A stretch of DNA of 64,000 nt from Candidatus Shapirobacteria bacterium (GCA_030613565.1 JAUWLS010000002.1:2321-66320); one strand, 5' to 3'. Shown: positions 1 to 64,000, counted from the first letter of the stretch. Numbers and translations are program-made. The notes: generated by a model not told the origin, from the sequence alone.

Positions 1-10
1 AAGTACATTT

Positions 11-87
<77 letters not shown>

Positions 88-95
88 ATTGTTTT

Positions 96-169
96 GCCTG
101 GGTAGCTCAGTTGGTTAGAGCAGTTGTTTTGTAAACAACAGGTCGTGGATTCGACTTCCACCCCAGGCT
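96..169 (+). tRNA. tRNA-Thr (anticodon TGT)
   Basis: Acceptor GCCTGGG/CCCAGGC, anticodon stem GTTGT/ACAAC with loop TTTGTAA, same D and T arms as the first tRNA; no CCA encoded. Confidence 0.85.
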
Positions 170-171
170 CC

Positions 172-834
172 TTAGTTTTTGAGAAAGGGAAGAATTTTTT
201 TGAAAAGGGGTTGGGGATCAAAAAGAGGAGAATCGTGATTATTGGGGACAGTTTTTAGCTTGGAAGACTTGATCTTCTTTTGTAGTTTTTTGAGGTTTTC
301 TAAAGAGATAATCTCATCTTTTTGGGAGTGGATAATTAGGGTTGGTTTTTTGACAAGACGAGATTTTGAGTAGCCCTTTTTGAGGATGCGGATGAGAATT
401 TTTTGTCGTCGAACAAGAGGAAGATTTCTAAGAGCTGAGTTATGAGTTTTTAAGAGAAGTTTGGGTTTTTTATAGAGGAGCAGGTTTTTTAAGGTTTTTT
501 TTAAAAGAAATGAGGAAAGAATGTCAGAAGTAGGTTTCTCAAGGGGTTCTCCTAAGGGGTTTATGAGAACTAGTTTTTTGACTTTGGGGTGATGAGAGAG
601 ACAGAGAGACAAATATCCTCCGAGAGAATGGCCGATGAGGATAATGTTTTTTTGAGAAGTCTTTTCAATGAGCTTTTTAAGAGATTGAGTGTTTTTTTTG
701 AGGAAGGACTTGGATTGGGGATCGGGCCAGAAAGTATAGACTTTGTGGTTTTTTTTAAGAAGAGAGAGGAGTGTTTGGTAATTATCGGGAGAGTAAAAAG
801 CACCAGGGATAAGGATGATTGCACAATCTTTCAT
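172..834 (-). CDS. alpha/beta-hydrolase fold esterase/lipase family protein
   Basis: GHSLGG nucleophile elbow, downstream Asp (SQKDEI) and His (NNHDSP) consistent with a Ser-Asp-His triad. ORF track extends to 915, but the first 27 codons run across a tRNA-Ser gene, so the start is placed at the Met of MKDCAIILIPG (832-834). Confidence 0.6.
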   Translation of the reverse strand: MKDCAIILIPGAFYSPDNYQTLLSLLKKNHKVYTFWPDPQSKSFLKKNTQSLKKLIEKTSQKNIILIGHSLGGYLSLCLSHHPKVKKLVLINPLGEPLEKPTSDILSSFLLKKTLKNLLLYKKPKLLLKTHNSALRNLPLVRRQKILIRILKKGYSKSRLVKKPTLIIHSQKDEIISLENLKKLQKKIKSSKLKTVPNNHDSPLFDPQPLFKKILPFLKN

Positions 835-837
835 AGG

Positions 838-921
838 CGGAGGGAGCGAGATTCGAACTCGCGCTTCCCGAAGGAAACCGGTTTTCAAAACCGGCGCATT
901 TGACCGCTCTGCCATCCCTCC
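838..921 (-). tRNA. tRNA-Ser (anticodon TGA), long variable arm
   Basis: Reverse complement reads GGAGGGATGGCAGAGCGGTCAAATGCGCCGGTTTTGAAAACCGGTTTCCTTCGGGAAGCGCGAGTTCGAATCTCGCTCCCTCCG: acceptor GGAGGGA/TCCCTCC, discriminator G, anticodon stem CCGGT/ACCGG with loop TTTGAAA, long variable arm, T-loop TTCGAAT. Confidence 0.85.
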
Positions 922-983
922 AGATGGGTAAGAATGGGTAATTCTACCAAAAAAACGATTAGTTTTTGGTAGAATTGAAGCTA

Positions 984-2120
984 ATGACTAAAAAGAAGAA
1001 GATTTTAGTACTAACAGACCACATGCCTTGGGGACATAAGGCATTGGCCCAGGCGGCTTATTCCTACCTTAAAAAGGAGAAAGATTTTAAAGTTGAGTTT
1101 GTTCAAGTTAAGTTGGATTCTAGTTTTGCAAATTACGCATATGGCTTAACAGTGAAGTTGATGCCAGCAGTAATCAAACACAGTAAAAGGATTTTTGAAA
1201 CCAAGACAGTGAGTAAAATCATTCGAGAAGTAGGGGTTTTGAATACATCAAAGGTGAGAGGAGTGGTAGACAAATTTAAACCAGATTTGGTTTTTTCGAC
1301 TCATTTTATGTTGACACATGCTTTGGTAAAACTGAAGAAAAAGGATGGATGTAATTTTAAACTTTTGAATTATGTGTCAGATCCATGGTCGGTGTTTTCG
1401 ACAGTTTTTTCAAATGAGGTAGATAAAAATTTGGTTTATGACGATAAAACAGCACGGGTTGGTTTGAAGGCAGGGATTGATAAAGAAAGAATAGAGACTG
1501 TGGGGTGGTTGACTCGACCAGAGTTTTTTGAAAAAAAGAAAGGACTTTCTGAAATTAGAGATAAATATGGACTTAAAAAGAATGTTTTAACAGTATTTGT
1601 GGGGGGTGGAAGTTTGGGGGCGACAGCATATCTAAAACTTTTCCCAGCTTTGGCTTTGGTTAAAAAAGAGGTGCAAGTAATTTTTAACTGCGGGACAGAC
1701 AAGACCCTAAAGTCAATTGTTGAAAAGTATGTAGAGGCTTTGGAAATTAAAAACAAGGTGGTGAAAGTTAAAGTATTAGGTTGGGTGGACGATATGGATG
1801 AGTTACTGGCAGTTTCAGATATAGTGTTTGGAAAAGCAGGTCCTAATTTTTTGTTTGATGTAGTGGCATCCAGAAAACCTTTTGTATCAATAACTCATGT
1901 TCCAGCCCAAGAAGTGGGAAATGTGGAAATAATCAAGAAGAAGAGATTAGGATGGGTAAAAGAAGAGGTCGGTCCTTTAACAAGGTTTTTTATTGATTTA
2001 GTTAATAGACCAGAGAAGTATTTAGGAAAGCATGGGAAGAATATTGAGAAAGAAAGGGCGTACAACAAAAAAACAGGGGAGAGAATGGTGAAAGTGGTAA
2101 GAGAGACTTTGGAGGTATAA
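984..2120 (+). CDS. glycosyltransferase, MGDG-synthase/UgtP-like (GT28 family)
   Basis: N-terminal KKILVLTDHMPWGHKALAQA resembles UgtP KRVLILTANYGNGHVQVAKTL, and FVGGGSLGA resembles the GT-B MGGSQGSGA motif. ORF track begins at a TTG at 966; the ATG at 984 (MTKKKKILVL) is preferred. Confidence 0.55.
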   Translation: MTKKKKILVLTDHMPWGHKALAQAAYSYLKKEKDFKVEFVQVKLDSSFANYAYGLTVKLMPAVIKHSKRIFETKTVSKIIREVGVLNTSKVRGVVDKFKPDLVFSTHFMLTHALVKLKKKDGCNFKLLNYVSDPWSVFSTVFSNEVDKNLVYDDKTARVGLKAGIDKERIETVGWLTRPEFFEKKKGLSEIRDKYGLKKNVLTVFVGGGSLGATAYLKLFPALALVKKEVQVIFNCGTDKTLKSIVEKYVEALEIKNKVVKVKVLGWVDDMDELLAVSDIVFGKAGPNFLFDVVASRKPFVSITHVPAQEVGNVEIIKKKRLGWVKEEVGPLTRFFIDLVNRPEKYLGKHGKNIEKERAYNKKTGERMVKVVRETLEV

Positions 2121-2327
2121 AGATACTCGTCAAGTCTGAACATGAAAAGCTTTTCCTGGAAGTTAAGAATGGAAAGCCGTCTTTCTCGTTTCCTTAAAAG
2201 AACGTTTCGCCTTCCTTCCAAGTAGTTTGACAAGAAAAATCACTTTTTATGTTTAGCTTCTTGACGAGATAATTAATGTTAGATTAAGCTACTTGTCCTG
2301 TCAATAGTTAACTGTTACTATATTAGT

Positions 2328-2942
2328 ATGAGTTTAGATAATAATGATATTTATGATTTGGTCATAGATGTGGAGACCCAAAAAATGTTTGAGGATGTGG
2401 GTGGATTTAAGCCGGAAAAATTGGGACTTTCCTATGTAGGGGCTTGGATGGTTAGATCGGAAAATGAGCTTTTAGATAAAGACTATGTTGGTTTCTTTGA
2501 ACATAACATCTCTGACTTTTGGCCTTTGGTCGAAAGAGCTAGGAGCTTGGTTGGTTTTAATTTAATCGGTTTTGATTTACCAGTTTTGTCGGCCTATTAT
2601 TCAGGAGACTTTTCTAAGTTTAGAAACTTTGATCTGATGGACGAAATGAAAAAGGTTTTAGGTCACAGGGTTAGTTTGAATGCAGTTGCTAAAGGAACCT
2701 TAGGTGAAGAGAAAAACGGGGATGGATTAGGAGCAATTGAGTACTATAAACAAAAAGATTGGAAGAGTTTGGAGAAATATTGTAAAAAAGACGTGGAGTT
2801 AACAGCCAGACTTTTTCAGGAAGTTTTAAAGAATCAAAAACTTCGTTTTCAAGACAAGTGGAATGAATACAGGGAAGCAGAGGTTGTTTTTTCTTTAAAA
2901 GAAGAAGAGAATGAGAATGAAGTTCAGATGACTTTAATTTAA
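2328..2942 (+). CDS. DEDDy-type 3'-5' exonuclease (RNase H-like fold, DnaQ/PolB-exonuclease-like)
   Basis: Exo motif I LVIDVET, motif II region GFNLIGFDLPVL, motif III YCKKDVELTARLF (Y-x3-D). Confidence 0.5.
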   Translation: MSLDNNDIYDLVIDVETQKMFEDVGGFKPEKLGLSYVGAWMVRSENELLDKDYVGFFEHNISDFWPLVERARSLVGFNLIGFDLPVLSAYYSGDFSKFRNFDLMDEMKKVLGHRVSLNAVAKGTLGEEKNGDGLGAIEYYKQKDWKSLEKYCKKDVELTARLFQEVLKNQKLRFQDKWNEYREAEVVFSLKEEENENEVQMTLI

Positions 2943-2946
2943 GAAA

Positions 2947-3171
2947 ATGAAAAAAGATAAAGTAAAAAAAGAAATGAAGATTAGTGAGGTTCTGGAGAAC
3001 TGGCCAGAACTAGGTGAGGTTTTATCGGGGGAATATGGGTTTCATTGTGTGGGATGTCCCATGTCGGCAATGGAAACACTAGAAGAAGGAGCACAGGTCC
3101 ATGGAATGGATGAAAAAGACGTTAAGGTGATGGTAGAAAATCTAAACGAGATTGTGGAGAAGAAAAAGTAG
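2947..3171 (+). CDS. DUF1858-family small redox/disulfide protein (hybrid-cluster-protein-associated type)
   Basis: 74 aa; ISEVLENWPELGEVL...FHCVGCPMSAMETLEEGAQVHGMD resembles the DUF1858 consensus (...MHCIGCPAA..ETLEQAA..HGID). Confidence 0.5.
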   Translation: MKKDKVKKEMKISEVLENWPELGEVLSGEYGFHCVGCPMSAMETLEEGAQVHGMDEKDVKVMVENLNEIVEKKK

Positions 3172-3172
3172 C

Positions 3173-3364
3173 TTAGTAATCTTTTTGATTTTGATTGTTT
3201 TGTATGGTGTCCTGGGGTCTTTTTTGGATATAGACTCCAACATTGGTGTTTTGGGCACCCAAGATTTTTTGGTTTTGACTGTGGGAGTAGATGCCTAGAG
3301 TGGCAAGAGCGAAAAGGGTTACAACAAGGCCGATAATAAGAGTTCTGTATTCGTTTTTATTCAT
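3173..3364 (-). CDS. small membrane protein (hypothetical)
   Basis: 63 aa with one hydrophobic helix LIIGLVVTLFALATLGIY; no homology recognised. Confidence 0.25.
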   Translation of the reverse strand: MNKNEYRTLIIGLVVTLFALATLGIYSHSQNQKILGAQNTNVGVYIQKRPQDTIQNNQNQKDY

Positions 3365-3404
3365 GGTTTAATCTAACCTAAAAGAAAGGTGGGTGTCAAG
3401 AAGA

Positions 3405-4007
3405 CTAGAAAGGAAGGAGGAGATTCAAAATGAAGGTGATGAGTGGAAAAATAAGAGTACTTATTAGAGATTTTCCGGCAATAGGAAGAATAAGGAGAAT
3501 TAAAATAGGGGTGGAGTATTGGGTTAGGGCCTGGGTCCAGGAGAGTCTTAACTCTTCCGGAAGAAGTCCAAGAAGGATCTTGCTGCCATCTAAAGGATGG
3601 AGAGGAATGAGATTAAAAACAGCGAGAGTGACATTTAAAGAGATGAGAGTAAAAAAGAAAGAAAAAAGAAGAGAAGAGGTGAAAGGGATGAATCTCAAAA
3701 TAAGGGAAAGAATAATGGCCAGAAGAAGATTACTTAAGGGTCCAGCTAGGGAAATGAAGAGTTGGCCTTGATAAGGATTTTTTAGGTTTTGAGGATCAAT
3801 AGGAACCGGTTTTCCCCAACCAAAACGAAAGAGAAAAAGAGAGATTGTGCCTAGAGGATCAAGGTGTTTAAGAGGATTTAGGGTTAGGCGGTCGTGGGCT
3901 CTGGGGGTTGGATCACCAAGTTTGTCAGCCACTAAGGCATGAGCAAACTCGTGAATGGTTATGGCTAGGATGATGGAGAAGGCAAAAATTAGGAAGGAAA
4001 TGATCAT
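3405..4007 (-). CDS. peptidase M50 / site-2 protease family membrane protein (small SpoIVFB-like)
   Basis: HEFAHA (HExxH) in the first transmembrane helix; polytopic membrane protein of 200 aa. Confidence 0.6.
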   Translation of the reverse strand: MIISFLIFAFSIILAITIHEFAHALVADKLGDPTPRAHDRLTLNPLKHLDPLGTISLFLFRFGWGKPVPIDPQNLKNPYQGQLFISLAGPLSNLLLAIILSLILRFIPFTSSLLFSFFFTLISLNVTLAVFNLIPLHPLDGSKILLGLLPEELRLSWTQALTQYSTPILILLILPIAGKSLISTLIFPLITFILNLLLPF

Positions 4008-4063
4008 AAAAAATTGACTGGTGTGTTATAGTAATAAAGTTTCTAAAGATTATACAACGAAAA

Positions 4064-4363
4064 ATGGCTAAATGTTTCCTTTGTGGTAAAAAAACCATAA
4101 TACAAAAAAGATCAATGCACAGGAGAGGTGTGGCTTCGGCAAAATTTAGACGCAGAGCAAAAAAGATCTCTAAAGCCTATAAGCCCAATATCCAAAAGAT
4201 TACTTTGCAATTAGGGGGAATAAAGGTTTCTGGAAAATTCTGTACAAAATGTATTAGTAGGATGAAGAAAGATAAGAGAGATAAGAAAGTTGAGAAAAAA
4301 GTAGAGGTAAAGAAAGAGAAAAAAGTTGGTAAAAAGACAGCGAAAAAGACAAAGAAAGCTTAA
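4064..4363 (+). CDS. rpmB: 50S ribosomal protein L28 (bL28) with lysine-rich C-terminal tail
   Basis: MAKCFLCGKKT...RSMHRRGVASAKFRRR...KPNIQKITL...FCTKCISRM resembles bL28 (MAKVCxxCGK...NxSHxxxRTKRxxxPNLQ...C.xC); K-rich extension. Confidence 0.55.
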   Translation: MAKCFLCGKKTIIQKRSMHRRGVASAKFRRRAKKISKAYKPNIQKITLQLGGIKVSGKFCTKCISRMKKDKRDKKVEKKVEVKKEKKVGKKTAKKTKKA

Positions 4364-5220
4364 GAATTGAATTGATTTTTGATTTCATTTAAAGGAGTGG
4401 GGGTTTTTCCTTCGATTTGGACGATATAGTTCGGTTTCATTTTTGTAATTTTCATCCTTTTTCCTTGGGGAGTTTTGGTCCAAATACCGGGCCAAGGATC
4501 AAGGGCGCGAAATTTAGTCCATATTTTTTCCATTTCCTTTTTGTTTTCAAGTGAAGATTGAAAGTTTTTAAAGGGAATGAAACCGTCTTCTCTAGTAAGT
4601 TGGGGGGCATAAGACCCTTTGCCTTTTTGGGGTTGTGGTTTAATTTCTCCTTTTGCAATTTTTTCTAAAAGATCGGGTAGAAGTTGGGCAGCCAGTAAAT
4701 AAGTTTTTTCATAAAGAGTTGATTTTGTGTCGTTGTTAGTTATAAGTACTTTTTGCTGATAGAGAATTTCTCCTTGATCAAAGTGTTGGTTCATTTTTAC
4801 GAAACTTATCCCAATTTCCTTTTCTTGGTTTAAGAGGGCGTGTTCTATGGGGAAGCGTCCTTTGTAGTAAGGAAGAAGAGAGGGGTGGAAATTTATGGGC
4901 ATGATTTTGGGGAGAGAGAGAAGGGAAGGAGGTAGTTTTTGGCCGTAGCCGGCGACGATTACAAAGTCGGGTCGAGGCAGGGTGGAAAGTTCTTTTAAGG
5001 ATTCAGGAGTATGAACTTGGAGAGAATTTTTTTGAGAAAAAAGGTGAGTGTGGGTTTTTTTAAGCTCTTTTTTTCGTCCAGCAGGACGGGGCGGGGTGGT
5101 GACAACAGTGTTGATTTTATAACGAGGATCGGTGAGAAGGGACTCTAGAATATGGGTGGAGTAGTGCTGGAAAGAGCCAAAAAAGATTATTGAAATGGGT
5201 TTGAAATGTATAATAGACAT
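4360..5220 (-). CDS. fmt: methionyl-tRNA formyltransferase
   Basis: N-terminal formyltransferase domain (ISIIFFGS..., NFHPSLLPYYKGRFPIEHALLNQEKEIGISFVKM, FDQGEIL) plus C-terminal Fmt domain. ORF track starts at 5292; start at the Met of MSIIHF (5218-5220) matches the usual Fmt N-terminus. Confidence 0.75.
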   Translation of the reverse strand: MSIIHFKPISIIFFGSFQHYSTHILESLLTDPRYKINTVVTTPPRPAGRKKELKKTHTHLFSQKNSLQVHTPESLKELSTLPRPDFVIVAGYGQKLPPSLLSLPKIMPINFHPSLLPYYKGRFPIEHALLNQEKEIGISFVKMNQHFDQGEILYQQKVLITNNDTKSTLYEKTYLLAAQLLPDLLEKIAKGEIKPQPQKGKGSYAPQLTREDGFIPFKNFQSSLENKKEMEKIWTKFRALDPWPGIWTKTPQGKRMKITKMKPNYIVQIEGKTPTPLNEIKNQFNS

Positions 5221-5221
5221 T

Positions 5222-5809
5222 ATGAAAGGAAAATTAGTTTTGTATCCTAATAGTATCTTACGACGCAAGTGTCGGGTTGTGAAGGATAACAAGGGAGAAA
5301 GTTTAAAAGTAATTGAGGATTTGAAGAAAGTTCTTTTAGAAACAGATATTTCTGCAGGTTTAGCGGCACCTCAATTGGGGTATGACTTAAGAATTTTTGG
5401 AGTAAAGCACCATGGGCGCGATAAGGGAGAAAATTATGGGGATCTAAGAGTTTTTATTAATCCAAAGATAATTTTGGGAAAGGGAGAAAAGGAATATTTA
5501 CTAATGGAGGCAGAGGGTGGAGAAAGAGAAGACTTTTTGGAGGGATGTTTGTCTTTTCCAGAGCTTTTTGGAACTGTAAAAAGATGGAGAGAGATAGAGG
5601 TGGAATATGGAGTATTTGGCAGCAAGGGGGATGTTTTGAAAAGAAAAGAAAAATTAACTGATTTTGAGGCAATAGTTTTTCAACATGAATTGGACCACTT
5701 GGACGGAGTTCTTTTTGTGGATCATGTAAAAAAGCAAAATGGCAAGTTTTACAAACAAGAAAAGGGGAAGATGGTTGACATGGGAGTAGATGAGATTTTG
5801 AAAGACTAA
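5222..5809 (+). CDS. def: peptide deformylase
   Basis: LYPNSILRRK at the N-terminus, GLAAPQLG, EGCLSFPE, QHELDHLDG (metal-binding HExxH). ORF track starts at 5195; start at MKGKLVLYP matches the Def N-terminus. Confidence 0.8.
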   Translation: MKGKLVLYPNSILRRKCRVVKDNKGESLKVIEDLKKVLLETDISAGLAAPQLGYDLRIFGVKHHGRDKGENYGDLRVFINPKIILGKGEKEYLLMEAEGGEREDFLEGCLSFPELFGTVKRWREIEVEYGVFGSKGDVLKRKEKLTDFEAIVFQHELDHLDGVLFVDHVKKQNGKFYKQEKGKMVDMGVDEILKD

Positions 5810-7821
5810 AGAGTTTCTAGTTTTTCTTTAGCTTTTTGATTTTGAGGGTTTATGTTTAAGGCTTCTTGATAGTGATATTTTGCGTTTTCCAAGTCTTTTT
5901 CTATTTCATAAAGCTGGGCTAAGGAGAAGTGGGCTTGATCGTAGTTTTTCTTAAGATCAATGGTTTTTAAAAAAGTTTCTTTGGCTTTCTTAACATCTCC
6001 ATTTAATTGATAGGTGAGGGCAAGGTTATAGAAGGTTTTGGCGTCGGTAGGAGCAAGCTGAGAGGTGATTTCCATAGTAGTGATAAGTTGGTCAATGTAT
6101 TGGGGACTGATGGTAGAGAGGGTGTAAAGAAGGCTGGCTCTGGTTTTTAAAAGGTTGGGGTGAGTGGGGGAAATTTTTACAGACTGGTCAGAGGCAATAA
6201 TAGCCTTTTGAATATAATAGACTTGGTTTTCAGTTTCGGAAAGAGCGAGTTGGGAGTAGATCAATGAACTTTCAGAGTAATAGTTTGGTTCGGATGGAAA
6301 AAGGTGGATGGCTTTTTCTATTTTTTCTTGAGCTTTTTGGGATTGACCCATTTGACGCAGATTCCTAGATTCTTGATAGTTTAGATCAGCTTGGTAGTAA
6401 GAAATTACGTTAAGAGAGATTCTTAGGGCAATGAAGATGGTGAGAAAAGTCAGGATGTCTTTTTTAATGTTGGACTCTAAGGAAGGGGAAAATTGATCTT
6501 TGGGTTTTTCTTTAGTGATTAGGGCGGGAAGGAGAAAAAAGAAAAGGCTAATGGTGACGACAGAGAAACCAAAAAAGTTAGTAATGAGGATGCCAGCGTA
6601 GGCGGCAAGAAGAGAAAGGTTTTCAAGACTTGGTTTTTTAATGATTTTGATAATAACAGCGAAGGGGAGTAGAAGATAAGTTAAAAGACCAAGGGTTCCA
6701 GTGGTGGCTAAAAAGTTTAGATATTCGTTGTGGGCTTTATTGTAGAGAAAATCCCATTCGGAGGTAAGGTTGTGTTCTTGGGGTCGAACCCAGTAGTAGG
6801 AGTAAGCAAAAGTTTCAGTTCCTGTTCCAAAGAGGGGATATTTTTTCCAAAGATTCAGGGCTCCTTTCCAGACAATAAGACGAATGTCTTGGGAACTGGT
6901 AATGTTTAAAGGCATTTCTCCAGGTTGAGTTTGAATTTCTGGAGGAGGGGATTTTTTGAGAAACTCTTTTAAAGAGGGGGTGTAGGGAGTGCCAATTAGA
7001 AGGAAGATGGTTAGGAAGGTGATGGGGATAGCAAGTAAGGGTAAAAAGCCTTTTTTAAGTGTTTTTTTCTGGATTGTTTTTAAGAGTTTGAAAAAGAAAA
7101 GAAGAGATAGAGAAAATAGGGAGGCAAGGAAACCAGATTTTGATTTAGTGAAAAGGAGGGCTAGGGTGTAGGAAGTAAGGAGGGTTATGTAAAGAATAAT
7201 CTTTTGGTTTTCTTTTTTTTCAAGGGAGCGAAGTAGGGGAAAAAGAGTGAAAGGAATTAAAACAGAAAGATAAGCAGCTAACCAATTAGGTTGACCAAGG
7301 GTAGAAAAAACTCGGTTTTGGACATCTTGGATCCAGACATCTTTGTCAATTCCAAAGTGTTCAAGGATGGCGTAGATGGAAATTAGAAATCCAGAGGTCA
7401 AGGAAGGGATAAGGATTATTTTTTTTCTTTTCTCTAAAGAAAAGTTGCTGGTTAGGGCCCAGTAAAGGAGGGAGTAGCAGAGGGTGGAAAGTAAGCCACC
7501 GTTTAGGCGGGAGTAGTAACCAAAGATTGAGGTGTGGCGGTCGGTGGAAATGAAAGTGGAGGCAAGTTGGGAAGTTAGAAAAAGAAGGAGGGGAAGGTCT
7601 AGAAAGGTTTTTTGAAAAATTAACCTTTGTTCTTTTATGGAACGAATTATCCAAGTGGAAACAATGAGGGTAGTGAGAAGGTAGACGAAAAGCATTTTGG
7701 GAAGTTCAAAGACTTCAAAGCTCTTGGGAGAGAGGAGAAGAGGAGTTAAAAAGAAAAGAAGTTGAAAAAGTTTTTCTAAAAGGTTTTGAGGAAGTCTAGT
7801 TTTTTTAGGGGGAGTGGTCAT
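5806..7821 (-). CDS. O-antigen ligase (Wzy_C)-like polytopic membrane protein with C-terminal TPR repeats
   Basis: Many transmembrane helices in the N-terminal 450 aa; C-terminal TPR-like helical repeats (AKTFYNLALTYQLNGDVKKAKETFLKTIDL, AHFSLAQLYEIEKDLENAKYHYQEALNINPQN). Confidence 0.5.
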   Translation of the reverse strand: MTTPPKKTRLPQNLLEKLFQLLFFLTPLLLSPKSFEVFELPKMLFVYLLTTLIVSTWIIRSIKEQRLIFQKTFLDLPLLLFLTSQLASTFISTDRHTSIFGYYSRLNGGLLSTLCYSLLYWALTSNFSLEKRKKIILIPSLTSGFLISIYAILEHFGIDKDVWIQDVQNRVFSTLGQPNWLAAYLSVLIPFTLFPLLRSLEKKENQKIILYITLLTSYTLALLFTKSKSGFLASLFSLSLLFFFKLLKTIQKKTLKKGFLPLLAIPITFLTIFLLIGTPYTPSLKEFLKKSPPPEIQTQPGEMPLNITSSQDIRLIVWKGALNLWKKYPLFGTGTETFAYSYYWVRPQEHNLTSEWDFLYNKAHNEYLNFLATTGTLGLLTYLLLPFAVIIKIIKKPSLENLSLLAAYAGILITNFFGFSVVTISLFFFLLPALITKEKPKDQFSPSLESNIKKDILTFLTIFIALRISLNVISYYQADLNYQESRNLRQMGQSQKAQEKIEKAIHLFPSEPNYYSESSLIYSQLALSETENQVYYIQKAIIASDQSVKISPTHPNLLKTRASLLYTLSTISPQYIDQLITTMEITSQLAPTDAKTFYNLALTYQLNGDVKKAKETFLKTIDLKKNYDQAHFSLAQLYEIEKDLENAKYHYQEALNINPQNQKAKEKLETL

Positions 7822-7869
7822 AAAGAGATTATAAAGGAGAGAGAGCTTTTTTCTAAGGTAAAATAGGAC

Positions 7870-8970
7870 ATGAAGTTTAAGTTGAGATTGTTTGATAGAT
7901 TGTTAACTGATTTTTCCATGGATTTGGGAGTAGATTTGGGTACAGTTCAAACTAGGTTATTAATAAAAGGTAGAGGGGTAATAATAGATGAGCCAACTTA
8001 CATAGCAAGACAGAAGCAAAAAAAGTATTACGGAATGACAGCACCGAAACTGAAGAAGGCAAAAACAGTGGCTTATGGAACTAAGGCGGCGGGGATGTTG
8101 GGTAAGGAACCCAAGAGGATAGAAGTAGTAAATTTACTGAATGATGGGGTAATTTCAGACTACAAGGCAACAGAAGATTTTCTTTCTTATTATCTTAAAA
8201 GAGTTAGTCAAACCAAAACAGGAAAACCAAAACTTTTGGGCCCTCGGGTAGTGGTTAATGTTTCAGGAAAAAGTACTAGTGTGGAGTGGAGAGCAGTAAG
8301 AAGTGTTTTTCAGGGGGCGGGAGCAAGAGAGGTAATTTTAGTAGAAGAAGGTTTGCTGGCGGCGATTGGTGCAGAGCTTCCGGTGTTGAGCAATAGAGGG
8401 ATGATGGTAGTTAATATGGGAGGAGGGACAACAGAAATGGTGGTGGTTTCGTTGGGTGGAATAGTTTTGTCCAAAACCTTGAGTTTAGCTGGAATTGAGT
8501 TGACTAATTCAATCGTAGAATTTATGAGAATGAAGTATGGAATGTTGATCGGAAAAGTGTCAGCAGAGAGAGTTAAAAAAGAAGTTGGTTCGGTAGTAGA
8601 GGGAAGAAGTAAGAAAAAAGCGACAGTGGTTCGAGGGAGAGATTTAGGAACTGGTTTACCAAAAAGTATTCGACTTGATGAGGGAGAAGTAAGAGAAGCC
8701 TTGGTTTTAAAAATTCAAAAATTAGTATCAGCAATTCTAGAGATACTTGAAGAGACACCACCAGAGTTAACAGCGGATATTTTACAAAGAGGAATAGTTT
8801 TAACAGGAGGAGGAGCTCAGTTGGGCGGAATGGACAAGTTGATTGAAGAAGGGACAAAGATGCCGGTTTTTGTTGGCAAGAATGCAGAGCACTGTGTGGT
8901 CAGAGGATGTGGAAAACTTTTGGATGACAAGAAACTTTTGAATCAGATAAGGATTGTGGGAGGATTTTAA
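7870..8970 (+). CDS. mreB: rod shape-determining actin homolog MreB
   Basis: DLGVDLGTVQTRLLIKGRGVIIDEPTYIA, NMGGGTTEMVVVSLGG, LTGGGAQLGGMDKLI match MreB phosphate and adenosine motifs. Confidence 0.85.
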   Translation: MKFKLRLFDRLLTDFSMDLGVDLGTVQTRLLIKGRGVIIDEPTYIARQKQKKYYGMTAPKLKKAKTVAYGTKAAGMLGKEPKRIEVVNLLNDGVISDYKATEDFLSYYLKRVSQTKTGKPKLLGPRVVVNVSGKSTSVEWRAVRSVFQGAGAREVILVEEGLLAAIGAELPVLSNRGMMVVNMGGGTTEMVVVSLGGIVLSKTLSLAGIELTNSIVEFMRMKYGMLIGKVSAERVKKEVGSVVEGRSKKKATVVRGRDLGTGLPKSIRLDEGEVREALVLKIQKLVSAILEILEETPPELTADILQRGIVLTGGGAQLGGMDKLIEEGTKMPVFVGKNAEHCVVRGCGKLLDDKKLLNQIRIVGGF

Positions 8971-16422: not shown

Positions 16423-18618
16423 TTACTTTTTAGGTTTACCCCAGCGTTCTTGGGAGAGTCTGATTAGCTTTTCTTTTTGTTCGTTTCTGCAGTCAGGTAG
16501 AGGAAGAGTGGTTCCGTAGAAGGGGTCAGTGGTTTGATTGTCTATAGAAAGTTTAGAGAGGATTTGATAACGACCAATTTTTACTAATTCTTCTGGTGGG
16601 AAGTTTTTAAATCCGAATTCATTTGAAAGGATGCGGGCATCTTGAGAACCAACAACAAAAGAGATAAGGGTACCAACGTTTCCTAAAATAGCATCTTGGA
16701 TTTCTCGGTCAAGTTGATTCATGTATTGGTTAGCAACTGTGAGGTCAAGTTTGTATTTTCGGGCTTCAGAAACAATTTTTATAAAAGCGTTGGTAGCAAA
16801 ATTTTGAAACTCGTCGACAAAGAGGTAGAAATCTTTTCTTTCTGATTCGTGTTGGAAAACACGATTCATGGCAGCAAGTTGGATTTGGGTAATAAGCATG
16901 GCTCCTAAGAGGGCAGAGTTGTCTTCACCCAGCTTTCCAGAAGAGAGGTCAGCGATGAAGATTTTTTTGTTGTCCATAATGGATTGAATGTTGATGCGAC
17001 TTTTTTCGTGACAAACAGTGTTTCTTATGAAAGGGGAGGCGACAAATTGACCAACTTTATTGAGAATTGGAGAGATGGCTTCATTTTGGAAACGGGGGGC
17101 CATTTTGTCATATTCATTGATCCAGAAATTTTTAAGGACGCGGTCGTCGAGTTTTTCAAGTATCTTTCCTCGGTAATGGGAATTGGTGAGGATTTCTATA
17201 ATGTTACCTAAGTGGGCTCCAGGAACGCCGGTGAGGGTGAGGAGGGTATTTCTGAGGATATGTTCCATGCGGGGTCCCCAGGAATGACCATATAGTTTTT
17301 TGAAGACAGAGATGGTGGCGGAGGCAATTAGATCTTTTTGAGATTCTGTTTGAGCTTCAAGCATGTTTAAGGGGTAGACGTAGTCGGGATCGGCGGGGTT
17401 AAAGTAGCAAACGTCATTGGTACGGTGTTTGGGAATGTACTGAAGAATGATGTCACAAAGATCACCGTGGGGATCAATGACACCAACACCTTCTCCTTTT
17501 CTAATATCTTCAATGATCATGTTGGCCAAAAGCCAAGATTTACCAGTTCCAGTTTTTCCAATAATGTAGGTGTGACGGCGGCGGTCGGATCTTTTGATAC
17601 CGAAGGTAACAAGTTCGTTTTTGAATTCGGTTTTTCCAATGAAGGTGGTTTCTCTCTTTTCTTCGTCAGTCATGTTAGTAGCAACAGGAAGATTTTCAGG
17701 AGGGTAGGCAACAAGTTTTTGACCCCAGGAGATGTTGGGTAGACTAGTTAGGTGATTAGGAAAGTGCCAGAGGGCGGAAAGCTCTTCAATGTTTAGAACT
17801 TGAGAAGGAAGGCGGTTTGAAGGAAGGCGGTTTAAAACAGAGTCTTTGAGAGTTTTTTTAGAAAAAGAGCCAGGTTGAACTTTTTTTAACATATTTCCCT
17901 GGGGATTAGTGTAGATTCCAAAAGAGGCTGTTTCAGACTGAAGAAGTAAGGGAGAGTTGGTTAAAAGGTTGATTTGGGTTAAAAGGCCAGGTTGTTTAAT
18001 CTTTTGTTCAAAGACTTGCTTGTCAGGATGGGCTTGTCTAAAGTTTTTTTCTTTGTCAACCAAGATTCCGTTTCTAGCTAGAGAAGAGATGGGATTTTGC
18101 CAAGAAGGAGGAGCAGGAGACAAAATTATTTGATAGAGAAAGAAGTCGTCGTTTTTGTCACTTTTAGACAGGGGAGCAAGAATTGAGGTCAAGGGATCAG
18201 TGTCTTTAAAGTCTTGATGAGTTTTTAGGGGGTAGTAGTAGGAGCGAGTGAGGGTAAGTTGGGCAAGAATGTTTTGGGAATTATGGGGATCGAGGGTGGG
18301 GATATAGTCTTTGGTTTCTCTTAAGGCAGCGGAAGGAAACTGGGCCAGAATTTGAGATTGAATGTAGTGGATAGAAGAGGCGGGACAGGCAACAAAAAAA
18401 GAAATTTGTTGATTGTAGAGAAGGATCTCTAGAGAACAGATAGTTTTTTTCTTTCTTAAGATTTTTTCTAGAAAAGATTTTTTAGAATGAACACCAAGGT
18501 TGGCTAAAAGGGAAGCCATTTGTTCGGCACCGAACTCGTTTTCTTTAGGAAGGCGAACTTCAAAGATGGTGAATTCTTCTTTTTTAGATTTGGAAGCTGG
18601 AGTTTCTTCTGGGGACAT
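16423..18618 (-). CDS. P-loop NTPase of the FtsK/HerA/VirD4(TraG)-like superfamily
   Basis: Walker A IIGKTGTGKSWL, Walker B FYLFVDEFQNF, 731 aa, no N-terminal transmembrane helices. Confidence 0.5.
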   Translation of the reverse strand: MSPEETPASKSKKEEFTIFEVRLPKENEFGAEQMASLLANLGVHSKKSFLEKILRKKKTICSLEILLYNQQISFFVACPASSIHYIQSQILAQFPSAALRETKDYIPTLDPHNSQNILAQLTLTRSYYYPLKTHQDFKDTDPLTSILAPLSKSDKNDDFFLYQIILSPAPPSWQNPISSLARNGILVDKEKNFRQAHPDKQVFEQKIKQPGLLTQINLLTNSPLLLQSETASFGIYTNPQGNMLKKVQPGSFSKKTLKDSVLNRLPSNRLPSQVLNIEELSALWHFPNHLTSLPNISWGQKLVAYPPENLPVATNMTDEEKRETTFIGKTEFKNELVTFGIKRSDRRRHTYIIGKTGTGKSWLLANMIIEDIRKGEGVGVIDPHGDLCDIILQYIPKHRTNDVCYFNPADPDYVYPLNMLEAQTESQKDLIASATISVFKKLYGHSWGPRMEHILRNTLLTLTGVPGAHLGNIIEILTNSHYRGKILEKLDDRVLKNFWINEYDKMAPRFQNEAISPILNKVGQFVASPFIRNTVCHEKSRINIQSIMDNKKIFIADLSSGKLGEDNSALLGAMLITQIQLAAMNRVFQHESERKDFYLFVDEFQNFATNAFIKIVSEARKYKLDLTVANQYMNQLDREIQDAILGNVGTLISFVVGSQDARILSNEFGFKNFPPEELVKIGRYQILSKLSIDNQTTDPFYGTTLPLPDCRNEQKEKLIRLSQERWGKPKK

Positions 18619-19531
18619 TAGGTAAATGATAGCAGAACTTGGTTATGATGGGGTAAAATAGGGGTATGAATGGACAACAAAGAGAAGGGAGACGGTTGCA
18701 GAGCGATAGAGCGTGTTCTGAGGTTCCTATTCAAGGGTTATGGAGGCAGGATGAGATGTGGGCCAGGAAGTGGCCAAGGATAAATCAGAGAAGGCAGAGA
18801 ATGTTGGATCAGTGGAACAATGCTCCTCCGATCTTGAGAATAACAGGTACAAGGTTGGGGTAGGTTTTTTGTGGTATAAGGTTTTAATATGCCAAGAGAT
18901 GAAAACGGTGTTCTTAGACCATATCATTATTCAGAAATAGCTCATATACAAGATTCCGCATCAAGGAGGGGGACTGCACTTAATGAGTGGAGGAATTCTA
19001 GAGGGGAAAGAATGTATGGTACTACTGGTTGGTTAAGAGTTAAGGAAAAATATGCTCGAAAAACGGAGACTAGAGCTGCAAAGAGGGAGGAAGGAAGGAA
19101 GGAAAGCACAACTCAGGACAAGGAATGCCAGAAGAAGACTGTCTGAGGGTTTTGATACAGGGAGTGATCACAGGACAAGAGGTTTGGGTGGAAAACGTCG
19201 TAGAAGTTTTCAAGACTTTCTTATAATAGAGTGATTGATTTCTTATAGGACTTTTAGTATAATCCCACATGTCGGCCAAATTAGCAAAAAGCGCTAAACA
19301 AGGACGATGTATGCGTCCCAGGTAAGTAACCTATTTATAGGTATAACTGACTGGGATTTTTTTGTACCCTAATTGGTTTTTGTGACAAATTGCGTTACTA
19401 AAATTATAGGGTAGAACTTTAAAAACACAGACAAAAGACTTAAAAAGAGATTTCTAGTCCAACCAAGCTTGGTTGGGGCTGATTTTGGTTGGATTAGAAA
19501 TCGTGTAAAAAGACCGAAAAAAGGAGGATGA

Positions 19532-21148
19532 ATGCAGAAAAAGATTTTTGCATTAGTCCTCCTGGGACTAATGCTGACAACCTTCGTCCCTGTGGCTTTG
19601 GCCCGGGGACTTGACGAAGTGCTGCCCGGATATTTGTACCCACCATTGGAGGGGTACTATCGTGTGCGGCGGCCCAACCCAGCCAGCAATGATTGGGGTG
19701 TCCATGGTTTGGGCACTTCAGTTGTTTGGTTGGGAACCGACTTGACTGCCCAGTACGGGGATGCGATTTATGCGCCCTTTGCTGGGGTGGCTGTAAGTGG
19801 GGAGGAACCCACAGCCACAGGGTCAAGATGGTGGGTAGAGGTGACAGGGACCGGGCCCTGGGAAAAATGGGTGGTTCGTTATCTTCACTTGGAGGCAGAA
19901 GGTATTGTCGAAGGTGAGGTGCGGGCAACCCAAAAGATAGGACACCAGACGGATCACATTCACACAACAGTTCTTTGTTGCCAAAATGTGGAGCGTCGGG
20001 TAGGGTGCAGGAATGTACCCATCTTGTCTTTGATTTCCAGAGGGTCTTGGCCTGGTGGGTGGTATCCGACGGATCCAGAGTTTGTCGATGGCTACGTGCC
20101 GGAGACGAAAGAACTTGAGATTCCAGAGGGTGCCGGCTCTCCGAGCTGGGACCAGAACTGGTCTGACACTGGAAAACCCGGAAGTGGTCTGTCTTTAGGA
20201 AGGTCGTACCTTCCGGATTGGGGATGGACTGGCGAAGCCCTGAGGATTCTTCTCTGGGTTTTTGTTTTACTTCTGGGTTATGTGTTCGTTGCTGGTTGGT
20301 GGGGGAAAGTGACCAATCGGCGACGAATGAAGGTGTTGGTGAGGTTTTTTAGACTGCTGCCGACACTCCTGTGGTGTTTTGAGAATGCGGTACTGCTTTT
20401 TTTGGGGTACTGTGTTCTTCTCATGGGAGGAGTGGTGGTCTTGAAACCTCAGGTTTGGTCAGCGCTTGTTTTTAAGGTGTTGCGCATTGACTGGTGGGTA
20501 TATCTGGGAATCGCAGTAATTGGATTCCTGGCTTACTCGCTGTTCAAGCGTGGGCCTTACAGTAAGTTGAAGCTGATCTTTGTTACTGTTCCATGGGTAG
20601 CGGTTTTGATTGCTACTCAGGTTTTTGGGGCAGTTGACGGGATCGGTTTTGACCAGCCGTGGTGGGGGGGAATGGCTCCCAGCGCGCCTGAATTTCCAGG
20701 TGTCGAGCTGACTTGGTGGAACGGGAACGAGTTTGTTCTCAATCCGCCGGAGAAGGTTTGGCAAGATATTTGGGATGCGGGACGATGGGGAGGAACGGAC
20801 CCGGTATATCTGTTATGCCTGGGAAGTAGCGAAAGTACCAGTTTCTGGGAAAGCGCTGCTTGTTCAGGTGTCGGAGCCTGTGGGCCTTACCAATTTATTG
20901 GTGAGACTTGGCTGAGATATCAGCCATGGGCGACGGCAGACAGGTTCGCTTGGCCAGATGCGGCCTACGGGGCGGCGATAATGGCAAGAGAGCTTGCTCT
21001 CGATGGCTATTATGCTTCTTTAGAGGAGCATCGGGCTCGGTTTACCGGGGCAGACGGTGGGCTTGTCTGGAATAGACACACCAGTCAAGCTGATTACACC
21101 TTTCAGTGTGTCAGAGAAGTGGAAGAAATATTAGGAGGTTTACCATGA
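19532..21148 (+). CDS. multidomain peptidoglycan hydrolase: M23 peptidase + 4 transmembrane helices + lytic transglycosylase (SLT)
   Basis: Signal peptide; M23 motifs YGDAIYAPFAGV and KIGHQTDHIHTTV (HxH); four hydrophobic helices; C-terminal SLT motif GSSESTSFWESAACSGVGACGPYQFIGETW; strong SD AAGGAGGA; GC-rich. Confidence 0.6.
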   Translation: MQKKIFALVLLGLMLTTFVPVALARGLDEVLPGYLYPPLEGYYRVRRPNPASNDWGVHGLGTSVVWLGTDLTAQYGDAIYAPFAGVAVSGEEPTATGSRWWVEVTGTGPWEKWVVRYLHLEAEGIVEGEVRATQKIGHQTDHIHTTVLCCQNVERRVGCRNVPILSLISRGSWPGGWYPTDPEFVDGYVPETKELEIPEGAGSPSWDQNWSDTGKPGSGLSLGRSYLPDWGWTGEALRILLWVFVLLLGYVFVAGWWGKVTNRRRMKVLVRFFRLLPTLLWCFENAVLLFLGYCVLLMGGVVVLKPQVWSALVFKVLRIDWWVYLGIAVIGFLAYSLFKRGPYSKLKLIFVTVPWVAVLIATQVFGAVDGIGFDQPWWGGMAPSAPEFPGVELTWWNGNEFVLNPPEKVWQDIWDAGRWGGTDPVYLLCLGSSESTSFWESAACSGVGACGPYQFIGETWLRYQPWATADRFAWPDAAYGAAIMARELALDGYYASLEEHRARFTGADGGLVWNRHTSQADYTFQCVREVEEILGGLP

Positions 21149-22119
21149 CCTTAATGGGTTTAGTACTTCGTCTAGCAGGAATTGCTTTGACAATTTGGAT
21201 TTACAAGCAGTTTTTGTACGTTGCAAAAGCAGGGTGGAAGGGGGTCTTTGTTGCCTTCTTCTTCTCTTTCTTGGTTGCCTTTGGATTCGCTCCCTTACGG
21301 GATGCGTTTCTGAATGACTCCTACGAGACGCAGGTGGTTATCTCGGAGCACCCTGCGACGGAGGAGATCGTGGCAGAAGCTGATCAGGTGGTGGAGCAGG
21401 CCTTGGTGAAGCTGAATATCAAGGAAAAAGAGGGGATGGCTGGTATCGAGATTCAAAACTCCCCATTTTCTAGCGGAGAAGTTCACTTGAGCTATGTCGA
21501 GGAAGTAGTCTTCAAGGAAGGTAATGACCTTGAGACCTCTTTCAAATCCTGGCTTCGTGGAAAACTTGCCGCTCTCAAAGAAGAGGAAATCGATCCCTCT
21601 GCTTTCCCAGAGGCTTGTACTACTGTCTTTTTAAATATCGACCGTGGTGCCGGTATTTTTACAAAGAACACCTATGAGCTGGTACTAGAGTGCCCGCTGG
21701 TCTTTGAAGGACGGTGGTTGATGAACATCTCAAAAAAGCTGGGCGAGCTTTTTGACGGCCAGTTTGATGAGGACGAGAGGAATGCCTGGCAAGGGGAGAT
21801 GCAGGATTGGGAAGAAAAGTGTACAACGTGTTGGGAAACAGTCCGAACTCCTGTCCAGCCGGAGTTCCAAGCTCAGCCCGATCCCCAGCCGGAACCTCAG
21901 CAGGATGCCCAACCCGAACATCCGGAATCCGCCTGCCCCGAGGGGTGGGTTGTTGTTCCTGGTATCCAATACCTTGCGGTTGAGGGTGGTGGGGAGTGGC
22001 ATGAAGCTACAGGAACGGTTTGGACTGAAACTAGTCTGACGGGCGTTGAAAAAAACGGTCTTTGCGAGACGGCTTTGGCCGGCTCAGTGGGGACGGTTTT
22101 TGTAGACCCCCCTCAGTAG
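21145..22119 (+). CDS. membrane-anchored hypothetical protein with acidic/Pro-Gln-rich region
   Basis: ATGA overlap with upstream stop; two N-terminal transmembrane helices; PEFQAQPDPQPEPQQDAQPEHPE low-complexity segment. Confidence 0.45.
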   Translation: MTLMGLVLRLAGIALTIWIYKQFLYVAKAGWKGVFVAFFFSFLVAFGFAPLRDAFLNDSYETQVVISEHPATEEIVAEADQVVEQALVKLNIKEKEGMAGIEIQNSPFSSGEVHLSYVEEVVFKEGNDLETSFKSWLRGKLAALKEEEIDPSAFPEACTTVFLNIDRGAGIFTKNTYELVLECPLVFEGRWLMNISKKLGELFDGQFDEDERNAWQGEMQDWEEKCTTCWETVRTPVQPEFQAQPDPQPEPQQDAQPEHPESACPEGWVVVPGIQYLAVEGGGEWHEATGTVWTETSLTGVEKNGLCETALAGSVGTVFVDPPQ

Positions 22120-22407
22120 AGGTGGAGGGCGCGGTTGCGTTTGGGATAACAAATTACCATCGAGTTTTCTCCTAAAAGCCAAGAGGCAGGAGCGAGAAAA
22201 CCCAAGGTTGGTGGGCCCCCAGACAGACTGCGCCCCCCTTAGGGGGCGCATCGTTGGTGTTGGGAGAGTCTTTTGTCTGTGTAGTTGTCTTCTGGTAGAT
22301 CCAGAACTGATGAGACCGTTAAGGTCGAAACAACTTTATTTTTTATGGTTTTAGGTATATAATATGGCTCATATTTTAATAATAAAAGTTACTTTTTAAA
22401 AAATTTT

Positions 22408-23055
22408 ATGTCAGAATATTATCCAAATGATCTTTTAAGAGATGGTCAAATTGAAATGGGTACTTGGGAACCTCCAAAACCAAGAAAACCGTTATTGGGT
22501 GGGGAAAGAAGGACTAAAATTGCTGGTGCTTTAAGAGATCTTGGTGCTGGTACTGAAGATTTGGATGCTAGACCAAGAAGAAGAGTGATTATGGATGAGA
22601 ATGGTGATTATTTAGAGGTGGTTGGTCAGAGATCTGTTTGGAGAGATGTTCTTTCAGCGATTGGTTCTGGCGGGGAGGATGGAGATGTTGAAGATATACA
22701 GCTATTTCCTAAAATTCCATTGTCTAGCGCCAAGGGAGCATTGAGAGTTGGTAAGGTTGTGGGAAAAGATGTGTTAAAGGGAGGGGCAATAACAGGTAAG
22801 TTTTTGGGGAGGGCTACTTGGGGAGGAGCAAAAGGTATTGCTAGACTGGCGGCTTTGGTTTTGTCAGGAGGGACTTCAGAGGTTGCTTCAACTGCGTGGA
22901 AGGTTATTAGACCCAGAAAGGTGAAGATAAAGACTAACTTACTTAGTTCTCCACCAGTAAGAGAACTATCGGCTCCCAAAAAGAGACAATTGGGCATGGA
23001 TGACACTATTCTTGGCCCTGGTGGGAGATATAAGATAGTTACAAATAAAAGATAA
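22408..23055 (+). CDS. hypothetical protein
   Basis: 215-aa ORF preceded by TATATAAT-like and AT-rich promoter region; Arg/Gly-rich, unlike host K-bias. Confidence 0.4.
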   Translation: MSEYYPNDLLRDGQIEMGTWEPPKPRKPLLGGERRTKIAGALRDLGAGTEDLDARPRRRVIMDENGDYLEVVGQRSVWRDVLSAIGSGGEDGDVEDIQLFPKIPLSSAKGALRVGKVVGKDVLKGGAITGKFLGRATWGGAKGIARLAALVLSGGTSEVASTAWKVIRPRKVKIKTNLLSSPPVRELSAPKKRQLGMDDTILGPGGRYKIVTNKR

Positions 23056-23064
23056 TTTTTTAAC

Positions 23065-24681
23065 ATGAGTCCTGAAGAGAGTTTTTTAGCTACTGATTGG
23101 CTCCAAGAAGGCCAAAGATCAATGGGAATGCCAGTAAATGGTAGAAAAAAAAGATCTGTGGTCCAAGCCCTTGTTCGGGGGATTGTTAGTGCAGGAAGCA
23201 CTCTTTCGGATGAGGCAAGAATGGAAGAACGTCAGGTTCTGGTGAATGGAAGGAGAGAATTTTTGGAGGATGATCATGATGAAAGGAGAGGAAACAATGG
23301 AGAAAAAGAGGCCACGTGGCTGGAAAGGACTTGGTTCAATTTCCTTAGAATGGGAGAAGGTCTTGAAGAATATCCCCCTAGTTTTTTTGAAGGTTTGGTT
23401 ATGAGAGCAGGGACCTTTGTTTTAGAAAGGTCGCCTTTGGCTCCCAAGGTACCTAATAGGGGTTTTGTTGATGAGCTGGAAGAATCTGTTAGTCTTGCCT
23501 TAGGAAGAGAGGAAGAGGCAGAGATTCCAATGAGACAAAGACTGGTGAGACGATTTTTACTTGAAGAGGGAGGGGAGCTAACAGAGGAAGAGTGGGCAAT
23601 AAGAGAAAATTTGGATGCCTACGCAAGGCCCGAAGATAGAATAAATGTGGTGGTTAATTCCATAGTTAATAGAGCCAGAGATAATGTGCGGGCTTTGAGG
23701 GCAATTTCTGCAGGAGCTGATGATGGTTGGTTTTTTGTTGGTCCTAAGATTAACGTCAAAGAGAGAAGGGTAAATTTGTTTCAGACTGCAGTTGCAGGAG
23801 CAGAATTTAGAATTGAAGGGTTTAAGGTTCAAGATGGTAATATAGTGGCAATTAAACCAGGTAGGACCGGTGATGACGTCCCTATATCCCTTTTGGCTTT
23901 AGGAGGTGAACGACCAGAGGTAACAATGATGCCTGGTGACCCTGCTTGGGCAGATATCTTAAGAAAGGGAGTAAGGCTTATTAAAAAAGATTATAAACCA
24001 CCAGTTTCGAGAGTTTATTTTGTTCCAACAGGTCAGATTAGTGATTGGAAAGCAGGACAGGGCGGTCAGGAAGTGGTTTTTATAGTGGTTGATGATGCTA
24101 GGAACACAATAAAAGGGATAAGAAGGGTGGCGGATGACCTGGTTGATTTTGTATGGGGGAAAAAGGCAGAGATTGGTCCACCAATTAGGCTGAAAAACCT
24201 TTTACCTGTTCCAGAAGAGCAGAAGATTGCTCAAAAAAGAATTGTTTCAGCCATTGAACAAGACAAGGTTAGAGCTAAAAAAAGAATGGGAAAAAATGGT
24301 GATGTTGGGGGTGGAGGTAAGATCACTTCTTCGATTGCAAAAAAGAGAAGTGGATTTTTCAAAAAACTGTTTGATGGGGCTGGCAGCGCTGAGGATGGGA
24401 TTTTTATTCGTTTAATCAGGGAAAAAAAGTTGCAAAAGAGAAAGAAGAAAAGTGGTTTGATTGAAATAGAAAGGGGTCTCTTTGAACTTGGTACATCTTT
24501 TGAAAAGTGGAAAAACAGAGGAGAGATGGCCTGGAGAGAAGCGATGAGTAGAGGGGAAATAGATCTTAGTACAAATGAGCCCAAAGTTGGGAGTCATGCG
24601 CATGGTACCTATTCACATGCCAGAAGGAGAGCCCAAGAGGCTCAGAAAAATATTCGTAGATTAAAAAGTGAACTTAACTAA
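23065..24681 (+). CDS. hypothetical protein
   Basis: 538-aa ORF, GC-rich, no recognised motifs. Confidence 0.4.
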   Translation: MSPEESFLATDWLQEGQRSMGMPVNGRKKRSVVQALVRGIVSAGSTLSDEARMEERQVLVNGRREFLEDDHDERRGNNGEKEATWLERTWFNFLRMGEGLEEYPPSFFEGLVMRAGTFVLERSPLAPKVPNRGFVDELEESVSLALGREEEAEIPMRQRLVRRFLLEEGGELTEEEWAIRENLDAYARPEDRINVVVNSIVNRARDNVRALRAISAGADDGWFFVGPKINVKERRVNLFQTAVAGAEFRIEGFKVQDGNIVAIKPGRTGDDVPISLLALGGERPEVTMMPGDPAWADILRKGVRLIKKDYKPPVSRVYFVPTGQISDWKAGQGGQEVVFIVVDDARNTIKGIRRVADDLVDFVWGKKAEIGPPIRLKNLLPVPEEQKIAQKRIVSAIEQDKVRAKKRMGKNGDVGGGGKITSSIAKKRSGFFKKLFDGAGSAEDGIFIRLIREKKLQKRKKKSGLIEIERGLFELGTSFEKWKNRGEMAWREAMSRGEIDLSTNEPKVGSHAHGTYSHARRRAQEAQKNIRRLKSELN

Positions 24682-24696
24682 ACTAGATGTTCGTTG

Positions 24697-24705
24697 TGGT
24701 ATAAT
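24697..24705 (+). promoter_or_regulatory. extended -10 promoter element (TGgTATAAT) upstream of rpsB
   Basis: TGGTATAAT about 80 nt upstream of the rpsB ATG. Confidence 0.35.
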
Positions 24706-24787
24706 TTCTACCTAGTATCAGGTTTGAAGGATTTTCCTGGCTTATAGCCTTTTTTCAAACCCTTAGTTATTAATAAGGAAAATTATT

Positions 24788-25585
24788 ATGAAAACAAAAA
24801 AAACAGCTAAAAAAGGGAAGACTGTAAAGAAAAGGTACGAATTATCAATCAATCTTAAAGATCTACTTGAGGCGGGAGTGCATTTTGGACACAGACTATC
24901 AAAGACACATCCTGGATCTAGAGATTATGTCTATACGGTCAAGGATGGGGCTCAGATCATTGATTTGGGAGAAACCTATAAAGGGTTAGAGAAAGCATGT
25001 GCATATTTACATGATTTGGCCAAGAATGGAAAAACAGTGGTTTTTGTGGGAACCAAAAGAGCAGCTAAGGAAATAATTAAGAAAGAGGCAGTGAGATTAG
25101 GAATGCCTTGGGTAACTACTCGATGGCTTGGCGGAACTATAAGTAATTGGGATCAGATAAAGAAAAATGTAGCTCGGTTGGAAAAAATTAAAGCTGATCT
25201 GAAAAAGGGAGTAGAAGGAAGAACTAAAAAAGAAATTTCTGATATGAGAAAAGAGATGGCAAAACTTGAAAAGTTTGTAGGAGGACTTCCCAAAGCAGGA
25301 AGCCTTTTTGATGCCATGATTGTGGTTGATATTAAACAAGAAAAAACAGCGATTAGAGAAGCTAAAAAGAAAGGTATTCCAGTAGTTGCTATGGTGGATA
25401 CTAATGTAGATGGAACTCTAGTTGATTATCCAGTTGCTGGAAATGATGACGCTAAAAAGAGTGTAGGAATCATTATTTCAGAATTAGGAAAAGCAGTTGA
25501 AAAAGGTTTGGGTACAAAAATGCCTAAAGTTGTAAAAAAAGTTAAAAAAGTTAAAAAAACAGAAAAGAAGGAGGATAAGAAATGA
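24788..25585 (+). CDS. rpsB: 30S ribosomal protein S2
   Basis: LLEAGVHFGH, VFVGTKRAA, PVVAMVDTN conserved S2 blocks; K-rich tail. Confidence 0.9.
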   Translation: MKTKKTAKKGKTVKKRYELSINLKDLLEAGVHFGHRLSKTHPGSRDYVYTVKDGAQIIDLGETYKGLEKACAYLHDLAKNGKTVVFVGTKRAAKEIIKKEAVRLGMPWVTTRWLGGTISNWDQIKKNVARLEKIKADLKKGVEGRTKKEISDMRKEMAKLEKFVGGLPKAGSLFDAMIVVDIKQEKTAIREAKKKGIPVVAMVDTNVDGTLVDYPVAGNDDAKKSVGIIISELGKAVEKGLGTKMPKVVKKVKKVKKTEKKEDKK

Positions 25586-26040
25586 GTGGAAAAATAGGAG
25601 TAGAACTAGTTAAGAAACTAAGGGGAGAGACTGGGGCTGGAATAATGGATTGTAAAAGAGCACTGTCTGAAACTAAGGGAGATGTTAAAAAAGCAAAAGA
25701 ATTTTTGAGAAAAAAGGGGTTGGAAAAAGCTCAAAAGAAAAAAGGTAGAGAAGTAAAAGCTGGGTTAGTTGCTACTTACACCCATACAACCGGAAGGGTG
25801 GGGGCAATGGTAGAGCTTTTTTGTGAAACTGACTTTGTGGCTAAAAATGAAAAATTTTCTCAGTTTGGAAAAGATCTTTGTTTACAAGTAGTTGCTTTAG
25901 AAGCTAAGGACAGTAAAGAACTAATGAAACAGGATTTCATTAAAGATGGGTCTTTAACAGTAGCTAAACTAGTAGACGAAATGATAAGTAAGTTTGGTGA
26001 GAATATAAAAGTGGGAAAGATTTACAGAGCAGAAGTCTAA
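25582..26040 (+). CDS. tsf: elongation factor Ts (short form)
   Basis: LRGETGAGIMDCKRAL (UBA-like N-terminus), VGAMVELFCETDFVAKN; overlaps the rpsB stop (ATGA). Confidence 0.8.
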   Translation: MSGKIGVELVKKLRGETGAGIMDCKRALSETKGDVKKAKEFLRKKGLEKAQKKKGREVKAGLVATYTHTTGRVGAMVELFCETDFVAKNEKFSQFGKDLCLQVVALEAKDSKELMKQDFIKDGSLTVAKLVDEMISKFGENIKVGKIYRAEV

Positions 26041-26064
26041 GAATAAAATTGGATAAAAATAAGG

Positions 26065-26092
26065 ATGGACCCTGAGGGGTCCATTTTTTTTA
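26065..26092. terminator. bidirectional rho-independent terminator
   Basis: ATGGACCC-TGAG-GGGTCCAT hairpin followed by T7 on plus and preceded by A-run (T-run on minus); lies between convergent tsf and 26099..26356. Confidence 0.65.
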
Positions 26093-26098
26093 TTAAGA

Positions 26099-26356
26099 TT
26101 ACTTTTTTCTGTTGACAAGGTAGTTTCCGATTTTTTTTCTTATTTGCTTGGAAGAAAGAGGTTTTTTGTTGGTCTTTAAAAAACCTTTGTGAGAGAGAAT
26201 GTCTTTGGTGGATTTTGTGGTGACAGTTTGATTAGGGGATTTTTTGAAATCAGACAGGTTTTTCATAAGTTTGGAGTTTTTAGATAAAAATTTATTTAAC
26301 CAGTCTTTGAGTTCGGGTGTGACTTTGGGTGGGGGAATGGTTTTTTTGATTGACAT
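26099..26356 (-). CDS. small basic hypothetical protein
   Basis: 85-aa K-rich ORF. Confidence 0.3.
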   Translation of the reverse strand: MSIKKTIPPPKVTPELKDWLNKFLSKNSKLMKNLSDFKKSPNQTVTTKSTKDILSHKGFLKTNKKPLSSKQIRKKIGNYLVNRKK

Positions 26357-26360
26357 GGTA

Positions 26361-26387
26361 ATGGTATTATAGTACCATTGGTATTAT
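26361..26387. promoter_or_regulatory. palindromic operator-like element ATGGTATTATAGTACCAT plus GGTATTAT direct repeat in divergent promoter region
   Basis: 18-nt near-perfect palindrome with one G-T mismatch; GGTATTAT repeated at 26363 and 26380; second copy overlaps the RHH start codon. Confidence 0.4.
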
Positions 26388-35170: not shown

Positions 35171-35887
35171 ATGAAAGAAAAGGGAAAAACAAAAAGTTTA
35201 GTTGTAGTTTTGATTTTAGTTTTAGTGGGTGTTTTGGCGGTTTTTGGTTTGAATACAGCAAAAGATATGTTTTCTTCGGCTGCAGGTGGAGCAGAGCCTA
35301 CAGGAGTGAAGGTGGATGCTAAAGATAATTCGGCGACAATTAGTTGGACTACAGAAAAAGATGTAATGGCGGTTTTGCAGTATGGTACAACACCAGCAAG
35401 TTTGCTTTTAAGGGCATTGGAGACCACTCCGGGGGCAACCCACAGGGTGGCCATATCGCCTTTAAAGTCAGGTACTACCTATTATTTTAATATTAGGGTG
35501 GGAGATGACATTTTTGACAATGGAGGAATACCCTATTCGTTCAAAACAATGGCTGGTGGAGAAACAGTGCCAGCAGCAGGTGGGGCATTGGAAGATATGG
35601 TTCCAGGTGAAGCAACTGCCGCTCCAACTAAAGCCCAGCAAGCAACTGCCGCTCCAACCAAGGCAGCAACTGGAGACAAGTGTGGATTTTTGAAAGAATA
35701 TTATGGAGATACAGATAGTGAGTACGATTACAACGCAGATGGAAAGGTGAATGTGTTGGATTTCGTGATTTGTCAGGATTGTCAAAAGATTTTGAATAAC
35801 ATGGGTTCAAGTGATGCGGAGTATGATAAAAACGGAGATGGTAGAGTGAATATGCCAGACTATGTTCAGTGTCTTTCAGGTAGCTAA
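35171..35887 (+). CDS. FN3-like domain protein with C-terminal type-I dockerin-like repeats
   Basis: Signal anchor; FN3-like SATISWTTEKDV...TTYYFNIRV; dockerin-like pairs DYNADGKVNVLDFVICQ and DKNGDGRVNMPDYVQCL. Confidence 0.5.
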   Translation: MKEKGKTKSLVVVLILVLVGVLAVFGLNTAKDMFSSAAGGAEPTGVKVDAKDNSATISWTTEKDVMAVLQYGTTPASLLLRALETTPGATHRVAISPLKSGTTYYFNIRVGDDIFDNGGIPYSFKTMAGGETVPAAGGALEDMVPGEATAAPTKAQQATAAPTKAATGDKCGFLKEYYGDTDSEYDYNADGKVNVLDFVICQDCQKILNNMGSSDAEYDKNGDGRVNMPDYVQCLSGS

Positions 35888-35962
35888 GGTTTACCAAAAG
35901 ACCTTGTTCTGGTAAAATTGCTGGAAATTAAAGCTTTTTTTGAAGGGGGGTAAAGTTAAATA

Positions 35963-36163
35963 ATGCCAATAGTAATCAAACTAAAAAAAGGAAAAAGTAA
36001 AGATGACGTGATTGGAGCGTTCAGGCGCGCTTGTATGGAAGAAGAGATTAAGGAGAAAGTGGAGAGTAAGGTTGCATTTGAGAAACCTTCTCAAAAAAGA
36101 TATAGAAAAAAACAAATAAAAGATAAGTTAAACCAGAAAGCCAGAAGGAAAGCAGCAAGATGA
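35963..36163 (+). CDS. rpsU: 30S ribosomal protein S21
   Basis: MPIVIKLKKGKSKDDVIGAFRRACMEEEIKEKV...KPSQKRYRKK matches the bS21 pattern. Confidence 0.7.
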   Translation: MPIVIKLKKGKSKDDVIGAFRRACMEEEIKEKVESKVAFEKPSQKRYRKKQIKDKLNQKARRKAAR

Positions 36164-36603
36164 GTCTAATTTCTCAAATAAGAGAGGATAGTAAAAAAGC
36201 CCTTATGGAGGGAGATTCAAAGCGTCTGCAGACTTTGCGTTTTTTGATTTCACTGGTTGAAAAAAAAGAGCTTTCTAAAGAGGTGGGAAAAATGACAGAA
36301 GGGGATGTTTTGTCGGCTTTGCAGTCGGAGATGAAAAAGAAGAAAGAAAGTAGGGATATGTTTTTGAAGGCAGAAAGAAATGATTTAGCTTCTGAACTGA
36401 AAGAAGAGATGAAGATTCTTTCTGGGTATTTGCCCAAAGAGTTGGGTGACGAAGAAGTGGAAGAGATTGTAAAGAAAGTGGTTTTGGAGATGGGACAGGG
36501 AGCAGTGTTTGGAGCAGTAATGGGTAAGGTAATGGCTGAGACCAAAGGGAGAGTGGGAGGAGATAAGGTAGTAGAAATAGTGAAAAAGGTTTTGGGAAAA
36601 TGA
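36160..36603 (+). CDS. yqeY: GatB/YqeY domain protein
   Basis: IREDSKKALMEGDSKRLQTLRFLIS...; classic neighbour of rpsU. Confidence 0.65.
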   Translation: MSLISQIREDSKKALMEGDSKRLQTLRFLISLVEKKELSKEVGKMTEGDVLSALQSEMKKKKESRDMFLKAERNDLASELKEEMKILSGYLPKELGDEEVEEIVKKVVLEMGQGAVFGAVMGKVMAETKGRVGGDKVVEIVKKVLGK

Positions 36604-36607
36604 GAGA

Positions 36608-36979
36608 ATGAAGGTTAAAGTTTTGATTAAAAAAGATCCTAGATGGTCTTTGTCGGTTAAAGAGGTCAGGAAAATGTCGGAGGGGATTTTAAGGGAGTTT
36701 ATAAAATCGGGACAAGTAGAATTGAGTATTTTGTTTGTGGGAAAGAGAAAAGCAAAAAAACTAAACGAGGACTATAGAAAGATGGATTATGTTCCTCAGG
36801 TTTTGGCTTTTCCTCAAAACGAGAAGGGGATGGCTGATGGTTGGGACAGGGTAGGGGACGTGGTGATTTGTTTACCTTTATTAAGAGAAGAAGCAATAGT
36901 AGAGAACAGGCTTTTAATGGAAGTTCTTAAGGACTGGTTGAGGCACGGAATAAAGAATTTGATATACGGGGAAAAGTAA
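36608..36979 (+). CDS. ybeY: YbeY-like endoribonuclease homolog with degenerate metal-binding motif
   Basis: ELSILFVGKRKAKKLNEDYR, VGDVVICLPLLREEA; C-terminal HGIKNLIYGEK replaces the canonical HGxLHLxGYDH. Confidence 0.5.
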   Translation: MKVKVLIKKDPRWSLSVKEVRKMSEGILREFIKSGQVELSILFVGKRKAKKLNEDYRKMDYVPQVLAFPQNEKGMADGWDRVGDVVICLPLLREEAIVENRLLMEVLKDWLRHGIKNLIYGEK

Positions 36980-37095
36980 GTTTCTTATTGAAGAGGTAGG
37001 TTTTTTTAGATAAAGTAGTTTAAGTCAACTTGTTGTTTGTGGTTTATCTGTGAACAACTCCTGCCTCCAGTTTGTCCGATTTTTAGGGGATCTTT

Positions 37096-38670
37096 ATGGG
37101 TATATTTCATTTAAAATACAGACCGAGAAAAATAAAAGAACTAGATTGTTTGCGGGCTAGGGAGAGATTAAGCTTACTTTTGGCGAGTAAAAATAGACCA
37201 CAGACTTGGTTGTTTGCAGGACCTAGGGGAGCGGGAAAAACTTCAGCAGCAAGAATTTTAGCTAGACATTTAAATTGTCTTTCTTTGGAAGGGATTGAAC
37301 CTTGTGGAAAGTGTGAGGTTTGTAAACAGATTGAGTCAGGCGCAGGAGTGGACGTAATAGAGATGGATGGAGCATCAAACAGAGGAATAGATGATGTGCG
37401 GGCCCTTAAAGAAAATGTTCATTTGGCGCCAATATCTTTTAAGTACAAGGTTTTTATCATAGATGAAGTGCACATGATGACCAGAGAAGCCTTTAACGCA
37501 CTTTTAAAGATTTTGGAAGAACCACCTTTGCATGTAGTTTTTGTGTTATGCACAACTGATCCGGAGAAAATTCCAGTGACAGTTTTGTCTAGATTAACGA
37601 GGATTGATTTTTACAAAGGAAGTAGAGAAGAGGTTGTTTCTTCATTAAAGAAAGTTGTGGAGGGAGAAAAGGTCAAAGTGGAAAAAGGAGTTTTGGAAAA
37701 GTTGGCAGGAGCAGTGGATGGAAGTTTTAGAGATGCTCATAAAATGTTTTCGATTTTACTGAGTGAAGGTAAAGGGAAGATTAAAAAGGAAGACCTGGAT
37801 AAGTTTTTAGGAAGAAGTGGATTAGGCAGGGAGAAAGATTTTTTAAGACTAGTTTCAAAAGGTAAAGGAAAGAAAAAAGAAATCCTTTTAATGGTCCAAA
37901 ATATGGCCGACGGAGGAGTTAATTTTCCTGAGTTTAGGCAAAATTTACTAAAAAGTTTAGAAGAAGAGTTGGTTTTTTTGGTGGTTGGATCAGGGGAGGG
38001 TCTGGATCTGGATTTAGGAGAAGAGAGGGTTTGTTTTTTAATAGAGTGCTTGTTGGAAGCAGGAGGATGGGAGAAAAAGACAGTTCTTTCCGAGTTACCC
38101 TTAATTTTAGCTGTTTTTAAGTTTTTTGAAGAAAAGAAGGAGGTTTTGAAAGAAGGAGGAGGTGGACAAAAAGAAGTAGAGAAAAGAAATGAAAAAAAAG
38201 AAGAGGCAAGAAAAGAGGAAAAAACCTTTAAAGAAGTGGAGAAGGAGGAGGTGAAAACGAGACCAGTTTTTGACAAAGGAGACTTGAAAAGAGTTCAAGA
38301 ATTATGGCCCAAGGTCCTTCTAGCAGTTAGACCACATAATCATTCAGTAGAGGCCTTTTTAAGAGCTTCTCGACCCCTAAGAGTAGAGGGGGACAGGATT
38401 GTGATTGAAGTTTTCTATCAGTTTCATAGAGATCGATTGGAAGATGAGAGAAATAGGAGTGTAGTAGAGAAGGGTTTGGCTGATGTGTTGGGTCAGGAAT
38501 ATAAGTTATTTTGTGAGCTAGGAGACATTTCTCGAATTAAAAGACAGGCTGAAAAAGTAGTAGTTTCAAAAAAGCCTAAGGGTTCTTTTAAAAAGGAGGG
38601 TGAGGTAGAAAGTGTTGGAGAAGAAAAGAAGGATGATCTTTATAAGGTAGCCAAGGAGCTTTTTGGTTGA
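37096..38670 (+). CDS. dnaX: DNA polymerase III subunit gamma/tau
   Basis: GPRGAGKTS (Walker A), zinc module CLSLEGIEPCGKCEVCK, FIIDEVHMMT, SRLTRIDF. Confidence 0.85.
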   Translation: MGIFHLKYRPRKIKELDCLRARERLSLLLASKNRPQTWLFAGPRGAGKTSAARILARHLNCLSLEGIEPCGKCEVCKQIESGAGVDVIEMDGASNRGIDDVRALKENVHLAPISFKYKVFIIDEVHMMTREAFNALLKILEEPPLHVVFVLCTTDPEKIPVTVLSRLTRIDFYKGSREEVVSSLKKVVEGEKVKVEKGVLEKLAGAVDGSFRDAHKMFSILLSEGKGKIKKEDLDKFLGRSGLGREKDFLRLVSKGKGKKKEILLMVQNMADGGVNFPEFRQNLLKSLEEELVFLVVGSGEGLDLDLGEERVCFLIECLLEAGGWEKKTVLSELPLILAVFKFFEEKKEVLKEGGGGQKEVEKRNEKKEEARKEEKTFKEVEKEEVKTRPVFDKGDLKRVQELWPKVLLAVRPHNHSVEAFLRASRPLRVEGDRIVIEVFYQFHRDRLEDERNRSVVEKGLADVLGQEYKLFCELGDISRIKRQAEKVVVSKKPKGSFKKEGEVESVGEEKKDDLYKVAKELFG

Positions 38671-38719
38671 TGAGAGTGATAGAATAGAGGAAGTTAGTTG
38701 ATAGAATTTTTTTTAAAAT

Positions 38720-38974
38720 ATGTTTGATAAAGCAAAACAAATGAACGAGCTTTTAAAGCTCAAAAAAACACTTAAAAAAACTGTGACAATGTACGAAGAT
38801 GGTGAGTGGAAGATAGTAGTTACAGGAGAACAGAAGATAAAAGAGATTACTATTGATGGAGAGAGAAGGAAAGACTTGGTTGATTTTATAAACAAGGGAC
38901 TTAAAAAGTCACAACAGGCAACAGTAAAGAAAATGTCAGGAGTGAGTGGTGGTTTGGGAAGTTTTTTAAACTAA
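38720..38974 (+). CDS. ybaB: nucleoid-associated protein YbaB/EbfC
   Basis: 84 aa; MNELLKLKKTLKK...VTGEQKIKEITID; sits between dnaX and recR. Confidence 0.65.
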   Translation: MFDKAKQMNELLKLKKTLKKTVTMYEDGEWKIVVTGEQKIKEITIDGERRKDLVDFINKGLKKSQQATVKKMSGVSGGLGSFLN

Positions 38975-38978
38975 GGGA

Positions 38979-39605
38979 ATGTATAAGTTGCCTCGAGTTT
39001 TAAAAAGTTTGGCGGAATCTTTTGAGCGCTTGCCAGGGATTGGTCCTAAAACAGCAGCAAGACTTTCTTTCTACCTGCTTTCTGTTCCAGAGTCTTTTTT
39101 GGTAGATTTTGCCAATTCCCTGACTGATCTGAAAAAGAAAGTTTTGAGATGTCAGATTTGTTTTGGAGTAGATGAAGAAGATCCTTGTTACATATGTAGT
39201 GACGAGAAAAGAAATCAAAACCTGATTTGTGTAGTGGAGAATCCATTGGACATTATTGCTATTGAAAAGACAGGTAAATTTTTAGGTGTTTATCATGTTT
39301 TGGGTGGAGTTTTAAATCCCTTGCATCATATTGGACCAGATGATCTTAAAATTAGTGAGCTTTTGGTGAGAGTGGAAAAAAGATCAAAGAGTGGAGAAGA
39401 GGTGGAAATTCTTTTGGCAACTAACCCGACAATGGAGGGGGAGGCAACGGCTCTGTATATCAAAAAAGAAATTAAAAACAGAATCTTTGATGATTCGAAA
39501 TTAAAGCTTAGTAGAATTGGGAGTGGTTTACCGGTGGGGGCTGATTTGGGTTATGCAGATGAGGTAACATTAAGTAAGGCTTTAAGTGGGAGAGGGGATT
39601 TTTAA
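38979..39605 (+). CDS. recR: recombination protein RecR
   Basis: LPGIGPKTAARL (HhH), zinc finger CQICFGVDEEDPCYIC, Toprim LICVVENPLDIIAIE. Confidence 0.85.
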   Translation: MYKLPRVLKSLAESFERLPGIGPKTAARLSFYLLSVPESFLVDFANSLTDLKKKVLRCQICFGVDEEDPCYICSDEKRNQNLICVVENPLDIIAIEKTGKFLGVYHVLGGVLNPLHHIGPDDLKISELLVRVEKRSKSGEEVEILLATNPTMEGEATALYIKKEIKNRIFDDSKLKLSRIGSGLPVGADLGYADEVTLSKALSGRGDF

Positions 39606-40108
39606 TGCCAAAAACAATTCCAAAACAAGTAGTTAAGGGTTTGAAAAACATAGTTACTGAGACGGCAGTAGAGACCTTGAAGGAACCAGGGAGAATGGTT
39701 GGGATGGTGAAGGATGGTGGTCAGAAAGGTAGTACTGGTCCTAAACCAGAAGCTGGTTTTGATCCGGTTTTGGGAAAAGTAGCCAATGTTAATCCAGAGC
39801 TTTTAGAAAAGTACAAAAGCAGTGATCAGGATAAAAGCCAGAAAGAGGTAAAAGAAATAAGAGGAAAACTAGGGAGACCTTTTAGAGATGTGGATAGTGA
39901 AATGAAAAAAGTACGAGTAGAAAAAGACAGAGAAGAAGAGGAAGAGGAAAAATTTTTAGAGCAGGTTAGAAGACAAAGAGAGATGGAAGAAATGGAGGGA
40001 TCAGATGAGTTAGTTGTTCCGGCAGGAAAGAAAGCAAGAGGGACCGCTTTTTTGAAAGGAAAGAAAAAGGCAGCAGGGACAGGAGAGATGGCAAGAAAGA
40101 AAAACTAG
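39605..40108 (+). CDS. hypothetical protein (charged, low complexity)
   Basis: 167-aa ORF contiguous with recR; E/K-rich. Confidence 0.35.
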   Translation: MPKTIPKQVVKGLKNIVTETAVETLKEPGRMVGMVKDGGQKGSTGPKPEAGFDPVLGKVANVNPELLEKYKSSDQDKSQKEVKEIRGKLGRPFRDVDSEMKKVRVEKDREEEEEEKFLEQVRRQREMEEMEGSDELVVPAGKKARGTAFLKGKKKAAGTGEMARKKN

Positions 40109-40150
40109 TTTAAAAGAGGGAAATTAGTGGTTTAGTTGGTAAAATCAGAA

Positions 40151-41545
40151 ATGGATAAGAAGAAAGAAATTTATTTTTACAACACTCTTTCTAAAAAGAA
40201 AGAGAAGTTTGTTCCAATTAAAAAAGGTGAGGTGGGGGTATATTCTTGTGGCCCGACAGTATATTGGAATGCTCATATTGGTCACATGTATGCCTTTGTG
40301 GTTTGGGATGTGATGGTGAGATTTTTAAGATGGAGTGGGTATAAGGTAAATCACGTAATGAACATTACAGATGTAGGACACATGACCAATGAGGATGAAG
40401 GAACAGGAGAAGATAAGATGGAAAAGGGGGCAAAAAGAGAGGGTTTGACAGTTTGGGAAGTAGCAAAAAAGTATGAGAAACAGTTTTTTGAAAGCGAAAA
40501 ACTTTTAAATATTGTAAGACCAGATGTTGCTTGCCGAGCGACGGAACACATAGAGGAGCAAATAGAGTTGGCTAAAAAAATTGAGGAGAATGGTTTTGCT
40601 TACAAAACAAAGACTGGTTTGGTTTTTGATACCGGAAAATTCAAAGATTATGCAAAATTTTCTGGTAAAAAACTTGATCAAATGGAAGATGGGTCAAGAG
40701 TAGAAGTGGACAAAGAAAAAAAGAATCCTTGGGATTTTCTGTTGTGGGTAACGAATCAACCAGAGCATATTATGAAATGGGACAGTCCTTGGGGAGAGGG
40801 TTTTCCGGGTTGGCACTTGGAGTGCACAGCGATGTCGGTTAAATACTTGGGTGAAAAGTTTGATATTCATACTGGAGGCATGGAACATATTTCAGTGCAT
40901 CATACCAATGAGATTGCTCAAGGATATGGGGCTTTTGGAAAACAAACAGCCAATTTTTGGATGCATAATGGATGGTTAAATCTGAAAGGAGAAAAGATGA
41001 GTAAGTCTTTGGGAAATATGTACACGGTTTTGGATCTAATAGAAAAAGGACATGATCCACTGGCTTTGCGTTATCTGGTTTTAAGTTCTCATTACAGAAA
41101 GGGTTTGGTTTTTTCCTTAGATAGCTTAGAAGTTGCCCAAAAGACTTTAAATAAACTAAGGAAAGCAGTGGGGAGTTGGAAGAGTGGTGAAAAGAAAGGG
41201 AAAATAAGTGAAGAGTGGAAAGATAAATTCAGGGGGGTTTTGGCAGATGATTTAGCTACTCCTGAACTTTTAGCATTGGTTTGGAAAATGGTTAAGTCAG
41301 AACTTTCGAGTGAAGATAAGCTGGCAACCTTACTGGATCTTGATCAAGTTTTGGGTTTGGATTTAGGAAAAGATAAAGAAGGAAAGAAAGACGTACCAAA
41401 GAAAGTGATTGATTTGGGAAAAGAGAGAGTGGAAGCAAGGAAAGAAGGGGACTATAAGAGAGCGGATGAAATTAGGGAAAAAATTTCTAAATTAGGCTAT
41501 ACTGTGGAAGATAAAAAGGACGGTTATGAGTTTCTGGAAAAGTAA
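40151..41545 (+). CDS. cysS: cysteine--tRNA ligase
   Basis: CGPTVYWNAHIGHMYAF (HIGH), KMSKSLGN; ORF track starts at 40136, Met at 40151 (MDKKKEIYFYNT) matches CysRS N-terminus. Confidence 0.85.
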   Translation: MDKKKEIYFYNTLSKKKEKFVPIKKGEVGVYSCGPTVYWNAHIGHMYAFVVWDVMVRFLRWSGYKVNHVMNITDVGHMTNEDEGTGEDKMEKGAKREGLTVWEVAKKYEKQFFESEKLLNIVRPDVACRATEHIEEQIELAKKIEENGFAYKTKTGLVFDTGKFKDYAKFSGKKLDQMEDGSRVEVDKEKKNPWDFLLWVTNQPEHIMKWDSPWGEGFPGWHLECTAMSVKYLGEKFDIHTGGMEHISVHHTNEIAQGYGAFGKQTANFWMHNGWLNLKGEKMSKSLGNMYTVLDLIEKGHDPLALRYLVLSSHYRKGLVFSLDSLEVAQKTLNKLRKAVGSWKSGEKKGKISEEWKDKFRGVLADDLATPELLALVWKMVKSELSSEDKLATLLDLDQVLGLDLGKDKEGKKDVPKKVIDLGKERVEARKEGDYKRADEIREKISKLGYTVEDKKDGYEFLEK

Positions 41546-41594
41546 AAGAGAATTGTAAAAAAAGGGTAAAAATGTTAAGATCTATCTCGTAAGT

Positions 41595-41888
41595 ATGAAG
41601 AAGAAGTATGAATTTATTCTGGTTTTTGTGCCAGGGACAGACAAAAAAGAAGTTAAAGAGGCTTTGTCTGGACTAAAAAGCATTTTAAGCGATGGTGGAG
41701 TATCAGTTAAGAAAGAGGAGAATATGGGAAGTTTGGATCTTCGATACAGTATAAAAAAGCAAGACAAAGGGGATTTCTGGGTTTTACATTTGGAATCTGA
41801 AGTGGGAATAAAGAGTGGTGAGGCCAATGTGTATCTAGAGAGAGAAAAGAGAGTTATGAGATATTTACTTTTAAGGGATAAAAATTAG
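41595..41888 (+). CDS. rpsF: 30S ribosomal protein S6
   Basis: MKKKYEFILVFVPG...; followed by ssb and rpsR. Confidence 0.7.
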   Translation: MKKKYEFILVFVPGTDKKEVKEALSGLKSILSDGGVSVKKEENMGSLDLRYSIKKQDKGDFWVLHLESEVGIKSGEANVYLEREKRVMRYLLLRDKN

Positions 41889-41912
41889 TTTTTAAAAAAG
41901 GAGAGAAAAGAC

Positions 41913-42494
41913 ATGTCATCAAGATGTTTAAACAAAGTATCACTTATTGGAAATTTAACTAGAGACCCAGAGCTTCGCTATACACCAGCAGGAGTAGCAG
42001 TAGTCTCTTTTGGTTTAGCTACCAACAGATCTTGGACAACTCAACAGGGTGAGAAAAAAGAAGATGCACAATTTCATAGAATTGTTGCTTGGAATAAATT
42101 AGCTGAACTTTGTTCACAACTTTTGGCAAAAGGCCGAAAGGTTTTTGTTGAGGGTAGGATTCAATACAGAGAATGGATGGATCAAGAGAACAATAAGAAA
42201 CAAGTAACAGAGATTGTAATTGACGATATGATCATTTTGGATTCTAGAGGTGCAGAAGGTAGAATGCAGGGTGGTGGAATGGGTGGTCAAAGAAACAATA
42301 CTGCTAACAACAGCAATGATTTTGGTGCAGTTTCTTTCGATGACAATCTTTCTGATGTGCAACTTGACGATGTAGTTGGCATTGAGCCAGCAGAAGAAGT
42401 TGTTGCTCCAGCTACTGAAAAAGCAGAGGAAAAAACTGAAAAAAAGGTCAAAGAAGCTCCAACTGCAGAAGTTAAAGAAGAAGAAAGTAAATAA
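41913..42494 (+). CDS. ssb: single-stranded DNA-binding protein
   Basis: OB-fold N-terminus NKVSLIGNLTRDPELRYTPAGVAVVSFGLATNRSW...FHRIVAWNKLAE; Gly/Gln linker; C-terminus ends KEEESK rather than the canonical D-D-D-I-P-F. Confidence 0.8.
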   Translation: MSSRCLNKVSLIGNLTRDPELRYTPAGVAVVSFGLATNRSWTTQQGEKKEDAQFHRIVAWNKLAELCSQLLAKGRKVFVEGRIQYREWMDQENNKKQVTEIVIDDMIILDSRGAEGRMQGGGMGGQRNNTANNSNDFGAVSFDDNLSDVQLDDVVGIEPAEEVVAPATEKAEEKTEKKVKEAPTAEVKEEESK

Positions 42495-42505
42495 GTTTTT
42501 AATTT

Positions 42506-42754
42506 ATGAGACCACAAAAAAAGAAAAAACCAAAAGTAATAGGCGGAAGAGGAAGATGTCCTTTTTGTAAAGAGAATTGGGAACCTACCTGGAGAGACCC
42601 TGAAAAAGTGGAGAGTTTTTTGTCTCCTTGGTTAAGGATTTCTAGTCGAGCATATACCAAAATTTGTGCTAAACACCAAAGACGATATGCAGAAGTTGTA
42701 AAGCAACTAAGACATTTAGGTCTTTTGCCTTTTGTTGGCGGAAAAGAAGACTAA
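42506..42754 (+). CDS. rpsR: 30S ribosomal protein S18
   Basis: CPFCKE...ISSRAYTKICAKHQRRYAEVVKQLRHLGLLPF. Confidence 0.75.
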   Translation: MRPQKKKKPKVIGGRGRCPFCKENWEPTWRDPEKVESFLSPWLRISSRAYTKICAKHQRRYAEVVKQLRHLGLLPFVGGKED

Positions 42755-42811
42755 GCCCTGTTTTGAAGCAGTTTTTGGGTTATCATACTTGTATAGTTTT
42801 TAAGGACTTTT

Positions 42812-43363
42812 TTGGCGGAGAACAAAAGAAAAAAATTTGGAAAAAAAGCTTTAGTGGAATGGGTTTTTCCTTGGGGACCTGAAGGTAGGGTAAAGAGAAA
42901 AATAGGGGATTTGGTAAAGATTGGGGAGGAGCTTTTTACTGACGGAGAGGTTTTTTTGTCTCCGGTGGATGGAAAAGTTCTTAAAGTAAACAAAAAAGAA
43001 AGAGAGTTGGTGTTGGTGTTTAAAGCCTTTGAGTTTTTTGGAAAAACAGAAGGGGAAGACCGTCTTTGGGCAGAGATAATAATAGAAGAGGATGGGGAGT
43101 TGGGAGTGGAAGAGATGGAAGATAGAGTTGTTGTTTTTTCTGAAAATAGTCCAATTTTAGTGGCCAAGTCATTTGCTCTCGGGGCGAAGGGAGTAATCAT
43201 TTTTGAAGAAGGGGAGATGAGTTTTTCAAATCCGTTTTTAAAACTCTCAGAAGAAGAGAAGGAAAAGTTTTTGTCGGTTTTAAGGTTAATGGAGAGGCCA
43301 GTGGTCCATTTGGATTGTAAAACCGGGAGGCTTTTACTGACAGAAAACAAGAAAACAAAGTGA
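42812..43363 (+). CDS. hypothetical protein
   Basis: 183-aa ORF, acidic; the antisense ORF 42751..43350 is judged a shadow. Confidence 0.35.
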   Translation: MAENKRKKFGKKALVEWVFPWGPEGRVKRKIGDLVKIGEELFTDGEVFLSPVDGKVLKVNKKERELVLVFKAFEFFGKTEGEDRLWAEIIIEEDGELGVEEMEDRVVVFSENSPILVAKSFALGAKGVIIFEEGEMSFSNPFLKLSEEEKEKFLSVLRLMERPVVHLDCKTGRLLLTENKKTK

Positions 43364-44598
43364 TAGAATCAAAAGACATGAGAAGTGGTTTTTTAAAAAA
43401 AGTAAGAAAAATCGTTGGTCTATTAATCCTTTTGGTTTTAGTAGCAGGGATTAGTTTTAACTTGGGTGAAAAGAAAAAAAGAGAGGTGGTTTCAGATGTA
43501 GAGGGAGATCTTGATTTGTCTTTAATGTGGTTGGTTAAATCAAGGCTTGAGGATACGTATCTTGATGCAAAAGAGATAGATGAGGAGGAAATGGTTTACG
43601 GAGCCATTTCGGGATTGGTGTCTTCTCTGGGAGATCCCTATACAGTGTTTTTGCCTCCTGATGACCAGAAAAGATCAGAAGAAGATTTGACAGGAGAGTT
43701 TGGGGGGGTGGGAATACATTTGGGGTATAAGGACAATGTTTTGGCAGTAATGAGTCCTTTACCAGGAACTCCAGCAGATAAAGCTGGTTTAGAAGCAGGA
43801 GACCTGATTCTTAAAATAATAGATAAAAAAGCAGATGTAGACAGGGACACACCAGGAATTAGTCTTTTGGAGGCAGTTGAACTTATTCGAGGAGAAAAAG
43901 GAACAGTGGTGACACTAAAGATCTACAGAAAATCAGAGGAGAAGAGTTTTGATGTAGATCTAACTCGAGGGGTAATAGTGGTTCCAAGCGTGGAGCTAGA
44001 GTGGAAGGAAAAGGATGGTAAGCAAGTGGCTTGGGTGAGGATGTATCGGTTTACAGAAAGACTTTTTGAAGAGTGGCCAGAAAAAATTTCAGAGATAAAA
44101 AAGAAGGAACTTGAGGGTGAGTTTGGAGGAATAGTGTTGGATTTGAGAGATAATCCAGGAGGATTTTTACAGGGAGCAGTATTAGTTGCCTCTGATTTTT
44201 TGAAAGATGGATTGATTGTTTCTCAAGAAAGTAAGAGAGGGATCGAGGAGAGTTATAGAGTAGATCAGAGACGTAGGGGTTTATTGATGGAAAAGACTGT
44301 GGTTTTGGTAAACGGTGGATCGGCTTCGGCAGCGGAGATTTTAGCAGGAGCCTTAAAAGAGCATGGGAGAGTGAGCTTGGTGGGAGAAAAGACTTTCGGC
44401 AAGGGGACGGTGCAGATGCCAGAGGACTTGCCAGGGGGAGCAGGGTTACATGTTACTGTGGCTAGATGGCTTTTGCCTAATGGTGAGAATATACACGGGT
44501 CTGGAGTGGAGGTAGACGTTTTGGTGGAGAGTAACTTTGAAACAGAAGAAGACGAGCAACTTGAGAAGGCAATAGAGGTTTTGGTTGGAGGAAAATAA
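43360..44598 (+). CDS. ctpA: carboxyl-terminal processing protease (S41)
   Basis: N-terminal transmembrane helix, PDZ (GVGIHLGYKDNVLAVMSPLPGTPADKAGLEAGDLIL), S41 core GGIVLDLRDNPGG and VNGGSASAAEI...GEKTFGKGTVQ. Confidence 0.8.
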   Translation: MIESKDMRSGFLKKVRKIVGLLILLVLVAGISFNLGEKKKREVVSDVEGDLDLSLMWLVKSRLEDTYLDAKEIDEEEMVYGAISGLVSSLGDPYTVFLPPDDQKRSEEDLTGEFGGVGIHLGYKDNVLAVMSPLPGTPADKAGLEAGDLILKIIDKKADVDRDTPGISLLEAVELIRGEKGTVVTLKIYRKSEEKSFDVDLTRGVIVVPSVELEWKEKDGKQVAWVRMYRFTERLFEEWPEKISEIKKKELEGEFGGIVLDLRDNPGGFLQGAVLVASDFLKDGLIVSQESKRGIEESYRVDQRRRGLLMEKTVVLVNGGSASAAEILAGALKEHGRVSLVGEKTFGKGTVQMPEDLPGGAGLHVTVARWLLPNGENIHGSGVEVDVLVESNFETEEDEQLEKAIEVLVGGK

Positions 44599-44625
44599 AA
44601 GTTTGGTATAAAATCAGTAAGTAAT

Positions 44626-45783
44626 ATGAAAGGTGCAAAAAACTTTTTTTTGGGTTTAGCTTTTGGGGTTTTTTTGGTGGGAGGGATGCTAACAGGGGCT
44701 GTCGTTGACAGGCTTTCCGGTATTGGGTTTTTAGATAAGTTTGTTTTGCGAGATGGAGATAAAACATCTTTGTCAGTTGATAGGCGGGTTTTAAAGGAGG
44801 AGAGCATGGTGATTGATGTGGTGGAGAAGGTGACTCCTGGGGTGGTGACAGTATCGATTAGCAAAACAAGGCTGGTTCCGGATGTTTTTTCCTTTGATCC
44901 TTTTGGTTTGTTTGGATGGTCACAAGGAGGGAAAGAAGAGAAGATAGAACAAGATATTGGAACTGGTTTTATTTTAAGTGAAGATGGATTGATAGTGACA
45001 AATAAGCATGTGATTTCTGATACACAAGCAAGTTACAAAGTAGTGACAAACAAAGACAAGGTTTATGAAGTAAAAGAAATTTATAGGGATCCAGGTAATG
45101 ATTTGGCAGTATTAAAGATTGAAGGCGAGAAGTTGGCTTCTTTGGATTTAGGTGATTCTTCTGAGCTTAAGGTGGGACAGACTGTAATTGCGATTGGTAC
45201 GGCTTTGGGTGAGTTTAGGTCTACTGTGACAACAGGAGTGATTTCTGGACTAGGAAGGGGAATTGTGGCGAGAGGAGGAGGGAGTAGTGAAAAGATTGAT
45301 GATGTTATTCAGACTGACACAGCAATTAATCCCGGTAATTCTGGGGGACCATTATTGAATAGTTTGGGTCAGGTAATTGGAGTTAATGTGGCAGTGTCGA
45401 GTCAGGGTCAGAATATTGGGTTTGCTTTACCAATTAATCTAGTTAAGAACACAGTCGATAATTTTAAAAATACCGGGGGATTTGAGAGAGCAAGGTTGGG
45501 GATTGCTTATAAGATGATCGGTAAAAAGATTGCCCTTTTAAATGAGGTTCCGGAGGGAGCTTATATGCAAGAGGTTTTAGCTGAAGGGGCAGCAGGATTG
45601 GCAGGAATAAAAGCAGAGGACATTATTATAGAATTTGGAGGAGAGAGAGTTTTAGACGAGAAAGGCAAGAAGCTATCAGAGCTGGTAAATAAAGTGAAGG
45701 TAGGAGACAAGGTGAAGGTTAAGATATGGAGAGATGGGGGAGAGAAAGAATTGACAGTTGAGTTTGTAAAAGAAGGGGTTTAG
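44626..45783 (+). CDS. htrA: HtrA/DegP-family serine protease with PDZ domain
   Basis: GTGFILSEDGLIVTNKHV (His), DLAVLKI (Asp), GNSGGPLLN (Ser), C-terminal PDZ. Confidence 0.8.
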   Translation: MKGAKNFFLGLAFGVFLVGGMLTGAVVDRLSGIGFLDKFVLRDGDKTSLSVDRRVLKEESMVIDVVEKVTPGVVTVSISKTRLVPDVFSFDPFGLFGWSQGGKEEKIEQDIGTGFILSEDGLIVTNKHVISDTQASYKVVTNKDKVYEVKEIYRDPGNDLAVLKIEGEKLASLDLGDSSELKVGQTVIAIGTALGEFRSTVTTGVISGLGRGIVARGGGSSEKIDDVIQTDTAINPGNSGGPLLNSLGQVIGVNVAVSSQGQNIGFALPINLVKNTVDNFKNTGGFERARLGIAYKMIGKKIALLNEVPEGAYMQEVLAEGAAGLAGIKAEDIIIEFGGERVLDEKGKKLSELVNKVKVGDKVKVKIWRDGGEKELTVEFVKEGV

Positions 45784-46499
45784 TTTTTCTTTGGTTCGTC
45801 TAAGGTGGTTAGTTCGAGAATTAAGTCCTCGATGTTTCCCTGAATCATTTTATCTAGTTTGTGCCAGGATTTTTTAAGGCGATGATCGGTGATTCGATTT
45901 TGAGCAAAGTTGTAAGTTCTTATTTTGTCAGCTCTCATTCCTTGTCCAACACTAGTCCTTAACTTTCCCTCTTTTTGAAGTTTCTTTTCTTCTTCTATTT
46001 TCCAGAGTTTAGAGCGAAGAATATCGAGAGCTATTTCCCTGTTTTGTTGTTGAGATCTTTCTTGAGAGGAGACAATGGAAATGTTACTGGGGATGTGTTT
46101 TATTCGGACAGCAGTAGAGACTTTATTAACGTTTTGTCCTCCAGCTCCTCCGGCTCGGAAAGCGGCGAATTCAAGGTCAACATTGTTAATTTTAATTTCT
46201 TGAGAGTTAATTTGAGGGAGAACCACCACAGTGGCAGTAGAAGTGTGAATACGACCTCTTTTTTCAGTGCGAGGAACACGCTGGACACGATGGGTTCCGG
46301 TTTCGAACTTAAGTTGGTGATAACAATCAAAGCCTTTTATTTTGATAACACCTTGGTCAACCTGGCTTACTTTCCAACCAATTTTGTTGGCGTAGCGGGT
46401 ATACATGTTAGCAAGATCTTCGGCCCAAAGCTTGGCTTCGTCTCCGCCTGGACCAGCCCTTATTTCTAGAATAGCGATGTTAGGATTAACTTGGGGCAT
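45780..46499 (-). CDS. prfA: class-I peptide chain release factor, RF1-like, lacking N-terminal domain 1
   Basis: Begins at the domain-2 motif EIRAGPGGDEA; GGQ motif FRAGGAGGQNVNK; decoding-loop region VQRVPRTEKRGRIHTS (RF1-like, not SPF); in-frame stop 3 codons upstream of the ATG (46509-46511). Confidence 0.65.
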   Translation of the reverse strand: MPQVNPNIAILEIRAGPGGDEAKLWAEDLANMYTRYANKIGWKVSQVDQGVIKIKGFDCYHQLKFETGTHRVQRVPRTEKRGRIHTSTATVVVLPQINSQEIKINNVDLEFAAFRAGGAGGQNVNKVSTAVRIKHIPSNISIVSSQERSQQQNREIALDILRSKLWKIEEEKKLQKEGKLRTSVGQGMRADKIRTYNFAQNRITDHRLKKSWHKLDKMIQGNIEDLILELTTLDEPKKN

Positions 46500-46538
46500 A
46501 AAGATATCTTAGCTTAAGTCTCGTGGTTTTTTCGAGTC

Positions 46539-46850
46539 TTATTTTTCTTTCTTGGTAGCAGTCTTTTCTACTTTTTTAGTTTTTTTGGGTTTTTTTGGAG
46601 TTTTGACGGGGGATTTTTTCTTAAGCCTAGTCTTTTTTTGATATTTTTTACCCTTTTCCATTTTTTCTAAGAATCGGTCAATTCTTCCTTTGGTGTCTAC
46701 GTATTTCATTTGTCCAGTAAAGAAAGGATGGCAGGCAGAGCAAATTTCTACCTTGATCTCTTTTTGAGTAGATCCGGTAGTAAATTTATTACCACAAGTG
46801 CAAATGACTTGGCAGTCAGTGTTGTATTTGGGATGTATTCCTGTTTTCAT
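46539..46850 (-). CDS. rpmE: 50S ribosomal protein L31 with K-rich C-terminal extension
   Basis: [23 protein letters not shown]...[11 protein letters not shown]...GRIDRF. Confidence 0.8.
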
Positions 46851-46882
46851 AAGGCTTTGTATTATACAAAAAATTGAGGAAG

Positions 46883-48211
46883 TTATCCAGAAAGTTTAGT
46901 AATAAGGTCTTTTTGGGTGATAATTTCTTGTTCTCTGGTGGACATGTTTTTTAAAGCCACCTTCCCAGCTTTAGCTTCATCTGGACCAATTATAGCCACG
47001 AAAGGAATCTCTTTTTGACTGGCGTATTTCAATTGTTTTTGTAGTTTAGCTTCAGGATCGGGGTAGAGTTCAGTTATGATATTGGCTTCTCGAAGGTCTT
47101 TGGCAAGCAAAAAGGCCTCATTTTGGAGCTTTTCAGAGAAGATGGCAACCATAATTTGGGAGAGGTTTTTGGGTTGAGGGAGCATTTTCCTGTCTTTTAT
47201 GACTTCGATTATGCGTTCAATTCCAAAAGACCCTCCGGCGGCTGGAATATCCTTTCCGATGTAGGTACCAGTTAGTTTGTCGTAGCGACCACAACCACCA
47301 ATAGAGCCAACACCACCTTCAATGACAGTAAATTCCCAGACAGGACCAGTGTAGTAAGACATTCCACGAATAATGGAGGGGTCGTATTTATAGAAGCGAG
47401 GGTTTACAGAAACGGTTTTAAGGTAGGAAAAGATGGTTTCTAGTTCCTGAATACCTTCTTGGGCTTCTTTTGAGTCTTTAAGGATAACCTTCAAATCTTT
47501 TAGTTGGTCTTTGGTTGGGCCGGTTAGAGAGATTAGTTTTAGGATTTTTTGACTGACTTCTTTTTTAATCCCTCTTTTTTCTAATTCCTTTTTGACACCG
47601 TCAAGTCCAATTTTTTCAAGCTTATCGATAGCAATGGCAATGGTGTAATAATCCTTCTTTTTGGCTTTAGCAAAAGAAAGAATGGCGTTTATGATTTTTC
47701 TATTATTAATGCGAGTGACGAAATCTTTAAAGCCCAATTTTTGAATGGCTTCAATTCCCATTTGAATGAATTCAGCTTCGACTAGGGGAGAGGTGCTACC
47801 CCAAACATCAGCATCACACTGAAAAAACTCTCTAAATCTTCCCTTTTGAGGTTTTTCAGCTCTCCAAACAGGTTGAATCATGTAGCGTTTGAAAGGAAAG
47901 GTGAGATTGGAGAAGTTTTGAGCTACAAAACGACAAGAGGGAACAGTGAGATCGTATTTTAAGCCAATTGATCGGCCACCTTGATCTTTGAAAATGTAGG
48001 AGAGCTTGTCCATTTCGCCACCGCTTTTTCCAGCGAGAACTTGGGCGTATTCAAGAGCAGGAGTCTCTAAAGGTTCGTAGCCGTATTTTTCAAAGGTTTT
48101 TTTTATGATGGAGATCACATACTGCCTGAGACGAGCATCAGAGGCGTAAAAATCTCTAAAACCCTTTAGGGTCTGAGGTTTGATTAGATCCTTTTTGTTT
48201 TTACTATTCAT
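46883..48211 (-). CDS. hisS: histidine--tRNA ligase
   Basis: LKGFRDF, class-II aaRS motifs, C-terminal anticodon-binding domain. ORF track extends to 48253 across the tRNA-His gene; start at MNSKNKK (48209-48211). Confidence 0.8.
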
Positions 48212-48288
48212 GGGGTGATACACCGGACTCGAACCGGCAACCTTCTGCTTCACAGGCAGATGCTCTAACCAATTGAGCTAGTACCACC
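48211..48288 (-). tRNA. tRNA-His (anticodon GTG) with encoded G-1 and CCA
   Basis: Reverse complement reads G-GTGGTACTAGCTCAATTGGTTAGAGCATCTGCCTGTGAAGCAGAAGGTTGCCGGTTCGAGTCCGGTGTATCAC-C-CCA; anticodon loop CTGTGAA; extra 5' G pairing with discriminator C is a His hallmark. Confidence 0.85.
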
Positions 48289-48306
48289 ATATATGTTAAA
48301 GATATC

Positions 48307-48328
48307 AAAAAACCCGCCTCGTGGCGGG
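48307..48328 (-). terminator. rho-independent terminator (minus strand)
   Basis: Minus strand reads ACCCGCC-ACGA-GGCGGGT followed by TTTTTT; downstream of gene 48444..49220. Confidence 0.6.
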
Positions 48329-48443
48329 TAGTAGATACAGAAAAGCCCGCCAGCTTAGAGGTTGGCGTGAGGATGGCTAAATCTGTTTGTTGATTTCATG
48401 ACTGGATTTTATCACCTACGGCAGGATTGTCAAATAAAAAGGA

Positions 48444-49220
48444 CTATTCTTGATCAGTTTCTTCTTGAGTGTTTTCAGATTCAGTTTCTTGTTCTGGGAT
48501 GGGGGTAGGAGCAGCTTTAATGGTTTTTAAACGTCTTGCAGCATAGGTTAATTTTCCATTTTCGCTTTGGGTAAGAATAGCGATTAAGATTTGACCGTTT
48601 TCAAAGTCGGAAAAATCAGTGTCAGAGTTAGTTTTAGCGTCTAGTTTTACTTCGTATTGTTCATTTTTATTTTTAAGAGGGGTTAGAACAAGGACTTTCG
48701 ACTCAGTGGAAATGTCGCTTATGGTGGCGTAAATAACCTTTGTTTTGGACCAGTCAGTGGGAGTAGAGGTTAAAACAAGTCTTTTGCCTTCAAGGGTGTT
48801 TTCTTGTTCAACAACTCCCATAGAAAGGATTTGTTGACCTTCTTTTAGATCAGAGGAAGTGATTTCCTGTCTTTTGAGGTCGATTATGGTGGTGGCGGAG
48901 TCGAGAAGGATGGTTCTTTCTTTTTCTTGAAACTTGGTTTGAATTTTTCCCTCTTCAACTTTCTCTATGATTCCGTACCAAGCTCTTTTTTGGTTTAGAG
49001 TAGTAGAGGAAGTGATTTGTTGAATTTTTTCCTGGACCTTTTTTTTGACAGCTTCTCTTATTTCTTTAATTTCTTCTTCGGTTTGAGAGGTTTCTTCTTG
49101 CTCTTCGATTGGGGTAGGGGAAAGGTCTTCTTCCAAAGCTTCTTCTTGAGCCTGTGTAGACAAAGGAAAAAGAGAGATTAAAAGAAAAAATAGGACTAGT
49201 AGTTTAGTTTTGTTTTTCAT
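48444..49220 (-). CDS. secreted hypothetical protein
   Basis: Signal peptide MKNKTKLLVLFFLLISLFPLSTQA; acidic N- and C-terminal stretches. Confidence 0.45.
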   Translation of the reverse strand: MKNKTKLLVLFFLLISLFPLSTQAQEEALEEDLSPTPIEEQEETSQTEEEIKEIREAVKKKVQEKIQQITSSTTLNQKRAWYGIIEKVEEGKIQTKFQEKERTILLDSATTIIDLKRQEITSSDLKEGQQILSMGVVEQENTLEGKRLVLTSTPTDWSKTKVIYATISDISTESKVLVLTPLKNKNEQYEVKLDAKTNSDTDFSDFENGQILIAILTQSENGKLTYAARRLKTIKAAPTPIPEQETESENTQEETDQE

Positions 49221-49225
49221 AGTTT

Positions 49226-49693
49226 TTAGATTTTAGCGGTGGAATAAGTGAGGTGCAAGATGGTTTCAGTTGATTCACCATCGCTATTGAAAGAAATAAT
49301 TTTGACAACATTGAGTCCACCATTTAGTTCAATAGAAATTTCAAAATTTCCATCCTCATCAGCAGTGGTGATTTCGTCTCCTTCTTCGTGAAGAACTACG
49401 ACAAAGGCTGAGGGTTGGGTTTGTCCAGTAATTTTTTGGAGACTTTTTGCCAGAACAGATTCGTTTTCAGGAGATTCAACTTTAAGATAGATTTTTTCGG
49501 TTTTTTCTTCTTCTCCGGTCTGGGTTTCTTCTTTTTCTTCTTGGTTTTTTTGGGGAACTTCTTCTTTTGTGATTTCAGTTTCTTTTTCTAAAATTTCTTT
49601 TAGTTTCCCTTCTTGGATGAGCCAAAAAGCAGCGGTGATTATGAAACCAAAAATGGCTCCGATGGCGATAGCTGTGAGTAATTCCTTCTTCAT
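49226..49693 (-). CDS. membrane-anchored hypothetical protein
   Basis: N-terminal transmembrane helix, acidic linker, C-terminal beta-rich domain. Confidence 0.45.
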   Translation of the reverse strand: MKKELLTAIAIGAIFGFIITAAFWLIQEGKLKEILEKETEITKEEVPQKNQEEKEETQTGEEEKTEKIYLKVESPENESVLAKSLQKITGQTQPSAFVVVLHEEGDEITTADEDGNFEISIELNGGLNVVKIISFNSDGESTETILHLTYSTAKI

Positions 49694-49759
49694 GAGAGTA
49701 GGTTATCATATAGGAACAATAATTGGAATAATAGGGAATTGTGGTATATTTGTTTAGGT

Positions 49760-50359
49760 ATGGATATCAAAAAAATAAGTGAAAAAGGAGCTGTCTTGAG
49801 GTCGAAAGGATTGGGAGTGGGAGTGAATCTTTTCCCATCCAAAGGAGATCTTAAAGGATACAGGTTAGAGCTTGATATTATTTTGTACACCAATGGTAAG
49901 GGGGGGCGAGAGGAAAAGGAATTTGAAGGCTTGAAGGTGATAGGTCCTGGAGAGTATGAAAGCAAGGGAATTGAGGTTGAAGGTTGGTATTTAAATCCTA
50001 AGGATAAGGGAGAGAAAAGCAGTGTTTATACGGTAGTGATTGATGGGTTAACAGTTTGTATTTTGGGAAAAATATCAGAAGGATTGTCCGATAGTTTGAT
50101 AGAAAAGATCGGAGGAGTACATGTTCTGTTGATTGATCTGAAGAGTGATATTAAGGTGTCAGAGCTTTGGGAGCAAGTAAAAAGATTGGGTCCTAATATG
50201 GTGGTACCAATTGGTTTTTCTTCTGATAAAGGGGAAGAGGTGAAAGCTTTTTTGGATGCGGCTGATGAGGAAGGACTGAAAAGTGTTGAAAAGGTTAAAG
50301 TTGACAGTTTGACACTACCCGAAGACAGAGTGGTAGTTATTTTAAATGGCGGAAAATAA
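49760..50359 (+). CDS. hypothetical protein
   Basis: ORF track 49739; Met at 49760 (MDIKKISEKG); overlaps the dnaB start. Confidence 0.35.
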   Translation: MDIKKISEKGAVLRSKGLGVGVNLFPSKGDLKGYRLELDIILYTNGKGGREEKEFEGLKVIGPGEYESKGIEVEGWYLNPKDKGEKSSVYTVVIDGLTVCILGKISEGLSDSLIEKIGGVHVLLIDLKSDIKVSELWEQVKRLGPNMVVPIGFSSDKGEEVKAFLDAADEEGLKSVEKVKVDSLTLPEDRVVVILNGGK

Positions 50360-51653
50360 AGGAAGGGTTCCACCACAATCAATTGAGGCAGAAAGATCAG
50401 TTTTAGGGAGTGTGCTGATTGATAAAGATGCAGCATTGGCAGTAGCAGAGTTTTTGAGACCAGAACATTTCTACGAAAGCAGTCACCAAGAGATTTTTAA
50501 AGTGATGCTTGCGCTTTATGAAGAGAGAACCCCGATTGATGTGGTTACGGTGGCAGATGCCTTAAAGAAAAACAAGTCACTTTCAAGAGTTGGAGGAAGG
50601 GCATATTTGGCCAAGTTGACCTCCTTAACACCAACTTCAGCTCATGCTGAGCACTATGGAAGAATAGTTAAAGGTTTGTCGGCAAGAAGAGAGTTGATAT
50701 CAGCAGCTTCAAAAATTACAGAACTGGCTTTTGATGGAAAAGGGGAGTCGCAGGAGGTGATGGATAGTGCAGAGCAGGAGATATTTTCTTTATCCCAAAG
50801 ACATCTTAAGAATATTCCAGTGTCTTTAAAAGAAATTTTGACAGACAGTTTCGATAGGTTGGATGAATTGCAGAAATTAGGAACAGGTTTAAGAGGGGTG
50901 TCAACTGGTTTTAAGGATATGGACAACATATTGGCAGGGATGCAGGCGAGTAATTTGTTGATTTTGGCAGCAAGACCAGGAGTAGGAAAATCGGCCTTTA
51001 TGTTAAATATTGCCAGACATGTAGCAGTGGAAACCAAATTACCAACTTGTATTTTTTCTTTGGAAATGAGCAAAGAGGAAATGGTAGACAGACTTTTGAC
51101 TAGACAGGCGATGATTGATGCTTGGAAACTAAAGACGGGACAGTTAAATGATGAGGACTTTAGTTCTTTGTCTGAAGCAATGGGGGTTTTGGCTGAAGTT
51201 CCTTTGTTTATAGATGATAAACCAGGAATGTCAGTTTTAGAGATAAGGACAAAAGCAAGAAGGCTTCAGGTGGAACAAGGACTGGGTTTGGTAATAGTAG
51301 ATTATTTACAGTTAATGAGAGGAATGACTAAGGATAATAGAGTTCAAGAGGTTTCTGAGATTTCGCAGGGCCTGAAGAACTTGGCTAGAGAATTGAAGGT
51401 TCCAGTTTTAGCAGCAGCCCAACTTTCAAGAGCAGTGGAAAGTAGGGGAGGTAAGCCAAGGTTGGCGGACTTAAGAGAGAGCGGATCAATTGAGCAAGAT
51501 GCGGACGTAGTGATGTTTTTGTGGAGAGAAGATGAGGAGAACAGAGAGGGAGTGACTTGCGAGGTATCAAAACACAGAAACGGTTCAGTGGGATCTTTCC
51601 CACTTTATTTTAATGCTAAGCAGGTAAGTTTCTTTGGCATGGAGAAAAAGTAG
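50346..51653 (+). CDS. dnaB: replicative DNA helicase DnaB
   Basis: N-terminal IEAERSVLGSVLID, Walker A ARPGVGKSAF, Walker B VIVDYLQLM. Confidence 0.85.
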   Translation: MAENKGRVPPQSIEAERSVLGSVLIDKDAALAVAEFLRPEHFYESSHQEIFKVMLALYEERTPIDVVTVADALKKNKSLSRVGGRAYLAKLTSLTPTSAHAEHYGRIVKGLSARRELISAASKITELAFDGKGESQEVMDSAEQEIFSLSQRHLKNIPVSLKEILTDSFDRLDELQKLGTGLRGVSTGFKDMDNILAGMQASNLLILAARPGVGKSAFMLNIARHVAVETKLPTCIFSLEMSKEEMVDRLLTRQAMIDAWKLKTGQLNDEDFSSLSEAMGVLAEVPLFIDDKPGMSVLEIRTKARRLQVEQGLGLVIVDYLQLMRGMTKDNRVQEVSEISQGLKNLARELKVPVLAAAQLSRAVESRGGKPRLADLRESGSIEQDADVVMFLWREDEENREGVTCEVSKHRNGSVGSFPLYFNAKQVSFFGMEKK

Positions 51654-51720
51654 TAAAAAAAAGGTTGTTTAAATTTTGGGGTGGGTCGTGAGATAATTGG
51701 ATGGTTGATAATTAGTTTTT

Positions 51721-51807
51721 GCCGGAGTGGCGGAATTGGCAGACGCGCACGACTCAAAATCGTGTGATCGCAAGATCATGTGGGTTCAACTCCCACCTCC
51801 GGCACCA
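51721..51807 (+). tRNA. tRNA-Leu (anticodon CAA), long variable arm, CCA encoded
   Basis: GCCGGAG-TG-GCGGAATTGGCAGACGCG-CACGA-CTCAAAA-TCGTG-...-TGGGTTCAACTCCCAC-CTCCGGC-A-CCA; D-arm as in bacterial tRNA-Leu. Confidence 0.85.
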
Positions 51808-51823
51808 TGTTATTCTTCTTTAA

Positions 51824-52525
51824 ATGATTAGTTTCTGGAAAGGTCTTTCTTTAACTTTGTTTGGGATCTTGTTCTCTTTGGGAATGGTTTTTTATCAGTA
51901 TAGGTCTTGGAAGGCTTTAAAGGATGATTTGTCGGAAAAAGATCTTATGGGAGTACTTTGGATTAGTACGATAGTCTCTCTTTTAGGTGGAAGGATGGTT
52001 TTTGTTTTAGGAAACTGGGGAGAGTTGGGGGGAGATTTTTTAAGTTGGGTTTTGTTTTGGAGAAAGAGTGGTTTTTCCTGGTTGGCTTTTTACTTTTTTT
52101 GGGTGGGGAGTATTTGGTTGTTTTCGAGGATAAAAGAGTGGAATCACTGGAGGGTTTTGGAGGAAGTTTTGGGTCCATTTTTAGGATGGTTAAGCTTTTC
52201 TTATTTGGGAATGTTTTTCTCTAGCTCTTTTTCAGTCTTTTCTAATTTGGGCTGGTTTTTGGTGTTTTTGTTTTTGTACATTTTGTCTTTATGGATTGGG
52301 AAAAATTATAGATCTTGGGTTTGGTATCCGAGTGGTAAAAAAGGTTTTCTTTTTTTAGCAGTTAATATATTGTTTTTTGTTTCGTTCTTTGTTTTTAGTT
52401 TAATTAAGAGAGGTGGATTGGGATCTTTGGATATTTTGAGTTTGGGATGGGTAATCTTGCTTTTGACTTCTTTGTTTTCTTTGGGAGAATATAAGATAGG
52501 AGGGGGTAGTAAGAAAAAGAAATAG
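51824..52525 (+). CDS. polytopic membrane protein (hypothetical; weak Lgt-like character)
   Basis: 6-7 transmembrane helices, W/F-rich; GGRMVFVLGNWGELGG. Confidence 0.3.
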   Translation: MISFWKGLSLTLFGILFSLGMVFYQYRSWKALKDDLSEKDLMGVLWISTIVSLLGGRMVFVLGNWGELGGDFLSWVLFWRKSGFSWLAFYFFWVGSIWLFSRIKEWNHWRVLEEVLGPFLGWLSFSYLGMFFSSSFSVFSNLGWFLVFLFLYILSLWIGKNYRSWVWYPSGKKGFLFLAVNILFFVSFFVFSLIKRGGLGSLDILSLGWVILLLTSLFSLGEYKIGGGSKKKK

Positions 52526-52571
52526 AAAAGAGTTTCTTTTTTACCTTGTTACATGTTAGTATCTTTAGAGA

Positions 52572-52949
52572 ATGGTTAAAAAACTAAATTTTTCATTTCC
52601 AACAAAAGTATTAGGTCCTGTAAAGGGTTTTTTGCAAGGAGAGCTTAAAAAGCTTAAAAAACAGGCGGAAAGAGTAAAGAAAAATGATCCTTTTGCAGAT
52701 ACAAGCAGGGTTAATGATAATGCAGCGGTAGATACTGATGTTGCTGAACAGGTTGGTCATAGTAATGCAGAAGCCAAAGGAAAGTTTATAAAATCGAGAA
52801 TTGTTCAGATTCGTAAAGCTTTGACTAGAATAAAGATCGGAAAATATGGAATTTGTGAGGATTGCGGAAAAATGATAGATACAGACAGATTAATGGTGTT
52901 TCCAGAGACAACAGTTTGTGTAAAGTGTGTTAAAGACAGAGAAAAATAA
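52572..52949 (+). CDS. DksA/TraR-family C4 zinc-finger protein
   Basis: C-terminal CEDCGKMIDTDRLMVFPETTVCVKC. Confidence 0.6.
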   Translation: MVKKLNFSFPTKVLGPVKGFLQGELKKLKKQAERVKKNDPFADTSRVNDNAAVDTDVAEQVGHSNAEAKGKFIKSRIVQIRKALTRIKIGKYGICEDCGKMIDTDRLMVFPETTVCVKCVKDREK

Positions 52950-53322
52950 GGTAGGATTGGGATTGTTTTCATTTTTTTTGGTTTGGTTGGGACATGAGTT
53001 TTTTTCCAGCAGAGGAACAGTTGTTTTGAATAGGGGAGTATCCTTTGGAATCGAGGTGCCGGTTTTTTTGGTGGCAGCGTTTTTCTTGGTTTGGATTCTG
53101 GCTTTAGTTTATTTTCGAAAGAGTGATTTTTTCTGGTCTCTTTGGGGATTAGTCGTTGGAGGGGGAGTTAATTTTTTGGACAGATTAAGGTGGGGTGGGG
53201 TGAGGGATTACTTTAATTTCTTTGGTTTGTTTTATAATAACTTGGCAGACTGGGTAATTTTTATTTCGATACTTAGTTTTGTGGTTTTGTTTTTTATAAA
53301 AGAGAAGAATGAAAAAAGATAA
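52927..53322 (+). CDS. lspA: lipoprotein signal peptidase II
   Basis: NRGVSFG, GGGVNFLDRL...VRDYFNF, FYNNLADW conserved LspA blocks. Confidence 0.65.
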   Translation: MLKTEKNKVGLGLFSFFLVWLGHEFFSSRGTVVLNRGVSFGIEVPVFLVAAFFLVWILALVYFRKSDFFWSLWGLVVGGGVNFLDRLRWGGVRDYFNFFGLFYNNLADWVIFISILSFVVLFFIKEKNEKR

Positions 53323-54043
53323 AAGAGAGGAGATAAAAAAGATTTTTGAAGACAAGTTTTTCTTGGTTTTAGATAAGCCTTTTGAGTGTTTGTCAGTGAA
53401 AGCGTCAACAAGTAAACTTTTTTCTTTAGAGGAATGGATGCGAGAAGAGTATCCCAATGTTTTTAGAAAATCAGGCAAACAAGAGAGTGATTTTTTGAAA
53501 AGAGGGGGAGTGGTTCACAGGTTAGATAAGAATACGACGGGCTTGGTTTTGACGGCCAAGGATGAAATTAGCTTTTTAAGGCTTCAGGGGCAGTTTAAAG
53601 AGAGAAAGGTTAAAAAAAGCTACTATGGTTTGGTTTTGGGAGAAATACCTCTGGAAGGGGGGATAGAGGTGCCCATAGCGCGTTGTAAACAGAGCTTTGG
53701 GACTTGGGAGGCTGATCCTGGCGGTGCAGAGGCCAAAACTGACTTTTTGAGGTTGAAAGTTTATGAATTTGAAGGAAGAAAGTACAGTTTGGTTGAATTA
53801 AAGCCAAAGACGGGTAGGACTCATCAGATTAGAGTGCATCTTAAGTACATGGGGTGGCCGATAGTGGGAGATAAGATTTATGGTGGGCAAGATTTTCCTG
53901 GTTTGAAAAGACTGTTTTTACACGCTGGGAAAATTGAGTTAAACCATCCAGAAACTGGAGAAAAAGTTTCATTTAAGAGTAAGTTGACTGATGACTTGGT
54001 TAGGGTTTTGGCGAGACTGGGAGAAAAAGATCAGATAATTTAA
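53309..54043 (+). CDS. RluA-family pseudouridine synthase
   Basis: VVHRLDKNTTGLVLTAK (catalytic Asp), GRTHQIRVHL. Confidence 0.7.
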   Translation: MKKDKREEIKKIFEDKFFLVLDKPFECLSVKASTSKLFSLEEWMREEYPNVFRKSGKQESDFLKRGGVVHRLDKNTTGLVLTAKDEISFLRLQGQFKERKVKKSYYGLVLGEIPLEGGIEVPIARCKQSFGTWEADPGGAEAKTDFLRLKVYEFEGRKYSLVELKPKTGRTHQIRVHLKYMGWPIVGDKIYGGQDFPGLKRLFLHAGKIELNHPETGEKVSFKSKLTDDLVRVLARLGEKDQII

Positions 54044-54108
54044 TTTTTTATAGTCAGGTGGAACTAGTTTATTTACACTGACTGAGGTTTTGTTATAGAC
54101 TTTTTGGT

Positions 54109-64000: not shown

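Follow-up and report, generated by a model that had tools for sequence, protein, structure and literature searches.

PrgK, a hydrolase of Gram-positive conjugation, contains a degenerate LytM domain that is without metal and regulates the SLT domain of the same protein (PMC11323569). Bacterial hammerhead ribozymes cluster with prophage and integrase regions (PMC3088659) and have been proposed to act in the processing of polycistronic RNAs (PMC3088659, PMC6765202). In Patescibacteria, homologues of coupling proteins lie mostly away from virB4, 148 of 5,713 being near it, and may be exapted (PMC12102498). The locus described here was analysed in a stretch of 64,000 nucleotides (the window) from a Candidatus Shapirobacteria bacterium, a tiny member of the candidate phyla radiation (Patescibacteria). 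The results indicate that positions 18638-24693 are probably a replaceable accessory island for envelope remodelling, occupying a variable slot between an ATPase gene and rpsB in a Microgenomates-type Patescibacteria chromosome.

The limits of the island were located with junction alignments, in which DNA similarity to the two closest relatives (L006 and L007) ends at 18635/18637 and restarts at 24694/24695, leaving a variable block (18638-24693) between the 5' region of the ATPase gene and the rpsB promoter. Both relatives are without the block, the ATPase gene being joined to rpsB by 0.6-1.35 kb of unrelated small ORFs, and it is also missing from a third genome of the same synteny (L025). 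In L024 the slot is occupied, in matching orientation, by a cassette of different gene order. In the five genomes compared, too few to polarise gain versus loss, the slot contains one of two cassette types or unrelated small ORFs between fixed flanks. Both junctions were matched at 100% identity by two contigs of an independent assembly. Presence or absence at a fixed slot with conserved flanks marks the block as a genomic island, and its absence from L006, L007 and L025 establishes that it is variable and dispensable; it is not the core locus, common to all relatives, that the preliminary description had named as the outcome contrary to its own reading.

The following genes lie on the ATPase side of the island:

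15216-15656, minus strand: VapC-like gene with a PIN domain (E 1.6e-9)
within 15613-16104, minus strand: weak RHH gene (RHH_3, E 0.03, below the cut-off)
16423-18618, minus strand: coupling-protein-like ATPase of 731 aa with Pfam domains DUF8128, DUF87/HerA, TrwB_AAD_bind and TraG-D_C; context, not part of the island

The Pfam domains agree with the earlier assignment of the ATPase to the FtsK/HerA/VirD4 superfamily. Its attribution to a mobile element was not sustained, since the gene is conserved, with 7,808 homologues of which the best 120 have at least 60-65% identity, and is kept in genomes without the island, in a topA-ATPase-rpsB synteny common to L006, L007, L024 and L025. On the same ground the ATPase does not qualify as a coupling protein belonging to the element, as it remains in relatives without the island and is conserved across the clade. 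The adjacent PIN and RHH genes (15216-16104) are predicted to be a VapBC-type pair, of which the PIN member is clear and the RHH member weak (E 0.03). The pair had been named as a neighbour of the island; it lies across the ATPase from it, and is absent at the ATPase-topA position in L006, L007, L024 and L025. The predicted VapBC pair represents a small accessory insertion of its own, situated between topA and the ATPase gene on the side away from the island.

The island itself begins with a lead-in and contains four larger genes:

18869-18879, plus strand: left 11-nt repeat TTGTGGTATAA, either possibly att-like or an extended -10 resembling that of a promoter, ahead of orf85
18889-19146, plus strand: orf85, small basic protein of 85 aa, from the ORF list and a gene call in the independent Logan assembly
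19235-19263, plus strand: putative promoter TTGATT-17-TATAAT, the best upstream of the envelope pair (10/12 in a consensus scan)
19532-21148, plus strand: envelope gene 1, 538 aa, with signal peptide, LytM/M23-like domain, four membrane helices and SLT domain (catalytic Glu434)
21145-22119, plus strand: envelope gene 2 (g2), whose product has a pair of membrane helices at the N terminus and an acidic domain at the C terminus
22408-23055, plus strand: gene 3 (g3), encoding a small basic protein that lacks membrane helices and has DLLRDGQIEMG as its N-terminal motif
23065-24681, plus strand: gene 4 (g4), highly charged cytoplasmic protein of 538 aa with the N-terminal motif DWLQEGQRSMG
24694-24704 (feature to 24705), plus strand: right 11-nt repeat TTGTGGTATAA, at the right edge of the island and forming the extended -10 (TGgTATAAT) of the rpsB promoter

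The lead-in, described earlier as 900 bp of noncoding DNA, is not plainly so, as it contains orf85 (no family match) and the promoter-like site. No integrase, relaxase, VirB4 or phage gene was detected in the island and no recombinase was found for it; Pfam and NCBIfam revealed no relaxase domain in any island protein. Neither VirB4, relaxase, integrase, capsid, terminase nor a VirB4/VirB6/VirB8-type domain was found in the island or in the scanned large ORFs of the window, and the ORF at 30559-32610 had no Pfam match. The earlier statement that an integrase is lacking therefore held, and the accompanying statement that flanking direct repeats are lacking needs qualification, TTGTGGTATAA being present in just two exact copies in the 64 kb (18869-18879 and 24694-24704). 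Similarity to relatives restarts at the right copy (24694), and the sequence is also a promoter motif. The slot in the window is without a tRNA gene; the related copy in L009 adjoins two. None of the four island proteins, nor their closest homologues, matched PHROGs. In IMG/VR no relative of the g4 family was found, and the hydrolase family had just one distant relative.

The product of envelope gene 1, rich in Trp, Gly and Pro, contains a signal-like segment and four hydrophobic helices. Its Pfam match to M23 is weak and below the cut-off (E 0.002; 18.7 bits versus 28.7) and no Pfam match to SLT was reached by the protein itself; among its 52 homologues, 23 gave a match to M23 and 34 a match to SLT. 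The model (pLDDT about 90 over residues 70-170) matched LytM, lysostaphin, ShyA, Csd, DipM and PrgK-LytM with a Foldseek probability of 1.0, identifying a LytM fold, while the fold of the SLT domain matched MltF, Slt and MltE. The zinc site HxxxD...HxH is incomplete: D70, H119 and H142-x-H144 are kept and the first His is Trp66 (WLGTD), a replacement also present in P0125, P0002, P0004 and P0131 and found throughout the subfamily. As with PrgK, this LytM-like domain has probably degenerated or taken on a regulatory role. E434-S and GACGPYQF lie in nearly invariant columns, and E434, G451, Q454, F455 and T459 are nearly invariant in the 52 sequences; Glu-Ser, the G-x-x-Q-F/M-x-P-x-T motif and a lysozyme-like fold are all found in the SLT domain. 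The preliminary description of an M23 endopeptidase with four transmembrane helices and a transglycosylase motif (ES and GACGPYQF) was confirmed in its architecture, with a weak Pfam match for M23 and Trp66 in place of the first zinc His. The family is rare, with 52 representatives among 1.84 billion proteins, a number that does not agree with a conserved division hydrolase of the Candidate Phyla Radiation (CPR). The prediction that the first gene encodes a dual LytM and SLT envelope protein is supported, PrgK having the closest characterised architecture (PMC11323569).

The start of g2 overlaps the stop of gene 1 (ATGA at 21145), confirming the coupled start proposed earlier. The three proteins that follow gene 1 had been described as R-rich; g3 and g4 are indeed basic or highly charged, but g2 is acidic, with 52 D+E versus 22 K+R. 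Homologues of g2 are encoded in L016 (2472-3707), L002 (732-1706) and L009 (9108-10193), the versions of L009 and L016 having a C-terminal SH3-like wall-binding domain. Homologues of g4 were found in L009 (11203-12630; 37%), L016 (4777-6210; 35%) and weakly L014 (10915-12429); no further relative and no fold was found for g4, and no family match for g3. From their predicted sequences, g3 and g4 are charged cytoplasmic proteins that share an N-terminal motif; no homology could be demonstrated with the genes of matching size in cassettes of the other order.

The block is a member of a rare cassette family whose four genes fall into two halves, the envelope pair and g3-g4. L016 has the same gene order as the window, as does L009, in which the cassette and its hammerhead have different surroundings (tRNAs/adk to PEGA/MreB) and an ATPase gene is absent within 7-10 kb. 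A related cassette and an ATPase orthologue lie within 10 kb of one another in five of eight independent loci (the window, L001, L003, L011 and L013), and the linkage is seen again in L024.

The entire region from 18.6 to 24.7 kb had been described as a GC-rich island with a sharp rise in G+C. The block is real, but only 19.45-22.3 kb is strongly GC-rich: G+C is 0.48-0.59 at 19450-22300 versus 0.34-0.42 in the flanks (typically about 38-40%), and merely about 0.42-0.44 at 22.4-24.7 kb, where GC3 is host-like (0.28-0.32). By gene, GC3 is 0.52 for gene 1, 0.54 for g2, 0.28 for g3 and 0.32 for g4. In nine loci the envelope genes have a GC3 of 0.49-0.66 versus 0.21-0.40 for every neighbour, and the excess is also present in L001 and L002, in which other genes interrupt the envelope pair; the L024 cassette shows no excess. 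The GC excess is therefore a gene-specific property of synonymous sites in the two envelope genes only and not a simple mark of foreign DNA, since it concerns the third positions of just two genes and recurs in nine loci.

The region around the envelope pair contains the following predicted RNA features:

19425-19440, plus strand: 5' arm ACACAGACAAAAGACT, within the conserved leader block CTTTAA-A..CA-AC-AA
19449-19502, plus strand: leader hairpin of high stability, lying downstream of the 5' arm and upstream of the ribosome-binding site (inverted repeat of 18 nt, 94%)
22230-22249, plus strand: GC-rich 8-bp hairpin GCGCCCCC-CTTA-GGGGGCGC in the 3' untranslated region, seen in the cofold
22267-22282, plus strand: 3' arm AGTCTTTTGTCTGTGT, directly abutting the ribozyme
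22283-22335, plus strand: type III hammerhead ribozyme (Rfam RF00008, 37.7 bits, E 1.5e-5)

The hammerhead has stem III (AGUUG/CAACU), stem I (UUCUGG/CCAGAA) and stem II (GACC/GGUC), with the core CUGAUGA at 22307-22313, GAAA after stem II at 22327-22330 and the triplet GUC at 22287-22289; cleavage is predicted after GUC, between 22289 and 22290. The minimum-energy fold is the hammerhead fold, in which stems I and II are loop-closed and stem III is open. The RF00008 gathering score of 48.5 bits was not reached by the window (37.7), L016 (34.6) or L013 (33.1), the E-values being 1e-5 to 2e-5 in the stretches searched, and the L009 copy was missed by the Rfam model. Counterparts are present in L009, L013, L016 and weakly L014 at the same cassette position, always after the envelope gene or genes; none was found in L001, L002, L003, L011 or L024. 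In four loci 93.5% of cells are paired versus 23-45% in slid controls, and 8 of 16 pairs show compensatory changes on both sides, counts that are partly circular because the copies used for covariation were first picked with a pattern requiring pairing. Neither the hammerhead (22283-22335) nor the 16-nt inverted repeat figures in the preliminary description.

The two arms form a perfect 16-nt inverted repeat that brackets both envelope genes, a length reached in none of 300 shuffles and none of 502 other windows. Arms of 16 nt in L014 (0/300 shuffles) and 13 nt in L009 (2/300) and the same arm with one mismatch in L016 were found, with no significant arms in L013. All 16 positions pair in the two-strand fold of the window, and in folds of leader and 3' UTR all arm positions were paired in four of four loci. 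The arm sequences vary among loci and complementarity is kept; conservation of the leader block extends to L009, L014 and L016. The leader hairpin folds with -31.4 kcal/mol (z -4.9), its analogues in L013, L014 and L016 having z values of -4.8 to -9.1. The strong GC hairpin noted earlier at 22230-22249 is present, with no T-run after it, and GC hairpins occupy the equivalent place in L013, L014 and L016.

These features are consistent with a mechanism in which transcription from about 19265 would run through both envelope genes and read through the hairpin, and the hammerhead would cut the RNA after C22289. The cut would give the envelope mRNA a fixed 3' end, which the 16-bp helix would clamp to its own 5' leader, and would also uncouple this mRNA from g3-g4, whose RNA would begin with a 5'-hydroxyl or come from its own promoter. 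The raised G+C in the envelope pair would be a synonymous-site property maintained together with the RNA features, not a residue of recent import. Gene 1 would place its LytM-like and SLT domains outside the membrane on a four-helix anchor, with g2 as its putative membrane-anchored partner. Local opening of the cell wall, in the service of a process that spans the envelope, is the probable function of the cassette, and the repeated linkage of cassette and ATPase suggests, but does not prove, that the process is ATPase-driven translocation.

The locus might instead derive from, or still function within, a conjugative or type IV secretion element, in which gene 1 is a VirB1/PrgK-like hydrolase, the ATPase a coupling protein and g3/g4 substrates or DNA-processing proteins. 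The fold match to PrgK LytM (8s0u), with the same pairing of LytM and SLT and an altered metal site (PMC11323569), the TrwB and TraG-D_C domains of the ATPase and the proximity of cassette and ATPase (no more than 10 kb apart in five of eight independent loci and also in L024) agree with that explanation. It is nevertheless unlikely, given that the ATPase is a conserved chromosomal gene present without the cassette, that L009 has the cassette without the ATPase, that VirB4, VirB6/8 and relaxase are missing from the island genes and scanned large ORFs of the window, and that just 148 of 5,713 Patescibacteria coupling-protein homologues are near virB4 (PMC12102498). The signal peptide and four-helix topology of gene 1 fit a resident membrane enzyme, which argues against a decayed prophage or phage-satellite module for lysis or entry, with gene 1 as a muralytic tail or ejection protein and the hammerhead as a phage mRNA-processing signal. 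The phage reading draws support from the clustering of bacterial hammerheads with genes of prophages and integrases (PMC3088659), from matches of the model to a cyanophage pre-ejectosome protein (9k2v) and to M23 lysins of phages, and from distant SLT relatives that match phage lytic tail families, one in an IMG/VR contig. The lack of a PHROGs match for the four island proteins or closest homologues, of integrase, capsid, terminase and portal, and of IMG/VR relatives beyond one distant member of the hydrolase family (none for g4) makes a phage origin distinctly improbable. Of the mobile-element reading in the preliminary description, the dispensable block and the LytM and SLT protein were upheld and the hammerhead is in its favour, while membership of the ATPase, the VapBC pair and the argument from foreign G+C were not retained.

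Two further explanations concern base composition. The edges of the GC-rich segment, which also has a low GC skew, fall at the perfect inverted repeat, as would be expected if these 2.86 kb were a transposon-like or invertible element with 16-bp terminal inverted repeats that arrived later than g3-g4. This is very unlikely: the segment contains no transposase or recombinase, the arms have no target duplication and lie in untranslated regions, one touching the ribozyme, their sequences differ among loci with complementarity kept, and the GC3 excess follows both envelope genes even when other genes separate them. An ordinary core locus for a cell-wall or division hydrolase, its composition reflecting amino-acid content, would account for the housekeeping neighbours and for raised GC at codon positions 1 and 2 in a Trp-, Gly- and Pro-rich protein. 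With the excess at third codon positions, 52 family representatives in 1.84 billion proteins and the locus missing in close relatives, the latter comparison largely refuting it, this explanation is highly improbable.

The 731-aa ATPase falls among the orphan VirD4-like coupling proteins described for Patescibacteria (Quinonero-Coronel et al. 2025, PMC12102498), being chromosomal, widespread and away from virB4. No linked LytM/SLT cassette is reported in that work, and the linkage recognised here is a new observation. PrgK of pCF10 and TraG of pIP501, VirB1-class conjugation hydrolases, have the same membrane-anchored extracellular LytM and SLT domains and altered metal site, with a direct fold match to 8s0u (PMC11323569). 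Gene 1 differs from PrgK in having no CHAP domain and four helices between the domains instead of one N-terminal anchor, in lying outside a VirB4 cluster with no relaxase nearby, and in sequence similarity confined to generic domains. Phage tail lysins and ejection proteins with M23 and SLT likewise combine two muralytic domains, and the fold of gene 1 matches the cyanophage A4 pre-ejectosome and phage M23 enzymes, whereas gene 1 has a Sec-type signal and polytopic anchor and neither a PHROG match nor accompanying virion genes.

Type III hammerheads of prophage-like DNA (Perreault et al. 2011, PMC3088659; RF00008) have the same full core, GUC triplet and three stems with stem III open, and the same intergenic place between co-directional genes, which fits processing of polycistronic RNA. 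The ribozyme described here differs from these in its sub-threshold score, its setting, an envelope cassette of Patescibacteria devoid of phage genes, and the coupled conserved helix of 13-16 nt. No description of a hammerhead combined with a helix tying the 3' end to the 5' leader was found in the literature, which was not queried directly for this arrangement. The cassette offers a defined setting for testing what bacterial hammerheads do. The island as a whole resembles replacement-type flexible genomic islands, in which fixed flanks enclose alternative contents, often surface-related and here envelope genes, with no mobility genes; it differs from them in its very small size (6 kb), its own RNA-processing signals and the presence of related cassettes at other sites (L009).

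The window is a piece of ordinary chromosome from a member of the Patescibacteria (Microgenomates/Shapirobacteria-like) with a small genome, and its genes include topA, rpsB, tsf, frr, an M50 protease gene, dnaX, cysS, hisS, dnaB, gyrB, gyrA and five tRNAs. The block under study (approximately 18638-24693) lies between the gene encoding a 731-aa coupling-protein-like ATPase (16423-18618, minus strand) and rpsB. The ORF list agreed with the preliminary description on its four genes, the positions of which are as follows.

19532-21148, gene 1, encoding the hydrolase (538 aa)
21145-22119, gene 2, encoding its membrane partner, with the start in an ATGA overlap at 21145
22408-23055, gene 3, encoding a charged cytoplasmic protein, g3 (215 aa)
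23065-24681, gene 4, encoding a charged cytoplasmic protein, g4 (538 aa)

Comparison with relatives revealed that the block is variable and that three syntenic genomes are without the cassette, results confirming that the island is real and dispensable. The ATPases of the two closest relatives are 85% and 84% identical to that of the window in protein and ∼76% in DNA, and the order fmt-def-Wzy-MreB-PBP-topA-ATPase-rpsB-tsf-frr-M50 is kept. In the junction alignments DNA similarity to these relatives ends at 18635/18637 and restarts at 24694/24695, and the slot is occupied by unrelated sequence of 0.6 kb (an RHH pair) or 1.35 kb (two small ORFs). The slot of a further syntenic genome (L025, a 1.1-Mb contig with the ATPase 65% identical) contains three small ORFs only. 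Another (L024, a 998-kb contig with the ATPase 62% identical) carries a 9-kb block in the exact slot, transcribed towards rpsB as in the window and encoding a membrane protein, a 235-aa protein, a 528-aa protein and a 747-aa membrane protein with SLT and M23 domains. These differences indicate that the ATPase-rpsB slot is variable and can be filled in alternative ways. The VapC-like PIN gene and its weak RHH partner (15216-16104, in the ATPase-topA gap) are missing from all four syntenic relatives, each of which holds other tiny ORFs between ATPase and topA. The absence of the pair from all four indicates a separate insertion, and that this second intergenic site is also variable. The proposal that the ATPase and the VapBC module are parts of the element was not borne out, as neither belongs to the cassette.

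Both island junctions were 100% identical in two contigs of an independent (Logan) assembly of the same organism. The Logan contigs break inside gene 1 at 19850-19928, leaving an 80-bp gap of local G+C ∼0.58, and the gene 1 protein is missing from the Logan source in which its neighbours are present. Since only 80 bp of gene 1 was unassembled and the junctions were reproduced, the block is not a chimera. A rearrangement at the assembly break was ruled out, the two contigs being separated by merely that gap.

The G+C content in a 1-kb profile was 0.34-0.42 across nearly the whole window and 0.46, 0.53 and 0.50 at 19-22 kb. At 300-nt resolution it was 0.48-0.59 from ∼19450 to ∼22300, with sharp edges, and merely 0.40-0.47 at 22.4-24.7 kb; thus, only the first half of the interval initially described as GC-rich is strongly so. 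Analysis by codon position placed the excess at third positions. The third-position G+C (GC3) was 0.52 for gene 1 and 0.54 for gene 2, 0.28 for gene 3 and 0.32 for gene 4, and 0.25-0.40 for the flanking genes. In eight other loci the hydrolase and g2-like membrane genes had a GC3 of 0.49-0.66 and every neighbour 0.21-0.40, and in two of these (L001 and L002) the envelope genes keep the high value although two low-GC3 genes separate them; L024 is an exception to the pattern. High G+C is, therefore, not a simple mark of foreign DNA but a third-position property of the two envelope genes, seen in nine loci including the window. In the three loci with the gene order of the window, g4 is 35-37% and the hydrolase 43-44% identical. 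Since g4 diverged about as much as the hydrolase, the two halves of the cassette appear to be co-inherited, which together with the persistent GC3 difference suggests either selection on the envelope message or continual re-import of the envelope genes alone. The ordinary lag of foreign DNA does not explain the difference. The result is a caution for island detection, in that an apparent GC-rich island is here partly a gene-specific codon property.

The plus strand has an extremely strong GC skew of +0.3 to +0.56 over most of the window (1-64000), positive even over minus-strand genes such as those at 16.4-18.6 kb; it is ∼+0.1 only at 46-49 kb and 58-64 kb, and 0.14-0.30 inside the G+C-rich envelope genes. 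Two adjacent large ORFs at 30559-33766 (683 and 406 aa), in which G+C is slightly raised (0.43-0.45), gave no Pfam hit at E 1e-5; a further lineage-specific block is possible there.

An exhaustive search of 1.84 billion representatives yielded just 52 relatives of gene 1 at E ≤ 0.001, with Pfam SLT matches in 34 and M23 matches in 23; the M23 match of gene 1 itself is sub-threshold (E 0.002). The alignment of the 52 sequences located the SLT signature in the C-terminal 150 residues, with E434, G451, Q454, F455 and T459 nearly invariant. An AlphaFold model based on the family alignment gave pLDDT ∼90 or above for both end domains, and matched structures of LytM type, one of them the LytM domain of PrgK (a conjugation hydrolase), as well as the transglycosylases MltF, Slt and MltE and a pre-ejectosome protein of a cyanophage. 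The first zinc-binding His of the M23 motif is Trp in gene 1 and in the closest members of its subfamily, with the remaining site residues kept. The altered site recalls PrgK, in which a metal-free LytM domain holds the SLT domain in check (PMC11323569). The N-terminus is signal-like and precedes four hydrophobic helices, an arrangement suggesting that both domains are outside the membrane. The hydrolase is unusually rich in tryptophan (32/538 residues, ∼6%).

The closest homologue of gene 1 (44% identity, nearly full length) is in L009, where three genes of the same kinds as in the window come after that of the hydrolase: one for a membrane protein with two helices, one for a small basic protein, and one for a large charged protein that shares 37% identity with g4; L016 has this same order. 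The L009 cassette is flanked by tRNA genes/adk on one side and PEGA/MreB on the other, and no ATPase lies within 7-10 kb; this setting differs from the window, which indicates that the chromosomal site of the cassette varies from one organism to another. In L009 it follows closely after two tRNA genes and a 56-nt repeat in three copies, which takes in a tRNA end (5710-5961 and 5944-6175, one copy with a run of N). No convincing att-like repeats were found around this cassette, and the tRNA-fragment repeats are possibly assembly artefacts given the run of N. Another order, with genes for a membrane protein, a small protein, a 500-600-aa protein and then the hydrolase, was found in L001, L002, L003, L011, L013 and L024, the hydrolases of which are more distant homologues. 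Searches with BLASTP, jackhmmer, a g4 HMM and hhalign detected no similarity of g3 and g4 to the same-sized genes of that order. The idea that the two orders are rotations of one circular element had no sequence support, only positional analogy.

None of the four window proteins matched PHROGs, NCBIfam or PADLOC, and defence-system models did not match the island proteins. The IMG/VR scan gave no relatives of g4 and just one distant SLT relative of the hydrolase. The g4 profile had no match among PDB sequences, the word-index search with g4 returned the self-match only, and the single-sequence structure model of g4 (pLDDT 42) was unusable. The N-termini of g3 and g4 share a motif, approximately D-[FYWL]-L-x-x-G-Q-x-[ES]-M-G, at 22408-22450 and 23065-23130 in the window, 10585 and 11203 in L009, and 4029 and 4777 in L016; it may be a signal for recognition or targeting common to both proteins.

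A complete type III hammerhead ribozyme was read from the sequence at 22283-22335 in the gap between genes 2 and 3. The hammerhead fold is the minimum-energy fold of this stretch, and Rfam Hammerhead_3 scored it at 37.7 bits (E 1.5e-5 for 6.6 kb searched), under the gathering score of 48.5. Counterparts were sought by pattern search and then with a covariance model built from the copies, with the following results.

Hammerhead counterparts in related loci
L009: after gene 2; pattern/covariance model, missed by Rfam
L016: after gene 2; Rfam, 34.6 bits
L013: after the hydrolase gene; Rfam, 33.1 bits
L014: after the hydrolase gene and a small membrane ORF; weaker, pattern/covariance model

Across four copies 93.5% of cells pair (23-45% in slid controls) and both sides changed in 8/16 pairs, a covariation count weaker than it looks since the copies were first picked by pairing pattern. 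Recurrence at one gene boundary beside homologous genes is the stronger argument for the hammerhead. With the custom model and filters off, no hammerhead was found in L001, L002, L003, L011, L024 or L025; the related cassette loci without one number five. No other ribozymes or RNA families were found in the island or in L001-L003. The hairpin GCGCCCCC-CTTA-GGGGGCGC reported previously is present at 22230-22249, with no T-run after it.

A perfect 16-nt inverted repeat pairs 19425-19440, 92 nt upstream of gene 1, with 22267-22282, the 3′ arm ending one base before the hammerhead. The longest perfect complement was used as the test because RNAduplex over 250-nt flanks pairs everything and is uninformative. 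A complement of at least 16 nt was found in 0/300 shuffles and 0/502 other 250-nt windows. The arms form a perfect 16-nt pair in L014 (0/300 shuffles) and a perfect 13-nt pair in L009 (2/300 shuffles), L016 has an L009-like arm with one mismatch, and the same test found no arm pair at the equivalent places in L013. The 5′ arms have in common a leader block, CTTTAA-A..GCAAAC-AA, upstream of which no conservation was seen. In the window, L013, L014 and L016 the hydrolase start is closely preceded by a hairpin of very high stability (z −4.8 to −9.1) and a strong AAGGAGG ribosome site; in three of these loci (the window, L014 and L016) the hairpin comes directly after the 5′ arm. In two-strand folds of leader and 3′ UTR every arm position paired with its partner in 4/4 loci. 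Far upstream in the L014 leader, a 22-nt stretch (8392-8413) shows 86% complementarity to the core and stem I of the hammerhead-like element of that locus (10834-10855), and might hold the ribozyme in an inactive fold.

The arms are in untranslated regions, one touches the ribozyme, and their sequence differs between loci while complementarity stays, which favours a role in RNA over DNA. With no transposase and no target duplication, the arms are less likely to act at the DNA level as terminal inverted repeats. In the favoured model, they would clamp the 3′ end of the envelope mRNA, made by the ribozyme, to its 5′ leader.

DUF87/HerA, TrwB and TraG-D_C domains were found in the ATPase, for which 7,808 homologues were scored, the best 120 at 60-65% identity or more; many carry the name of a type IV secretion DNA-binding or coupling protein and come from Microgenomates, Shapirobacteria or Patescibacteria. 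The ATPase also matches phrog_5156, of unknown function (E 4e-72), and weakly the archaeal DNA-import ATPase CedD and defence-type HerA models; relatives of the family are annotated in viral collections. A survey of Patescibacteria reported 5,713 coupling-protein homologues in 2,918 genomes, only 148 near virB4, and its authors raised exaptation as a possibility (PMC12102498). An ATPase orthologue is located within 10 kb in 5/8 independent loci found with the hydrolase (the window, L001, L003, L011 and L013), a frequency that by our estimate, rather than a computed test, is far from chance for ∼1-Mb genomes. Orientation and distance vary, and L009 and L002 are without linkage. The linkage may be functional, or it may stem from a hot spot common to both.

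The preliminary description of the region was largely right. Its interpretation, a remnant of a conjugative or phage-like element, has partial support only: the real and dispensable island stands, but no mobility, secretion-channel or virion gene was found in it or among the large ORFs scanned in the window. The best-supported reading is that the cassette is a replaceable envelope-remodelling unit with its own RNA-processing architecture. An unlikely extension is that it represents the variable part, for cargo and for breaching the wall, of a minimal Patescibacteria-specific translocation apparatus driven by the orphan ATPase, in which g3 and g4 would be the transported or recruited proteins and expression would be set by the hammerhead-end clamp on a synonymous-GC-rich message. 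If true, this would give a bacterial hammerhead a concrete and conserved biological role. Thousands of orphan coupling-protein-like ATPases are present in Patescibacteria (PMC12102498), and a recurrently linked wall-cutting membrane protein is a lead to what they do.

Hammerheads of bacteria are known mainly from intergenic parts of prophage-like DNA (PMC3088659), and are believed to divide long transcripts into pieces that differ in fate, their function being open (PMC3088659; PMC6765202). A hammerhead-made 3′ end clamped to a 5′ leader, around a message GC-rich at synonymous sites, was not found described for bacterial mRNAs in literature searches that did not ask for it directly. The ribozyme reported here, at a fixed boundary of a small recurring cassette, beside a covarying helix and at a switch in synonymous composition, leads to specific predictions on what genomically encoded hammerheads do in bacteria. 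The cassette is a new combination of a PrgK-like hydrolase, a type III hammerhead and a replacement island.
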